Positions 1 through 64,000 of a DNA stretch of 64,000 nucleotides are shown piece after piece. The translations under genes and the position numbers were made by a program. The notes beneath the pieces are model-generated. The model was not told where the DNA came from, searched no databases, and worked only from the letters and a program-made list of their open reading frames with translations. Where the stretch lies: assembly GCA_050951545.1 (NCBI GenBank), contig JBMNJG010000003.1:160001-224000 (forward strand). The letters are read 5' to 3'. This DNA comes from Limnochordia bacterium. Its GTDB lineage: Bacteria; Bacillota; Limnochordia; DTU080. Each line of letters opens with the position of its first letter. Within the stretch, counting starts at the first letter, position 1.

Positions 1-165
1 CGCGATACCCGTCGGGATGCGCTGGCTGGCTCTCGGAGCGATGGTGATGGCGACAGCGATATTGGCCGCGAGATCCAGACCTGCCGCCCCGGGTGATTGA
101 TACTGAGGAAGGGGCGCATGCTGCGCTCCGACCCGCATGACCTTCACAACGATCTCCGACTGCAT
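1..165 (-). CDS. dut: dUTP diphosphatase, 5' part (runs off the window edge)
   Basis: Manual translation from ATG 165: MQSEIVVKVMRVGAQHAPLPQYQSPGAAGLDLAAN...IPTGIA, containing dUTPase motif I (GAAGLDL). It follows the M16 peptidase as in many Clostridia. Confidence 0.9.
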   Translation of the reverse strand, partial: MQSEIVVKVMRVGAQHAPLPQYQSPGAAGLDLAANIAVAITIAPRASQRIPTGIA

Positions 166-172
166 AAATAAG

Positions 173-1435
173 CTACCCCTCTACCTCATCCTCAATCCCC
201 ACAGAAGAAGGCTCAATGGGACCGATGGCCACTGTAACCTGACTACCGTTGCCTAGAAGCTTCTCTGCTACGGAGTGCACCTGCGACGGGGTAACTGCGT
301 CAATACGCGCTATTAGCTCGTCTGGAGTCAGGACTTTCTCCTCAAACAGCTCACCCTTGGCCAGACGGCTCATGCGATTGGCGGTGCTCTCCAGACTCAA
401 CACCAGTGACCCTTTCAGCTGTTCTTTCGCCCGATGCAGCTCGAGTGCATCAAATCCATATGTCACAAGCCTATCACACTCTGCCCGCGCCAACTCGAGA
501 ACCTGCGGCACATTAGCCGGTCCACATCCAGCGTAGATCGAGAACAGACCAGTGTCCTGAAAGAGTGTGTGGTAAGAGTAGGTGGCATACACCAGACCAC
601 GCTCTTCGCGCAGTTCTTGGAAAAGCCGCGAACTCATGCCTCCTCCGAGAGCCATGTCCAACACGTAGAGTGCATAGCGCTGCTCACTGTGCCGGCCCAC
701 GCCCAGCCCTCCGAGGCACAGATGCACCTGCTCCGTGTCCTTCGTGCGGACGCGACTGTGCGCCTTGGCTGGTGGATGGTTACTCGTCGACACAGGGGTC
801 TGATCGCCCTCCATATCGACTAGGAATTCGTTGACCAGTGCCACAACTTGCTCATGAGTTACGTTGCCTGCTGCAGCTACCACTAGGTTACCTGCCGTAT
901 AATGCTTACTCATATGGCTGACAAGCGTGTCGCGATCGAGATCCGAAATGATCGCCTCTGTTCCCAGGATACCCTTGCCTAGGGGGTGGTCAGCGAGAAC
1001 CGCGCCAGCCAGCATATCGTGCACCAGTTCGTCGGGACAGTCTTCATACATGCGGATCTCTTCAATGACTACCCCTTTTTCCTTGTCCATCTCGCACGCA
1101 TCAAACCGCGAGTTGAGGAGCATATCGGACAACACTTGCACGCCTAAGCGCAAGTGCCCATCCAGCACACGTACATAGAAACAAGTGTGCTCCTTGCTTG
1201 TGAACGCATTGAGCTGACCGCCAGCGGCATCCACGGTTTCGGCGATCTCTCTGGCACTACGAGTCGTTGTACCTTTGAAGACCATATGTTCAATAAAATG
1301 AGAAACACCGTTATTCTCGGCTCCTTCGTCCCGTGAGCCTGTACGGAACCAAAAACCAATGGTGACCGACCTCACATACGGGATGTGCTCAGTAACCACG
1401 CGGATACCGTTACCCAGAATTGTCTTACGATACAA
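173..1435 (-). CDS. M16 (pitrilysin) family zinc peptidase, YmxG/MlpA-like
   Basis: HFIEH inverted zinc motif, LNAFTSKEHT, SSRLFQELRE. Start moved to TTG 1435 after the RBS GGAGGAG. Confidence 0.93.
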   Translation of the reverse strand: MYRKTILGNGIRVVTEHIPYVRSVTIGFWFRTGSRDEGAENNGVSHFIEHMVFKGTTTRSAREIAETVDAAGGQLNAFTSKEHTCFYVRVLDGHLRLGVQVLSDMLLNSRFDACEMDKEKGVVIEEIRMYEDCPDELVHDMLAGAVLADHPLGKGILGTEAIISDLDRDTLVSHMSKHYTAGNLVVAAAGNVTHEQVVALVNEFLVDMEGDQTPVSTSNHPPAKAHSRVRTKDTEQVHLCLGGLGVGRHSEQRYALYVLDMALGGGMSSRLFQELREERGLVYATYSYHTLFQDTGLFSIYAGCGPANVPQVLELARAECDRLVTYGFDALELHRAKEQLKGSLVLSLESTANRMSRLAKGELFEEKVLTPDELIARIDAVTPSQVHSVAEKLLGNGSQVTVAIGPIEPSSVGIEDEVEG

Positions 1436-1485
1436 TCGGGAACTCCTCCCGCCAGCGCTGGACTTAGGAAACAAGCCACAGCCCC

Positions 1486-1515
1486 ATTATAAAGATGCGC
1501 AAGCGATCGTGTAAA
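1486..1515 (-). promoter_or_regulatory. SigA-type promoter for the M16 peptidase-dut unit
   Basis: TTTACA-18 bp-TATAAT on the minus strand. Confidence 0.65.
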
Positions 1516-1672
1516 GGTGTGGAACAGAGAGTCAGTACGCGCCCCTACCAGCTTCTGCCGCGACTACACAATTCTGCTCAAAGGGACCAGCCTACTTTCA
1601 AAGAAGAACCCTCCAAGGAGTCCGTGAGTTCTCCCGCCGCCACTACGAGCGTGCGAATTGAGGAGGCAGGCG

Positions 1673-2995
1673 TTGTTCCAAGGAGCTCTCGTTACACTCA
1701 TATCACTAGCCCTCTATTTCTCCAGCCTGCTCGGCGGTGTAGCGCCGTCCATTCCACGGCAGGTGGATCCTCCATCATCTCAGATAACGGAGAGCACTCC
1801 GGACACTGGACGTGGCGTTGTCACAGGTCATGTGGTAGTCGTCTACGACGCCATCGGCAGCCGCCAAAGCGTAGCAGAACTGCAGCGGGGCGATTATGTT
1901 GAAATTCTCAAGCGCGAAGGCAGCTGGTATCAGGTTCGCCTGTCATCCGGGAAAGTCGGTTACGTTACCGCCTTCACCGTCATGCCCGCCAGCGATGCTG
2001 CGCCTGTCAAGGGAGTCGAGCGGCAATCACCGTACACGGTTCTTGGCTACTATGTGTCGGACGCGCGCCTGCCGTCTTTCCCATCTCTCAGAACCAACGA
2101 CAGTGTGCTCACCGCCATCAGCCCTTGGACATGGGAAGTCACGCCAGCGGGCACGCTTGTCGCTTCCTTTGATACCCGAGACACTGCAGCCGCCCTAAAG
2201 CACGCAGGCGAGCAAGGGCTCCGCACGTATGCCCTCATTCACAATATGGCGCTTGATGCCAAGGGCCGCGGTAACTTCAACTCCACACTAGCCCATCAGC
2301 TGCTTGCCAATCCGACTGCCAGAAAGCGGCTAGTCTACAACATCCTGCAGGTTCTCAAGGACTGGCGTATGAGCGGCGTGCATGTTGACTTCGAGATGGT
2401 TCAACCAAGTGATCGTCACCACCTAAACGCCTTTATGCAGGAGCTACATGAGATACTTCACCCCGCGGGTTTCGAGATCACGATGGCACTTCCCTCCAAG
2501 ACACGCGAATTACCCAACGATTCGTGGTCGGGAGCCTTTGATTACGCAGTCTTGAGTCGCTACACTGACCAGATGATGCTGATGACCTATGATGAACACT
2601 GGAGTGGCGGAAGTCCAGGTCCGGTAGCCTCAATCGCTTGGGTGGAGGATGTCATTCGCTACGCCCTGAGTACCGGAGTGCCGCGACACAAGATCATCCT
2701 CGGCATAGCTGGCTACGGCTATGACTGGCCTGCGCACGGCAAAGGACGCGCGGTGACCTACCAGGGAGCCTTGAACATCGCCAACCAGTACAAAGTCCCA
2801 GTACTGTGGGACTCCAAAGCCAAGGTACCCCACATCCGCTATGGCGATGGTAGGCAAATCTGGTTCGAAAACCGGCAGAGTCTCAGCTACAAGCTGGAAC
2901 TCGTCAATCGCTACCAACTGGGAGGGATCAGCGTATGGCGTCTAGGCCAAGAGGATCCCGGCTGTTGGGCTGTGATTCGAGATATGTTAGGTTAG
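1673..2995 (+). CDS. SH3-domain GH18 glycoside hydrolase (spore cortex N-acetylglucosaminidase, YaaH/YdhD-like)
   Basis: N-terminal hydrophobic segment, SH3b (EGSWYQVRLSSGKVGYV), GH18 motifs GVHVDFE, LMTYDEHW, GISVWRLGQED. Start moved to TTG 1673 after AGGAGG. Confidence 0.88.
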   Translation: MFQGALVTLISLALYFSSLLGGVAPSIPRQVDPPSSQITESTPDTGRGVVTGHVVVVYDAIGSRQSVAELQRGDYVEILKREGSWYQVRLSSGKVGYVTAFTVMPASDAAPVKGVERQSPYTVLGYYVSDARLPSFPSLRTNDSVLTAISPWTWEVTPAGTLVASFDTRDTAAALKHAGEQGLRTYALIHNMALDAKGRGNFNSTLAHQLLANPTARKRLVYNILQVLKDWRMSGVHVDFEMVQPSDRHHLNAFMQELHEILHPAGFEITMALPSKTRELPNDSWSGAFDYAVLSRYTDQMMLMTYDEHWSGGSPGPVASIAWVEDVIRYALSTGVPRHKIILGIAGYGYDWPAHGKGRAVTYQGALNIANQYKVPVLWDSKAKVPHIRYGDGRQIWFENRQSLSYKLELVNRYQLGGISVWRLGQEDPGCWAVIRDMLG

Positions 2996-2996
2996 C

Positions 2997-3734
2997 TCAG
3001 CGATTACTCTCAGATGCCTCTAGCATGGTTGAGATGGTCACTGCTCGCAGGCCCTTTTCCTCAAGCCCCCGCATGAGCTTTGGAAGTGCAAGAATCGTAT
3101 TCGCTCTCGGGTGCATCAGGATGATACTGCCAGGCTGAGCTTTCGGCAAGACCCGCTGCAGAATCTGATCCGGTGGAGGATCTTGCCAATCTACGGTATC
3201 AACGGTCCACAGCACGGTGCGATATCCTAACGAAGCGGCTTCGCGTACAATGCGCCGGTCCCACTCCCCATACGGAGGGGCGTAGAGCTTGCCCACCTTC
3301 CCGACGATTTCCTCCAAATGTTTCTGGTTCTTAGTAATATGATCAGCCAACTGCTGATTCGTCAACTGCTTAGGATGAGTGTGCGTGAAACCATGATTGC
3401 CTATTTCATGTCCTTCTTCCGCAATGAGGCGGGCCAGTTCTTTGTTCTCCTGCGCCCAGCGACCAGTTAGGAAGAAGGTGACGTGGGCCCTTGCTTCACG
3501 AAATAGGGCGAGCATAGTTGGTATCTGATCGCCGCCCCAGTCAACATTGACCGCCAGACCCACCATCGCCTCGGCGCCAGGAATGGCAAAGAGAGGTTCG
3601 CTTAGCGGTGGGGGCCCCAGCACTGAGGTGATCGAAGTCTGATCCGCAAGATGATAGGCTCCCGCTAAAAACACAGCAAAAGCCAGTGCCATGATCAATC
3701 GCGCTTGCCAAGGTCTAATGACAACCACAATCAT
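2997..3734 (-). CDS. Polysaccharide deacetylase family protein, YlxY/SwsB-like (probably catalytically degenerate)
   Basis: NodB motifs HEIGNHGFTH, APPYG, DTVDW, IILMH. Motif 1 reads AVNVDWG instead of TFDD. N-terminal TM segment. Confidence 0.85.
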   Translation of the reverse strand: MIVVVIRPWQARLIMALAFAVFLAGAYHLADQTSITSVLGPPPLSEPLFAIPGAEAMVGLAVNVDWGGDQIPTMLALFREARAHVTFFLTGRWAQENKELARLIAEEGHEIGNHGFTHTHPKQLTNQQLADHITKNQKHLEEIVGKVGKLYAPPYGEWDRRIVREAASLGYRTVLWTVDTVDWQDPPPDQILQRVLPKAQPGSIILMHPRANTILALPKLMRGLEEKGLRAVTISTMLEASESNR

Positions 3735-4519
3735 CGCATCTGCTCCTCCGATGCCTTGCTGAGCTTCTTCTGCACGCCAGAATGCCGCTCGACAAAGTAC
3801 CCGTCCCTGTAGATCAGTTCACCCACGGGAACCACTTCGAATCCGCGTCGTTTCAGCTCCGGGAGCAGCCTCGCCACTGCTATTGGCGTATGTTTGCCTG
3901 CATTGTGGAACAGAACAATATCGCCTGACTCAGCGCGCAAGACGCGCTCTACCATAAAATCCGCACTCACATCCTTCCAGTCGAGCGAGTCAACTGACCA
4001 CTGCACGGTATGATAGCCCAGCGTGTGGGCGACTTCGATAAGCTTGTTGCTGTATTCCCCGAATGGTGGCCGAAATAGATCGCTTTCGCGACCAGTCAGG
4101 CTCAGCAGTAGATCGTGGTTCTTGCGCAGGTCAGCCTCGATCTGTTCCGGCGAAAGCGAATTCATGTGTGCGTGAGCGTAACTATGGTTGCCAATCTCAT
4201 GGCCTTCTTGAGCGATTTTTCGCACATATTCGGGGTAGTTTTCCACCCAGTGTCCGGCCAAGAAGAACGTGGTTTTCACATCGTTTTCGCGGAGAATAGC
4301 CAACAGTTGATCCGTCAGCTCGGTCCCCCAGGTGGCGTCAAACGATAAGGCGATTCGCTTGCCTGGAACATCCACTTTGTAGATGGGAACAAGGCGGTTG
4401 GTCAGTAGGGCTAACACACTCACTGCAGGCTGCAGTGCGGCGAGCAACCCCAACGCCACAAGCACCCCCACCAAAAGCAAGATGGCAAAGGCGCCTTTTC
4501 GGCTGAGATACAACACCAT
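3731..4519 (-). CDS. pdaB: Polysaccharide deacetylase, sporulation PdaB-like
   Basis: ALSFDATWG, HSYAH, FRPPFG, DSLDWK, IVLFH, plus an N-terminal TM. ATG 4519 follows GAGGGGG. Confidence 0.75.
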   Translation of the reverse strand: MVLYLSRKGAFAILLLVGVLVALGLLAALQPAVSVLALLTNRLVPIYKVDVPGKRIALSFDATWGTELTDQLLAILRENDVKTTFFLAGHWVENYPEYVRKIAQEGHEIGNHSYAHAHMNSLSPEQIEADLRKNHDLLLSLTGRESDLFRPPFGEYSNKLIEVAHTLGYHTVQWSVDSLDWKDVSADFMVERVLRAESGDIVLFHNAGKHTPIAVARLLPELKRRGFEVVPVGELIYRDGYFVERHSGVQKKLSKASEEQMR

Positions 4520-4582
4520 CCGCTTCGTCCCCCTCGTATGTGGCACTGTGTAATGCGTATGCCCGAGGAGGCCGAAGGATGT

Positions 4583-6673
4583 CTAGAGCCATTCACGGAT
4601 GGCAAAGACCACCTCTTCCACAGATCCCTGGTGCGATGCGCACTCGGGAAGAGAGGCCAAGAAACCCCTGCCGTAACTGCGTGCGAGAATGCGTTGATCG
4701 CAAATGACCACGACGCCCCGGTCATGGCGAGTGCGGATAAGCCTACCAAAACCTTGTTTGAACTTGAGGACAGCGTCGGGCAAGGAATAGCTATAGAAAG
4801 GATCCTGCCCTCTGCGACGCAAAAGCTCCAGGCGTGCCTCTACTACAGGATCATCGGGCACGCGAAACGGCAATCTCGTCAGTACCAGGCAGGACAGAGC
4901 CTCGCCTGGCACATCCACACCTTCCCAAAAACTGTCGGTACCCAGTAAGACACTGGCGCTGTCTCGAAAGGCGTTCAGTATATGAGCGCGGCTTTGCTCA
5001 CCCTGAACAAGCAGAGGCCAACCCTCTTGGTCACTTACTGGTTGAAGCGCCTGCGCCACGTACCGCAACATGCTGTATGATGTGAATAGCACTAGGGCTC
5101 TGCCCCCACTGGCCTTCACGATCTGAGCAACAGCGCAGGCTAAGGTCTCGGGGTATTTGGGGTCGTTGGGATCAGGGATACTTCTGGGGACGCTCACGAG
5201 CACCTGCTCCCTGTAGTTGAAAGGCGAAGGGATGACCAGCTCCGTGCAGTCCACACCCGTCAAGCCCAGCCGGGAGCGCATGTAGGTGAAGCTCTGACCA
5301 ATGGTGAGGGTCGCCGAGGTACATACTATTGCCGAAAGATTTGTTATCCATTCCTCGATCGCTGGAGCCACGTCCAAAGACGTGGCTACCATGCGCACCC
5401 GACCTCGCCTCCCCTGTTGTTCTACCCAGAAAACCTCGTCATCACCCTCAGCAAGAGCCAGCTTCCGGGCCAGTTCGGCAAGCGCAAGCCCTCGCTGCAC
5501 AAGAGCCTCGAGTTCCATTCGCACTCCCGGCTCATCCGCCACGACAGGACCGACATCACTGCTTAGCTTCCCGAGATTGGTAGACAATCCCTTGAGTGAT
5601 TCCTCCAGGGCCAAAAGGCTGCTACCGACCTGTGTATGCCATTCGGCTTTGTCGCGGATTCGGCGTGTCGCCTGATTGCCCAGCCAGAGTCGTGCAGCTT
5701 CAAAGCAACCCTGAACCGTAGCCGCAGCCTTGCCCATCATCGGTTGGATCGTGTGCTCGATCCGAGAAAGGATCCGCTCAGCACGAGCAGGCTGCCGATC
5801 CTCAAGCAACCATTGACTCGCATACCCGACAATCTGAGAGAGGACGCCGCGCGATGACCTTTGCCCACGGCGGTACAGTCGGCCCAAGAACCGGGATAGA
5901 GCATACTCGCTCAAAGAGGCGCTAAGGAAATCCGTAGCTACCTCTTCCATGTGATGAGCTTCGTCCACAATGGCATGGCTGTAGGAAGGCAGAACTGAAC
6001 GCTCAGTGTCCCACCCGACGACACGGCGCACCGCCACATCCGCAAACAGAAGGTGGTGATTCACCACCAGCAAGTGAGCCTCTTCAAGCTCAGCACGAGC
6101 ACGAAACAGGAAGCAGCGCGAGAAAAAGGGGCAGTCGTTTCTGAGACAACCGTCACTCTCCGCGCAGACTTCAGTCCATAGCGCCGACTTCCGCCCCAGT
6201 TCGCTTAGACTGCCTTCCACGGTCTTACTTGCCCACTCGCAGATCTGCGCCAAGCCATCCTCAGCACCTGGCTCAAGTGCCTCTTCCTGGACCGCCGCCT
6301 GCAGGCGCATGAGGCACAGGTAGTTGCTCCAACCCTTGACAAGTCGGGCGCGCAGGTGCGGAAGGAGCGTCTGCTGTACCATAGGGATGTCCTTTTGCAG
6401 CAGTTGCTCCTGCAAGTTGATCGTGTTAGTGGATATCACGACACGCTGGGAGTGGTGAATCGCAAACAGCGCCGCCGGCACCAGATAGGCCAGTGACTTG
6501 CCTGTGCCAGTACCAGCCTCGATAAGAGCCACGTGACCTTGCTCAAGAGCCTCAGCTACGCCAGCCGCCATCTGCTGCTGACCCGGCCTCAGCTCAAATC
6601 TATCGAAGGCGGAAACGAACGGACCGTTCGGTCCCAGGATCTCTGCCGCCCGCCTCGTCTCCAGCACTGCCAA
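4583..6673 (-). CDS. DinG/YoaA family Fe-S ATP-dependent helicase
   Basis: EAGTGTGKSLAYL, NYLC...C..C..C Fe-S cysteines, DEAH, LFTSY, FWEGVDVPG, KQGFGRLIR. Start moved to TTG 6673 after AGGAGG. Confidence 0.92.
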   Translation of the reverse strand: MAVLETRRAAEILGPNGPFVSAFDRFELRPGQQQMAAGVAEALEQGHVALIEAGTGTGKSLAYLVPAALFAIHHSQRVVISTNTINLQEQLLQKDIPMVQQTLLPHLRARLVKGWSNYLCLMRLQAAVQEEALEPGAEDGLAQICEWASKTVEGSLSELGRKSALWTEVCAESDGCLRNDCPFFSRCFLFRARAELEEAHLLVVNHHLLFADVAVRRVVGWDTERSVLPSYSHAIVDEAHHMEEVATDFLSASLSEYALSRFLGRLYRRGQRSSRGVLSQIVGYASQWLLEDRQPARAERILSRIEHTIQPMMGKAAATVQGCFEAARLWLGNQATRRIRDKAEWHTQVGSSLLALEESLKGLSTNLGKLSSDVGPVVADEPGVRMELEALVQRGLALAELARKLALAEGDDEVFWVEQQGRRGRVRMVATSLDVAPAIEEWITNLSAIVCTSATLTIGQSFTYMRSRLGLTGVDCTELVIPSPFNYREQVLVSVPRSIPDPNDPKYPETLACAVAQIVKASGGRALVLFTSYSMLRYVAQALQPVSDQEGWPLLVQGEQSRAHILNAFRDSASVLLGTDSFWEGVDVPGEALSCLVLTRLPFRVPDDPVVEARLELLRRRGQDPFYSYSLPDAVLKFKQGFGRLIRTRHDRGVVVICDQRILARSYGRGFLASLPECASHQGSVEEVVFAIREWL

Positions 6674-6728
6674 GCGCTCCGCCTCCTGACAGCCCCTGGT
6701 CTTCGGCAACAGCTTGGCATAACCCTTT

Positions 6729-7568
6729 CTATCGTCCCAATGAGTCTAACCAGGTCAGTACAGAGACGCGTTCTATCAATCGATTGATGGAGAAAACCTC
6801 TGCATACGTGTGCAAGGCTACCAGCAGTACCAGGGCCCAGATCTGGCCATGCAGGCTCATTTGAGTCGTCACGAAAAGCCCTAACATACTACCGAGCACA
6901 TTGGAGCCTGTATCGCCCATCATGGCTTGCCCTGCAAAGTCCCTAGGCGCTATAGTCAGGGCAGCCACTGCTACCAGAAGCGTGAGCACCCCGGTGCTTC
7001 CCGTCGTCAGTATGAGTACCACGTAGGCGAGAAAAAAGACCTTCAGAGCTCGTCCGGGCCGCAGATCAAACAGGTTCACAGCGTTGGCGCTGAGCGCAAT
7101 CACCGCAGTAGGGATCACCCTGGCCAGAAGACGCGGCTCCGGCAGCATGGAAACCGCTAGCAGTGCAATGCATACTCCGTATAGCGCCTTTACTCCCCCT
7201 GTTGTGAGTTCACCACGCCACAGGAACCGCAGATGACCTACCAAGCCTCGCGTGGCACTCCCCCCGGCGCTATCATCCAGCAACCCCAGAAGAGCCATTC
7301 CATTGAGCAACACAAGCTCCGCAGACAGCAGTGGGACCAGCGGCTCCGACGGGGCCGCTACGAACAGAAGCAGTGCAGACGGTGTCACGGCCAGGGGCAA
7401 AAGCAGACCAGCCCCTGTGGGAATCACCTGCATGCGGTAGTTTTCCCGTACCAGCCCTCCTTGTTCAAGAAGATGGAGAACAGGATGGGTCAACCATGCG
7501 CCAAGCGCAAAGGTGAGGACTGCGGATCCAGCTAGCGCCGTATTTAGCACTCGGGTGCCCTCCGCCAT
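6729..7568 (-). CDS. MraY/WecA-like polyprenyl-phosphate sugar-phosphate transferase (Glycos_transf_4)
   Basis: Multi-TM protein with GLLDD, ANAVNLFDLRPGR and MMGDTGSN motifs. Confidence 0.82.
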   Translation of the reverse strand: MAEGTRVLNTALAGSAVLTFALGAWLTHPVLHLLEQGGLVRENYRMQVIPTGAGLLLPLAVTPSALLLFVAAPSEPLVPLLSAELVLLNGMALLGLLDDSAGGSATRGLVGHLRFLWRGELTTGGVKALYGVCIALLAVSMLPEPRLLARVIPTAVIALSANAVNLFDLRPGRALKVFFLAYVVLILTTGSTGVLTLLVAVAALTIAPRDFAGQAMMGDTGSNVLGSMLGLFVTTQMSLHGQIWALVLLVALHTYAEVFSINRLIERVSVLTWLDSLGR

Positions 7569-8221
7569 ACCAACCTGGGGATGAGTTCCTTGGCCACCGC
7601 CACAAACTGCTTACCTCTGTGCACAAAGCCGCGCCACGTTCTCGATGTCTCTCTGTGGGTCATGGCCACCGGAATCTCTTTGATGCGATACCCCCGTCTG
7701 GCTACATCAATAGTCAAGGCAACTTCGATTCCCCAACCCTGAGCGAAGCGGATGCTGGCAAACACATCTCTCCGAGCTGCCCGCTGACCCGATAGAGGGC
7801 TCTCCATCGTCAAGCCAGTGGAATACCGAATTCCCCACCGTGCCAGTCCCCGTACTAAGCCAAAACCAGCTGGCCTCTGACGCGGGAAACGCGCGATGGT
7901 CATGTCAGCTTCGCCTGTCAGTACTGGGGGAAGCAAGGCGGCGGCCTCCACCGCCGATACCCCGAGGTCCCCATCCAGCAACATGACCACATCTGTGGGG
8001 CAAGCGAGTACCCCTGCTTGCAGCGCTCTCCCCTTTCCACTGTTGCTCTGTAAGGCCAAGACTTGTGCTCCGGCTGCGCGGGCCTCAGACGCTGTCACGT
8101 CGGTTGATCCGTCATCGACTACCCACACCACATCCACAGCAGGAATTGAACGGACCGCCTGCACTGTCGGACCGATACGTCCGGCTTCATTCCACGCGGG
8201 AATCACAACGCCGACGCGCAT
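7544..8221 (-). CDS. GT2 family glycosyltransferase
   Basis: VVIPAWNE, VVDDGSTD, NSGKG, LLDGD (DxD), PLSGQRA. Confidence 0.9.
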   Translation of the reverse strand: MRVGVVIPAWNEAGRIGPTVQAVRSIPAVDVVWVVDDGSTDVTASEARAAGAQVLALQSNSGKGRALQAGVLACPTDVVMLLDGDLGVSAVEAAALLPPVLTGEADMTIARFPRQRPAGFGLVRGLARWGIRYSTGLTMESPLSGQRAARRDVFASIRFAQGWGIEVALTIDVARRGYRIKEIPVAMTHRETSRTWRGFVHRGKQFVAVAKELIPRLVWRRAPEC

Positions 8222-8234
8222 ACCCTACCCCCGC

Positions 8235-8912
8235 TCACGGCCTATCCCTCGCCAGGTGCTCTACCAATGCCCACTGCTCGATAGGCGTTTCGAGATCTCC
8301 AACGACGACCACGCTTGCTGGTTGCACGTCAGTCTGCAGTAGAGCGGCGAGTTGCCGAGCACGTTGGGCGCTGGCACTATCCACTACTACCACGCTGTCC
8401 ACCTTGGCGACGGGCATCTGTTGCCACATGAGCTGGTCTCCAGGCGTGCTAACTACATCGTGAAAAAAAGCCGCGGCCAAGGCGTGGACCAGTTGCGTCT
8501 GGACCTTGCCAGATGCTGTGAGAGCATCCCCATTGACCAATACGCTTCCATTCACCTGCGCTCCAGAGAGACGCATCAGCTCCTGTAGGGAACTTGTGTC
8601 GGTGCTCTCGCCTACAATCACCAGACCCACCTTTCGCTCTATGAGTTGTCCGGCAACAAGCTGCGGCAAGACCTGGTGCGCAAACTCCTGATAGCTCGTC
8701 AAGGCCGCCTCTGTTTGAGAGAGATCGGCCTGCATGGCCTGACGCTCACGCCGCAGTTGGCTTAGCTGCGCCTCTATGGCATCAATAACCACCGACTGCT
8801 CTTTGGCCACCCGACCATCACTACTAATTGACGTTCCAATAAGAATCCCTAACCCTAACGCAAGGAACACGCTAACCAATGAGAAAAGATGATGCCTCAT
8901 ATCGATAATCAC
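8235..8912 (-). CDS. SteB/MctB (DUF3186) family membrane-anchored protein
   Basis: Signature N-terminus MIIDMRHHLFSLVSVFLALGLGILIG followed by a coiled coil; lies directly downstream of steA. Confidence 0.82.
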   Translation of the reverse strand: MIIDMRHHLFSLVSVFLALGLGILIGTSISSDGRVAKEQSVVIDAIEAQLSQLRRERQAMQADLSQTEAALTSYQEFAHQVLPQLVAGQLIERKVGLVIVGESTDTSSLQELMRLSGAQVNGSVLVNGDALTASGKVQTQLVHALAAAFFHDVVSTPGDQLMWQQMPVAKVDSVVVVDSASAQRARQLAALLQTDVQPASVVVVGDLETPIEQWALVEHLARDRP

Positions 8913-8928
8913 GAGCTCACCCCTCAGA

Positions 8929-10053
8929 TCAATAGCCCAACGCCAAGCGTACCCCTAGGGCAAATAGCCTTAACCACTGGCGCAGGGTGTCTGACAACAG
9001 ACCCACCAACACAATAGGGATTAGAGCCGCTACAGCAATCTGCAAGAGGTGTCGAGCCCCAGGCTGGCCCGTGTATAACTGACTGACGCCTTTGGCGTCG
9101 ACAAGAACCGATCCTATTTTCAGACGAACCAAGAAGGTACTGGCCATACCTGGCCGTCCTTTCTCCAGGAAGTCGACCACACTGGAATGCGTACCCACGG
9201 CGACGATCAGCTGAGCCCCTAGCTGATACGCGATCAGCAAAGCTAGGTCCTCACTAGTGCCCGGAGCAGGTATAGCATGGGCTTGGAGACCCAGCTGATG
9301 CACACGGTCAAGTCCTGGAGCGCGACCATCAAGATAGGCTTGCACAACCAGCTCCGCACCACAAGCCAAGGTTGAGTCGCTGACGCTGTCCATGTCTCCG
9401 ACGATCATGTCCGGCATATGGCCACACTCGACCAGAGCATCGGCACCGCCATCGACCCCGATGAGCACCGGACGCATTTCCCTGATGTATGAGCTGATGG
9501 TCCTCAGATCCTGACGGTAATGGAGACCACGCACCACAACTAAGGCATGTCTTCCGCGAATGTTGACACGCAACGGAGGCAAGGGTAGCTCACCAACAAA
9601 AAAGGACTTCTCCTTCTTTGCGTAAACCAGAGTGTTATCGATGAATTCTTCCACCGTGCCGGAAAGGTTCTGCTGCGCTCGCCTTAGAGCGGTCTCCACG
9701 GTGGCTATGTCGAGAGGAGTCACCCTAGCTATCGGCCCGGAACTCGTATAGACCAGATCATCCTTAACCATCAGCGGTTCGCCATCGGCAACGGACATGA
9801 CACTCGGCCCAGCATTGTCAAAAAGGGGGATTCCACGCTCAAGCAGAAGGGCTGGGCCCTTGTTGGGGTAGCGCCCGCTAATCGACGAAGCCGCGTTAAT
9901 GACGGCTCGCACACGGGCAGATGCCAGACTATCGGCACCTACCTCATCCAGATCACGATGATCGATAACGGCAATATCCCCAACCTGCAAACGCTTAACT
10001 AGCTCTTTGGTACGCGTTCCCACACGTGCCACGCCGCATATTTCCACATACAC
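8929..10053 (-). CDS. steA: SteA family protein (thiamine pyrophosphokinase-like domain, C-terminal TM)
   Basis: RTKELVKRL..GDIAVIDH.DLD, SISGRYPN.GP, VVVRG..Y..DL, IGVDGGADAL, GMASTFLVRLKIG. Confidence 0.88.
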   Translation of the reverse strand: MYVEICGVARVGTRTKELVKRLQVGDIAVIDHRDLDEVGADSLASARVRAVINAASSISGRYPNKGPALLLERGIPLFDNAGPSVMSVADGEPLMVKDDLVYTSSGPIARVTPLDIATVETALRRAQQNLSGTVEEFIDNTLVYAKKEKSFFVGELPLPPLRVNIRGRHALVVVRGLHYRQDLRTISSYIREMRPVLIGVDGGADALVECGHMPDMIVGDMDSVSDSTLACGAELVVQAYLDGRAPGLDRVHQLGLQAHAIPAPGTSEDLALLIAYQLGAQLIVAVGTHSSVVDFLEKGRPGMASTFLVRLKIGSVLVDAKGVSQLYTGQPGARHLLQIAVAALIPIVLVGLLSDTLRQWLRLFALGVRLALGY

Positions 10054-10081
10054 GAACCTCCCCTAGTCGCCGTCTCGTTTC

Positions 10082-10110
10082 TAGTATCCACGGCGGCTAG
10101 GAAGCTATGC
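10082..10110 (-). promoter_or_regulatory. Putative SigF/SigG (forespore) promoter for the steA operon
   Basis: GCATA-14 bp-GTGGATACTA (equivalently GCATA-17 bp-GATACTA), close to the B. subtilis SigF/SigG consensus. Confidence 0.5.
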
Positions 10111-10877
10111 TAGCCAAGGCGCATCTGCATACGCACATGATCTGCCAATCGAGCAATGAATGAGGAGTTTGTGGGTTTGCCCCGATTCAGGTCCACTGAA
10201 TGCCCAAACAAGGCTTGAATCGCTGTGAGGTCTCCTCTGATCCAGGTTGATTCAACAGCGTGACGCATAGATCGTTCAACCTTCGACCAAGAGGAACTGC
10301 ACTGTACAGCAACTGTCGGATACAGCATCTTCGTCACTTGGCCAAGCAGCGAAGGGTCTTCTACCACCATGGTGATCGCCTGCTGCAAGTAAGCGAAACC
10401 CGAAAAGCGCGGTGGTACCCCCAACGTCTGGAGAAGCTGTGTTACTTGTAGCTCAACCTGTCGCCGCCGTTGTTGTGCCCGCATCTGCCGCCATACCGCC
10501 ATAGGCTGCGCGAGCTGAGTCAGCCGCAGCATCACCGTCGGCATGTCAAAAGGCTTCATGATGTAGTATCGGGCACCACCGGTCAACGCTTGAGCGATGT
10601 GCGCCTCCCCAGCGCAGGCACTCAGTATAATACTCTTGGGTCTTTGGTCCCAGCGGCGCAATGCCTGCAACACTTCAAAGGCATCTACAGGGTCGCTCTC
10701 GACAAGATCCATGACCAGAAGCTGCGCTTGATGCTTTTCCACAGCTTGCAGCACTTGGTAACCATCATGAACGGTAGATGCAAGGCGAAAATTAGAATGT
10801 CGAGCGATTTCTTCAGCGAACTCTGCGCAGAACTCGCGGTCTTGATCAGCCAAAATGACATCGCATGGGAGCGACAC
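10110..10877 (-). CDS. spo0A: Sporulation master regulator Spo0A (divergent)
   Basis: Receiver domain (phospho-Asp in LVMDL, IMKPFD) plus Spo0A_C (LGVP, TKMLYP, VERSMRHAVE, GKPTNS); syntenic after spoIVB. Confidence 0.88.
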   Translation of the reverse strand: MSLPCDVILADQDREFCAEFAEEIARHSNFRLASTVHDGYQVLQAVEKHQAQLLVMDLVESDPVDAFEVLQALRRWDQRPKSIILSACAGEAHIAQALTGGARYYIMKPFDMPTVMLRLTQLAQPMAVWRQMRAQQRRRQVELQVTQLLQTLGVPPRFSGFAYLQQAITMVVEDPSLLGQVTKMLYPTVAVQCSSSWSKVERSMRHAVESTWIRGDLTAIQALFGHSVDLNRGKPTNSSFIARLADHVRMQMRLG

Positions 10878-10911
10878 ACCGCTTCCCCCTTTTTTTCACA
10901 TTCATGTACGG

Positions 10912-12210
10912 CTAGGAAGCCTGCGGTGTCCACGAGATACTTTCACTGCGACGAGAATGAATGCCTGCTTCGTAGATCATCCACTCTGCCAGGATACCGA
11001 AACCGCGGGTCGGATCGTTGATATAGACGTGAGTGATTGCCCCGACCAGGCGGTTGTTCTGCAAGATCGGACTTCCTGACATGCCTTGCACGATGCCATT
11101 CGTCCGCCGTAGCAGGCGGGGATCAGTTACCCTAATGACTAGGCCCTTGCCATTGGACCGAAACTGGCGACTCACCTCAAGGATCTGAATCTGAAAAAGC
11201 TCCACGTTTTCGCCGTCCAGCACAGTCAGGATCTCAGCGGGACCCGGCGTGACCTCGTGCACCATGGCGACCGCGACGGAAGGCCGTGCTTGGTCAGGGA
11301 AGCGAAACAAGGTGCCGTAGATACCAAACCGCGTGTTGCTGTCTATGGTCCCTAAGGAACTGGCACCGTCCTCGAACAGCCCAAGCTTCTCGCCAGGCCG
11401 ACCTTTCACCCCAGGCTGAATGCCGTGGATATGCGCTGATACTATACGTCCGTCATCGACTGTCACGGGCTGGCGTTCGTCACTAGTGATCATGTGTCCG
11501 AGGGCGCCATAGCGCCGGGTTTGGGTATCCCAGAACGTAAGGGTACCCACGCCTGCAATCGGATCCTTGACAAGCACTCCCAACAGAAACCGATTCACAG
11601 CCCTGTTTCCATCGCTACCCAGCACCGGTTTCACTAGCAGGCGCTGCACCCGCCCGTCCCGCCTGACGACAACAGGTAACGCTGTCCCAAGCCTTCCGTA
11701 GCGCATGGCCTCCTCCTCAATTTGGCTGGGGTGGACGAGTTCCTTCTCACCCACACGCAAGATGAAGTCACCTGCTTTGATACCAGCGTCACGCGCTGGG
11801 TAATGAGTCTTGCCGTCGGATCCCATCACTGCAATGGTTCGCACCACCAACAGCCCCGAAGCTGAGAGCAACACACCTACTGACTGCCCTCCAGGAACCA
11901 CGCGCATCTCTGGCACCACATGGATTGTAGCCGCCCTCACTGGTAGGAAACCAAAGGCCCTCAACTGAAGACTGTGCTCACCCAACGCAGTCCCACACAG
12001 CACCGTTGCACCGTCCGCATGAGATAGGATACGATTGCTGTCGGCGGCCACCTCAGCAACGGTGAACAGGGGACCTGTATGCAAGACGTATTCCTGTCCA
12101 GGCAGCAGCCTGAGCTCACGCGGAAACTGAAACACATCCGGTGCAGCAGAGACCACAAGCATAAGCAGCACCATTACCCCCAGCACACCCGAGGTATTGG
12201 CCCTTGGCAA
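10912..12210 (-). CDS. spoIVB: SpoIVB peptidase S55
   Basis: PGGQSVGV, PDZ domain, AGVGTLTF, GALGH, GIVQGMSGSPILQ. Confidence 0.95.
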   Translation of the reverse strand: MPRANTSGVLGVMVLLMLVVSAAPDVFQFPRELRLLPGQEYVLHTGPLFTVAEVAADSNRILSHADGATVLCGTALGEHSLQLRAFGFLPVRAATIHVVPEMRVVPGGQSVGVLLSASGLLVVRTIAVMGSDGKTHYPARDAGIKAGDFILRVGEKELVHPSQIEEEAMRYGRLGTALPVVVRRDGRVQRLLVKPVLGSDGNRAVNRFLLGVLVKDPIAGVGTLTFWDTQTRRYGALGHMITSDERQPVTVDDGRIVSAHIHGIQPGVKGRPGEKLGLFEDGASSLGTIDSNTRFGIYGTLFRFPDQARPSVAVAMVHEVTPGPAEILTVLDGENVELFQIQILEVSRQFRSNGKGLVIRVTDPRLLRRTNGIVQGMSGSPILQNNRLVGAITHVYINDPTRGFGILAEWMIYEAGIHSRRSESISWTPQAS

Positions 12211-12244
12211 GGTTCCTCCTCCTCCCAGGCATCCGTCTGCCCGT

Positions 12245-12274
12245 TAGGATACCCGGGGGGGCAAGCTCAGTTTC
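12245..12274 (-). promoter_or_regulatory. Putative SigF/SigG promoter for spoIVB
   Basis: -10 GGGTATCCTA matches the SigF pattern; the -35 (GAAAC) is weak. spoIVB is forespore-expressed in B. subtilis. Confidence 0.35.
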
Positions 12275-12277
12275 TCT

Positions 12278-13993
12278 TTAGGGTCTGGCACCTTCCTGTG
12301 CTGAGGCCAGCATCTCCCTGGCATGTTCCAGGGTTGTCGGCGATTGTGTGCCATCGAGCATTCGAGCCAGCTCCGCAACACGCTCCTGAGCGGAAAGGAA
12401 GTGCAACTGCACCTGAGTGGACTGTCCGTGCGAACTCTTGTCAATCTGGATATGTGCGTCAGCTAGAGCGGCGATCTGGGCCAAATGAGTAACGCACAAC
12501 ACTTGGCGCTCGGACGCAATGGCCTGCAGCTTGCGACCTACTGCCTGAGCCGTGCGTCCGCCAATGCCAGCGTCAACCTCGTCAAAGACCAAGGTCGGCA
12601 CGTCATAGACAGAGGCCAAGACCGACTTGAGTGCGAGCATCACCCGAGAGAGCTCGCCACCCGAGGCTACCCTGGCCAGAGAACGTGGTTCCTCACCGGG
12701 ATTGGCGGATATGAGAAAGTCGCATTGATCAAACCCATCCGGGCGAACTGCCAGCCGAAGATCACCGGACTGCACACCGTCTGATTGCTCTTCACAGGTC
12801 AAGCCCACGCGAAACTGGGCTTTCTCCATGCTCAGGTCGCGCAATTCCCTCTCTACCGCCTCCGCAAGCTGCTCTGAAACCGCTAGGCGCTTGTCGTGCA
12901 ACTTCCAGGCTTGATCCAGGAGCGAAATCGCCAACTCCTTGACCACAGTTTCCAGCTCCGCCGCTCGCGTTTCGCCGGCCATCAGGCTCTCTAGCTCCTC
13001 CTCAGCAGAACGAGCAAAAGTCAGGACCTCGTCTATCGTGCGACCATACTTACGCTTGAGCCCGTGGATCAAACTCAGGCGAGATTGGACTTCATCTAAT
13101 CGCCGTGGATCCATCCTGATATCTTCTCGACGATGCCGCACCTCTCTGGCAACATCTGCGAGCAGTGATTCGATGCCCTCCAAGGCCGCTAGCATATCGC
13201 GGCAAGAAGTGTCCATGCGGGACACCTCTGTCAAGTTCACTACGGCTTTGCCTAACAGATCGGCTGCTGCGCTACTCTCATTCTCGTAAAGCGCGGCATA
13301 TGCTTCATCAAGTTCCTTGGCCAGCTCACCTGCATTGGCCAGTACGGAGCGTTCCTGTTCCAGCTCCTCCTCTTCACCTGCGCGCAACTGCGCCGCGGCG
13401 ATCTCCTCGCATTGGTAGCGCAGAAGCTCAAGGCGCTGCAGGCGTTCACGCTCGTTGTCAATCAGATCTGTCAGTTCGCGTCGACGCTCCCGATACAGCG
13501 ACGCCAGTTCGGCCACTTGATCCCGGAGCTTCGCGATCTCGGTTCCACCGAAAGCGTCAAGCATCTCAAGCTGCCGTGAAGCGACGAGCAACCCCTGATG
13601 CTCATGCTGACTGTGGATGTCCACAAGCACCTCACTCAGTTGCTGCAACAACGAGAGGGTTGCTATCTGTCCGTTCACACGATAGCGGCTCCGACCCGAT
13701 CTCATGATCTCACGGCTCAGCACGCAGCAATCTTCGGGAGTGATACCCGCCTGCCGGAGAATAGCATCCGTCTTGACGTGTGGCGCAAACGCCGCCTCTA
13801 TGAGAGCTGATTCGGCACCCGTGCGGATAACATCAGCAGCTACCACGCGGCCGCCAAGCACCGCGGCGAGAGCATCGACCACAATGGACTTCCCAGTACC
13901 TGTCTCGCCAGTCAGGGCAGTCAGTCCACTACCAAAAGCGATATCAAGGCGGTCAATCAAGACGAAATCCCTAATGTGAAGATCTAAGAGCAC
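12278..13993 (-). CDS. recN: DNA repair protein RecN
   Basis: TGETGTGKS, ASGGELSRVMLALK, VFDEVDAGIGG, VTHLAQIA. Confidence 0.97.
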   Translation of the reverse strand: MLLDLHIRDFVLIDRLDIAFGSGLTALTGETGTGKSIVVDALAAVLGGRVVAADVIRTGAESALIEAAFAPHVKTDAILRQAGITPEDCCVLSREIMRSGRSRYRVNGQIATLSLLQQLSEVLVDIHSQHEHQGLLVASRQLEMLDAFGGTEIAKLRDQVAELASLYRERRRELTDLIDNERERLQRLELLRYQCEEIAAAQLRAGEEEELEQERSVLANAGELAKELDEAYAALYENESSAAADLLGKAVVNLTEVSRMDTSCRDMLAALEGIESLLADVAREVRHRREDIRMDPRRLDEVQSRLSLIHGLKRKYGRTIDEVLTFARSAEEELESLMAGETRAAELETVVKELAISLLDQAWKLHDKRLAVSEQLAEAVERELRDLSMEKAQFRVGLTCEEQSDGVQSGDLRLAVRPDGFDQCDFLISANPGEEPRSLARVASGGELSRVMLALKSVLASVYDVPTLVFDEVDAGIGGRTAQAVGRKLQAIASERQVLCVTHLAQIAALADAHIQIDKSSHGQSTQVQLHFLSAQERVAELARMLDGTQSPTTLEHAREMLASAQEGARP

Positions 13994-14011
13994 CGCCCTG
14001 CCCCCTCCAAC

Positions 14012-14494
14012 CTACTCCATGGGCCTCCCCCATAGCCTAAATAACTCAGCCTCCAATGCTAGAACAGCAGCCCGGTGCCGTCCCTCTTCATGCGGCTCGC
14101 GGACCACGATCAGCAGAACATCATCTCCAGCCAGGGTGGCTGCCACATTGTCGAGCTTTACCTCGTCAATACTCGCTGCTACCGCGTTGGCAGAGCCTGG
14201 GCTTGTCTTCACTACGAGCAAAGAACCACTCCGCTCAATGCCCACAACGAATTGGGCGAAGTTCTGTCTCGCCCGACCGAGCGTATCGCTCGCCAGTGTA
14301 GGCGCTGGCTCGGCGTAACGATAGCCAACTTCATCGGGTACTTTCACCAACCCTAGCTCCCGGATGTCTCGGGAGACTGTTGCCTGAGTTACCTCCATGC
14401 CTTCAGCAGCCAGAGCCTGCGCCAACTCCTCCTGAGTTGTCACGACCCGCTCAGCAATGATCCTGCGGATAGCCTCGTGGCGCCGTATCTTCAC
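14012..14494 (-). CDS. argR: Arginine repressor
   Basis: TQEEL, VTQATVSRDIRELGLVKV, LAGDD. Start moved to GTG 14494 after GGAGGG. Confidence 0.95.
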   Translation of the reverse strand: MKIRRHEAIRRIIAERVVTTQEELAQALAAEGMEVTQATVSRDIRELGLVKVPDEVGYRYAEPAPTLASDTLGRARQNFAQFVVGIERSGSLLVVKTSPGSANAVAASIDEVKLDNVAATLAGDDVLLIVVREPHEEGRHRAAVLALEAELFRLWGRPME

Positions 14495-15365
14495 GCTCGT
14501 CCCTCCAAACGTGTGGATTGCGGAGATGGATCCCGAGCACATCGTAGAACGTACGCCCGTTAAAGTGAATGAGCTTAGTGACGGCCTCCGCACGCCGGAC
14601 AAGGATGTCATCGCCAACCATCAATCTGGTCCCGGCCTGCCCATCAACACTCAGCAGCAGCTCATCATCGTGGCCAAGTGTCTCAGCCCTAACGCGAATT
14701 TCGTCTTCACCTCGCACCACGACGGCTCTGGCCCCCAGTGAGTGAGGGCAGATCGGCGTAACAACCATACCGTCAACAGCAGGATGCACTACGGGGCCTC
14801 CCGCCGATAGCGAATACGCGGTAGAGCCTGTTGGCGTCGCCACAATCAGCCCGTCGCCCACAAACCTACCCAAGGTCGACTTGCCTACCGAGGCCTCGAG
14901 GCTGATCATGCGAGCAAACGTACCCCGAGCGATGACAATGTCATTGAGGCCCCGGTGCGTGGAGTGGCATTTCCCTCCGCGCCATACACAGGCTTCAACC
15001 ATCATCCGCTCTTCGACCGCGAAGTCGCCTATCAGCAGCCGTTGAACGGCTTCATCGAGTTCATCTGGCTCAATAGCTGCCAAGAACCCCATCCGCCCAA
15101 GATTCACAGCTAAGATGGGGATATCCAGTCCGTATAACAATCTGGACACCATCAGCAATGCGCCGTCGCCGCCCAGTACAATCGCCGCCTCGGCACTGTG
15201 GAGCGCCTCAACATCACAACGTACATGTGGCAGCGGCAGAACAGCTGCCGCCTCGAAACTTGTGCAGACAACAACTCCAGCATCAAGAAGACGCGGCACC
15301 AAAGAACGAGCCAGGTCAACCGCTTTGGGTTTGCCAGTGTGAGGCAGCAACGCTATGGTGCGCAT
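14451..15365 (-). CDS. nadK: NAD kinase
   Basis: LGGDG, NLGRMGFL, DGLIVATPTGSTAYSLSAGGP. Confidence 0.96.
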   Translation of the reverse strand: MRTIALLPHTGKPKAVDLARSLVPRLLDAGVVVCTSFEAAAVLPLPHVRCDVEALHSAEAAIVLGGDGALLMVSRLLYGLDIPILAVNLGRMGFLAAIEPDELDEAVQRLLIGDFAVEERMMVEACVWRGGKCHSTHRGLNDIVIARGTFARMISLEASVGKSTLGRFVGDGLIVATPTGSTAYSLSAGGPVVHPAVDGMVVTPICPHSLGARAVVVRGEDEIRVRAETLGHDDELLLSVDGQAGTRLMVGDDILVRRAEAVTKLIHFNGRTFYDVLGIHLRNPHVWRDEREDTAPRGYPQDHC

Positions 15366-15412
15366 GCGCGATTTCCTCCGAAAGAAGCTTGCGACGTTGA
15401 ACGGGAGTTAGT

Positions 15413-16231
15413 TCAAGGCTCGCGCGAACTCAGCTCCTGTTGGGCCTGTTCCACAATGGCCCACAACTGGCCTTTTACACTCTGTCCCACAGTAGACTGA
15501 GGAGCCATCGACATGTGCATGAGAAACTCAGTGTTTCCTTTGGGTCCCTTGATAGGTGAATGGGTGATAGCACAGACGGCAAGTTCCAGAGAGTCGGCGA
15601 AGGTAACCACGTCCTCCAACACCCGCACATGCACACGAGGATCACGAACAACGCCTCGCCTACCGACGAATTCCCGCTCTGCTTCAAATTGAGGTTTCAC
15701 CAGGGCCACGATATCTCCTTTTGGCACCAGAAGGCGAACCACGGCTGGCAAGACCTTGCTGAGCGAGATGAAGGCCACGTCAATCGTGGCTATCCCAACG
15801 GCTGGCATCTGGCTGGGCTCAAGTGAGCGGATGTTGGTCCGTTCAAGCACGGTCACCCGAGGATCATTCCGCAACTGCCAGTCCAGCAGCCCGTAGCCCA
15901 CATCCACGGCCCAGACGTGACGCGCTCCGTGCTGAAGCAAGCAGTCCGTAAAGCCTCCTGTAGACGCCCCGACATCCACGGCATCGCGGCCCTCAACTGC
16001 CACTTGAAAGACTCGTAGCGCCTTCTCCAGCTTCAGCCCGCCGCGCGAGACGTAACGCGGGGTCTGCGGCCGCAGCTCGATTTCGGCGGTGCTAGCCACG
16101 CTCGCGCCCGCCTTGGATTCTAGGCGGCCATCTACGTAGACCTCACCGGCCATTATCGAACGGCGAGCCTGCTCGCGGCTAGCAAACAGACCACACTGTA
16201 CCATAAAGGCGTCCAGCCGCACCCTTTTCAC
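15413..16231 (-). CDS. tlyA: TlyA family rRNA 2'-O-methyltransferase
   Basis: S4 domain (RLD), YVSRGGLKL, DVGASTGGFTD, LVKPQFEA. Start moved to GTG 16231. Confidence 0.95.
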   Translation of the reverse strand: MKRVRLDAFMVQCGLFASREQARRSIMAGEVYVDGRLESKAGASVASTAEIELRPQTPRYVSRGGLKLEKALRVFQVAVEGRDAVDVGASTGGFTDCLLQHGARHVWAVDVGYGLLDWQLRNDPRVTVLERTNIRSLEPSQMPAVGIATIDVAFISLSKVLPAVVRLLVPKGDIVALVKPQFEAEREFVGRRGVVRDPRVHVRVLEDVVTFADSLELAVCAITHSPIKGPKGNTEFLMHMSMAPQSTVGQSVKGQLWAIVEQAQQELSSREP

Positions 16232-18129
16232 TGGACCACCGCCGACCCCTTCCACACCTCACTGCCTCTGAGAAGCTGCTCCGCAGCAGAGGCAATATCT
16301 GACGGCCTGAGACGTACCAACTCTAGCAGCCTCTCTGTAGGTCCGTGCTCAACAAAGACATCTGGTATGCCCAAGCAGCGTACGGGAGTCACCCGCCCAT
16401 GCTTCACCAAAGTCTCGAGCACGGCGGAACCAAAGCCACCGATCAGTGCATTCTCCTCCACCGTCACCAGACAACCGCACGCCTGCGCGAGCGAAAGAAC
16501 CAGCCCTTCATCGATAGGCTTCACGAAACGAGCGTCTACCACAGCCGCCATCACGCCCCGAGAGGCAAGCAGCTCGGCCGCTTGAAGCGAAGCATCGACC
16601 ATGGAACCCACAGCCAGAATGCCTACCTGCTCTCCCATGCGCAACAGCCTACCCTGGCCAATGGGTAATGCACTCGGCTGATGGTCGGCTGGGACATCGG
16701 TCGTGCCCCGTGGGTAGCGAATCGCGCACGGTCCAGAATGAGACAATGCCGTATAGAGCATATCGCGCAACTCTTGACCACTACTAGGTGCCATAATCAA
16801 CAAGTTGGGAATGGAGCGCAGAAATGACAAGTCGTAAGCCCCATGATGCGTGGGTCCGTCATCCCCCACGAGGCCACCTCGATCAAGACATAAGACCACG
16901 GGCAGATTCTGCATGCACACGTCATGAACGATCTGATCGTACGATCGCTGCATGAAAGTCGAGTAGACGGCGCACACTGGCCGCAGCCCTCCTGCGGCCA
17001 TGCCTGCAGCCACAGTAACCGCATGCTGCTCGGCAATGCCTACATCAAAGAACTGATCGGGCAGTTCTGCAGCAAATCTGTCTAGACCCGTTCCCTCGGG
17101 CATCGCCGCCGTAATGGCCACAATTCGCCTGTCTTTGCAGGCCAACTCTAGCAGCATTTCCCCAAATACATCAGAAAACGTAGGAGCAACACTTGACCGA
17201 TGACAGCTGTTGGCTGGCTTGAGAGCGTGTAACCGCCCTGGATCATTCTCAGCGGGAGCATAGCCCTTTCCTTTCTCAGTAATCGCGTGAATCAAGACTG
17301 GTCCGCCTCGGCCGATGGCCTCGCGCAACACTCGCTGCACCATGCCGATATCATGGCCGTCAATGGGCCCGTAGTAGGTGAAACCCAACTCCTCAAACAG
17401 AGCACCCGGAACGACCAGCGAGCGTACCGTGTCTTTGAACTTTTCCGCGGCCTTCCATACCTGACCGCCAATAGCGGGTATGCGACTGATCAGACGCTCG
17501 AGGTCCTCTCTGGCACGATGCAGCGTAGGATCCGTCCGCAACTGAGTCAGGTAGTTGGACAGCGCTCCTACATTGGGAGCGATGGACATCTCATTGTCGT
17601 TCAGCACAACCACAAGGTCCGTCTCTAGCTCACCAGCATGATTCATTGCTTCAAAGCTCATACCCGCCGTAAGCGCCCCATCACCTGTAATGGTGACCAC
17701 CTTGTACTTCTCTCCCAAAACGTCCCGGGCCAAGCAATACCCTAGCGCTGCTGAAATGGAGGTGCCAGCGTGCCCTGTGCCAAAAGCATCGTGAGGGCTT
17801 TCTGACATACGAGGAAAACCGCTAAGCCCGTGCAACTGACGCAGGGTGGCAAATTGTAGACGCCGTCCCGTGACCAACTTGTGTGGATAGGCCTGGTGTC
17901 CCACGTCAAAAATCAGCTTATCGACCGGGCTGCTGATCACCGAATGAACGGCGAGAATGATCTCCACCGCACCCAAGTTGGCGCCCAGATGGCCCCCCGT
18001 CTGCTTGACGGTATTCACGATCTCCTCACGTATCTCAGCAGCCAGATCGCGAAGGCCATCAACGCTCAGTCGGTGCAGATCCGCTGGCGAGTCTATGCTA
18101 TCAAGAATGCGAACCACCTGGGTCATCAC
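16228..18129 (-). CDS. dxs: 1-deoxy-D-xylulose-5-phosphate synthase
   Basis: GGHLGANLG, DVGHQAYPHK, GDGALTAG, DVGIAEQHA, DRGGLVGDDGPTHHG. Confidence 0.97.
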   Translation of the reverse strand: MMTQVVRILDSIDSPADLHRLSVDGLRDLAAEIREEIVNTVKQTGGHLGANLGAVEIILAVHSVISSPVDKLIFDVGHQAYPHKLVTGRRLQFATLRQLHGLSGFPRMSESPHDAFGTGHAGTSISAALGYCLARDVLGEKYKVVTITGDGALTAGMSFEAMNHAGELETDLVVVLNDNEMSIAPNVGALSNYLTQLRTDPTLHRAREDLERLISRIPAIGGQVWKAAEKFKDTVRSLVVPGALFEELGFTYYGPIDGHDIGMVQRVLREAIGRGGPVLIHAITEKGKGYAPAENDPGRLHALKPANSCHRSSVAPTFSDVFGEMLLELACKDRRIVAITAAMPEGTGLDRFAAELPDQFFDVGIAEQHAVTVAAGMAAGGLRPVCAVYSTFMQRSYDQIVHDVCMQNLPVVLCLDRGGLVGDDGPTHHGAYDLSFLRSIPNLLIMAPSSGQELRDMLYTALSHSGPCAIRYPRGTTDVPADHQPSALPIGQGRLLRMGEQVGILAVGSMVDASLQAAELLASRGVMAAVVDARFVKPIDEGLVLSLAQACGCLVTVEENALIGGFGSAVLETLVKHGRVTPVRCLGIPDVFVEHGPTERLLELVRLRPSDIASAAEQLLRGSEVWKGSAVVQ

Positions 18130-18198
18130 CTCTTCTCTCGCGAAGGGTTTCGTCGGAGACCAAGACACATAAAATGATCGCTGGCGCCAAGAGCTTAC

Positions 18199-19107
18199 CT
18201 AGTGTTCCCTGACCACAGCAAAGGCTGCTAAGTCTACAAGGCCCTCGGCAGCCTGCCCAAATACTCTGACGCTTTCCTGGGCTGCCTCTACTGCCTCTTG
18301 AGCCATCGCTCGCGATCTGTCTAGCCCATAGAGACGAGGATAGGTCAGCTTCTGCTGCCGCTGATCGCTACCTACAGCCTTGCCCAGTCGCTCTGAATCG
18401 CCAACGACGTCGAGCAGGTCATCCACAATCTGAAAGGCCAGACCAAAGTGTTCCGCGTAACGCTCTACCACCACCAAGTCAGAGTCATCCAAGCCTCCAA
18501 CCAGAGCGCCCGCCAAGAGGCTGCCGCGAAACAGTGCTCCCGTTTTTCGTTCATGGATGAAACGCAGAGTCTCGGCTGCCCTGCTATCTAACGGCGCTCC
18601 TTCGGCCTCTAGATCCGCGACTTGTCCCCCGATCAAGCCCACGGTGCTTGCAGCCCTGGCTACCTGAGCTATTACTCGAACGGTTACATCCGGCGCCAAC
18701 CCAATCAGCTCAGGCAAGCGAGAAAGAACAACGAATGCCTCCGTTAGCAGCGCATCACCAGCAAGAACCGCTAAGCCTTCACCGAACACCTTATGGTTGC
18801 TCAACCGACCGCGGCGATAGTCATCATCATCCATACAGGGCAAGTCGTCGTGAATCAGGGAGTAGGCGTGAATCATCTCGAGACTAGCAGCTACGGGAAG
18901 AGCGCGCCTGCGCGGCCCTCCTCGCAGGCCAGCAGCCTCCATAGCCAACATTGCTCGTAACCGCTTGCCTCCGCTACAGACGCTGTAGCGCATGGCCTTG
19001 TGAATGACACCCGGAGGCTCTGACTCCGGCGGTATGAGACGGGCAAGTTCCGCTTCGATCAAAGCGGCCGTCTTCCGCATGTAGGTCTCAAGATCGGAAA
19101 GCATCAC
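18199..19107 (-). CDS. ispA: Farnesyl/geranylgeranyl diphosphate synthase
   Basis: GGKRLR, HDDLPCMDDDDYRRG, FQIVDDLLD. Confidence 0.95.
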   Translation of the reverse strand: MMLSDLETYMRKTAALIEAELARLIPPESEPPGVIHKAMRYSVCSGGKRLRAMLAMEAAGLRGGPRRRALPVAASLEMIHAYSLIHDDLPCMDDDDYRRGRLSNHKVFGEGLAVLAGDALLTEAFVVLSRLPELIGLAPDVTVRVIAQVARAASTVGLIGGQVADLEAEGAPLDSRAAETLRFIHERKTGALFRGSLLAGALVGGLDDSDLVVVERYAEHFGLAFQIVDDLLDVVGDSERLGKAVGSDQRQQKLTYPRLYGLDRSRAMAQEAVEAAQESVRVFGQAAEGLVDLAAFAVVREH

Positions 19108-19358
19108 TATGCAACTCCCGGCGGTGGATTCTCAAACTCTTGCACCTTTGGTTCCCCATTCTCGACGGCCACGAGCACCTGGATGCGCGCCTCAACCTGA
19201 TCAAGAAGCGAGGCACAGCGCCGACTGAGCGCCACGCCTTCCTCAAAGAGTCGGAGAGATTCATCTAGCTTGACTTCGCCAGTTTCGAGTTGGCGCACAA
19301 TAACCTCAAGACGGGCAAAGGCCTCCTCAAAACCCATCTCTTGGACTTGATCACTCAC
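19107..19358 (-). CDS. xseB: Exodeoxyribonuclease VII small subunit
   Basis: FEEAFARLEVIVRQLE.G...LDESL.LFEEG. Confidence 0.95.
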   Translation of the reverse strand: MSDQVQEMGFEEAFARLEVIVRQLETGEVKLDESLRLFEEGVALSRRCASLLDQVEARIQVLVAVENGEPKVQEFENPPPGVA

Positions 19359-19375
19359 CGCACACACCCCCTCAC

Positions 19376-20632
19376 TTAGATGGGCAGCAACTCCTGACCC
19401 GTTCTGGTAGCAGTGCTTTCCGCGCGACAGCCGAATGTACCGTCGCCAACTCGCACCACGAGCCGCGTGCCCGAACGCACCTGCGAAACGCTTCGCACCA
19501 CATCGCCTGTCTTAGCTAACTGGCATATAGAGTAACCTCGTCCTAGGGTGGCCAAGGGCGACAAACTGTCGAGTTTGGCCACTACTGTCTGCAGCCGTGC
19601 CTTCTCGCTGGAGAGTTTCTGCCCCAAGTTGGCCTCTGTTGCGCGGGCCAGTTCATCCACCTGCTGGCGCAGCTGATTTGTCCTATCTGAGGGACGCATC
19701 AGAGCGGGGCTGGCGCTCAGCAACCGCAATCGGTCTCGCCAACCACTGACCAGGCGCCGCAATGCCCCGGCCACGCGCAAGTAGCGCTCCTCGGTTTCCC
19801 GCAGAAGAGCGGCCCGCTCCGGTACCACGAGCTCGGCTGCGGCCGACGGAGTCGGTGCCCGACGATCGGCCACGAAATCTGCGATAGTAAAGTCGGTTTC
19901 ATGCCCGACAGCTGCCACGACGGGAATCGCTGACGCGGCTATGGCGCGAGCCACTATCTCGTCATTAAAGGTCCACAATTCCTCTAGCGAGCCCCCGCCT
20001 CGACCCACTATGAGCACGTCGGCTAGATTAGCCTTGTTCATCAGCTCGATGGCCGCAGCAACACTCGCTGGCCCGCCTTCACCCTGCACGAGGCAAGGCG
20101 CCAGCAGAATGCCTACACCTGGGTTACGCCGATGCAAGACGCTTATGATGTCTCGAATGGCCGCACCAGTGGGCGAGGTTATGACCCCTACAGTCCGCGG
20201 CAGGTAGGGCAATGCGCGCTTACGTTGCTCGCGAAAGAGCCCTTCTGCTTCCAGCTTCTTCTTGAGCTGCTCAAACGCAAGAAACAGAGCTCCCTGACCA
20301 GCAGGGTACATCTCTCGTGCATAGAGCTGGTAATCACCTGAAGCTTCATAGACGCCCGCAGAGCCTCGGACGATCACCGTCAATCCATCCTCCGGGCGAA
20401 AGCGCACTTGCGAGCTATGGCTGCGAAACATGACGCAGCGCAAGCGACTTTTGCTGTCCTTGAGCGTGAAGTACATGTGTCCTGACGAATGATGTTTGAA
20501 GTTGGATATTTCGCCTTTGACAAGGAGATCCCTTAGCGTTGGAGTCTCCTCTATGAGAGATTTGATTATGCGGGTAACCTCGGAGACAGTGAGGCACTCA
20601 GCCTCTTGCCATACCCTCCCGCCCTCGAGCAT
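19376..20632 (-). CDS. xseA: Exodeoxyribonuclease VII large subunit
   Basis: GEISNFK.HSSGHMYFTLKD, RGGGSLEELW.FN, GHETDFTIADFVAD.RAPTPS. Confidence 0.97.
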   Translation of the reverse strand: MLEGGRVWQEAECLTVSEVTRIIKSLIEETPTLRDLLVKGEISNFKHHSSGHMYFTLKDSKSRLRCVMFRSHSSQVRFRPEDGLTVIVRGSAGVYEASGDYQLYAREMYPAGQGALFLAFEQLKKKLEAEGLFREQRKRALPYLPRTVGVITSPTGAAIRDIISVLHRRNPGVGILLAPCLVQGEGGPASVAAAIELMNKANLADVLIVGRGGGSLEELWTFNDEIVARAIAASAIPVVAAVGHETDFTIADFVADRRAPTPSAAAELVVPERAALLRETEERYLRVAGALRRLVSGWRDRLRLLSASPALMRPSDRTNQLRQQVDELARATEANLGQKLSSEKARLQTVVAKLDSLSPLATLGRGYSICQLAKTGDVVRSVSQVRSGTRLVVRVGDGTFGCRAESTATRTGQELLPI

Positions 20633-20672
20633 GTCCCACCCACCCGTCTTGATTTGATCCCGCGCCTAAGAT

Positions 20673-21698
20673 TCAGTATAGCACATCGCTTGCTTGCATT
20701 CTTGGACCAGGAAGGCAGGCAATCGGCAGACAGCCTGCACAAGCTGCAGCCCAGGCTGCTAGCCCCACAGCATTGTCACTGCTCAGCTTGGGGGGAGCAA
20801 ACCAAAGCTGGCAGTCGGAAAGAAGCGGGCTTTTCTCTAGCGATTGCCGCAACAGACGATTGGCGACTACACCACCCGCCAATACTACATCAGGCGTGTG
20901 CGTAACCGCGACTACCGCCTTCAGCCACAGTTGCAGTGATTCTGCCAAGCAATCCAGCACCCCGCGGGCCACGTCGGCTGGCGGCTCGCCGCTGGCAATC
21001 GCTCGTTGCGCAGCACTTTCGGGACCCGAAAAAGAGAGTCTCTCACCCCGAACGCCAACTGGCAAGCGCACGCGGCCCGCTTGACCCTCTTGGGCCAAGC
21101 GTTCTAATGTTGGGCCCGCAGGAAACGGCAGGCCAAGGGCGTTGCCCACACGGTCCACAAACTGTCCAGCACTGATATCGCTAGTGGCTGCAGCGATATG
21201 GAGATCAAGGCAAGATTGGTGCTCTTGCCCAACCCCTTGCACTACCACAGCTTCGGTAGTGCCCCCAGACAAATGAACTGCCAGAATGCGAGTAGCCTTC
21301 AGAGCAGGCAGGGCCCACAGGGCCGCCCAGATGTGCCCTTCTTGATGCGAGGCCTCCCAGCATGGAATTCCCCGCGTAGCTGCAATAGCTCTGCCCACCC
21401 CGTGCCCGGCCAGAAAAACTGGCATGAAAGAGTCCTTTTGGGGGCGAGGAGCATAACTGACTGCAACACCAGACAAGGTCGCTTGGCGCGGCTCAAGGTC
21501 GACGAAGGCTTCCTCTACTACGCTCGGCAAGCAGCGTACATGCTGATACAATGCCTCTGCCTGCCGCAAACCTAGCGTCCCTGGCCGGACACGCAAGGGC
21601 ACTCTGATGTCGCGAAGAAGCTCTCCCCGCAAGCTCATGACGGCCACAGAACAGGTGTAGGCGCTTGTGTCGATACCGACGACCACCGTTTGCGTCAC
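20673..21698 (-). CDS. TsaD/Kae1 family (ASKHA glycoprotease-like) paralog of unknown function
   Basis: GIDTSAY, SHQEGH metal motif, HLSGGTT, DISAGQFVDRVG..LGL.FPAGP.LE, SSDNAVG. Confidence 0.85.
   Translation of the reverse strand: MTQTVVVGIDTSAYTCSVAVMSLRGELLRDIRVPLRVRPGTLGLRQAEALYQHVRCLPSVVEEAFVDLEPRQATLSGVAVSYAPRPQKDSFMPVFLAGHGVGRAIAATRGIPCWEASHQEGHIWAALWALPALKATRILAVHLSGGTTEAVVVQGVGQEHQSCLDLHIAAATSDISAGQFVDRVGNALGLPFPAGPTLERLAQEGQAGRVRLPVGVRGERLSFSGPESAAQRAIASGEPPADVARGVLDCLAESLQLWLKAVVAVTHTPDVVLAGGVVANRLLRQSLEKSPLLSDCQLWFAPPKLSSDNAVGLAAWAAACAGCLPIACLPGPRMQASDVLY
20675..20683 (-). promoter_or_regulatory. Extended -10 element upstream of xseA
   Basis: TGcTATACT at the 3' end of the upstream gene; no convincing -35. 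Confidence 0.4.
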
Positions 21699-22162
21699 TG
21701 CTTCACCGGGGATTCTGGCTCCTGACCTAGAGTACCGTCATCCGTTCTGTTCAATGCCGAAGCAACGCTTGCCAGAATGCCATTGATGTACCGCCCTGAG
21801 GTCGCATCACCATACATCTTCGCCAGCTCTACTGCCTCGCTAATGACAACTGCGACAGGGACTTGGTCGCGCAGGTGATCGAGTTCGAAAACCGCGAGTC
21901 GAAGAACCATCCGATCTGTAAGAGGAAGACGGTCTAAAGACCATCCGACGGTGTATTTACTGATCAGCGCGTCAATCTGAGGCAGGTGGTCTAGCGTCCC
22001 ATGCACCACTACCCGAGCATAGTCTGCCGCGGGTTCTGGTACTGCCAACTCTTGTATGTTATAGGCCAATGCCTCTTCGGGATGGCTACGTCCCACATCG
22101 ATCTGGAATAGTGCTCGAACAGCGGCCTCTCTGGCCAGTCTCCTGCTCAACAAGGCCCTCAC
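21695..22162 (-). CDS. nusB: Transcription antitermination factor NusB
   Basis: RRLAREAA, WSLDRL...DR..LRLA, EAVELAKMY, YINGIL. Confidence 0.96.
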   Translation of the reverse strand: MRALLSRRLAREAAVRALFQIDVGRSHPEEALAYNIQELAVPEPAADYARVVVHGTLDHLPQIDALISKYTVGWSLDRLPLTDRMVLRLAVFELDHLRDQVPVAVVISEAVELAKMYGDATSGRYINGILASVASALNRTDDGTLGQEPESPVKQ

Positions 22163-22165
22163 CCC

Positions 22166-22372
22166 TCAGTTCCTACGCCGCCATACCGTGTTTTCACCGT
22201 CATCAATGCGCGCACCCACGCCCACACCTACAGCGACACAAGCTAGCACAAACAGGGTGCGCCATATGCCAAAGACGAGCACCATCCAGCCCAGAACCAC
22301 GCCCACAACAGCACCTATGATCTTGCCCCGATGACGAAGCAGTAGCTCTAGGAGTTGCCAGGGTTCTAGCAT
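22166..22372 (-). CDS. DUF2273 small membrane protein
   Basis: HRGKIIGAVVG...FGIWRTLF...G...D; ATG 22372 after AGGAGG; conserved amaP-DUF2273-nusB order. Confidence 0.82.
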   Translation of the reverse strand: MLEPWQLLELLLRHRGKIIGAVVGVVLGWMVLVFGIWRTLFVLACVAVGVGVGARIDDGENTVWRRRN

Positions 22373-22385
22373 CGACTGGGGCCTC

Positions 22386-22916
22386 CTATTCAACCCGTCG
22401 CACGTCGCCAGTGACGGCGGAAATCTCGACAGCAACGCTCCCCACTGCGACTCCAATCGTCTCCCGCACGTAGCGCTCCACAGTCTGCTGCACCTGTGTA
22501 GAGAGATCCGGGATGGTGACATCACCAGTCGCTACCAGCACTAGGTGCACATCCACCCCTTCAGAACCTAAGACGACGTTAACGTCTAGACTACGCACAC
22601 CGAGCAGCTGCTGCACGCTGCGACGAACCGCGTGTTCGATGGCCTGCAACGAAACCCGCACCAGGCCAAACTCAGTCTCGTGCACCACGGCACCTTCTGG
22701 GCGCTCTGGAGACACCCCGGCCAGGAGTCGCAAACCCGCTGCTAGTACCGCTATGGCGATGATGGCCGTCTCCCAGGGAACGGTACGCATGCGCTCGATA
22801 ACAACACCCAAAGAAGAGGTGGCTTCCCAACCCGAGGCAATAGCGATCAATACTGTGGCTAAGACAATACACAGCAGCGCCAGGACGGTGTTGATCACCC
22901 GGTCAAGCAGGGACAC
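22386..22916 (-). CDS. amaP: Alkaline shock response membrane anchor protein AmaP
   Basis: Two TM helices, ETEFGLVRVSLQAIE, C-terminal RVE; follows asp23. Confidence 0.85.
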   Translation of the reverse strand: MSLLDRVINTVLALLCIVLATVLIAIASGWEATSSLGVVIERMRTVPWETAIIAIAVLAAGLRLLAGVSPERPEGAVVHETEFGLVRVSLQAIEHAVRRSVQQLLGVRSLDVNVVLGSEGVDVHLVLVATGDVTIPDLSTQVQQTVERYVRETIGVAVGSVAVEISAVTGDVRRVE

Positions 22917-22929
22917 AGTAGCACCACCT

Positions 22930-23319
22930 CTACCTCACTCGACTCTCCTCCGCACGCGGCTCTTCAGTGGGCAGATGGACTCCCTGAATGTGCACATTTA
23001 CCTCAACGACATTGAGGCCTGTCATCGTCTCGATGGCCCGCTTCACATTCTGCTGGATACTCCAAGACACATCCGGGATCCGCACCCCATACTCTACGAT
23101 CACATAAAGGTCAACCGCGGCCTGGTGTTCTCCTACCTCCACCTTGACGCCTTTGGTGAGGTTCTTTCGACCCAGCATCTCGGCAATGCCGCCTGCAATA
23201 CCACCGCTCATCCCAGCGACGCCATCGACTTCGGTCGCAGCTAGGCCAGCGATGACAGCTACCACTTCGTTCGCGATTCGTAACTCACCAAGTTCACTTC
23301 GCTCACGTTGATCGGGCAA
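22930..23319 (-). CDS. Asp23/Gls24 family protein (YqhY-like)
   Basis: IANEVVAVIAGLAA.EV.GV, KGVKVEVGE, IETMTGL.V.EVNVHIQGV. Confidence 0.93.
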   Translation of the reverse strand: MPDQRERSELGELRIANEVVAVIAGLAATEVDGVAGMSGGIAGGIAEMLGRKNLTKGVKVEVGEHQAAVDLYVIVEYGVRIPDVSWSIQQNVKRAIETMTGLNVVEVNVHIQGVHLPTEEPRAEESRVR

Positions 23320-24670
23320 TGTCAGCACCCCCTACCATATGTTGCTCCAAGAAACCCGTGGACAGGTGCCCCTGTTTGAACGATTCGTTGCTTAGCAGAC
23401 GACGATGAAAAGGAATGGTAGTCGCCACACCCTCGATTGAGAACTCCTGCAGGGCAGCCAGCATACGAGCAATAGCTGCTTCGCGCGTGGCCCCGTGACA
23501 GATCAGCTTGGCTAGCAATGAGTCATAAAAAGGTGGCACGACGTAGCCCGCAAAAGCCCCACTATCCACGCGTACGCCAGGGCCACCTGGCGCATGGTAA
23601 AAGCTGATGGTCCCCGGTGAGGGCATGAAGCCCCTGTCGGGATCTTCGGCATTGATACGACATTCAATGGCGTGTCCTCGCGTAGATACGTCAGCTTGGC
23701 CAAACGAGAGCTCTTCGCCCGCTGCAACCAGGATCTGCTCCTTCACCAAGTCGAGACCTGTCACCATCTCCGTGACTGTGTGCTCGACTTGAATGCGTGT
23801 GTTCATTTCCATGAAGAAAAACTGACCGCTCCTATCGACAAGGTATTCGATTGTTCCCGCACCTACGTAATCGACATGACGTGCTCCGCGCACTGACGCC
23901 TCTCCCATGCGCCGCCGCAGATCAGCACTGAGCAAGGGTGCTGGGGCCTCCTCGAGGACCTTCTGGTGTCGGCGCTGCAGCGAGCATTCGCGCTCCCCTA
24001 AGTGTACCACATGACCATGACTATCAGCGAAAACCTGCACCTCAATATGACGCGGTTCATCAAGAAGCTTCTCGACATAGACGTCCGGGCGACCGAAGGA
24101 GGCCTCGGCCTCAGCGCGAGCAGGAGCCAGCACGCGGCACAGTTCAGCGCGGGTACGAGCCAGACGCATTCCTTTGCCGCCCCCACCCACCGCCGCCTTG
24201 ATCATCACAGGGTAGCCAATTTCGTCAGCTACTGCTACCGCCTGTGCTTCGTCGGTCACCACACCTTCACCACCAGGCACCACCGGAACACCAGCCTCAC
24301 GCATCGTTTGCTTGGCGCGCGCCTTGTCGCCCATGAGCTCTATTGTTGCGCTTGACGGACCGATAAACTTGATGCCATGGGTCTCGCAGATCTCCGCAAA
24401 CTGCCCTCTCTCAGACAGCATGCCATAACCCGGGTGAAGCGCATCGACCTCTGCTATCATAGCTGCACTAATGATGTTGGGGATGTTCAAGTATGAACGT
24501 GACATAGGGCCTGGACCCACACACACGGCCGCGTCAGCCAATCGCACATGGAGAGCATCTTGATCGGCTTCCGAGTAGATGGCGACCGTCTCTATTCCCA
24601 GCTCTTTGCAGGCCCGGATAATCCGTACGGCGATTTCACCGCGATTGGCCACGAGAACTCGTTCAAACAC
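23303..24670 (-). CDS. accC: Acetyl-CoA carboxylase, biotin carboxylase subunit
   Basis: ANRGEIAVR, HPGYG, GGGGKGM, RECSLQRRHQK, EMNTRIQVEH. Start moved to GTG 24670 after AGGAGG. Confidence 0.97.
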   Translation of the reverse strand: MFERVLVANRGEIAVRIIRACKELGIETVAIYSEADQDALHVRLADAAVCVGPGPMSRSYLNIPNIISAAMIAEVDALHPGYGMLSERGQFAEICETHGIKFIGPSSATIELMGDKARAKQTMREAGVPVVPGGEGVVTDEAQAVAVADEIGYPVMIKAAVGGGGKGMRLARTRAELCRVLAPARAEAEASFGRPDVYVEKLLDEPRHIEVQVFADSHGHVVHLGERECSLQRRHQKVLEEAPAPLLSADLRRRMGEASVRGARHVDYVGAGTIEYLVDRSGQFFFMEMNTRIQVEHTVTEMVTGLDLVKEQILVAAGEELSFGQADVSTRGHAIECRINAEDPDRGFMPSPGTISFYHAPGGPGVRVDSGAFAGYVVPPFYDSLLAKLICHGATREAAIARMLAALQEFSIEGVATTIPFHRRLLSNESFKQGHLSTGFLEQHMVGGADIARST

Positions 24671-24693
24671 AGAGACGCCTCCTATAGTGCCGG

Positions 24694-25158
24694 TCAAGCC
24701 CGCTTGATCACGAATAACGGCTGTCCGTACTCCACCGGCTGGGCGTTCTCGACGAGAATGCGCATCACCCTGCCTTTCATCTCAGACTCAATCTCGTTCA
24801 TGAGTTTCATGGCTTCGATGATACACAGCGGTTGCCCTACCTCGACCTCATCGCCCACCTGCACATAGGCTGGTGCATCGGGCGAAGGTGCCCGGTAAAA
24901 GGTGCCCACCATCGGCGCAACGATCGTCACGGTATTCTCAGCGTCCTCCAACGAAAGCTGTAAGGCGTCTGGCGCGCGTGCCTCCGGGACGCTTGCTGCC
25001 AGTGTCATGCTTGGGCAGGTAGGCCCCACCACAGCTGCAGCACTGAAGGCGGTCTGCTTGCGAATGGATAGTTTGGTAGACTCTGTTTCCAGAGTAAACT
25101 CCGCGATATCGCTAGCCTGAAGAGCCCGGATGAGCTCTTTGATCTCCTTGATATCCAA
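24694..25158 (-). CDS. accB: Acetyl-CoA carboxylase biotin carboxyl carrier protein
   Basis: APMVGTFY and the EAMKLMNEI biotinylation site. Confidence 0.96.
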
Positions 25159-25258
25159 GGGCCCACTCCTCCGCAAATCCTTCTACGCTAAAGCATCGAC
25201 ATGAGCGCCCCCTCATCTGCGAGAGACGTTTGTGAACAGGCGCACAGTCAAACTAGTT

Positions 25259-25294
25259 TCTACTCACGGACAGGCATCTCCTTCCGTGAGTAGA
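25259..25294 (-). terminator. Inverted repeat after spoIIIAH (putative terminator, no U-tract)
   Basis: TCTACTCACGGA-12 nt-TCCGTGAGTAGA, a perfect 12-bp stem. Confidence 0.55.
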
Positions 25295-25295
25295 T

Positions 25296-25862
25296 TTAAG
25301 CATCCCCCGCTCCGTCGATGATCGCAATGCGCTCAAGGGCCACATTGGCGAGCCTAGCCACGAGCTCCCCAACACGCGCCGCGTCGTCTCGCTGCAAAAA
25401 CTCGGGAAGCACAACGCTGGCGGTGTCGTCGGCCAGCACTACCACCGCGTCACTGAAGCCTTTGGCGCGTAGTAGAGACTCCGTCTGCATCTCGCGTTCG
25501 CTTCTTTTGAGCAGAGCCAACAGCTCCGTGGTAAGCTGCGCCTTGCGAACCTCACTGATACCACTCTCGGCTGCTGCAGCCCGCAGGAGATCGACTTGCA
25601 TAGATCGAGCCCTGTCTCGTTCAATCCGGTACTCATCAAAGTAACCGGCACTAGTGCGCTTGACCGACACTTCTGGCTTTGATCCATGATCCACAGATTC
25701 GACTGGACCCTCCAAAACCTGTGCCGTCACACCAATGGCAGAGTCCGTCACCTGAGGGGTGCGCTCACGACGTGCTGCCATGTAGAGTACACCCAGAATA
25801 ACCAGCAGAAGAAGCATTAGTATTATACGCCGAATACGCTGTCGTTCAACCACGATAATCAC
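25296..25862 (-). CDS. spoIIIAH: Stage III sporulation protein AH
   Basis: TM, YFDEYRIERDRARS, ESLLRAKGFSDAVV; last gene of the spoIIIA operon. Confidence 0.9.
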   Translation of the reverse strand: MIIVVERQRIRRIILMLLLLVILGVLYMAARRERTPQVTDSAIGVTAQVLEGPVESVDHGSKPEVSVKRTSAGYFDEYRIERDRARSMQVDLLRAAAAESGISEVRKAQLTTELLALLKRSEREMQTESLLRAKGFSDAVVVLADDTASVVLPEFLQRDDAARVGELVARLANVALERIAIIDGAGDA

Positions 25863-25868
25863 GTTCCT

Positions 25869-26514
25869 TCACCTCCTCAATTCGTTCACAGAGCGCATGG
25901 CGAAAACCGCCACTCGGTTGGCTGGCAGGGACAACGCCGTCTGTACGGCCTGTGTCAGCTGATAGCGTACTCGAGGCGAGGACGCCCCAAGAGCCACAAC
26001 CACAACACCTCTGACAGTTGGCTTTCGCTCCACGATAATCAGGGGTTTCTCTGTCCGAGCTGCGTCGTCCCGCAGCGTGACAGGACGTCTGCTTTCGTGT
26101 AGGTCGTCGGCTACCCTCGCATGGGCTTGATCGCCCGTAGTCCGCTGAACGCTGACCTCCTCAGCGATCACCACCTCCGCTCCCGCCTCAAGTGTTACGT
26201 ACACTTGCACCTCACCCACACCCTCGATATGACCCAGGATTTCCCGTAGCTCACTGAGCAAGGCGCTCTTCAAGACTGACCGCGAGGCCCGTCGCAGGCA
26301 ACTGCGTGGATCCTAGGGTGGGCTGAGAAGGCTCTCCACCTCCTCGACTCAGCATCATCAGGGCGACGCCTACCAGGGTAAGGACGGCCAAGCCCTTGCC
26401 AGTGGCATTGCCTAACAAAACCTTTCCGCCTTCTTTGCTGCCTGTTTCTGGCGACGATGAAGAGTCCGCCTTCTTCTGTAGCCAGCGCGTCCAAAGATCC
26501 CCCAGCTGCGTCAT
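25869..26514 (-). pseudogene. spoIIIAG: Stage III sporulation protein AG, interrupted by a +1 frameshift (real or sequencing error)
   Basis: The N-half (TM...SLEERLAQ*) and C-half (ELREILGHIEGVGEV...VRGVVVVALGA) are in different frames. The span is 646 nt = 215 codons + 1. Confidence 0.8.
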
Positions 26515-26515
26515 C

Positions 26516-27016
26516 TCATGGCCCTCCCTGCTCTACTTCCACCCGTATGGAGATCGCCGCAACGCCAAGAAAGACCCTAGCTAGTCGCTCCACTCGCTCT
26601 GCCACATCCGCACTGTTTGTCGTCGTAGTAGCTACAATCGCGATCCGTGGTTCATCGCCATCCAGGTCCACGGCCACCCGCTGTACGCCATCGACAGTCA
26701 AGATAAGAGCTTCCGCCTCTTCAGCTACGCCCGCCTTGGTGGCCATGGTAGCATCCGCTAGCATACGCCTCCCTGCCTCTACGGCGCGCGAGGGGGCCAT
26801 CACCTCATCCGCAGGAACACGTATCAGCAAATCCGTCCAACGAGGCCCCTGAACAACCTGCAGGAGAGGATCTAGAACCGCCAAGATAACGACTAGACCC
26901 ACGACCATCTTGGTATAGCGACGCAGTTCGCCCGCTGGTAAGATCATCTCGACCACGGTCACAAACAGAATAAGAAAGACAAGTTGCTGGGCCCATGCAT
27001 AGACCACCTCTCGCAT
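26516..27016 (-). CDS. spoIIIAF: Stage III sporulation protein AF
   Basis: W...LV......VEMILP.GELRRY.KMVVGL; operon position. Confidence 0.88.
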   Translation of the reverse strand: MREVVYAWAQQLVFLILFVTVVEMILPAGELRRYTKMVVGLVVILAVLDPLLQVVQGPRWTDLLIRVPADEVMAPSRAVEAGRRMLADATMATKAGVAEEAEALILTVDGVQRVAVDLDGDEPRIAIVATTTTNSADVAERVERLARVFLGVAAISIRVEVEQGGP

Positions 27017-27030
27017 TGGAGGCACCCACC

Positions 27031-28203
27031 CTAACGAAGGAATGCTGGTACACTGCCCATACTAACAAGAATGGTGATGCTGACGAAGAACATCAGACCC
27101 ACTGTAAGCAGGCACGCGATAACCAAAGAGAGGCTGGTGGCCAAAGCACTCATCGCCTCTACCAGGCGCTCGTCGCTGATAGGTTCCACTAAGGCCGCAG
27201 CAAGACGATAGATCATGTAGACCGAGAAGACCTTGATTACCGGAAAGATCATGAGCATGAAAACCGTCGCCATACCAAATCCACCGATGGCGTTCTTGAT
27301 CAGCATCGAACCGCCCACGACCACTTCGAGAGCCTCTGCCATGCGACTGCCCACCACTGGAATGAACGTCCCCGTGAGAAACTTGGCGGTCTTCATGGCC
27401 AGCCCGTCGGAGACCGGCGCAATGGCCCCGCGCACAGTGAGTACCCCAAAAAAGAGGATGAAGAGAAGCCCCAAGAGCGTCAAGGCCCACTGGCGAACTA
27501 GCGCCGCCAGCCTCTTCATCGGAAATTCCCGCGAGAGTGTACCCAGCACCGCCAAAACTGCAGCTAGCATCACCATAGGCAGGACGGAGCTTTTCACTAT
27601 TGTGGCCACCACATTGATGACGACAAAAAGCAGGGGATGGAAAACGGTGGCAGTGGTCACGGCACCCACCGCCGCCAGCATGGTCGTCATCATGGGCAAG
27701 AGCGCCTGCATGAAGGAAACCATGGTATCGACTGCGTCCACTGCCACGTCCACAACAAGCCGAAACGACTGAATAGCTAGGTAGAGCAGGGTCAACAATG
27801 ACACAGCAAACGCAACGTCCGAGGCTCCTTGCGCTGGGAAAACATTCGCTAGGTTCCTTAGCACAGCGCAGAAGACGGCCAGAACCACCAACTGCCCCAA
27901 AAGGTGTGAGTTACGTGTGACCTCGCGAAGCGTGAATGATAGCAGTCTACGCATCATGGCCGCTAGGTCAAAGCCCAGATCACTGCCTGAACCAGAAATG
28001 ATGCTGGCTAGGTCAAACCGCGGCAGTTCCTGCTGCAAGTCGGCCTGCAACGAACCCAGGAAGGCCTCCATTTCGCCCGTCTGCAAGGCGGCAATCTGAT
28101 CCCCGATGGCTTCTGGCAGCGGCGCCGCCCACGCATGTGGTGCAAGCATGAGAAGCAGCACACCTATCCAGAAGATCCCTATGCAGCACCGACGGCCTGT
28201 CAT
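27031..28203 (-). CDS. spoIIIAE: Stage III sporulation protein AE
   Basis: Multi-TM, FHPLL, KTAKF..G.FIPVVG, LIKNAIG, VEPISD.R. Confidence 0.94.
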   Translation of the reverse strand: MTGRRCCIGIFWIGVLLLMLAPHAWAAPLPEAIGDQIAALQTGEMEAFLGSLQADLQQELPRFDLASIISGSGSDLGFDLAAMMRRLLSFTLREVTRNSHLLGQLVVLAVFCAVLRNLANVFPAQGASDVAFAVSLLTLLYLAIQSFRLVVDVAVDAVDTMVSFMQALLPMMTTMLAAVGAVTTATVFHPLLFVVINVVATIVKSSVLPMVMLAAVLAVLGTLSREFPMKRLAALVRQWALTLLGLLFILFFGVLTVRGAIAPVSDGLAMKTAKFLTGTFIPVVGSRMAEALEVVVGGSMLIKNAIGGFGMATVFMLMIFPVIKVFSVYMIYRLAAALVEPISDERLVEAMSALATSLSLVIACLLTVGLMFFVSITILVSMGSVPAFLR

Positions 28204-28592
28204 GGCATGAGGCCCACCAGCGCGTCCATGATACTGGCAACCAACGGCACCGCCAGGAACATGATTAACACCTTGCCTGCCATCTCTACCACTGTTGCGG
28301 CGGTCTCCTCCTTAGCATCTTTGGCCAGCTGGGCACCAAGGGCTGCCACATACGCTGTACCCACGGCTTTGAGTACCACGGCCATGTAGATGCTCCTGAT
28401 TTGGGCTCGTTTGCCTAGATCTGCAAATACTCGAATCACCTGTTGTAGAGACGGAAGGATAAGAAAAAGAAGCATCACCATGAAACCGATGGCTAGTTGA
28501 GAGGCTAAGGCTGTCTGCGATGCTGAGCGTAGATAGGTGAGCAGCACAGTCATCACAATAGCCATAGCGACAATCCGGGTGATCTCTTGCAT
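28200..28592 (-). CDS. spoIIIAD: Stage III sporulation protein AD
   Basis: LKAVGTAYVA.LGAQLAKDA.E...A..VE.AGK. Confidence 0.92.
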   Translation of the reverse strand: MQEITRIVAMAIVMTVLLTYLRSASQTALASQLAIGFMVMLLFLILPSLQQVIRVFADLGKRAQIRSIYMAVVLKAVGTAYVAALGAQLAKDAKEETAATVVEMAGKVLIMFLAVPLVASIMDALVGLMP

Positions 28593-28619
28593 GGCTAAGC
28601 CACCCCTCCTGCTCCCTCA

Positions 28620-28814
28620 TCACCAGCGAAAGACAGTCTCCACGTCTGCAAAAAGCCGCGATATCATCTGTACAAGCCAAAGCAACACAATGATTACACC
28701 TGCTAGCGAGAGCATCTGCGCCTGCTCTTGCCTTCCCGCCTGTGTCAAGAAAATATGGAGAATCGCTACGATAATGCCCAAGCCAGCGATTTTGTAGATG
28801 GCTGTAATATCCAC
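28620..28814 (-). CDS. spoIIIAC: Stage III sporulation protein AC
   Basis: MDI..IYKIAG.GI.VA.L...L.QAGR.EQAQ...LAG. Confidence 0.94.
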   Translation of the reverse strand: MDITAIYKIAGLGIIVAILHIFLTQAGRQEQAQMLSLAGVIIVLLWLVQMISRLFADVETVFRW

Positions 28815-28835
28815 GGCAGCTCGCCCCTCCGCCTT

Positions 28836-29342
28836 TCAGTAGAGTAGAAGCACAAGAAGCAGGCCACTGCTAACCCCCAAATAGCGCCACAAGCGGCAAG
28901 CATTCGCAACTCCCTCGTGTAGAGCTTGTCGCTCTTCCTCGAGAAGGCTCTGGGCCAGGCGAAGATGCCGAACGTGATCCTCTGCACGCCACGGGCCCCA
29001 GGCAGCGGCGACACCCTCGAGTATGTCCGCTTGACGGGCTGGTAGCTGCCGTCCGCTGCCCCACGACGCGCAAGCAGATGACCAGGCTTCGCGCGCCCTC
29101 ATACCCTCACGCAAGGCCTCCGCTGCCAGCGTAAAAAGATCGGAGGTCTCGGATGCCGAAGCTGCCGCCTTCTCGAAAGCCTCCTCCAGATCAGAGGATA
29201 GGAAGGCAATCTCTGCTTCTAGAACATTGAGAGCTCTGAGCAAAGCCTCGACCGTCGCCAGATTACGCTTCTCCTTCTGTGCTGCTCGCTCTCCCAGCAG
29301 CGTCGTTGCGGTTACAATGCATCCTGCCCCCACGGCCTTCAC
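28836..29342 (-). CDS. spoIIIAB: Stage III sporulation protein AB
   Basis: K.VGA..I, LEAEI.F, LWRYLGV..GLLLVLLLY; operon position. Confidence 0.88.
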   Translation of the reverse strand: MKAVGAGCIVTATTLLGERAAQKEKRNLATVEALLRALNVLEAEIAFLSSDLEEAFEKAAASASETSDLFTLAAEALREGMRAREAWSSACASWGSGRQLPARQADILEGVAAAWGPWRAEDHVRHLRLAQSLLEEERQALHEGVANACRLWRYLGVSSGLLLVLLLY

Positions 29343-29348
29343 CGCATC

Positions 29349-30332
29349 TCACATCCCCACTACTTTCGCTCGCCCGAACTCACCGCTCCCGCTCAGACGC
29401 AAATTGGCGATCTGCTCTACGGTGCCAGGCCCTTGCCTGCGACTTAACACGACGAGCCGTTCGAAAGCTCCTCGGCGAACCAGCCGAGCAAGACCAGGCC
29501 GCCGCTCGACGTCCTCCAGTGAAGTGCCGTGCGCGGTAGCCAGCAAGGTAACTCCGCTAAACAGGGCCTCCTCCAGAGCCGCTGCGTCAGCATCACTGCC
29601 GACCTCGTCGCTCACAATCACCTCTGGTGACATAGAACGCAGCAGGAGCATGATTCCCTCGGCCTTTGGGCAGCCGTCCAACACGTCTGTTCGGGGCCCC
29701 AGATCCAACTGAGGTACACCACGCCAACAGGCGGCCAACTCAGAGCGTTCATCAGCCACCGCCACACGCAGTCCTGGGAGTCCTATGGCAGGAACACCAC
29801 TTGACACCTGACGAGTCACGTCACGTAACAAGGTGGTCTTCCCACAACCAGGTGCCGAAACAACTAGCGTGTGAAGTAGGCGATTCCCACGTACTAGTGC
29901 TGGCAGAACCCTATCTGCCGCCCCCACCACCGCGCGGGCCAGACGTACGTTGCAGCTGGCGATATGTTTCATGGTGCGCAGACGCCCATCTTGCAGCACA
30001 GCCTGTCCCACCAATCCGACCCGGTGTCCCCCTGGCAGCGTGATAAAGCCAGCCCGCACATCATCCTCCATTGCGTACAAAGAGGCTCTGCTAATCGCCT
30101 CGATAAACTCTGTGGCCTGCTGCTGGTGCCAGATCAGTGCCTCCTCGGCCGAAGCGAATCGGCCGTCGCTCGTCAGAAAATAATCCCCATCGCTCGAAAC
30201 CACCATCACTGGCCTCTCACAGCGGAGCCGGATCTCTTCAAGTTGCACGCGCGTGTGCCTTGGCAGCTTGCCCAAGGCATGACGGAGTGTAGGGGGAAGG
30301 TAGCCTAGCACGTCATCAAGCGCACAACTCAC
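29349..30332 (-). CDS. spoIIIAA: Stage III sporulation protein AA (ATPase)
   Basis: LEEIRLR, GFITLPGGHRVG, PGCGKTTLLRD, DERSE, RSMSPEVIVSDE. Start moved to GTG 30332 after GAGGTG. Confidence 0.96.
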   Translation of the reverse strand: MSCALDDVLGYLPPTLRHALGKLPRHTRVQLEEIRLRCERPVMVVSSDGDYFLTSDGRFASAEEALIWHQQQATEFIEAISRASLYAMEDDVRAGFITLPGGHRVGLVGQAVLQDGRLRTMKHIASCNVRLARAVVGAADRVLPALVRGNRLLHTLVVSAPGCGKTTLLRDVTRQVSSGVPAIGLPGLRVAVADERSELAACWRGVPQLDLGPRTDVLDGCPKAEGIMLLLRSMSPEVIVSDEVGSDADAAALEEALFSGVTLLATAHGTSLEDVERRPGLARLVRRGAFERLVVLSRRQGPGTVEQIANLRLSGSGEFGRAKVVGM

Positions 30333-30349
30333 GCCGCTCACCTCTGTAC

Positions 30350-30380
30350 AACCTATGCCGCCTCGCATGTAGAAAAGAAC
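30350..30380 (-). promoter_or_regulatory. Putative SigE promoter of the spoIIIA operon
   Basis: -10 CATAGGTT (CATAnnnT) just upstream of the RBS; the -35 is only loosely defined. spoIIIA is SigE-dependent in B. subtilis. Confidence 0.5.
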
Positions 30381-30415
30381 AAAAAAGGGACCGGCCCCCT
30401 AAGGGAAACGATCCC
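30381..30415 (-). terminator. Rho-independent terminator after the efp operon
   Basis: GGGATCG...CGGTCCC stem followed by TTTTTT on the minus strand. Confidence 0.75.
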
Positions 30416-30440
30416 CACCATGTGTGATTAGTGTTCTATA

Positions 30441-30905
30441 CTAGATGTCTGTTTCAGACGAATCCTCTTCGGATTCCTCTAAGGTCGCACCGTTGGTGTG
30501 CGCCCGTCCCGCACTCTCTCCAGTTGCATAGACCACCGCCCCGCACTCGGGGCAGGTGACCTCCACATCCGAATCGTAGAGGAAATCCTCTTCAAAGAAG
30601 ACCTCCTCACCACATTCAGGACAGACCATCTCCACAACATCGCCATCAAGGTCATCGTCGTCGTCATCATCGTCATCGCCGCAGCCGAAAAGCTCATCCT
30701 CGAGATCCGCCAGATCGCAATCAATGGCTTCCATGTATTCTTCTGTCTCGGCCTGCCCCGATTCTAGCATCTCCACCTTGTCAGCAAGATCGCTACAGAG
30801 GGCCAAGAGGCTATCCCAGACAGATTTCACCTGGGCGTTCTGCCCACAAAAGTCTGATCCGTCGATAAGACCGCGCAAATATGCGATGCGCTCTTTTACC
30901 TTCAC
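30441..30905 (-). CDS. CD1247-like acidic zinc-ribbon protein
   Basis: KERIAYLRGLIDG N-terminus, poly-Asp tract, two CPEC motifs; adjacent to efp as in Clostridia. Confidence 0.8.
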   Translation of the reverse strand: MKVKERIAYLRGLIDGSDFCGQNAQVKSVWDSLLALCSDLADKVEMLESGQAETEEYMEAIDCDLADLEDELFGCGDDDDDDDDDLDGDVVEMVCPECGEEVFFEEDFLYDSDVEVTCPECGAVVYATGESAGRAHTNGATLEESEEDSSETDI

Positions 30906-30931
30906 TTCGCCACCCCCTGGAGACTTGTCTG

Positions 30932-31489
30932 CTAGACCCGCGATAGGTACTCGCCTGTACGCGTATCCACTCGTATCTTGTCGCCCTGGTCTACAAACAG
31001 AGGAACCTGAACGATCACACCTGTCGCCAATGTAGCCGGCTTCGTGCCCCCGGTTGCTGTATCGCCTTTGAAACCGGGTTCCGTATGTACGATCTCCATC
31101 TCCACAAATGTCGGAAGATCAACGCCTATTGGCTGCCCCTGGAAAAACTGAATCCCGATGACCATGTTGTCCATAAGCCACTTGGGAGCTTCATCGAGCT
31201 GATCCCGAGTAAGCACTAACTGCTCATAGCTTTCAGTATCCATGAAGGTGAACTCGTCGCCACTGGTATACAGATACTGCATCTGCTTAGTTTCGATATG
31301 CGCCCGATTTACCTTCTCACCCGCGCGGAAGGTCACCTCCCGTACCGCACCTGTTTTCACGTTCTTCAGCTTTGTGCGCACGAACGCCGCGCCCTTACCT
31401 GGCTTCACATGCAAAAACTCCACCACAGAAAGGACTTCCCCATCGATTTCGATGGTCAAACCCGTCCGTAGATCGTTGACGGAGATCAC
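30932..31489 (-). CDS. efp: Elongation factor P
   Basis: [35 protein letters not shown]. Confidence 0.98.
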
Positions 31490-31548
31490 ACCGCCACCCC
31501 CTGCTTCTTCTGATAGGCTTACCCGCCGAGAGCATAGACATACGACTG

Positions 31549-32619
31549 CTACAAGATCAGCAGTTCCTTTGTGGCCTTGGTGAGCACTTGAGGGGCCTCA
31601 GCTGTGACACAGATGAGATCCTCGATGCGTACCCCTCCCCATCCCGGCAGGTAGATACCGGGCTCCACACTGCAGACCATACCCTCTGCCAAAGCACCCT
31701 CTCCGAGCCGTGACAGGCGCGGGTACCTCTCGTGAATTTCGAGACCCACACCATGCCCCAAACCGTGACCGAAATACTCGCCATATCCACTGGCAGCGAT
31801 TACTCCACGGGCAATACCATCCACCTGCTGGCCCGTTTTGCCAGATACTGCTGCGGCGATCCCCGCCTTTTGCGCTTGCAGCACAATATCGTAGATCGTC
31901 CGCTGCTTGGCATCGACTGTGCCGACTCCGACCGTACGCGTGATGTCCGAGTGGTACCCCTGCCATACCGCACCGAAATCAAGAGTTACCAATTCCCCGC
32001 GCTGCAGGAGCTTGTCGGTTGGCGTGCCATGGGGCAGAGCGCCTCTAGGCCCTGAGACCACTATGGTATCAAAAGCTAAGCGTTCTGCACCAGCCTCTCG
32101 CAACAGGGTCTCCAGCTTTAGCGCCAGCTGACGCTCGCTGATGCCTGGACGAATATGGGGCAAAAGAGCCTCAAAAGCCTCGTCGGCTATGTCAACAGCC
32201 TTGACGAGCAGCGCAAGCTCGTGAGCGCTCTTAATACCCCTGAGCTCCTCAACCAAGCCATCAACCGCTACCCAGTCACAACCTGGGACCCGAGACTGCA
32301 ACTTCTGCCAGCTCTTATGTACCACGTGCTCGGTCTCAAACCCTGCTCGCTCAGCCCCTATGTTGCTGAGCACTTCGGCCAGAGCCGGATACAGCTCTAC
32401 ATACTCGGCCTGCTCAAACATAGGAGCCTCGTCTTTCGCCTGGGTCACGTATCGCGAATCGACGAGAAGAAAAGCTCGTCTTTTCCCCACGACGACGCTG
32501 CCCGCTGACCCGGAGAAACCAGTGAGCCAGCGGCGGTTGGCGGGCGAGCCAATGAGCAGTGCATCTAGCTCTGCACTCGCCATCTTGGCCCGCACCTGCT
32601 CCAATCTTTGCGCAATCAC
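31549..32619 (-). CDS. Xaa-Pro peptidase (M24B, YqhT/PepQ-like)
   Basis: [54 protein letters not shown]. Confidence 0.94.
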
Positions 32620-32629
32620 TCGACACCTC

Positions 32630-33076
32630 CTACTCCGAACCTGCCTGTCTTTTCCTTTCAACCAAAGCCTGAAGGGCTAAGCTATAGCCTAGCGGCCCCA
32701 GCCCAACGACCTGCGCCACACATACTGGCGCGGTAACTGAGACATGGCGGAAGGCCTCCCTGGCGTGAATGTTGGAGAGATGCACCTCAATCGCTGGCAC
32801 ACACACTGCGGCCAAGGCATCGCGGATAGCAATACTGGTGTGTGTCAAAGCCCCAGGGTTGATCACAATGCCACTGGCCCACTCGGCCGCTCCCTGGATG
32901 GCATCGATGAGCACACCTTCGTGGTTGCTTTGTTGGACGCGTACCTCCACACCCAACTCGTCTGCCTTGCGAAGCAGAAGCTTGTTCACATCGTCAAGTG
33001 TATACGTGCCATAGATATTCACTTCGCGCCTACCCAGTAGATTGAGATTGGGACCATGAAGCACTAGAAACTCCAA
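32630..33076 (-). CDS. aroQ: Type II 3-dehydroquinate dehydratase
   Basis: [11 protein letters not shown]...[31 protein letters not shown]. Confidence 0.97.
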
Positions 33077-33094
33077 GCTGTCACTTCCTTTTCC

Positions 33095-34714
33095 TCAGAG
33101 CTTCTGCTGCCACTGTAGTGCCTCGCGCAACTGCTGGCGGGTCACCGGGACACCAGCTTCCGCAGAGCCGAGACGCGGGCTCAACACCATACGCAACTGC
33201 TGGGCCCGTACCTTCTTATCACGCTCGACTGCCGCCAACAACTCGTCAATGCTAACGCGCGGAGCGCTGACAGGCAATCCAGCCCGACGTAACACGGCCA
33301 GCAAGCGATCAAGATCTGCAGCAGACCATCCTCCTGCAAGGCAAGAGAGACGGCCAGCCGTCACCATGCCGACAGCCACTGCTGCGCCATGTGTGTAGGT
33401 TCTATACGCAGTGACAGTCTCCAGAGCATGAGCCACTGTATGACCAAAGTTGAGCACCTCGCGCTTCCCGGTCTCTTTTTCATCGATTCCAACGACGGCC
33501 CCCTTGATCACGCATGAGCAATAAACACAGTGGCCGAGCACTTCCGGATCTCGAGTGAGAATATCCGGAAGGTGCTCCTCGGTAAACCGTAACAAACTTT
33601 CATCGGCCATCACGCCGTGCTTGATCACTTCGGCCAAACCAGATAACAGCTCCCGCTGAGGAAGGCTGCAGAGCACCGTCGTATCTGCGATCACCGCTTG
33701 TGGCTGATAGAAGGCCCCTACCAGATTCTTGCCCTGTCTGAGGTTGACGGCGACCTTTCCACCCACACTGGCATCCACTTGAGCCAAAAGCGTCGTAGGG
33801 ATCTGCACCAAAGGGACGCCTCGCATATATGTGGCAGCCACTAGGCCCGCGACGTCACCCGTCACCCCGCCGCCTAAGGCGACGACGAGGCCATCACGCG
33901 AAAGGCCTGCTCGCACGCATGCCTCATAGAGCGACTCCAGAGTCTGAAGTGTCTTGTGCTCCTCGCCCGCAGGAAAGACCACTCGCTCAACGTCCCACCC
34001 GCCCTGGCCGAGGGAAGCGAGCACGCGTCCGCTGTAGAGGGGAGCGACGTTGCTGTCGGTGATCAGCAAAACCCGCGCTGGCGAGCTCGTAACGAACTCA
34101 TGGCAGCGCTGAAGTAGGTTTGATCCCACGTGCACGGCATAGCTTTGATTGCCACATCGGACGGGAACACTCCGCACCGCTACCCCTCCCTGACATGCTA
34201 GCTCCCAGTAATGTTGGATAGTCTCTGCAATGCTTTCTGCGGGTGCATCTGCCCCCACCATAAGGTGGGCCTCAGCATACTGCTCCACACGAGCAGCATA
34301 AAGCTTCTTAAGGCCACTTTGGGCTGACCTATCCAGCAGTGGCCTGTCTCCTTGACGTCTGGCCCTGACCAACAGCATATCCACGGGACCTGTCAACCAC
34401 ACGACCAGATTGCCCTGCAGAAGGCTGCACAGAGATTCTGCATTAGCCAGCGCTCCTCCACCCGTAGCGATCACTTGGCCGCTCGCCCGTGCAGCATGCT
34501 GCACCACCGTCGCCTCCACACGACGGAAAAAGGGCTCCCCGAATTCGGCGAAGATTTGCGGAATGCCTAACCCTGTTCGCTCCACGATCTGGGCATCTGT
34601 ATCGCACAGGGACATGCCCAAAGCGTTGGCCAACAGACGACCGACAGTGCTTTTGCCGGCACCCATAAAGCCTACCAGAACGATATTACGAGGACCCTGA
34701 TCATGCCTAGGCAT
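33095..34714 (-). CDS. aroKB: Bifunctional shikimate kinase / 3-dehydroquinate synthase (AroK-AroB fusion)
   Basis: N-terminal [20 protein letters not shown]; C-terminal [40 protein letters not shown]. Start moved to ATG 34714. Confidence 0.93.
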
Positions 34715-35864
34715 GACGCAGTGCATCCAGATACCCCTGCAAGTTACGACACACCTCACCGACGCTGTCGCCACCGAATTTCTCCAAAAGAGCCCGCCCC
34801 ACCTCGAAGGCGACAACCGCCTCACCTACGACAGCCGCGGCAGGGACGGCACAAGTGTCAGAGCGCTCCACAGCAGCAAGCGCCTCCTCCTTGGTGTCAA
34901 TATCCACGCTAGGCAACGGTTGATACAGGGTGCCTATCGGTTTCATTGCCGCCCGCAGTATCAGAGCTTCACCATTGCTCATGCCGCCTTCCAGGCCTCC
35001 AGCGTGGTTCGAGAGACGAATGTAGCGCCCCGCTTCATAGGCGATGGGGTCATGTACCAAAGAGCCCGGCTGCCGTGCAGAGGCAAAACCCAGACCAATC
35101 TCTACACCCTTGATCGCCTGCACGCTCATCAGAGCTCTCGCCAACCGTCCGTCCAGGCGCTCGTCCCACTGAGCATAGCTGCCGAGGCCGGGAGGCAATC
35201 CCTCCACGATGACCTCGAAAACACCACCTAGAGTATCTCCGGCTTCTTTGGCAGCATCAATGGCGGCGCGCATAGCTGCCGCTGCTTCTTGGTCAGCGCA
35301 AGCCACATCGTTGGCCTCAGCGATCACTGCTATCTGCTCAGGAGGCAGCGGCGGCACAGCAGCACGGACATCGCCGATGCTCAGTACGTGACTGTAGATC
35401 ACCACGCCCGTCTCGCGTAGCAGGCAACGGGCAACAGCTCCAGCAGCGACCCTGGCTGCAGTCTCTCGTGCACTTGCCCGCTCCAAGACATTGCGGATAT
35501 CGCGATGCCCGTACTTGAGAAGACCCGCAAGATCCGCATGCCCGGGTCGCGGACACGTGACTCGCCTATGGGAAGCTGCATGGCCCGGACCAGGAGCCAT
35601 GCACTCCTGCCAGTTGGTCCAATCCCTATTTTCAATCTGAAGGGCGATCGGACTACCTAGTGTACGGCCACCCCGGACACCCGACAAGATCTGCACACGG
35701 TCATGCTCAATGCGCATGCGTCCACCACGACCATAGCCACGCTGACGTCTGCTCAACTGATGATCGATATCTGCAGCCAGCAGTTCCACACATGCTGGCA
35801 TGCCTGTGATAATCGCCACCAGCGCAGAGCCATGCGATTCGCCAGCAGTCACATACCGCAGCAT
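34707..35864 (-). CDS. aroC: Chorismate synthase
   Basis: [49 protein letters not shown]. Confidence 0.97.
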
Positions 35865-35913
35865 CCCGCCACCCCCCCACAAGAAGCTGAGATCTTAGAA
35901 TGTCATTACCCTG

Positions 35914-36417
35914 TCACTTACTGGGGACCAGCTGCGGACGATGAGACACATGAATGCCAGCAGGTATCACTACTCGAAAAACGACGGCCGCCTTACGCAC
36001 ACTGAGCCAGCCCAGGCCATGAAAGACGAGATCCTGAGCGGGAGAGATCTCCAGCTCTACCTCTTCCCAACCCCGTTCCTCCAAGCGCTGCAGGCACTCG
36101 GAGCACACACAATAATCCCAGCTGTCTGAGTCGGGCTCTAGGAAGCGATCAATCACTGACTCCGAGCTGCGCTGAACAGGAACACTCGGGGCCATATAGC
36201 TCAACACCCAAGCGTTATGGCCTGGCGAGTGGGCCTCGCGCACGACCACCGCAGCCATGCCCCCAAAGATCAGGGCTTGTCTGCGTCTCAACCTCAGCCG
36301 TCTTGCCCGGAGAGGCTTGGTTGGTGCTACCTTCGCAGCGCACTCAGTACACAGCCGTTCTAAGATGCGCCCCCGATTTGGCACACTAGCCACTTTAGTC
36401 AGCTTAATATCAGACAC
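35914..36417 (-). CDS. YqeH-like C-terminal domain (split or frameshifted from the GTPase half)
   Basis: QALIFGGMA, DLVFHGLGWLSV, IPAGIHVSHRPQL resemble the YqeH/NOA1 C-terminal beta domain; two CxxC motifs. A possible GTG start at 36417 overlaps the upstream stop. Confidence 0.65.
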   Translation of the reverse strand: MSDIKLTKVASVPNRGRILERLCTECAAKVAPTKPLRARRLRLRRRQALIFGGMAAVVVREAHSPGHNAWVLSYMAPSVPVQRSSESVIDRFLEPDSDSWDYCVCSECLQRLEERGWEEVELEISPAQDLVFHGLGWLSVRKAAVVFRVVIPAGIHVSHRPQLVPSK

Positions 36418-36904
36418 CTTGGGCAACCGCCTTTTTTCGTCTTTTGGCCTTGCTACGTCGGCGTACCCGTTTTTTGGGTTTCGCCTGCTGCTCGCCCATG
36501 GACGATAACACCTGCAACAGCGTGCTCTTGCCCACCCGGTCTGCGCCCACTATCGCCAAGGTGGCTGGCGTGTTAAGTTCTCGCCTGATCCCTTCGCAGA
36601 GAGCCGTCAGACCAGTACTCTCCAGGGCACTGATGACAAACGCCCCAGCGTGAACGATATGCTCCGTTTCTAGCCTGTCGACCAACCACGCCAGCACGTC
36701 AGCATGGGCTGTCCTCGATGGAAGAAGGTCGGCCTTGTTTGCCACAACCATCACACGAGGCCCGCACTGCAAGGCCAATCGCCTGCTAAACGTCCCTTCA
36801 AAATCCACAATATCTGTCACTAATAAGACTAAATCGGCTTGCGGCAGCTGCTGAATAGACAGTTCCTCCCTTCTATCCCCCCGCAGCTGATGAACCTCCT
36901 CCAT
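36410..36904 (-). CDS. YqeH-like circularly permuted GTPase N-half (degenerate)
   Basis: VTDIVDFEGTF, G4 NKADLLP, G5 ISA, G1 GADRVGKSTLL. Sits directly after yqeG; ATG 36904 follows AAAGGGG. Confidence 0.72.
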   Translation of the reverse strand: MEEVHQLRGDRREELSIQQLPQADLVLLVTDIVDFEGTFSRRLALQCGPRVMVVANKADLLPSRTAHADVLAWLVDRLETEHIVHAGAFVISALESTGLTALCEGIRRELNTPATLAIVGADRVGKSTLLQVLSSMGEQQAKPKKRVRRRSKAKRRKKAVAQGV

Positions 36905-37421
36905 GGAGAAGACCCCTTTTTCTGAGGCAGGAAAGCACTCGCCTCTCCACACACCGCACCATCCGCGTCGTACGCAACTCATTCTTGCTTATTGGATTAA
37001 TCAAAATGGTGTGAATGTCCATTCGGTTGCCACCCAAAATGTCGGTGAAGATCTGATCACCAATCACCGCTGCCTCCCCGGGCGCCACGCCCAGCAAACG
37101 CAATGCTTCCCTAAAAGGGCGTTTTCGCGGCTTGATTGCCTTGGCAATGGCAGGAATGCCCAACATGCGCGCTACCGTACGAACACGCTCATTAAGACCG
37201 TTGGAGGCGATACACAGAGCGAATCCACGCTCACGAACTGCCGCCACCCATTCGCGGACTTGCGGCGACATCTCGGCGGCATCCCAACCCATGAGAGTGT
37301 TATCCAGATCGACAATAAGACCCCTGATTCCTCTGTCAGCCAGGTCATCAAGGTTGATGTCAAGTACAGACTTGGCCACCTGGTTGGGACAGAGTACCGT
37401 TAGCAACCGAAGCCTCCTCAT
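36873..37421 (-). CDS. yqeG: YqeG family HAD IIIA phosphatase
   Basis: DLDNTL, ASN, AIKP, IGDQIFTDILGGNR. Confidence 0.94.
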   Translation of the reverse strand: MRRLRLLTVLCPNQVAKSVLDINLDDLADRGIRGLIVDLDNTLMGWDAAEMSPQVREWVAAVRERGFALCIASNGLNERVRTVARMLGIPAIAKAIKPRKRPFREALRLLGVAPGEAAVIGDQIFTDILGGNRMDIHTILINPISKNELRTTRMVRCVERRVLSCLRKRGLLHGGGSSAAGG

Positions 37422-37472
37422 GTAAGGAGTGGAGCCAATGCGGGGTCACTCCCATACGCTAATACGCTCTTT

Positions 37473-37481
37473 ATTATAGCA
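37473..37481 (-). promoter_or_regulatory. Extended -10 SigA promoter element for the yqeG-aro-efp operon
   Basis: TGcTATAAT about 50 nt upstream of the yqeG start. Confidence 0.6.
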
Positions 37482-37515
37482 CAAAATGCGCATTCTCAGC
37501 GCATCCCCACGCGAA

Positions 37516-37548
37516 TCAGGCCGGTGCCCAGTCCCGGCACCGGCCTGA
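37516..37548 (-). terminator. Inverted repeat after sigK (putative terminator)
   Basis: TCAGGCCGGTGCC-7 nt-GGCACCGGCCTGA, a perfect 13-bp stem with only TT following it. Confidence 0.6.
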
Positions 37549-37565
37549 GAACCCACGTATGAGGT

Positions 37566-38270
37566 CTAGCCCTCAGTCCCATCAGGTAGCAGTGATTGCT
37601 GCAATTTGCTGATCGCCCGCTTCTCAATACGCGACACATACGAACGAGAGATACCCAGAAATCGTGACACTTCTCTTTGGGTCTTGCGCACGCCATCAAC
37701 CAAACCATAGCGCAGCTCTAAGACTCGCTTCTCGCGTCGACTCAAATGACACAAACTGGCATACATCCGCTCCTGATCTACCTTGTGCTCTACGCACTCT
37801 GCCACATCACCATCACTAGCCAACACATCGATGAGAGTGATCTCATTGCCTTCTTTGTCAGCGCCAATAGGATCGTGCAGCATGACCTCATTGCGCAGCC
37901 TCTTGGTCGACCGCAGATACATGAGAATCTCGTTCTCGATACATCGAGCTGCGTAGGTGGCCAGTCGGGTCTGCTTGTGCCTGTCAAAGGTGTTGATCGC
38001 CTTTACTAAGCCTATCGTGCCGATTGAGATCAGGTCGTCCGTATCCTCACCAGTATTGTCGAACTTCTTGACGATATGGGCCACCAACCTGAGGTTGCGT
38101 TCTATCAAGACATTGCGCGCTGTGCGATCACCCCCGGCAAAGGCCTCGAGATAAGCAGCCTCCTCTTCCGGCTTGAGCGGACTCGGGAATACATTGTTGG
38201 CAACGTAGGAAACAAGAAAGGTAAGACCTTGTAGCAAGACGGTGGCCATAGCGGCAAGCAGAACGGCCAA
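37566..38270 (-). CDS. sigK: Pro-sigma K sporulation sigma factor (uninterrupted)
   Basis: Pro-sequence ...[59 protein letters not shown] 38270 follows GGAGGTG. Confidence 0.95.
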
Positions 38271-38289
38271 TAGCTGCACCTCCACTCTC

Positions 38290-38317
38290 AGAGTATGAGA
38301 GTCGTGTCAGGAAGGTG
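38290..38317 (-). promoter_or_regulatory. SigK/SigE-type promoter of sigK
   Basis: CACC-16 bp-CATACTCT matches the SigK consensus mACm-16-CATAnnnT. Confidence 0.6.
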
Positions 38318-38338
38318 CACGTCCCTAGGGCAGAAATA

Positions 38339-39322
38339 CTACGGGAGCGGCACCGCATCCAACTCACGACGAGCTGCGAGATGCTCACGATAGGTGCGGC
38401 TAAAAATATGCGTCCCGTCGCCGCGCGCCACAAAATAGAGGTGTTCGGTCCGTGAAGGTTCCAGAACGGCCTTTATGGCCTCAACCCCCGGACTCGCAAT
38501 CGGTCCCGGTGGAAGGCCCGGGTAGCGATAGGTGTTATACGGTGAGTCTACTTCTACGTCCTTCAGTGACAAACGTACAGGCGCGGGCTGAAGCACATAC
38601 TTTACCGTAGGATCAGCCTGCAGAGGCATTCCCTGACGTAGACGATTGAGGAACACGCCAGCGATCAGTGAGCGCTCCTCTGCTTGTTTGGCCTCTTTCT
38701 CCACAATGGATGCTAAGGTGAGTAGCTGGTGAAAGTCGAAATCAAGGGGCGCCGCCCTCTCCTCTAGCAGAGGCGCGACCATGTGATGCATGCGCCTAAC
38801 CATCAGGCGGAGGATATCGCCCACAGGTGTACCGGGCGCGATGCGATAGGTGTCAGGAAACAGATACCCTTCCAGACTGTTGGTGGGCGGTAACGGAAGT
38901 CCGCTCCCCTCCAACACAGTCGCGGCATCATGAGCCAGGGTCAAGAACTCCCCTTCATCTGCCAAACCCGCCGTAGCCAGTACCGCAGCAATCTGTCTCA
39001 CATCAAGACCCTCGGGAATGGTGACCCCAGGCGAAGCCACCCGCCCGTTCTTGATGCGCCAAACGACCCCTAACGGCGTCATTCCAGGGTGCAGCTTATA
39101 CTCCCCAGCCTGTAGCTGTCCCTCAGCACCCAGGACCTTGGTCCACAAGACGAAATGGAAGCCCGAGCGAATGATCCCCTCCTGAGCGAGGGTCTTGCCA
39201 ATGGTGCGGGCGCCAGCACCTGCCGCCACCCGCACGTACACCTCACCACGTCGACGGCTGCCTGCGGGCATGACAAAATAGCCCGCCCCCAATAGGACGA
39301 GGCAAAGGAGAACCGCTGTCAC
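38339..39322 (-). CDS. mltG: Endolytic transglycosylase MltG
   Basis: TM, LQAGEY, VTIPEG, LEGYLFPDTY, LASIVEKEA, LQADPT, SPYNTY.YPGLPPGPI. Start uncertain. Confidence 0.95.
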   Translation of the reverse strand: MTAVLLCLVLLGAGYFVMPAGSRRRGEVYVRVAAGAGARTIGKTLAQEGIIRSGFHFVLWTKVLGAEGQLQAGEYKLHPGMTPLGVVWRIKNGRVASPGVTIPEGLDVRQIAAVLATAGLADEGEFLTLAHDAATVLEGSGLPLPPTNSLEGYLFPDTYRIAPGTPVGDILRLMVRRMHHMVAPLLEERAAPLDFDFHQLLTLASIVEKEAKQAEERSLIAGVFLNRLRQGMPLQADPTVKYVLQPAPVRLSLKDVEVDSPYNTYRYPGLPPGPIASPGVEAIKAVLEPSRTEHLYFVARGDGTHIFSRTYREHLAARRELDAVPLP

Positions 39323-39332
39323 CCAAGAACAG

Positions 39333-39647
39333 TTAGTCTTCCAGTTCTCTAGGGTCGATCTCGCCCTCTTCATCCCAGCCGTCAAATTCTGCATATGCCT
39401 CGGCCACCCGCGCAAATTCTTCCTCATCGTCAAGCATCACCAACTGCTCTTCGCCGTCTTCCACCTCGACGCGGAAGACAAAGGCCTCTTCCTCTTCATC
39501 TTCATCTTCATCTACGTTGATGTCGTCATGTGGTATCAGTACGGCGTAGAGTTGCCCATCCACTTCAAGCGTACACTCCAAGGTGAATTCGTGTTCTTGC
39601 CCTTCCTCATCCACCAAGGTGATTAGGTCTTCTCCGTCTTGGAGCAT
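39333..39647 (-). CDS. DUF1292 (YrzB-like) acidic protein
   Basis: ITLVDEEG.EHEF, YAVLIP, DEEEF..V; position between ruvX and mltG. Confidence 0.9.
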   Translation of the reverse strand: MLQDGEDLITLVDEEGQEHEFTLECTLEVDGQLYAVLIPHDDINVDEDEDEEEEAFVFRVEVEDGEEQLVMLDDEEEFARVAEAYAEFDGWDEEGEIDPRELED

Positions 39648-40105
39648 GTAGCTCCCCCTCTCTGACAGTCCGTGGTTTCCATGCTGTGCTGCCTACCTAG
39701 AAAACCCTGTAGAATCACCGATGCGGCTATCTTGTCAATTTTCGTGCGACGTTGGGCGCGACTTACGCCACCCTCCAAGAGGGCCTTCTCGGCAATGGTT
39801 GTTGTGTAGCGTTCGTCCGCCAAATGCACATCCCTGGCGCTGCGGTCCGCTAAGATGGACGCGAAGCGTCGGACTTCTGCTGCCTCTGGCCCTTCATCTC
39901 CGGACGTACGCCTTGGCAAACCGACCACAAAAGCAACCACCTCCTGAGCTTCGGCTATTTCCATGATCTTGTCAATATCCGCCGCCTCCGACCTACCGCG
40001 TTGCAGCGTTTCGCTCGGCTGAGCGGTGATCTGCAAGGGATCGCTGATGGCAATACCAATCCTTCGCTCGCCAACATCCAGGGCCATCAGCCTGCCGCAA
40101 CTCAA
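39623..40105 (-). CDS. ruvX: Pre-16S rRNA nuclease / putative resolvase RuvX (YqgF)
   Basis: ALDVGERRIGIAISDPL, VGLP, DERYTT, IDKIAA..ILQ. Confidence 0.95.
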   Translation of the reverse strand: MSCGRLMALDVGERRIGIAISDPLQITAQPSETLQRGRSEAADIDKIMEIAEAQEVVAFVVGLPRRTSGDEGPEAAEVRRFASILADRSARDVHLADERYTTTIAEKALLEGGVSRAQRRTKIDKIAASVILQGFLGRQHSMETTDCQRGGATCSKTEKT

Positions 40106-41370
40106 GGGGCAATCACCTCAACCTCATTGTCGCTCGTGCCAGCTACAACCACACGAATCCAGGGTGTCCAAGTCGGAAGGTGTTTACGCAGACGGCCTTG
40201 CACATCCATGTCGCCCACCTCACCAGTCTCTAGCAACAGCCGCCGAGCCTGCTCAGGCGTACGGCCAGCTACCAAACGAGAGATCGCTACAGGATCCACC
40301 GTGCCTCCCACGGATATCCGCGACGAAACCCGCAACTCCTGAACGCCACCCTTTTCTGGTTCGCCTTCTATGGAAACAACGGGTGAGCCCAGCACCACAT
40401 ACCCCTTGGGCACGAACGCGTCGGCCTCTTTTCGCACATAGCGGCGCACATCCTCCACGAGGACATACCTACCCCGAGCCCTACCGCGTAGCGTAGCATG
40501 CACAGCATCTGTCGCTGCGCCTACAGCTGGTCGCGCCGCAAACTCAGTCTCTTGTACCTCTACCAAGGAATGAATCAGATAGGCTCCCTCTCCAGCATCC
40601 GAACTCAGAAGCGGCTGCGCCTTAAGCCGCAACTCAGAGCCAAGTCGCTGACGTAGCCCAGCAAGGTCATCGTGAGTTGCATAGGCGATTGTCCGTTCCG
40701 CACCCCCGCGCATGGCTTCCGGATTGACAACTCTCAACCCCGCAGGCCCTTGGGGAAGGGATGTGATGCGCCCTGCTGCTACGTTTCCGGAGTTGCCCAA
40801 CTCCTGGGCCCGGACACGGGCCTCCGTCTGGCCAGCCTTAATGCCAACTGGAACTTCCATGAAATACTCAGCTCGGCGGGCTGGGACACGCACAGCATTA
40901 GCAACTGTGAAACGCTGGCCACCATCGGTGGCGACTATGGTTCCCGCAGCTACAGCTATCTCGCGCTCTGTCTCGTTGAAGAGTATGACGGTACCCGTGG
41001 CCGCCGCCACGCCTTGCTGACGCCTCCCTGTAGCGGGAGCAGATGCTGAAGCCTCTACGCTTATCTCCAGAGAACGGAGTGCAACACCTCCGTAGCCATT
41101 AGTCTCACTCGACAGGGGAATCGTAAGCGGCCGCTCTAGAGTCCGTGATACTGGCGCCACCACCACCGTGACCCGCGGCAAAAAAAGAGAAATCAGAATG
41201 ACCAGCGCCAGTAGAGCTATTGCCGCGGCCGCCAGGCGCTGCGGCATTGCAAGGCTTGACAGATGGCGCGCAGTTCGCTTAGCCACAGGCTGCATAGGAG
41301 CGGTGACCTGTGAAGCCACTTCTTTTTCATCGTGGCCAGCGTGATAGGTGTCGGTCCCGTCTGTTGCCAC
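40102..41370 (-). CDS. Membrane-anchored baseplate J/gp47-like domain protein (orphan)
   Basis: Single N-proximal TM, then ATGTVILFN...VAAGTIV...F...V.A...GNSGNVAAGRI...VVNPEAMRGGAE, the Baseplate_J barrel pattern as I recall it. Confidence 0.7.
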   Translation of the reverse strand: MATDGTDTYHAGHDEKEVASQVTAPMQPVAKRTARHLSSLAMPQRLAAAAIALLALVILISLFLPRVTVVVAPVSRTLERPLTIPLSSETNGYGGVALRSLEISVEASASAPATGRRQQGVAAATGTVILFNETEREIAVAAGTIVATDGGQRFTVANAVRVPARRAEYFMEVPVGIKAGQTEARVRAQELGNSGNVAAGRITSLPQGPAGLRVVNPEAMRGGAERTIAYATHDDLAGLRQRLGSELRLKAQPLLSSDAGEGAYLIHSLVEVQETEFAARPAVGAATDAVHATLRGRARGRYVLVEDVRRYVRKEADAFVPKGYVVLGSPVVSIEGEPEKGGVQELRVSSRISVGGTVDPVAISRLVAGRTPEQARRLLLETGEVGDMDVQGRLRKHLPTWTPWIRVVVAGTSDNEVEVIAP

Positions 41371-41424
41371 AGATGAACCCCCTTGCCTCAGATCCGGTCA
41401 CTTCCGTGAGGCCAGCTAAGGGTA

Positions 41425-41685
41425 CTACGGTGCCACCGTTTTCAGGTAAAGCTTTACTAGCTCCTCTATGATCTCATCGCGCTCGACGCTTCGCATAAGC
41501 CCTCGAGCATTGCGATGCGAGGTAATATACGTTGGATCGCCCGAGATCAGGTATCCGACGATTTGGTTGACGGGATCGTATCCCTTCTCCTGTAGGGCCT
41601 GGTAGACCTCTTGCAAGACCCGGCCCACATTTGTCTGGTCCTTTCCCACACGAAACAACATGGTTTCATCGGGTAACTCCGCCAT
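41425..41685 (-). CDS. ireB: IreB/ReoM (UPF0297, YrzL) regulatory phosphoprotein
   Basis: [46 protein letters not shown]. Confidence 0.95.
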
Positions 41686-41768
41686 GGACTATAACCTCCC
41701 GGAATCTGCCAGTTGGCCCTGCAGTACAGGCCTTCATTCTGGGCCCCCGAGGCGTTTCCCTCCCGCAG

Positions 41769-44420
41769 CTAGTCCCTAACCCCGGTCTGTCCCTGCAATG
41801 TCTCACTAACCATAGCCTTCACCTTAGCCAGCGCTTCACCTAGTCCTGCGGGGTTCTTGCCCCCAGCTCTGGCCATGGCCGGGCTGCCGCCACCTCCGCC
41901 TTTCACCAAGGGAGCCACTTGCTTGATTAGTGCATTAGCCGCCACGCCTTTGGCAACGGCCTCTGGTGTCGCCATGAGCACGAGGTAAGCCCTTTCTCCG
42001 TCACCCGATCCGAGGGCCAGGATTGAAGATCCCAGGCGTTGCTTCAGTGTGTCGCCCAACGCACATAGACCGTCAGTGTCCATGTTGTCTACTTCGGCTG
42101 CCACCACCGCCAACCCATCGATCTGCTCAGCAGAGGCTAGCAGGTCATCCAGCCGACTGACTGCCAACTGGGACTTGACGGACTCCAGCTCCTTTTCGAG
42201 CTGCTTGAGCTGATCCATCACTCTTTCGACTTGGTCCTCCACCTCGGGTACTCCGACCTGTAGAAGAGTGGCAATAGCCGCCAGTGTTTTCGACTCCTCC
42301 GCGATAAGCTTTAGAGCACCTTCACCAGTAACCGCCTCGATGCGGCGCACGCCAGCAGCTACACTACTTTCGCCTACGATGCGGAAAAGCCCTATCTCAC
42401 CTGTACTACGGACGTGAGTGCCCCCGCATAGCTCCTGGCTGTACTCACCGATCTGTACCACACGCACCTGGTTGTCATACTTCTCGCCGAAGAGAGCCAT
42501 GGCCCCCGAGGCGACCGCATCTTCATACGACATCGCCTTCGTGGTGACAGGGAGATTCTGTAGAATAAGGCTGTTTACCCGTCTCTCAAGTTCAGCGATC
42601 GCCTCGGCGTCCAGAGCGGCAAAATGCGTAAAGTCAAAACGTAAGCGATCAGGTGCTACCAAAGAACCGGCCTGGTTGGCGTGTTCACCCAAGACTCCGT
42701 GCAGAGCCCAGTGAAGCAGATGCGTGGCTGTGTGATTTCGTTGCGTAGGCAGGCGCCTATCTCGATGAACCTGCGCCTGGACCTGCTCACCCACGCGCAT
42801 CTCACCCTCAAAACGACCGTGGTGAACGATGGTTCCGCTACCGAGGCGTAGAACCTGCTGCACTGCGAAACTCCCCTGAGCGCCTTTGATCACGCCTGCA
42901 TCCGCCACTTGACCGCCACTCTCGGCGTAGAACGGTGTTTTCGCCAAGACAACCCCTGCCGTGCCGCTTCCGCTCACATGTCCAACCTGCTCACCATCAG
43001 TAACCACAGCCACAATCTCTGTGGTAAGATCACAGGTCTCATATCCTGCGAACAAAGTGGCAGGTAGCTCGAGATCACCATAGCCCTCGCTCTCATCCCC
43101 GAGGTAGCCTGTCTCGGTGCGGGCCGCCCGTGCTCTGGCGCGCTGTTGCTTCATCATCGCCTCAAAACCGGCTTTGTCGATCCCTATGCCTCGATCAGCT
43201 GCAATCTCTTCAGTCAGTTCAAGAGGAAAACCATACGTGTCGTGCAGGCGGAAGACATCCTCTCCCGAGATCACACCGCTCTCGGGATCTACTTCTTGCA
43301 TCAACCGCGTGAGAATGCTCATGCCTTGCTCGAGTGTCGCATGAAAGCGCTGCTCCTCTTGGGCTACCACTCGCTTAATATGGTCGACTCGGTCAAGGAG
43401 ATCGGGATATCCCACCTGCATCTGCTTCACCACGACATCCACGACACCCGTCAGAAACGCCCGCTTGATGCCGAGAAGATGACCATGGCGCACAGCCCGC
43501 CGCAGAAGTCGACGTAAGACATAGCCTCGCCGCTCGTTGCTCGGCAGAACACCGTCATAAATCATGAAAACGACACCGCGCATGTGATCACTGATCACAC
43601 GCAGGCTTTCGTCAGACTGAGCGTCTGCGCCGTAGACCACCCCAACTTGCTGGGCCACGTGGTCGATGATCGGACGCAACAAGTCCGTGTCAAAAATGCT
43701 CTGCACTCCCTGCAATATGGCGGCAACGCGCTCCAGGCCCATACCCGTATCAATGCCTTTGCGGACCAGAGGGTGCAGGTCGCCGTTCTCATCCTGGTGG
43801 AACTGTATGAACACCAAGTTCCAAAGCTCCATGAAACGCTCGCAATCGCACCCCGGCTGACAGTCCGGATTGCCACAGCCATAGGCCGCCCCGCGATCCA
43901 CATGGATTTCAGAACATGGCCCGCAAGGTCCGACGCCAATACCCCAGAAGTTATCCTCCTTGCCCAGTCGAACTATGCGTTCCGCAGGAACACCGATCTG
44001 AGTATTCCAGATCTCGAACGCCTCATCGTCGTCCAGGTATATGGTAATCCACAGAGAGGCGGGATCAAAACCCAGCACCTCAGTTACAAACTCCCACGCC
44101 CACGCAATGACCTCGCTCTTGAAGTAGTCGCCAAATGAGAAGTTGCCGAGCATCTCGAAGAACGTACCGTGGCGGTCGGTTTTTCCAACGTTCTCAATAT
44201 CTGCTGTGCGCAGACAGCGCTGACATGTCGTAATCCGATTTCTCGGCGGAATCTCCTTGCCCACAAAATAGGGCTTAAAGGGTATCATTCCGGCCACTGT
44301 CAAGAGCAGAGTAGGATCTGCTGTTGGCACCAGAGAAGCGCTGGGCAACCGCAAATGGCCCTTCGCCTCAAAGAACTCCAAATACGCGGTGCGTAGTTGG
44401 TCCACCGTCATCGCTTGCAC
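41769..44420 (-). CDS. alaS: Alanine--tRNA ligase
   Basis: HGTFFEMLGNFSFGDYFK, GPCGPCSEI, IDTGMGLER, NHTATHLLH, ELCGGTHV. Start moved to GTG 44420. Confidence 0.98.
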   Translation of the reverse strand: MQAMTVDQLRTAYLEFFEAKGHLRLPSASLVPTADPTLLLTVAGMIPFKPYFVGKEIPPRNRITTCQRCLRTADIENVGKTDRHGTFFEMLGNFSFGDYFKSEVIAWAWEFVTEVLGFDPASLWITIYLDDDEAFEIWNTQIGVPAERIVRLGKEDNFWGIGVGPCGPCSEIHVDRGAAYGCGNPDCQPGCDCERFMELWNLVFIQFHQDENGDLHPLVRKGIDTGMGLERVAAILQGVQSIFDTDLLRPIIDHVAQQVGVVYGADAQSDESLRVISDHMRGVVFMIYDGVLPSNERRGYVLRRLLRRAVRHGHLLGIKRAFLTGVVDVVVKQMQVGYPDLLDRVDHIKRVVAQEEQRFHATLEQGMSILTRLMQEVDPESGVISGEDVFRLHDTYGFPLELTEEIAADRGIGIDKAGFEAMMKQQRARARAARTETGYLGDESEGYGDLELPATLFAGYETCDLTTEIVAVVTDGEQVGHVSGSGTAGVVLAKTPFYAESGGQVADAGVIKGAQGSFAVQQVLRLGSGTIVHHGRFEGEMRVGEQVQAQVHRDRRLPTQRNHTATHLLHWALHGVLGEHANQAGSLVAPDRLRFDFTHFAALDAEAIAELERRVNSLILQNLPVTTKAMSYEDAVASGAMALFGEKYDNQVRVVQIGEYSQELCGGTHVRSTGEIGLFRIVGESSVAAGVRRIEAVTGEGALKLIAEESKTLAAIATLLQVGVPEVEDQVERVMDQLKQLEKELESVKSQLAVSRLDDLLASAEQIDGLAVVAAEVDNMDTDGLCALGDTLKQRLGSSILALGSGDGERAYLVLMATPEAVAKGVAANALIKQVAPLVKGGGGGSPAMARAGGKNPAGLGEALAKVKAMVSETLQGQTGVRD

Positions 44421-44479
44421 ATCTACGCCCCCCCTATGATGTGAACCCAGCGTTGTGCCTAATAAATGGTACAATCAGT

Positions 44480-44508
44480 ATGATACAAGAGCTCGCCACG
44501 ACCGTCAA
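44480..44508 (-). promoter_or_regulatory. SigA promoter of the alaS operon
   Basis: TTGACG-17 bp-TATCAT about 60 nt upstream of the start codon. Confidence 0.75.
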
Positions 44509-44530
44509 TGAGCCCAGACGCATCACGCCC

Positions 44531-45550
44531 CTACGAGCCGGTCACCTCTTCTGCAAGGTATCCAATAATGAGCTTCAGGGAAGCTGCAGCAGGAACGGCC
44601 AGAAACATGCCCCATATGCCAAGCAACTCGCCTCCCACCAGAATCGAAAAGATCACTGTCAACGGATGCAGGTCCATGCTGCCGCTCATCACCTGTGGCT
44701 GAAGGACAGCCCCCTCCACCTGATGCACCACAACGACGAGCACTACCGCCCAAAGAGCCGTAGCCGGAGACTGCACAAATGCAAACAAAACAGCTGGCAC
44801 CGCTGCGATGACCGGCCCGAAATAGGGGATGAACTCGAACACAGCGGCCACGGTACCGATAACCAATGCGTATTTCACCTTCAGGCTTGCGAGCCCCACA
44901 CTGATCAACAGGCCTACTATAGCAGCGACAATCAACTGGCCGCGCAGGAATGCTCCCATAAGCTCGTTTAGTCTCTGAGCCAAGACCAGTACCTCCTGAC
45001 GGCGCGCTGGAGGCAGAAGCGACAAGAACCACCTCTGAATCTTCTCAGTATCACGCAGAAAGTAGAAGGCGAGAAAGGGAACCAGCAAGATGGTGAAAGT
45101 ACGCGCCAGCAAAGCTAGAATGACCTCAAGACTGCGCGCTACCAACTGCGCAAGCAGCACTTCCACCCGCTGCGCCCCAGCACTCAGAATAGTTCGCAGC
45201 AAGTGGGACGCTCTAAGGTGCAAGACACTCGCGGCAGTGCCTCGGGTGTAGTCGCTAAGGTCGCGAGCCTGTGGCAAGTTGGCCAGCATCTCCTCGACCT
45301 CTGCGGCCAACAGAGGAACACCTACATATAGCGTCAGCCCACCAACAACCGCGAATATCACGTAAACCAGTACTATAGCCCCGCTGCGAGGGATCTGTCG
45401 AGATTCAAACGCTTGTACCAACGGGTTAGAGACGTAGGCCACGACAGCCGCAAGGGCGAACGGCACGAGTACCCCGCGTACTAGGTACAACAAGACAATA
45501 ACGCCACTTGCGGCTATCAGGAGGATCAGAAGGCGCGATCGGTCGAGCAT
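44531..45550 (-). CDS. AI-2E family transporter (YrrI-like)
   Basis: PF.LA...AY..NPLV, FYFLRD, FLRGQL, FIPYFGP, LHPLTVI.SILVGG.L.G; upstream of alaS. Confidence 0.92.
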   Translation of the reverse strand: MLDRSRLLILLIAASGVIVLLYLVRGVLVPFALAAVVAYVSNPLVQAFESRQIPRSGAIVLVYVIFAVVGGLTLYVGVPLLAAEVEEMLANLPQARDLSDYTRGTAASVLHLRASHLLRTILSAGAQRVEVLLAQLVARSLEVILALLARTFTILLVPFLAFYFLRDTEKIQRWFLSLLPPARRQEVLVLAQRLNELMGAFLRGQLIVAAIVGLLISVGLASLKVKYALVIGTVAAVFEFIPYFGPVIAAVPAVLFAFVQSPATALWAVVLVVVVHQVEGAVLQPQVMSGSMDLHPLTVIFSILVGGELLGIWGMFLAVPAAASLKLIIGYLAEEVTGS

Positions 45551-45563
45551 GCCCAAGACGCCA

Positions 45564-45809
45564 TCAACGACGTCCCACAGCGCGCACGGTACGCATGGTC
45601 GTATCCATCATTGTCCGTCCAGCCCTCGCTGCCATGGCCAGCGCCCTCGGCCTAGGGCTTCCAGTAGTGACTCGGCGCCAGAGACCTCGCCTGCTCTGCA
45701 TTACTGTCCGCTGTTGCTCATTTCGCTCGCGCATGAGATGCAACGACCAAGCTCCTGCCACTAGCCCAAAAATACCCCAAAGAAGCCTGCTTCGAAGCAC
45801 ACGCATCAC
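45564..45809 (-). CDS. Small basic membrane-associated hypothetical protein
   Basis: RBS GAGGGGGTG, one hydrophobic segment (LLWGIFGLVAGAW), Arg-rich tail; fills the intergenic gap. Confidence 0.6.
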   Translation of the reverse strand: MMRVLRSRLLWGIFGLVAGAWSLHLMRERNEQQRTVMQSRRGLWRRVTTGSPRPRALAMAARAGRTMMDTTMRTVRAVGRR

Positions 45810-45870
45810 TGGCACTCACCCCCTCTTAGGGTAGAGTTGCCATACGCACCCTCATTCATGTGGTCAATAT

Positions 45871-46833
45871 CTACCTACGAATCTCCGACACAGCTTCCGC
45901 CAGCATCGTCTCAATATCAGACGATGTGGCCCAGCAGAAATCGCCAGGTTCTGAGTACTTCCAGGCGGCCATGGCCCCACCATAGGCCACAGCCTTGTCG
46001 ATATCAGCATCCGCGTAGCCATAGAGGAAACCAGCAACGTAAGCGTCGCCAGCCCCCACTCGATCTACAGGATCCACCTCATGACTTTTGCCTTGCCACA
46101 AACCATCGGCGCTGCACACAAGAGCGCCTCTACTTCCCAGAGTAAGCACCACCATCTTGGCACCCCAGTCGTGACGCAGGCGCTCGGCTACCTCAGAAGG
46201 AGGCCCTTGTACGCCGAATACTGTAGTGGCATCTTCAGCAGTGCAAAACACCAAATCCACACCGAGCAAGGGCTGCAAGACCTCCCGTGCACTCTGCGGA
46301 GACCACAGCCGTGAACGGTAGTTGATATCGACGGATGTCGTAGCCCCCCGTCGTTGCGCCTCAGCCAGAGCTTGCCGCACTACCTCAGCGCATGACGCCG
46401 ACAAGGCAGCAGTGATGCCCGACACGTGGAAATGACGTGTCTGTGACAGTATCGTCCAATCAAGGTCCTGCGCTCGGAGCTTACTGGCCGCGCTGCCCTG
46501 GCGGTCGTAGATCACCCGTGAACCGCGCGGTGCGCCCGCTACTTCCAGGTAGTACACACCCACTCGACCCTCATTGGCCCAGATAACACCGCTCACATCA
46601 ACGCCTTGGCCACCCAAGGCGGCGCTCACCCGACGCCCGAGTGGGTTATCAGGCAGACGCCCCACCCATGCCGAGCGCAGCCCCAAGCGAGCCAGCCCTA
46701 CAGCCACATTGGCTTCACTTCCGCCCACGTACACATCGAACTGCGCCGCCTGCTCCAGCCGCTGTGCCGCTGGCGGGGTTAAGCGGATCATCGTCTCGCC
46801 TAAGGTAAGCACATCCCAGCACCGATCTGTCAT
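45871..46833 (-). CDS. PfkB family sugar kinase (2-keto-3-deoxygluconate kinase-like)
   Basis: GGSEANVA.GLARLG, HVSGIT, DINYR..LW, VDRVGAGDAY. Confidence 0.9.
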   Translation of the reverse strand: MTDRCWDVLTLGETMIRLTPPAAQRLEQAAQFDVYVGGSEANVAVGLARLGLRSAWVGRLPDNPLGRRVSAALGGQGVDVSGVIWANEGRVGVYYLEVAGAPRGSRVIYDRQGSAASKLRAQDLDWTILSQTRHFHVSGITAALSASCAEVVRQALAEAQRRGATTSVDINYRSRLWSPQSAREVLQPLLGVDLVFCTAEDATTVFGVQGPPSEVAERLRHDWGAKMVVLTLGSRGALVCSADGLWQGKSHEVDPVDRVGAGDAYVAGFLYGYADADIDKAVAYGGAMAAWKYSEPGDFCWATSSDIETMLAEAVSEIRR

Positions 46834-46844
46834 GCTGCACCACC

Positions 46845-47942
46845 TCATTCCGCCTCGTCAGAAGCGCTCTCGTTGTCTGCTACTTTGTTGTGTTCCGGTT
46901 CCGAGTTCTCAATGGTCCCGCCTCCGATGACCAAATCGCCTTGATACCAGACCACAGACTGTCCCGGTGTGATGGCCCTCTGTGGCTGCCCAAACACCGT
47001 AAGCACCCGACCATCTGACAACTCTTCAATCACAGCACCCTCAGGCTCCGCCCGATAGCGGACTCGGGCGGTGACTGGCTGGCGGCCTGTGATCTCAGCC
47101 ACAGACACCCAGTTGACCGTGTTCGCGACCAAGCAGTTCGAGTACAGCTCCTGGGAACTCCCGACCACTACTGCATTCCGCTCTCGGTCCAGCTCTAACA
47201 CGTACAGTGGTTCCCGAGCACTAACTCCCAGCCCCTTGCGTTGACCTAGTGTGTAGAAGGCTAGGCCGTCGTGCCTGCCCAACACGTGGCCGCTTCTGTC
47301 CACAATCGGGCCGTGACGCACGCTCTCAGGCCACGACTCGCGCAGAAAGGATCGGTAGTCACGGCCCTCCATGAAGCAGATATCCTGACTCTCTTTGCGC
47401 TCAGCCGCTGGCAGCTTCATATCAGCGGCCATGGCGCGTACTTTCGCCTTGGCATACTCACCCAAGGGCAGCAGCAGCCGAGCCAGCTGTTTCTGGGTGA
47501 GCCCGTAGAGATAGTAACTCTGATCCTTCACTCGATCCCGGCCCTTCGCCAAACACCAACGCCTACTCTGAGGGTCTAGGAAAGTCCGTGCGTAGTGGCC
47601 TGTAGCGACGTAGTCGCACTCAAGATAGGCTGCTCGCTCCACGAGAAGGCCGAGCTTGATCCTCCTATTACAGACGACGCAGGGGTTGGGCGTGCGCCCA
47701 ACCATGTAGGCTGCGGCGAAAACCTCGACAACCTCTCTTCGAAATTCCTCTCGCAGATCAAAGACGTGGAGAGGAATACCAAGAGCGTCTGCCACCGCAC
47801 GGGCATCATCGGTAACTGAGTCCGACGAACCGACACGCATAGTGACACCCAGGCACTCATAGCCTTGAGCAACTAGCAAAGCGGCTGCTACGGAGCTATC
47901 CACGCCTCCGCTCATGGCCACCAGTACCCTTCCTTTGGACAC
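46845..47942 (-). CDS. mnmA: tRNA 2-thiouridine(34) synthase MnmA
   Basis: AMSGGVDSSV, TPNPCVVCN, ATGHYA, KDQSY, SQDICF, YTLGQRKGLG, TPGQ. Start moved to GTG 47942 after GAGGAGG. Confidence 0.96.
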   Translation of the reverse strand: MSKGRVLVAMSGGVDSSVAAALLVAQGYECLGVTMRVGSSDSVTDDARAVADALGIPLHVFDLREEFRREVVEVFAAAYMVGRTPNPCVVCNRRIKLGLLVERAAYLECDYVATGHYARTFLDPQSRRWCLAKGRDRVKDQSYYLYGLTQKQLARLLLPLGEYAKAKVRAMAADMKLPAAERKESQDICFMEGRDYRSFLRESWPESVRHGPIVDRSGHVLGRHDGLAFYTLGQRKGLGVSAREPLYVLELDRERNAVVVGSSQELYSNCLVANTVNWVSVAEITGRQPVTARVRYRAEPEGAVIEELSDGRVLTVFGQPQRAITPGQSVVWYQGDLVIGGGTIENSEPEHNKVADNESASDEAE

Positions 47943-47958
47943 CGAGATGACAACCTCC

Positions 47959-49293
47959 TCAGACATGCCGCCATGCAGGGGGCTCGCCTCGTCGCATCCT
48001 CTCAAGCCACTGTCGGACTATACTCTCATAGCCCTTATCACCTGGCTGGTAGTACTGGGGCAGCTGTCGGCCTGGAGGACCGTACTGCTGGGCTACCCAA
48101 TTCCCTGGCACATCATGCGGGTATACGTAGCCCTTCCCATGCCCCATGTGCTTTCCATCACGGGTAGGGTCTTTCAGATGATCAGGCACATGAGCTGACC
48201 CTTGCTGCTCGATGTCACGGAGCGCACGGAAATAGGCGCCCACACTGTTGCTCTTGGGTGCCGTCGCGAGATATATCGTGACCATGGCCAGATGATACTG
48301 CGCTTCAGGCAAGCCGCACCACTCAAGAGCCTGCGCCCCAGCCGCAGCAACCACAAGCCCGCGGGGATCTGCCAAACCCACATCTTCGGCGGCTAGGATA
48401 AGTAGACGACGCATGATAAAGCGCGCATCCTCGCCCGCGTAAAGCATCTTAGCCAACCAGTACAAAGCGGCATCGGCGTCAGAGCCCCTAACACTCTTGA
48501 TGAACGCACTGATCGTGTCGTAATGCTCATCGGCACCCTTGTCATAGGACAGGGCGCGTTTCTGGATGGCCTCTCTGGCTATCTCCAGGTCGATAACTAC
48601 CTCACCATCTCGAGCTGGCGTCGTTTCCACGGCCAGCTCGAGAGCGTTCAGAGCCACTCGAGCATCACCCTCTGACCAGGTGACCCAGTGCTCAAGGGCT
48701 TCGTCATGCACGCGCACGTGACGCTCCCCATAGCCGCGCTCTTTGTCTGCTAGGGCCCGCCTCAGAAGTTCTGCCATATCTTTGTCGCTTAGGCTATTCA
48801 GCTGAAAGACGCGCAGCCTGGACAGCAAAGGCGCATTGACTTCGAAAAACGGGTTCTCGGTGGTCGCCCCGATGAGCGTCACTAGACCCTCCTCAACCGC
48901 TGGTAGCAAAGCGTCCTGCTGCGCGCGGTTGAAGCGATGAATCTCATCGACAAAGACGACAGTCCTCTTGGCGTTCATGTCACGCCGATCACGCGCCTGG
49001 TCTATGACTCTGCGTAGATCCTGAACGCCGGAGGTCACAGCGTTTAGCTGCTCAAAATGCGCCTTTGTGCGCGCAGCCACAACACGCGCCAGCGTCGTTT
49101 TCCCGCTGCCGGGAGGACCCCATAGGATAACAGACACGAGCTTATCGGCTTCGATCGCCCGCCGCAACAGAGTGCCCGGACCGACGATATGCCCTTGTCC
49201 CACAAGCTCATCCAGGTCGCGGGGCCGCATGCGTACAGCAAGGGGCGCCTGACGAGCAGCATCCGCCGCTCCAGCACTCGAGAATAGATTCAC
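47959..49293 (-). CDS. rarA: Replication-associated recombination protein A (RarA/MgsA)
   Basis: PLA.RMRP, WGPPGSGKTT, DEIHRFNRAQQD, ATTENP, ISAFIKSVRGSD, PKSNS. Confidence 0.96.
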   Translation of the reverse strand: MNLFSSAGAADAARQAPLAVRMRPRDLDELVGQGHIVGPGTLLRRAIEADKLVSVILWGPPGSGKTTLARVVAARTKAHFEQLNAVTSGVQDLRRVIDQARDRRDMNAKRTVVFVDEIHRFNRAQQDALLPAVEEGLVTLIGATTENPFFEVNAPLLSRLRVFQLNSLSDKDMAELLRRALADKERGYGERHVRVHDEALEHWVTWSEGDARVALNALELAVETTPARDGEVVIDLEIAREAIQKRALSYDKGADEHYDTISAFIKSVRGSDADAALYWLAKMLYAGEDARFIMRRLLILAAEDVGLADPRGLVVAAAGAQALEWCGLPEAQYHLAMVTIYLATAPKSNSVGAYFRALRDIEQQGSAHVPDHLKDPTRDGKHMGHGKGYVYPHDVPGNWVAQQYGPPGRQLPQYYQPGDKGYESIVRQWLERMRRGEPPAWRHV

Positions 49294-49324
49294 ATAAGGA
49301 CCCTCCACCTACTGGCGCCCATAC

Positions 49325-51121
49325 CTAGACCGAGTCCTTTACACGGGCCTCCGGCGCAAGCCGAATATGCAGCTCACGCAGTTGGGCTTCCGCCACCCGT
49401 CCAGGAGCCTGCATCATAAGATCAGTGGCGCTTTGGGTCTTTGGGAAAGCAATGCAGTCCCGAATCGAGTCTCGGCCTGCCATCAGCATCACCATGCGAT
49501 CAAGCCCCAGAGCGATGCCGCCATGCGGAGGTGCCCCATACTGCAACGCTTCGAGCAGGAATCCGAATTTCTCCTGCATCTCACTGTCGCTAATACCCAG
49601 CACCTCAAAGACTCGAGCCTGCAGCTCTGTACAGTGAATGCGGATGCTACCCCCGCCCAGCTCTACGCCGTTCAGCACAAGATCATACGCCTTGGCCCTC
49701 ACTTTGCCGGGGTCTGAGCTCAGGAGCTCCACATCCTCATCGACCGGACACGTAAATGGATGGTGCGCTGCGCTCCACCGTCCCGTCTCCGCTTCCCGCT
49801 CCAATAGCGGCCACTCGGTGACCCAGGCAAACTTGAACTGTGTGTGATCGATCAGCCCAAGTCTCTCACCCAGGTACAGGCGCAAACGTCCCAGAGACTC
49901 TGCGACCATCTCTCTTGGACCAGCCACGAGACAAAGCAGGTCGCCTGGCTCAGCAGAGAAGACTCGGATAAGACTGCCGATCTCCTCCGCGGTGAGAAAC
50001 TTGGCCACAGGCGAGCGTAAATCGCCGTTTTCACCGACCACCATCCAGACAAGTCCCTTGGCTCCATACGGAGTGACCACGGCCTCTAGCTGGTCGATCT
50101 CACGCCGCGGCCAGCGACCTGCCCCCTTGGCGTTGATCCCCTTGACCTGGCCACCTTGTCTCACCACATTTGAGAATACTCGAAAAGCACACCCGGCTAC
50201 CTCTTCCGATACATCCACCAAAGGCAGCCCAAAGCGCAGGTCTGGCTTGTCCGAACCATAAAGATCCATGGCATCTTGCCAGCTAATGCAAGGAATGGGT
50301 AACTCCACTTGCACGCCGATGGTGTGGGCGAAGACCTGCGCCACCATGCGCTCCACAAGCCGCATGACGTCTGTCCGTTCTACGAAGGACATCTCACAGT
50401 CAATCTGAGTAAACTCAGGCTGCCGATCAGCACGCAGATCCTCATCGCGAAAACAGCGCGTGATCTGGAAATAGCGCTCGAGCCCTCCCATCATCAGTAA
50501 CTGCTTGAACAGCTGCGGCGATTGGGGAAGAGCAAAGAACTCTCCAGGATGTACCCTGCTCGGTACCAGATAGTCACGCGCGCCTTCCGGCGTTGACTTG
50601 GTCAACATCGGAGTCTCAATCTCTAAAAACCCAGCTCCATCCAGGAAATCCCGTACGGCCTTGACGACCCGATGGCGCAGAATCAGCGTCTCTTGCATCT
50701 CAAAACGACGCAAGTCAAGATAGCGGTACCGTAAGCGGAGCATTTCGTCCACTTCGTTGGCCCGGGAATCCAACTGAAATGGCGGAGTCTTCGCCTCGTT
50801 GAACACAGTGAGAGCGTCGACCAAGACCTCGATATCACCAGTAGCCAGATTGGGATTCTCCATGCCTTCTAGGCGTCTTGTGACTTCGCCCTCAACCATC
50901 AGCACATGCTCATTTCGCAGTCTCTCAGCCCGCTCAAAAACAGCCCCGCCCCGCTCAGGGCTGAAGACCACTTGCACGATACCCCACCGATCGCGCAGAT
51001 CAACGAAGATCAATCCCCCGTGATCGCGCCGTCGATGGACCCACCCTGCTACTTTGACCCGTTGCCCGACATGTTCGACCCGCAACTCGCCACATACGTG
51101 GCTACGCATACTCTGCTCCAC
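49325..51121 (-). CDS. aspS: Aspartate--tRNA ligase (probably non-discriminating)
   Basis: RRDHGG, STPEGARDYLVPSR, LPQSPQLFKQ, FRDEDLRADRQPEFTQ, GAPPHGG. Start moved to GTG 51121 after AGGAGG. Confidence 0.98.
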   Translation of the reverse strand: MEQSMRSHVCGELRVEHVGQRVKVAGWVHRRRDHGGLIFVDLRDRWGIVQVVFSPERGGAVFERAERLRNEHVLMVEGEVTRRLEGMENPNLATGDIEVLVDALTVFNEAKTPPFQLDSRANEVDEMLRLRYRYLDLRRFEMQETLILRHRVVKAVRDFLDGAGFLEIETPMLTKSTPEGARDYLVPSRVHPGEFFALPQSPQLFKQLLMMGGLERYFQITRCFRDEDLRADRQPEFTQIDCEMSFVERTDVMRLVERMVAQVFAHTIGVQVELPIPCISWQDAMDLYGSDKPDLRFGLPLVDVSEEVAGCAFRVFSNVVRQGGQVKGINAKGAGRWPRREIDQLEAVVTPYGAKGLVWMVVGENGDLRSPVAKFLTAEEIGSLIRVFSAEPGDLLCLVAGPREMVAESLGRLRLYLGERLGLIDHTQFKFAWVTEWPLLEREAETGRWSAAHHPFTCPVDEDVELLSSDPGKVRAKAYDLVLNGVELGGGSIRIHCTELQARVFEVLGISDSEMQEKFGFLLEALQYGAPPHGGIALGLDRMVMLMAGRDSIRDCIAFPKTQSATDLMMQAPGRVAEAQLRELHIRLAPEARVKDSV

Positions 51122-51132
51122 GCTTGGACCTC

Positions 51133-52404
51133 CTAACACAACTCGGCACGTAACCGATCTACCACTGCGGTGAGGGACATCTCCTCTTGGACTCCGCTCG
51201 CCATGTCGCGCACCTGCACAACATCGCGCGAGAGCTCGTCTTCGCCGCAAATGACTACACGCGCAGCGTGTGCACGTGCTGCCGCCTTCATCTGAGCCTT
51301 CATACTGCGTTGTAGATAATCAGTGTCAACGACAAGTCCCGCCTGCCGCAGTACATGCACAAGGGCAAGAGCCCGCCCCCGCCACTCATTGTCAAACGCA
51401 ACGACGAAGACGTCGACACCGCCCACCGATGGAGCCTGAATTCCCTGCTGCTCCAGCGCTAGAATTGCCCGCTCCATGCCAGCAGCAAAGCCGACTGCGG
51501 GCGTGGGCAGACCACCACATTCCTCCACGAGGCCATCGTAACGCCCTCCGCCCACGAGGGCCGACTGCGCTCCCAAATCGAGGCTTTCCACTTCAAACAC
51601 TGTCTTCGTATAGTAGTCGAGTCCCCGCACTAGCAGGTCGTTCAACACATAGCTGATGCCTAGCTCATCGAGATAACCCCGTACCGTGTCGAAGTGCCCA
51701 CGACATGCATCACACAGATAGGCCACCGATCGCGGCGCACCCTTAGCAGCATCTTGACATTCCGTGGCCTTACAGTCAAGAATACGCAGCGGGTTCTTGT
51801 CGTAGCGTTCATGGCATGTGCGGCATAGCTCACCAAGTCTCGGCTTCAGATAGACACGCAACGCCTCTTTGTACGCTGGCCTACACACTTCGCAGCCAAT
51901 GCTGTTGAGGTGCACAAGGAAATTGGCGAGCCCTAATCGACGAAAGATCTCAATGGACATGGCGATCATTTCCACATCCAAAGCAGGGTCTTGACTACCG
52001 AGAGCCTCTGCTCCCAGCTGATGGAACTGTCGATACCTACCAGCCTGCGGCCGTTCGTAGCGAAAAATGGGCCCTATGTAAAACAGCTTCACAGGCTGAG
52101 GCCCACTGTTCAGATGATGCTCAAGATAGGCCCGCACGACAGCTGCTGTCCCCTCAGGTCGCAGTGTCAAGCTGCGCTCCCCGCGATCCAAGAAAGTATA
52201 CATCTGCTTATTTACTACATCGGTAGTCTCACCGATACCACGCTCGAAAAGCTCTGTGTGCTCGAAGATGGGCGTCACGATCTCTGCATACCCAAACTGC
52301 TGAAACACGTTGCGGGCAACCTGCTCAAACCACTGCCATCGTTCCACCTGTCCGGGAAGCAGGTCTGTTGTGCCTCGCGGTGCTTTTACCAACATTTCGG
52401 TCAC
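51133..52404 (-). CDS. hisS: Histidine--tRNA ligase
   Basis: LRPEGTA, FRYERPQAGRYRQFHQ, LVRGLDYY, GGGRYDGL. Confidence 0.98.
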   Translation of the reverse strand: MTEMLVKAPRGTTDLLPGQVERWQWFEQVARNVFQQFGYAEIVTPIFEHTELFERGIGETTDVVNKQMYTFLDRGERSLTLRPEGTAAVVRAYLEHHLNSGPQPVKLFYIGPIFRYERPQAGRYRQFHQLGAEALGSQDPALDVEMIAMSIEIFRRLGLANFLVHLNSIGCEVCRPAYKEALRVYLKPRLGELCRTCHERYDKNPLRILDCKATECQDAAKGAPRSVAYLCDACRGHFDTVRGYLDELGISYVLNDLLVRGLDYYTKTVFEVESLDLGAQSALVGGGRYDGLVEECGGLPTPAVGFAAGMERAILALEQQGIQAPSVGGVDVFVVAFDNEWRGRALALVHVLRQAGLVVDTDYLQRSMKAQMKAAARAHAARVVICGEDELSRDVVQVRDMASGVQEEMSLTAVVDRLRAELC

Positions 52405-52420
52405 ATCCCCAGTTGTTTAC

Positions 52421-52448
52421 AGGAAGGCCCGCTGAAGCGGGCCTTCCT
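52421..52448. repeat. Perfect inverted repeat between the PPIase gene and hisS
   Basis: AGGAAGGCCCGC-TGAA-GCGGGCCTTCCT, a 12-bp stem with no U-tract on either strand. Confidence 0.7.
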
Positions 52449-52498
52449 TCATCAGAGTATCATAGACCAACGACCTGGACCGTAAGAGGCCGTATCTG

Positions 52499-53944
52499 TT
52501 ACCTGCCCTTGGCTTCCCCTTCGGCCAGTTTCCTCTCAAGCTCAGCCTGTTCTTGGGCCTGCTTCTCGTACGCCTCGCGCTGCTCTTGCATGAGCTTCTG
52601 AATCGCGATTAGCTTGTTCTCTTCATCCTTAGCGTCCTTTTCCAGTCCCATACTGCTAAACAACTGCAAGAGCGCGAGGTGAAGCTGGAAATCCATGGGG
52701 TCGAGCTCTGAAGCGCGTCTGAACTGCTCCGCAGCCTCAATATCCCGGTCCTTCTCCCGATAGGCTAGGCCCAGATAGAGGTAGATCTCCGGATCGTTGC
52801 CCCCTATGCCAACGGCCTGCTCAAACTCGCTGATCGCTTGGTCGACGTCATCAAGTTGCTGATAGACGCGACCCAAAGCTACGTGCAGATACGGATTGCC
52901 TGGCTCCTTCAGAATCGCCTCTTGGTACTGAGACACTGCCTGGGGCAACTGGTTATTCAGCACGAACTGCTGCGCACGTAACGACGGATCTGTCACGTCG
53001 ATACGGGCGTCTGCGCGTACTTGACTGAACCACTCGTTAAACTGCTTAGCGGCTCCTTCCTCTTCCAGCCGCTTCCTGATGTCATCTTTTTCCTTCTCAA
53101 AATCAGATCCGGTGGCTTCCTTGCGCCCTGTCACCTTGATAATGTGATAGCCAAACTGGCTCTTGACAGGTTCACTGATCTCGCCCACTTTGAGACTGAA
53201 GGCCGCATCCGCAAACTCCTTTACGAACCCGGAGTCGCGGGAGAAGAAATCAAGATCGCCACCTTTGTCCTTTGTGGCTGTATCGGCAGAGTGCTTCTTG
53301 GCCATCTCGGCCAGACTCTTACCGCCTCGAATCTCCGCCAGCACTTTCTCTGCCTGCAGCTTGGCCTGATCCCAATTCTCACCTTCAGGCTTGATAAGAA
53401 TGTGGCTGGCACGCACCTGCTCGTAGGCCATCTTCACATCCTCATCGGTGATCTCAAACTCTGACTTTTTCTCTTGGAGTGCCTTGATGGCGAGATTGTC
53501 ACGTATGTGCCCGCGAAGCTGGCGTTCGGTTAGCTTATTCTCTCTTAGCTTCGCTTTGAAGTCGGCATCTGATTCAAAGCCTTCTTTTATGGTCTGAAGC
53601 TCAGCCTCGATATCCTTCTTGCTTACCTTGATACGGTTTTTCTTTACTTGCTGCAGCATCAGCTTCTGATTGATCAGCTGCTGCAGCGTTTGGAAACGCA
53701 CCTCATAGGCTTCGGTTCCCGATAGTGTACCTTGATACATCTCGTAGAATCTGAGGTTGTTCAGAAAGGCCTCATTTAACTCTTCATAGGAGATAGCCTG
53801 CCGGTTCACCTTGGCCACGTAGGAAGGTTGTCTGCCTCGACCAAAAATGCCTGGCCCTCCTACATATAGCAAGGTGACTGCAAAGGCCACGACTATCAGG
53901 ATGATGATGCCCTTAGTCTTATTGCGCAGAGTGCGGAACACCAT
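52499..53944 (-). CDS. Membrane-anchored SurA/PpiD-like parvulin PPIase with C-terminal TPR repeats
   Basis: N-terminal TM, SurA-N region, VRASHIL, S.D...KDKGGDL.F, FVKEF, SQFGYHII, then TPR helices (EPGNPYLHVALG, DPEIYLYLG). Confidence 0.85.
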   Translation of the reverse strand: MVFRTLRNKTKGIIILIVVAFAVTLLYVGGPGIFGRGRQPSYVAKVNRQAISYEELNEAFLNNLRFYEMYQGTLSGTEAYEVRFQTLQQLINQKLMLQQVKKNRIKVSKKDIEAELQTIKEGFESDADFKAKLRENKLTERQLRGHIRDNLAIKALQEKKSEFEITDEDVKMAYEQVRASHILIKPEGENWDQAKLQAEKVLAEIRGGKSLAEMAKKHSADTATKDKGGDLDFFSRDSGFVKEFADAAFSLKVGEISEPVKSQFGYHIIKVTGRKEATGSDFEKEKDDIRKRLEEEGAAKQFNEWFSQVRADARIDVTDPSLRAQQFVLNNQLPQAVSQYQEAILKEPGNPYLHVALGRVYQQLDDVDQAISEFEQAVGIGGNDPEIYLYLGLAYREKDRDIEAAEQFRRASELDPMDFQLHLALLQLFSSMGLEKDAKDEENKLIAIQKLMQEQREAYEKQAQEQAELERKLAEGEAKGR

Positions 53945-54046
53945 AAGCGCGGTGCCTCCCAACTATTATTGAGAAAATGAGTGCGCCAGACGCACGCCTA
54001 CAGAATGGGAAACCGGATCAGCTGTGTGCTTAGCGTTGCCTAACCC

Positions 54047-54076
54047 ATTGTACTGGACACCGCAAATAAGTGTCAA
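54047..54076 (-). promoter_or_regulatory. SigA promoter of the PPIase-hisS-aspS unit
   Basis: TTGACA-18 bp-TACAAT. Confidence 0.75.
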
Positions 54077-54138
54077 CGAAATGGCCTTCCGCTTTTTGCT
54101 TTTCACAGGCAATATTGGCATATTCCGCCCGAGCTTCA

Positions 54139-54609
54139 CTAGACAAGGTTGCCCTTCTCAGTCTCGAGCAGAATCGTAACCGGTCCATCGTTGACCAGCA
54201 TCACCTGCATATGTGCCCCAAAGACCCCCGTAAGCACTTGCATCCCTGTTGCCCGTAGCTCAGATACAAACCGCTCATACAATTCACAAGCCATGTCGGG
54301 TTCGGCAGCCGCCGTGAAGCTAGGGCGCCGTCCCTTGCGGCAATCGGCATATAGAGTGAACTGCGAGATCGCCAACACCTGGCCGCCCACGTCCCTAAGA
54401 GAAAGGTTCATCTTTCCCTCATCGTCAGCAAAAACACGCAAGTCGACTACTTTAGCAGCCAAAAGCTCCGCGTCGCGAAACGTATCCTCATGCGTCACCC
54501 CCACCAACGCCACAAATCCGCTCTGGATGGTCTGTTGATTCAGCGCGCGCCCACAATCCTCCTGCACTGAGACACTGGCCGAAGCGACGCGTTGGAGCAG
54601 TACACGCAC
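54139..54609 (-). CDS. dtd: D-aminoacyl-tRNA deacylase
   Basis: QRV..ASV, LRVF.D..GKMN, SQFTL, GRRPSF, NDGPVT. Confidence 0.97.
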   Translation of the reverse strand: MRVLLQRVASASVSVQEDCGRALNQQTIQSGFVALVGVTHEDTFRDAELLAAKVVDLRVFADDEGKMNLSLRDVGGQVLAISQFTLYADCRKGRRPSFTAAAEPDMACELYERFVSELRATGMQVLTGVFGAHMQVMLVNDGPVTILLETEKGNLV

Positions 54610-54656
54610 AAAGATACCTCCTAGAGAGTTCGTGTTACGCTGGGTTGTCGCCCAGG

Positions 54657-56879
54657 TCAGGTGGGTCTGGCTCTGTACACACTTTCCACGCCATCGACCT
54701 TCCGAATGCGTCGCATGACGCTCTCCATGTGGCTCACATCCTTGGTACTTACGATCAGATCGATAATCGCAATGCGGCCTTTTGTGGTCCGAGCATTGAC
54801 AGACGCCACGTGCGTACCGCTGTCGTTGATAGCATCCATGACCCCCGTAAGGAGGCTCGGACGATCCAACGCCTCTACCTCGATCTCAGCTTGGTACCAC
54901 CCTGTTTCACTTGTGTTCCAGCTTACCCCGATTTTCCGAGCGCTGTCGTCAAGGCTCTGAATGTTGGGGCAGTCAGATCGGTGTACGGATACCCCACGAC
55001 CGCGAGTGACATAGCCGGTAATCGCGTCTCCCGGCACTGGATTGCAGCACCTCGATACCCTGACCAGGAAGTTGTCCATACCTTTGACGAGAATCCCATT
55101 TTGTGAGCGCTGCGGCCGCTCGGTTTGCCTGGCTTGGCGCAGCCGACGCCGACGCTGTTCGTACTCTCGCCGACCAAGGAGCCCAGCCAACACTTGCGAG
55201 ACCGTCACTGCTCCGAAACCAACGCCCGCATACAGATCGTCGATACTTGAGAAGCCGTAGCGTCTCAGTACATCCTGCACCCTATCAGTTCGCAAGGACT
55301 CTTTCGCATCAAGGTCGAAACGGCGCAGCTCTTTCTCTAGAACCTCCCTACCGCGTGCCAGTGCCTCTTCACGGCGTTGCTCCTTGAAAAACGAACGAAT
55401 CTTGCTGCGCGCCTTTGATGTCTTGACAAAGCTGAGCCAGTCCTGCCGAGGAGAAGCAACCTTGCCCGTAAGAATCTCTACGAAGTCACCGTTGGCCAAC
55501 TCTGTATCAAGTTGCACCAATCTGCTGTTTACCTTAGCACCGGTGCAACGCATGCCTATGTCGGTATGCACACTGAAGGCGAAGTCAACTGGGGTGGAGC
55601 CAGCGGGCAGCGATTTCACGTCGCCTTTTGGAGTAAAGACAAAGACCTCGTCCTCAAAAAGATCGATTTTCAGCGTCTCCATGAAGTCTTGTGGGTCTTT
55701 CATCTCCCACATCCACTCCATGAGCTGACGCAGCCATGCCACTTTCTTCTCGAACTCGGCCTCCGCACGCCCCTCTTTATACAACCAATGGGCAGCGATG
55801 CCTCTTTCGGCCACGCGATGCATCTCTTCCGTACGAATCTGCACCTCGAGTGGCTCTCCTCGAGGCCCAATGACAGTCGTATGCAAAGACTGATACAGAT
55901 TTGATTTGGGCATGGCGATGTAATCTTTGAACCGCCCGGGGACGGGTTTCCATAGAGAATGAACCAGGCCCAATGCTGCGTAGCAGTCCTTGACAGAGCG
56001 AGTGATGATGCGCACAGCCATGAGATCATAGATCTCTGACAGGTCGCGTTGCTGCCCCTTCATCTTCTGGTAAATACTGTAGAAATGCTTTGGGCGGCCC
56101 TGTAAGGCCGCCAGTCCCACACCGACCTCCTGCAGCTGCGACCGCAGGGTCTCCATCACTTCCTCAATTTCGCCGTCGCGAGCTTGGCGCTTTTTCGCGA
56201 CCCTAGCTACCAGATCGGAGTATCCAGCGGGATCCAGTGCGCGCAGCGCCAGATCCTCCATCTCCCACTTGATGCTCCACATACCCAGGCGGTGTGCCAA
56301 AGGAGTGTAGATCTCCAGAGTCTCTCGCGCAATCTTCCTCTGACGTTCGGGGGTCAAAGCGGTCAGGGTACGCATGTTGTGCAGGCGGTCAACCAGCTTG
56401 ATGATTACCACCCGCAAGTCATCCGCCATCGCCAGGAACATCTTGCGCAGAGACTGTGCCTGTTGCTCTTCCTTGCTCTGGAAAGGGATGCGCGTGAGCT
56501 TCGTCACTCCGTCGACAAGACTCGTGACATCGGCACCGAAGGCCGCCTCCAGTTCGTCTCGCGTGACCGTGGTATCCTCCAGTACATCATGCAGAAGGGC
56601 CGCGGCCACCGTAACCACATCCAGCTCCATGTCGGCCAAAACACAGGCTACTTCAAAAGGGTGCTGGAAATAGGGCTCCCCTGATTCGCGTACCTGCCCG
56701 TCGTGAGCCTCGGCAGCGAAGCGAAACGCTTTCGAAATGAAGGCGAGCTCGTCGTGGCCGTGCAGTCGCTGCAGCTTATCCAAGAGCAGCGCCATATCCG
56801 CACTAGAGAACACCTGTGGTTGCGGGGAGTCGGTTGATATATAGCTCACACCACTCACTCCCGGGAAAAAACCCGTCAC
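54657..56879 (-). CDS. relA: Bifunctional (p)ppGpp synthetase/hydrolase Rel
   Basis: LLHDVLEDT, DRLHNMRTL, RFKDYIA.PK.N.YQSLHT, TGS (FTPKG), CC.PVPGD, ACT domain. True start may be GTG 56849. Confidence 0.97.
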   Translation of the reverse strand: MTGFFPGVSGVSYISTDSPQPQVFSSADMALLLDKLQRLHGHDELAFISKAFRFAAEAHDGQVRESGEPYFQHPFEVACVLADMELDVVTVAAALLHDVLEDTTVTRDELEAAFGADVTSLVDGVTKLTRIPFQSKEEQQAQSLRKMFLAMADDLRVVIIKLVDRLHNMRTLTALTPERQRKIARETLEIYTPLAHRLGMWSIKWEMEDLALRALDPAGYSDLVARVAKKRQARDGEIEEVMETLRSQLQEVGVGLAALQGRPKHFYSIYQKMKGQQRDLSEIYDLMAVRIITRSVKDCYAALGLVHSLWKPVPGRFKDYIAMPKSNLYQSLHTTVIGPRGEPLEVQIRTEEMHRVAERGIAAHWLYKEGRAEAEFEKKVAWLRQLMEWMWEMKDPQDFMETLKIDLFEDEVFVFTPKGDVKSLPAGSTPVDFAFSVHTDIGMRCTGAKVNSRLVQLDTELANGDFVEILTGKVASPRQDWLSFVKTSKARSKIRSFFKEQRREEALARGREVLEKELRRFDLDAKESLRTDRVQDVLRRYGFSSIDDLYAGVGFGAVTVSQVLAGLLGRREYEQRRRRLRQARQTERPQRSQNGILVKGMDNFLVRVSRCCNPVPGDAITGYVTRGRGVSVHRSDCPNIQSLDDSARKIGVSWNTSETGWYQAEIEVEALDRPSLLTGVMDAINDSGTHVASVNARTTKGRIAIIDLIVSTKDVSHMESVMRRIRKVDGVESVYRARPT

Positions 56880-57394
56880 TCATCATAGATCACGAGGGAG
56901 AAGATCTCCCTATCTCCCAACCGTTCTCGTCCTCCTAAGAACCCCAGCTCAACAAAGAAAGCACACCCAGCCACAACGCCACCAAGCTGCTCTATGAGGT
57001 CAGCCGCCGCGGAAATCGTGCCACCGGTAGCCAACAAATCATCGACGAGCAACACACGCTGACCAGGGCGAATGGCGTCGCGGTGAATCTCCAGCGCGTC
57101 CGTGCCGTACTCTAGCGAATACTCGATGCGCAGCTTCTCAGCAGGCAACTTGCCTGGCTTGCGGATGGGCACCAAGCCCAACCCCATCTCATACGCCAAC
57201 GGAGCACTGAAGATAAAGCCGCGCGACTCAATACCCGTCACGATATCTATGTCCTGATCCGTATAATGCCGAGCCATCTCTTGCACTACATAGCGCAAAG
57301 CTTGGGCGTCTTTAAGGACAGTCGTGATATCCTTGAAGCTCACACCTGGTTTTGGAAAATCGGGAATTACCCGTATCAGCCGCTGCAAGTCCAT
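56876..57394 (-). CDS. apt: Adenine phosphoribosyltransferase
   Basis: IPDFPKPGVSFKDIT, ESRGF, RKPGKLP, VDDLLATGGT. Confidence 0.98.
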   Translation of the reverse strand: MDLQRLIRVIPDFPKPGVSFKDITTVLKDAQALRYVVQEMARHYTDQDIDIVTGIESRGFIFSAPLAYEMGLGLVPIRKPGKLPAEKLRIEYSLEYGTDALEIHRDAIRPGQRVLLVDDLLATGGTISAAADLIEQLGGVVAGCAFFVELGFLGGRERLGDREIFSLVIYDE

Positions 57395-57470
57395 TTTCGA
57401 CGCCTACCTCCACCAGCCAATGTCATTGTGAACCCGACGTACTGTTTGCGCAGCAATTCGTTTATTCTTC

Positions 57471-59885
57471 CTAGCCTGAATATGTCGATTCGCATCTGAG
57501 CCAGTGAGCCAGAGCACTGCATGGCTGTCGACCAGTGAGCAGCTCAGACGCGGCGCGTCGTCTAACCATACACTCATTATAGCTGACCGCCCAACTCAAG
57601 TCTAGCTTGTCGCCAGGCCTAGCCATGAGGACCCACGATTGGCCATCCTGCCTTACAAGGTCCAGTTCGGCAAACACGCGCAGCGCGTAGAGAGCCCCTG
57701 AGGGACTGAGGCCGCTACCTACCGCGATCGCCTCCGGGGTGAGACACTGCCCCGCCCTCTGAAGACGCTGTAACTGCAGATAGGCCTGTGCCAGCCCGTC
57801 GCGCGCCGGCCAATCGGCGTCAATGAGAACTCTCCCCTTAGCGGCCTCGCGCGCCCCGTAGAGAATGTGCACTTCGGCAGGCGGGGCCTCCGCCGTGAGC
57901 CACGACCACACTCGTATCCAGTCCTCTGCTACAGGTGGGTCATACAAAACAAGCCCCCAGGGACTAGACGGCGGCGTTGCCCAGGGAGCCCCGGGAAATA
58001 GCACAAGAGCCTCACCCTCTGCCGGCATATCCTGGCACCAGGTCCAGAGCACGGGCCGCAAGTTCCGCCGGGCGATGCTTCCTACATAGGCGGGACATTC
58101 GGTACGCGCCGATCTGGCATCGATGCAGGGGATCTCACTGCTTACCCCCAGATCCGTCTCGCTCGAGACAGCCACCTCTTCGCAGCTGCCAAACTCGCTG
58201 GGCCGCAAGTCCCTCACACGCAACTCCAGTGACCGTTGGCCCCGCCATTCGTTGATTGTCAAGGCGAAGGCTAGGTCTAGACTGGTCGCCGCAGCCTCGG
58301 CGGCCTTGTGCCCCAGGCGAAAACCCACGGCTGTGACCTGTGATCTGCCCATCGGCAATGTCAACCTCAGATGACGAGACTCCTTGCCGACGACCCGTAC
58401 TTCACTAGGAACCACTGAAGCCCAAGCCAGTACCGGTGATGGGTTACCACAGCCAAACGGACCAAGACGGTTGAGCTCGCCCAGCAACGCCGCGTCGAGC
58501 TCATCTGGCTCCACCCAAGCATCTACATCCAATAGCCGTGGCGCTCGGCCGTCGGGACCCAACTGACGCCTGGCCTCTTCGTCCAGCACCTTCTGCAGCT
58601 CCGCGAGATGGGCACCAGAAAGGCTCAACCCCGCGGCCATGGCATGGCCGCCATAGCGCGCAAGCAAGTGCCTATTGGCTTCCAAGGCCTCCGTAATATG
58701 AAACCCAGGCACGCTGCGGCCTGAACCTGTAACGGCGTCGCCCTCCCTGGTCAGCACCAAAGTCGGCCGCCCATACATCTCTACCAGACGGGAAGCCACG
58801 ATCCCCAGCACACCGGGATGCCAGTCGCTACCCGCAACCACCAAGACAGGGTTCTCTGACAAGACCTCGGCAGCCTGCTGGGCCTGTACAAGAATGCGCT
58901 CCTCCTCCTCTTTGCGAGCCCGATTAGCCTCATCGAGCTGCACTCCCAGAGGTAGAGCCGTCTCCAGCGTGGGTGCCATTAGCATCTCCATGCCTGTCGC
59001 GGCATCCGCCATGCGACCGACCGCATTGAGGCGAGGCGCCATCTGGAAGGCGACATGATGGGCCTCAATCGTCCCAGGGGCACACTGGCTGATAGCGGCC
59101 AGTGCAGCTAAGCCGGGCAGAGGAGACGTGTTGAGTTTCTTCAGCCCGCGGTAGACCAGCGCACGATTCTCATCCTGGAGGGGTACTACGTCAGCGATAG
59201 TACCAAAGGCAACGAGATCCTCTAGGTCGGCGACGAGATCCGGCTGCCCCAACGATTCCCCCAAAGCACTCATAAGCTTGTAGGCAACACCCACTCCTGA
59301 TAGATGGCGCCAGGGATAACGCGCCCGGGGTAGCTTGGGGTTGACCACCGCCATAGCCGAAGCGAGAGTGCCAGCCGTCTCGTGATGATCTGTCACGATG
59401 CAGTCCACACCTGCCGCCTGAGCTTGGCTAACCTCAACGGCGGACGTTGTACCACAGTCCACTGTGATCAATAGGCTCGTCCCGCTACTGGCCAGGGCGG
59501 CGACGGCTGCCGAGTGGAGCCCATAGCCCTCGTCGAGGCGATGGGGTATGTAGTAATCTACCTCCATGCCCAGCCGCCGCAGCCCCAGCACCACAAGAGC
59601 AGCTCCCGTTTGACCATCGGCGTCGTAGTCGCCATACACCGACACCTTCTCGCCCTTTGCATAGGCCTGCGTAAGGCGCCGCACAGCGACATCCATATGT
59701 GGCAACTCCCACGGTGAGTGCAGAGGGCCCAGACTGGCATCCAGCATGAGACGCGCCGCCTCCAAGGTTTGGGCACCCCGGGCAGCCAGCACCCTGGCGG
59801 TGACTGTTCTCACTCCCAGTTGCTTGCCAAAAGCATTCTCCAATTCCGCGTCCACCGGGCGCACACGCCACCGACGATGCATCAC
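57471..59885 (-). CDS. recJ: Single-stranded-DNA-specific exonuclease RecJ
   Basis: YGDYDADG, EGYGL, TVDCG, TDHH, GTIADVVPL, PRLNA.GR, GGHAMAAG. The ORF-track 5' extension overlapping DUF456 was removed. Confidence 0.96.
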   Translation of the reverse strand: MMHRRWRVRPVDAELENAFGKQLGVRTVTARVLAARGAQTLEAARLMLDASLGPLHSPWELPHMDVAVRRLTQAYAKGEKVSVYGDYDADGQTGAALVVLGLRRLGMEVDYYIPHRLDEGYGLHSAAVAALASSGTSLLITVDCGTTSAVEVSQAQAAGVDCIVTDHHETAGTLASAMAVVNPKLPRARYPWRHLSGVGVAYKLMSALGESLGQPDLVADLEDLVAFGTIADVVPLQDENRALVYRGLKKLNTSPLPGLAALAAISQCAPGTIEAHHVAFQMAPRLNAVGRMADAATGMEMLMAPTLETALPLGVQLDEANRARKEEEERILVQAQQAAEVLSENPVLVVAGSDWHPGVLGIVASRLVEMYGRPTLVLTREGDAVTGSGRSVPGFHITEALEANRHLLARYGGHAMAAGLSLSGAHLAELQKVLDEEARRQLGPDGRAPRLLDVDAWVEPDELDAALLGELNRLGPFGCGNPSPVLAWASVVPSEVRVVGKESRHLRLTLPMGRSQVTAVGFRLGHKAAEAAATSLDLAFALTINEWRGQRSLELRVRDLRPSEFGSCEEVAVSSETDLGVSSEIPCIDARSARTECPAYVGSIARRNLRPVLWTWCQDMPAEGEALVLFPGAPWATPPSSPWGLVLYDPPVAEDWIRVWSWLTAEAPPAEVHILYGAREAAKGRVLIDADWPARDGLAQAYLQLQRLQRAGQCLTPEAIAVGSGLSPSGALYALRVFAELDLVRQDGQSWVLMARPGDKLDLSWAVSYNECMVRRRAASELLTGRQPCSALAHWLRCESTYSG

Positions 59886-59968
59886 ATGCTCTACGTCCTT
59901 CCCCGAAAATGATGTGGCGCTGTGCGGGCATGTGGGCGGCCAACCACGCGTACTCCGAAGCAAATCCG

Positions 59969-60457
59969 CTACTGTGTCACCACCTGCCAGACCAGGTAAA
60001 GCAGCATCACCACCGCGATAGTTACTTGAACCAGTAGTGCTAACACAGAACCCAAGCCAGCCCCTACGCCTGCTTTGAAAGCCATGCGCCAACTCCGCCC
60101 GCGCAACAGCTCGCCTACCACCGCGCCCACAAGCGGTCCCAGTATCACGCCGACCGGGCCTAAAACCAGTACGCCACCGAGCGCCCCGACCATGGCACCC
60201 ACCATGCCAGCTCGCCCAGCCCCAGACCGACGAGCACCTCCTGCCCCGAGCCACAATTCTGCAGCATACGCGATAGCACTTAACCCGCCGAGGATCACCA
60301 GGTCACCGCCACTCAGCACGGCCCAGCGCTTCACCCAAGCGTAAACGATCGCAGCCGCGAGAATAAGCCCCGTACCCGGAAAGGCTGGCAGTACGGTTCC
60401 CACTAGTCCCAAGAAGGCCATGGCAAACAGCAGCCATTCACTAGCGCCGATCACCAC
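59969..60457 (-). CDS. DUF456 family membrane protein
   Basis: GLVGTVLPAFPG, GARRSGA, GPVGVILGPLVGA.VGEL. Confidence 0.85.
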   Translation of the reverse strand: MVIGASEWLLFAMAFLGLVGTVLPAFPGTGLILAAAIVYAWVKRWAVLSGGDLVILGGLSAIAYAAELWLGAGGARRSGAGRAGMVGAMVGALGGVLVLGPVGVILGPLVGAVVGELLRGRSWRMAFKAGVGAGLGSVLALLVQVTIAVVMLLYLVWQVVTQ

Positions 60458-60482
60458 GCCGCCCCCCTTGATGGCCTCTGCG

Positions 60483-60788
60483 CTAATCCACTATCTGCGA
60501 GACACCCATGCGCGCCAGACGCACTTCCACGTTGTCAGCAAGGCGCACAGTCAACACATCGTCGCGCATACTCACAATCTCCCCATGTAGTCCTCCTAAG
60601 GTCAGGATCTTGTCACCACGTTTCAGGGCTGAAAGCATTTCCTGACGACGCTTTTGCTGCTGTTGCTGCGGCCTTACTAAGAAGAAGTAGAAAGCGACGA
60701 TGACCACGAAAAAGGGAAACAACTGCGCAACAAGACCCGCCTGTAAGGGTGAGACCCCTGACGGTGTCGCGGCTGCAAGAAATGTCAT
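60483..60788 (-). CDS. yajC: Preprotein translocase subunit YajC
   Basis: FYFFLVRPQQ, LKRGDKILTLGGLHG; follows tgt. Confidence 0.95.
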   Translation of the reverse strand: MTFLAAATPSGVSPLQAGLVAQLFPFFVVIVAFYFFLVRPQQQQQKRRQEMLSALKRGDKILTLGGLHGEIVSMRDDVLTVRLADNVEVRLARMGVSQIVD

Positions 60789-60836
60789 CTCTGCTATCCC
60801 CACCTTGTGTAACGAGATTTTTGACTCGACCAACTT

Positions 60837-63058
<2,222 letters not shown>

Positions 63059-63067
63059 CGGTATACC

Positions 63068-63961
63068 TCAGAGGTAGCCCAAGCGCTGCAGCAGTGCAGG
63101 ACGATCGCGCCAGCCTTCACTTGCCCTAACATGCAGGTCCAGATAGACCCGACTGCCCAACAGAGCCTCGATTTCCTGACGGGCCGCCGTGCCGATAGCC
63201 TTCAGCATTGAGCCTTGCTTACCGATGATAATGCCCTTGTGCGACTTGCGTTCGACATGGATGCGCGCTCGAATATGAACCACGTCGTCTGAGACGCCCT
63301 CCTCGAACTCCTCAGTGACCACTGCAACTGAGTGCGGCACTTCCTCCCGCGTGTGGTGCAGTATTTGCTCTCGGATCAGCTCCGCGATGACGAACTCCTC
63401 CGGCCGGTCGGTGATCATCCCTTCAGGAAAATACCTCGGTCCGCTTGGCATCAGCCCCACGATCGCGGCCAGCAACTCCGGTACATTATCACCGGTCTCC
63501 GCAGACAACGGGAAGACCGCATGAAAGTCGCCCAGCTCACTGCTTTTGGCTAGAGCCTCCAGCACATGTTCCGACCTCAGCAGATCGCATTTGTTCAAAG
63601 CCAGGATGATCGGTGTGCCTACTCTATGCACACGTTCGGCAACGAATTGATCCCCACCACCAATACCCGCTGCTGCGTCGACAACAAACAGGATGCAGTC
63701 CACTTCCGACCAGGCCTCGGTCGCGACCTTCATCATGTATTCGCCGAGTCGGTGGCGGGGTTTATGTACTCCGGGAGTATCAAGGAAAACCACCTGCGCC
63801 TCAGGTCCGTGATAGACCCCGACAATGCGGTTCCGTGTTGTCTGGGGCTTATCGGACACGATAGCGACTTTTTGACCAATGAACCGATTGAGAAGTGTGG
63901 ACTTCCCTACATTCGGACGCCCGACTATTGCAGCAAAACCTGAGACGAAACCATGCTCCAT
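63068..63961 (-). CDS. era: GTPase Era
   Basis: GRPNVGKSTL, KPQTTR, DTPG, NKCD, KH domain (EEVPHS, IIIGKQG). Confidence 0.98.
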   Translation of the reverse strand: MEHGFVSGFAAIVGRPNVGKSTLLNRFIGQKVAIVSDKPQTTRNRIVGVYHGPEAQVVFLDTPGVHKPRHRLGEYMMKVATEAWSEVDCILFVVDAAAGIGGGDQFVAERVHRVGTPIILALNKCDLLRSEHVLEALAKSSELGDFHAVFPLSAETGDNVPELLAAIVGLMPSGPRYFPEGMITDRPEEFVIAELIREQILHHTREEVPHSVAVVTEEFEEGVSDDVVHIRARIHVERKSHKGIIIGKQGSMLKAIGTAARQEIEALLGSRVYLDLHVRASEGWRDRPALLQRLGYL

Positions 63962-64000
63962 CAGTTGCCCTTACCTCCTAGGGTCGAGATCCCAAATGCA
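63961..64000 (-). CDS. 3' end of the upstream gene, probably cytidine deaminase
   Basis: ...AFGISTLGGKGN*; its TGA overlaps the era ATG. cdd-era order is common and Cdd ends in P.AF, but only 12 codons are visible. Confidence 0.4.
   Translation of the reverse strand, partial: AFGISTLGGKGN

Follow-up and report, generated by a model that had tools for sequence, protein, structure and literature searches.

The gene studied here lies on the minus strand of the window, by which we mean the whole 64,000-nucleotide stretch of Limnochordia DNA that was analysed, and encodes a protein of 422 residues. The genes on its strand run in the order alaS, IreB, the 422-residue gene, RuvX, DUF1292, YceG/MltG and SigK (349 bits for the SigK match, whose gene lies downstream of mltG). 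The features of this cluster are:

44508..44480: promoter-like site before alaS (consensus scan)
41769..44474, minus strand: alaS, head of the cluster (open reading frame)
41425..41685, minus strand: ireB, IreB/ReoM family (PF06135, 124.5 bits), directly upstream of the 422-residue gene
41378..41384, minus strand: Shine-Dalgarno sequence AAGGGGG, 7 nt before the GTG of the 422-residue gene (read from the sequence)
40102..41370, minus strand: membrane-protein gene, short form of its family; open reading frame with GTG start for a 422-residue bitopic protein with a Baseplate_J-like ectodomain; homologues found
41236..41370, minus strand: predicted cytoplasmic N-terminal tail, residues 1–45 (pLDDT about 50), in place of the ~95-residue domain of long forms
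41179..41235, minus strand: predicted single transmembrane helix, residues 46–64 (hydropathy; helix 42–63 in the model)
40105..41178, minus strand: predicted extracytoplasmic part, residues 65–422 (model secondary structure and Foldseek): beta-rich N-terminal part with a J-type barrel, long helix 233–259 and two alpha/beta domains
40696..41007, minus strand: Pfam Baseplate_J stretch, residues 122–225 (PF04865 profile positions 21–111 of 255)
40102..40105, minus strand: TTGA overlap, the stop TGA of the 422-residue gene (40104–40102) lying on the TTG start of ruvX (40105–40103)
39623..40105, minus strand: ruvX (YqgF; PF03652, 138.7 bits), directly downstream of the 422-residue gene
39333..39647, minus strand: DUF1292 gene (PF06949, 57.3 bits)
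38339..39433, minus strand: mltG (YceG-like; PF02618, 297 bits, residues 67–356)

The original prediction had described an open reading frame with a short N-terminal tail, one transmembrane helix and a Baseplate_J-like ectodomain, with its own ribosome binding site and a 4-bp overlap (TTGA) with the start of ruvX. The reading frame, hydropathy and Pfam bear out this architecture, and both signals can be read directly, AAGGGGG ahead of the gene and TGA on TTG at its end. The Shine-Dalgarno sequence of ruvX itself, GAGGTGA, sits within the 3′ end of the 422-residue gene. Further downstream, the listed reading frame of mltG begins about 100 nt before the end of DUF1292, so that the true start may be further in. 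What links the 422-residue gene to the IreK/PrkC–IreB pathway is its adjacency to ireB only.

The consensus scan places the sole non-coding promoter-like site just upstream of alaS, with four more matches inside the coding sequences of alaS and mltG and none in the 54-nt gap upstream of the 422-residue gene; a scan for terminator-like sites found none between ireB and ruvX. RNA contigs from three of four libraries fall within the gene, one of them spanning the ruvX junction, with parts of the stretch uncovered; because RNA libraries can contain DNA, these contigs are weak evidence for an operon. The GC content at the gene is 0.58–0.59, similar to that of its surroundings.

The outer domain and the baseplate fold

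The hydrophobic segment at residues 46–64 has a mean Kyte-Doolittle value of 3.0 and is preceded by four K/R within 15 residues, and the hydropathy scan found no second such segment in the protein. A transmembrane segment is present in 149 of the 159 family proteins that we collected (by our own threshold, counting P0001 for the window and the outlier P0159). The match to PF04865 (E 1.6e-6) reaches 28 bits against a gathering cut-off of 21.1, which by Pfam's own score makes the protein a member, as it does 8 of the 10 further family members examined. Database entries for genes of this family bear the name 'baseplate J/gp47 family protein', which misleads towards a prophage.

The AF2 model of the protein (pLDDT 90.6; modelled on P0001, identical to the window protein except for R347Q) allows the likeness to be followed beyond the Pfam stretch. 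Foldseek against the PDB returned 19 matches at E<=1e-3, the ten best of which are all baseplate wedge or triplex chains, from cyanophage A-1(L), phi812, Mu, phiCD508 and diffocin (probability 1.00; E 1.6e-7 to 3.6e-5), and most of these ten alignments cover about 340 of 350–380 residues. TM-scores computed globally against solved baseplate proteins reach only about 0.2, and the rmsd is large; the domains are alike and collinear, but their arrangement may differ. The same search against BFVD gave 50 matches at E<=1e-3, the named ones being mostly baseplate J or baseplate wedge proteins. The proposal that the ectodomain is a true structural relative of baseplate J thus withstands the Foldseek check in both databases: the outer part, of about 350 residues, is a distant homologue of baseplate wedge protein J, of the Mu gp47 / T4 gp6 type.

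The original prediction also stressed that phage and contractile-injection partners are missing, and for three families this holds across the genome (3.64 Mb, 93.9% complete), in which profile searches gave no match to Phage_sheath_1 (PF04984), GPW_gp25 (PF04965) or Phage_GPD (PF05954), and the only match to PF04865 is the 422-residue protein itself. There are no sheath, gp25 or hub genes alongside the gene, and its product is membrane-anchored, not soluble. The protein is a relative in fold and no working baseplate subunit of a phage tail, eCIS or T6SS.

Distribution, synteny and selection

The family comprises 571 representatives at E<=1e-10, with matches that cover residues ~44–410 of the 422. 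Homologues occur in 17 of 41 related genomes (5/5 in f1, 5/5 in f7 and 4/5 in f8). When the phylum was sampled more widely, 50 of 301 genomes matched at E<=1e-5, 43 of them at E<=1e-57; the remaining 251 have no match, which indicates that most of the phylum can do without the protein. Where the gene is found its position hardly varies: ruvX follows it on the same strand in all 11 loci of one set and in 33 of 35 loci of another, which together represent 35 of 37 distinct genomes.

A similar arrangement is seen in metagenomes, from which we took 80 loci forming 21 groups at 50% identity. Long forms of the Patescibacteria type match the family at E 1e-23 to 1e-15; one such metagenome protein cluster bears the name Patescibacteria. 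AlaS is encoded immediately before the family gene in 55 of the 67 loci having an upstream gene, MltG within four genes after it in 43 of 50 and RuvX within three in 27 of 50, and a RodZ-like HTH_25 protein is encoded nearby on some contigs. Directly after the family gene comes a sortase gene in 56 of 70 loci (PF04203, 66.9 bits). The tightest neighbour in Patescibacteria-type loci is the sortase and not mltG, which is as suggestive of surface-protein attachment as of glycan processing. Main-text passages of a Tn-seq study (PMC10633639) that bears on the Saccharibacteria homologue mention neither baseplate, FtsA, sortase nor MltG.

The window copy lies between ireB and ruvX, and most metagenome loci likewise have the gene between alaS (or ireB) and ruvX. 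The gene is a member of an old cellular family with a place in an alaS-(ireB)-X-ruvX-(DUF1292)-mltG cluster, in Bacillota and in Patescibacteria-type bacteria. Linkage to ruvX and mltG, for which a survey had been suggested, is thus conserved well beyond the window genome, in the 35 genomes and on the metagenome contigs. The idea of an orphan insertion peculiar to this operon fails against a family of this size, which holds the same position in many families of Bacillota and also on contigs of the Patescibacteria type. A literature search found no paper on the family, and the description of it as undescribed stands to that extent.

Selection was estimated from the least saturated pair, L014/L015 (dS 0.83), on which we relied because comparisons of the window with its congeners are saturated (dS 1.3–2.7). 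The dN/dS of the family gene is 0.126, compared with 0.110 for mltG, 0.242 for ruvX, 0.151 for DUF1292 and 0.222 for ireB. The check on selection asked for with the original prediction therefore gives purifying selection, at 0.13, similar to that on mltG.

These results bear on whether the gene is a remnant of a prophage or contractile injection system, or a baseplate subunit that serves a tail-like locus in trans. The name given by Pfam and the likeness in fold suggest as much, but the transmembrane anchor, the lack of sheath, gp25 and gpD families in the genome, a synteny fixed in 35 of 37 genomes, the dN/dS of 0.13 and a GC content like that of the surroundings all argue against it, and we regard this explanation as extremely improbable and close to refuted. 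Nor is the earlier picture of a domesticated phage protein borne out: if there was a capture from phage, it was long ago.

The distribution bears equally on a role confined to sporulation, in engulfment, cortex or coat assembly, in spore-forming Bacillota. Engulfment had been raised by the original prediction, and in the window as in relatives sigK is found downstream of mltG. However, the family and its neighbourhood are also found on Patescibacteria-type contigs, and Patescibacteria are not known to form spores; moreover the gene follows alaS and ireB, with no promoter-like site in the upstream gap. Such a restricted role seems highly unlikely.

Cytoplasmic partners in the wider family

The most informative feature of the family, missed by the original prediction, is its coupling to an FtsA-like actin-fold ATPase, by fusion or by adjacency. 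In distant metagenome relatives the cytoplasmic side is a fused actin-fold (ASKHA) domain. The predicted structure of the N-domain of one long form, P0065, has a two-lobed ASKHA fold (pLDDT about 85–90) that matches Ppx/GppA, EutJ (TM 0.54 by target), FtsA and PilM at E 1e-8 to 1e-7. An hhalign comparison of the long-form N-domain with Bacillota FtsA-like proteins (probability 31%, E 5e-4, 96 columns) is suggestive, the fold assignment resting on the structure matches. Searched by sequence, the N-terminal domains gave nothing in the PDB and nothing useful in NCBIfam, and Pfam reported only Baseplate_J.

For Bacillota the coupling takes the form of neighbouring genes. Ten genomes have an FtsA-family gene directly upstream of the gene for a long-form membrane protein; these FtsA-like proteins score 41–60 bits against PF14450 (cut-off 31.8) and 62–126 bits against TIGR01174, below its equivalog cut-off. 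At E<=1e-160, 7 of the 301 phylum genomes carry a strong orthologue, which in all seven adjoins the membrane-protein gene, and the long form is present in 10 of 10 genomes that carry an FtsA-like gene. No such gene was found at E<=1e-30 in any of the eight short-form genomes of the sample. Most long-form Bacillota loci lack the adjacent FtsA-like gene.

The window copy belongs to the short forms. Of 18 relatives in the alignment, 11 have the cytoplasmic N-domain of about 95 residues, which the window protein lacks, and tails as short as that of the window protein are found in 25 of the 159 proteins collected (P0001 counted). The window genome has no FtsA-like orthologue at E<=1e-30 (best local match 1.6e-11), and a search for either N-domain as a separate gene found none there (best E 0.2 and 0.0035). 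Since the genus lacks both the FtsA-like gene and the cytoplasmic domain, the window copy is a reduced form, one that has lost the FtsA-like coupling. An atlas search with the ~95-residue domain gave only unnamed Chloroflexota clusters with scores below 0.9. The idea that this Bacillota domain is a remnant of the actin fold found no support: the hhalign register was as expected (16–76 against 69–133), but the probability was 0.7% and E 0.076.

A cytoplasmic part that varies between none, about 95 residues and an actin fold is usual for sensor ectodomains, and it could be argued that the outer domain is an extracytoplasmic sensor or ligand-binding module, like the PASTA domains of PrkC/IreK, feeding wall status into the IreB (ReoM) pathway; the short form would then need a partner with cytoplasmic output. 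The presence of ireB immediately upstream, here and in many Bacillota loci, agrees with this, as does, as a lead only, one structural neighbour cluster in the atlas: 52 Ser/Thr kinases, mostly from Chloroflexota, half of them with Baseplate_J (TM 0.35 by query, 222 residues aligned). However, searches for longer relatives retrieved no kinase fusion (nothing at 931–2655 aa, and at 794–2265 aa only P0159, a protein of 1173 aa with PF26078 and PF04865 and no kinase domain), ireB is not among the recurrent neighbours in Patescibacteria-type loci, and the PDB fold matches showed no ligand-binding fold alongside the baseplate proteins and a GlxA domain. We consider a sensor unlikely.

PilM, found among the fold matches, raises another reading, in which surface proteins or pili are attached or assembled on the protein as a platform or anchor, with sortases, and the proximity of mltG is incidental. 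The actin fold joined to a bitopic protein resembles the PilM-PilN layout, and a sortase gene directly follows in the 56 metagenome loci noted above. Against this, no sortase was found in the Bacillota loci examined or beside the gene in the window. The conserved C-terminal LP motif has no following transmembrane segment and charged tail and forms a buried strand in the model, from which it follows that the 422-residue protein is not a sortase substrate of the usual type. A sortase platform appears quite unlikely for these reasons.

Proposed role and comparison with known systems

From homology, predicted topology, conservation, synteny, the pattern of fusion and adjacency, and purifying selection, all of them computed, we infer a scaffold role. 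The 422-residue protein is probably an undescribed housekeeping envelope scaffold that crosses the membrane once, N-terminus inside, a reduced member of its family tied to wall synthesis or division. In the fuller forms the J-like outer domain would be linked through the membrane with an actin-fold (FtsA-like/ASKHA) module, which is fused in the long metagenome forms and in some Bacillota is encoded by the adjacent upstream gene, along with a ~95-residue cytoplasmic domain on the membrane protein. Such a scaffold would place or hold an extracytoplasmic assembly, most likely one that makes or remodels peptidoglycan during division or elongation, a process that MltG and IreB serve. The Limnochordia-type short form would retain the outer scaffold role alone, anchored by its transmembrane helix; the role of the fuller forms may not extend to it, because its genome has neither an FtsA-like orthologue nor an N-domain homologue. 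The linkage to mltG may merely reflect the conservation of alaS-ruvX-mltG as a housekeeping cluster, and position need not mean common function. Complex prediction of the MltG ectodomain (residues 56–364, 44-row alignment) with that of the 422-residue protein (64–415, 130 rows) gave scores of 0.01 and 0.00, which speak neither way.

A bolder version, which we hold to be rather doubtful, sees an ancient trans-envelope machine of single-membrane bacteria, in which an inner FtsA-like filament would position an outer J-type triplex or ring, of the kind that J proteins build in baseplates, that organises glycan-strand termination by MltG, or sortase-dependent attachment, at sites of wall growth. 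Its origin would be common with that of the phage wedges, possibly from a cellular source, and the short form would show the outer assembly to be capable of working without the filament.

What makes the family of interest is that phage tails, tailocins and type VI secretion were the only known settings of this fold, which here forms the outer domain of a conserved bacterial membrane protein under selection. The host cluster, alaS-ruvX-mltG, is among the most conserved housekeeping and cell-wall clusters, and the family is present in it in two or more bacterial groups that are very distant from each other. With their FtsA-like wiring, the fuller forms are candidates for a component still missing from the picture of how walls grow or cells divide, both in Clostridia-like Bacillota and in the ultrasmall Patescibacteria, about whose division and envelope machineries little is known. 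The family also bears on the origin of baseplate wedge proteins.

Among known systems, the closest in fold is the baseplate J family (Mu gp47, P2 gpJ, T4 gp6, the 'triplex' proteins of diffocin and phiCD508, PF04865). The 422-residue protein has in common with it the barrel region with GxxGN...NPxxxxGGxD motifs and a collinear succession of barrel, long helix and alpha/beta domains, although only profile positions 21–111 match by sequence. Unlike these proteins it has an N-terminal transmembrane anchor, and lies in a housekeeping operon, and its genome lacks sheath, gp25 and hub genes. A more limited likeness is to GlxA of Streptomyces lividans (PDB 4unm, 5lxz), a membrane-anchored copper oxidase, one beta domain of which (~140 residues) aligns at E about 1e-4 with 18–21% identity; the propeller and copper site of GlxA are absent from the 422-residue protein, and the likeness is limited to the one domain. 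PF21110 (GlxA) is carried by 10–15% of the members of some protein-atlas clusters of the family.

The closest in layout are FtsA with its bitopic partners (FtsN, FtsQ/DivIB), PilM-PilN and MreB-RodZ. The bitopic partners of FtsA/PilM type carry outer domains of POTRA, SPOR or PilN/PilO type, whereas that of the present family is J-like; the FtsA-like genes of the family score below the FtsA equivalog cut-off, and the window copy has no actin-fold partner. At the level of the family, however, the layout is the same, with an inner actin-fold ATPase and a single-pass protein bearing a folded outer domain, and as in these systems the gene neighbourhood is wall-related, including MltG and, on certain metagenome contigs, the RodZ-like HTH_25 protein.

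Gene organization and expression

The membrane-anchored Baseplate_J-like gene (hereafter the J-like gene) starts seven nucleotides 3′ of a Shine-Dalgarno sequence, AAGGGGG. Its stop codon and the TTG start codon of ruvX share bases in the letters TTGA, and the Shine-Dalgarno sequence of ruvX, GAGGTGA, sits within its 3′ end. On the same strand the order is alaS, ireB, the J-like gene, ruvX, DUF1292, mltG (YceG), sigK and a gene for a YqeG-like HAD phosphatase, and the GC content at the J-like gene (0.58–0.59) is similar to that of the remaining window. The coordinates of the features discussed here are:

44531–45556, minus strand: gene for a 341-residue multi-pass membrane protein, 5′ of alaS
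40102–41370, minus strand: J-like gene, open reading frame with a GTG start, 422 residues
39333–39647, minus strand: DUF1292 gene
38339–39433, minus strand: mltG open reading frame, listed with a TTG start
37566–38285, minus strand: sigK, uninterrupted, directly 3′ of mltG

The true start of mltG is probably further downstream than the one listed, because the latter entails an overlap of about 100 nucleotides with the DUF1292 gene and the YceG Pfam match begins only at residue 67. The sigK product scores 349 bits on NCBIfam SigK (cut-off 252), and the mltG-sigK order recurs in related loci. In one other locus (L136), an AI-2E family transporter gene (PF01594, 206 bits) directly precedes the J-like gene, in a position comparable to that of the 341-residue protein gene.

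Residues 46–64 form the sole strongly hydrophobic segment of the J-like protein and are immediately preceded by four Lys/Arg residues, which predicts a cytoplasmic N terminus. Baseplate_J is the only Pfam family found (E = 1.6e-6, 28 bits, cut-off 21.1), matching residues 122–225 to no more than profile positions 21–111 of 255; an NCBIfam scan gave no match. The reading frame, membrane helix, Baseplate_J domain, ribosome-binding site, TTGA overlap and neighbours described in the original prediction were thus all confirmed by inspection of reading frames, sequence, hydropathy and Pfam.

Consensus matching places a single promoter-like site in non-coding DNA, immediately 5′ of alaS (44508..44480), four more same-strand matches all falling inside the alaS and mltG coding sequences, and the consensus scan found no terminator-like site between ireB and ruvX. 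Sixteen metagenomic DNA runs (bioreactor, digester, landfill and sludge) contain the stretch almost in full. Contigs from three of four biogas-fermenter RNA libraries fall within the J-like gene at ≥99% identity, and one (40067–40247) runs across its boundary with ruvX, 35 of its letters being on the ruvX side. As RNA libraries can hold DNA, these contigs are a weak hint of expression.

Fold and family of the J-like protein

We modelled the near-identical sequence P0001, which differs from the window protein by one residue (R347Q), with AlphaFold2 and a 130-sequence alignment (mean pLDDT 90.6, pTM 0.72). The model places a transmembrane helix at 42–63, a beta-rich region at 67–230, a 27-residue helix at 233–259 and two alpha/beta domains at 263–410. 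A Foldseek search of the PDB gave 19 matches at E≤1e-3, the best ten all being baseplate wedge or “triplex” chains, each with probability 1.00 and most with about 340 aligned columns in targets of 350–380 residues, which upholds the claimed likeness to baseplate J. These ten chains come from cyanophage A-1(L) (8kea), phi812 (9euf), Mu (9ki1), phiCD508 (9gb2/9g8s) and diffocin (8v3w). For this monomer model, global TM-scores to the baseplate chains are low (about 0.2) and the rmsd is large; the predicted domains and their order agree with those of the baseplate proteins, but their mutual arrangement does not. A single beta domain has a further match in Streptomyces GlxA, and of 50 matches in BFVD (E≤1e-3) those with names are mostly baseplate J or baseplate wedge proteins. 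Across the family G192, G223 and D235 are invariant, and G115, A124, G126, N132, G143, T144, A188, G195, N196, N216, G369 and P399 nearly so. The resulting GxxGN...GGxD pattern is, we presume, reminiscent of phage J proteins, the comparison here being by Pfam match alone.

An exhaustive search of 1.84 billion representative proteins found 2686 matches at E≤1e-3, 571 at E≤1e-10 and 24 at E≤1e-30, covering residues ~44–410. Among 159 proteins, including P0001 and P0159 (a 1173-residue outlier), the single transmembrane helix is preceded by fewer than 60 residues in 25, as in the window, by 60–180 in 111, by 180–300 in four and by at least 300 in nine; ten had no transmembrane segment at the threshold used. 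For the common N-terminal domain of about 95 residues, searches of Pfam, NCBIfam and PDB sequences gave no match. The best match to the profile of this domain in a six-frame scan of the window's genome is very weak (E = 0.0035) and lies outside the window (contig C3, 137632–138546, minus strand). In the nine longest forms the N-terminal domain has about 240 residues. In an AlphaFold2 model of one of them, P0065, this domain (pLDDT ~85–90) has the actin/ASKHA fold, with its two beta-beta-beta-alpha-beta-alpha-beta-alpha lobes. Its matches at E 1e-8 to 1e-7 are Ppx/GppA, EutJ (TM 0.54 by target), FtsA, YeaZ, sugar kinases and PilM, and, judged from sequence, the phosphate-binding motifs appear degenerate. 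One long-form cluster includes a protein named “Patescibacteria group bacterium”, and the nearest atlas clusters are Minisyncoccota, Kaiseribacteriota, Saccharimonadota, Chloroflexota and Bacillota. The NCBI record of one member (P0019) assigns it to a “Chitinophagales bacterium” MAG; the family was not expected in that phylum, and the entry may reflect a binning error or transfer.

Distribution, selection and conserved position

The J-like gene is the sole PF04865 match in its genome (3.64 Mb, 93.9% complete), where Phage_sheath_1, GPW_gp25 and Phage_GPD find no match, so that these profiles gave no sign of a CIS locus elsewhere. Homologues occur in 17 of 41 related genomes, distributed by family as f1 5/5, f7 5/5, f8 4/5, f2 1/2 and f11 1/1 (weak), the other eight families having none. 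A profile search of an even sample of 301 genomes from the phylum (E≤1e-5) found 50, with 43 of them at E≤1e-57 and the other seven by weak, partial matches. Presence is consistent within families (for example f18 6/6, f30 4/4, f38 3/3), with a Syntrophothermus as a more distant carrier. A same-strand ruvX lies downstream in all 11 loci from relatives and in 33 of 35 from the phylum sample, the two exceptions (L039, L044) having flanks of only 1.5 kb; with twice-fetched genomes removed, this amounts to 35 of 37 distinct genomes. ruvX is either next to the J-like gene or separated from it by one gene.

This intervening gene, found in many Bacillota families and not present in the window, encodes an aldo/keto reductase fused to a 4Fe-4S dicluster domain (locus coordinates):

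L008, 2608–3552
L019, 2924–3868
L041, 2673–3713
L044, 2847–3854
L036, 256–1413

For the least saturated pair of loci (L014/L015, dS 0.83), dN/dS is 0.126 for the J-like gene, compared with 0.110 for mltG, 0.151 for DUF1292, 0.222 for ireB and 0.242 for ruvX. The gene is under purifying selection, and its distribution is not of a patchy, neutral kind. That it is simply a phage remnant is extremely improbable in view of the missing sheath, gp25 and gpD families, the single PF04865 match, the synteny and the dN/dS value. The idea of an exapted extracytoplasmic protein came through the checks of fold, distribution and phage genes, and the original interpretation as a whole is partly supported: any capture from a phage would be ancient, and the orphan status does not hold, the family being large.

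We scanned metagenomes with four long forms, clustered the neighbours and named representatives by Pfam. The 80 loci found (69 groups at 90% identity, 54 at 70%, 21 at 50%) have a median GC of 0.42.

Table. Neighbours of long forms in metagenome loci
AlaS at −1, same strand: 55 of 67 loci with an upstream gene
Sortase at +1: 56 of 70
MltG/YceG within +4: 43 of 50 with at least three downstream genes
RuvX within +3: 27 of 50
Thymidine-phosphorylase-like gene within +3 (taking the +2 place on these Patescibacteria-type contigs): 22 of 50
RodZ-like HTH_25/Glucodextran_B protein within −4: 15 of 43

The arrangement alaS-X-ruvX-mltG thus recurs in Bacillota and Patescibacteria, which are far apart. 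Of all the evidence, this recurrence in two distant groups argues most strongly for an old, and possibly functional, position of the J-like gene, although the alaS-ruvX-mltG cluster is conserved in itself.

Actin-fold partners and proposed role

In several Bacillota loci the gene directly 5′ of the J-like gene encodes an actin-fold ATPase of 370–430 residues with intact DxGT, DIGGGSTD and GGGS motifs. All four tested match Pfam FtsA (41–60 bits, cut-off 31.8); scores on TIGR01174 (ftsA) of 62–126 bits are below the equivalog cut-off of 175.85, so that, judged from sequence, this is an FtsA-family paralogue and not FtsA itself. Seven such proteins share 30–77% mutual identity. Strong orthologues (E≤1e-160) occur in seven of the 301 genomes and adjoin the J-like gene in all seven; the next tier (E 1e-30 to 1e-40, mostly ~620–825 residues) presumably consists of paralogues. 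Once the loci of relatives are added, the FtsA-like gene is found in ten distinct genomes, each with a long form, that is, with an extra cytoplasmic N-domain. Short forms (profile match starting at position ≥79) occur in the window, G001, G002, G004, G020, five genomes of genus g83 and G218, with ireB or alaS directly upstream, and none of the eight short-form genomes within the 301-genome sample has an FtsA-like gene at E≤1e-30. Within the window's family, G003 and G005 have both the FtsA-like gene and a long form, whereas G004 and the window's genus have neither; f7 is split in the same way (G015, G024, G031 and G034 versus G020). Joint loss of ATPase gene and N-domain thus occurred more than once, which suggests that the ATPase docks on the N-domain. 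An adjacent FtsA-like gene is nevertheless missing from many long-form loci. In three other Bacillota families, a protein of 690–740 residues with a signal-peptide-like start is encoded directly before the J-like gene (also in L133–L135):

L129, 8048–10120
L130, 7876–10092
L131, 1689–3836
L132, 8211–10385

It has no Pfam family, one of four tested giving a sub-threshold Sulfatase match, and may be another partner.

The family consists of bitopic membrane proteins with a J-type outer domain, kept in a housekeeping and wall-related cluster across distant lineages, and its fuller forms are fused or adjacent to actin-fold modules. J proteins form triplexes and rings in phage baseplates. Here the J-type ectodomain would be the working end outside, and the actin-fold module, if present, would position or regulate it from inside. 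The recurring MltG, IreB, RodZ-like protein and sortase point to wall synthesis, remodelling or surface attachment. Alternatively, the ectodomain could be a sensor feeding IreB signalling, which we consider unlikely, or a platform for sortase or pili, which is less likely still; a role confined to sporulation is very improbable. We favour, with some reserve, a membrane-bridging, wall-linked scaffold built on a bitopic J-type protein: its identity as such a protein is highly probable, and a wall-or-division function is a tentative proposal. Since only the anchored ectodomain remains in the window's short form, this would act alone as an outer scaffold or binding module.

The feature is real: a fold already known, here in a cellular and membrane-anchored context that is new, with a putative function. 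Listings and abstracts yielded no paper on such a family, the baseplate J/gp47 literature seen there dealing almost wholly with phages, prophages, tailocins and secretion systems. No literature was found linking Saccharibacteria and baseplate J, and a search by term of the main text of a Saccharibacteria Tn-seq study (PMC10633639) found no mention of baseplate, FtsA, sortase, MltG or alaS. The window contributes the Bacillota branch, a gene position behind ireB, and a form that, naturally reduced, has neither the ATPase nor the cytoplasmic domain. Compared with known systems, the J-like protein is a homologue within the Baseplate_J fold family, but, having no partners and a membrane anchor, it does not qualify as a working baseplate subunit. 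Its family resembles FtsA-FtsN/FtsQ, PilM-PilN and MreB-RodZ in layout, but with a different outer domain.
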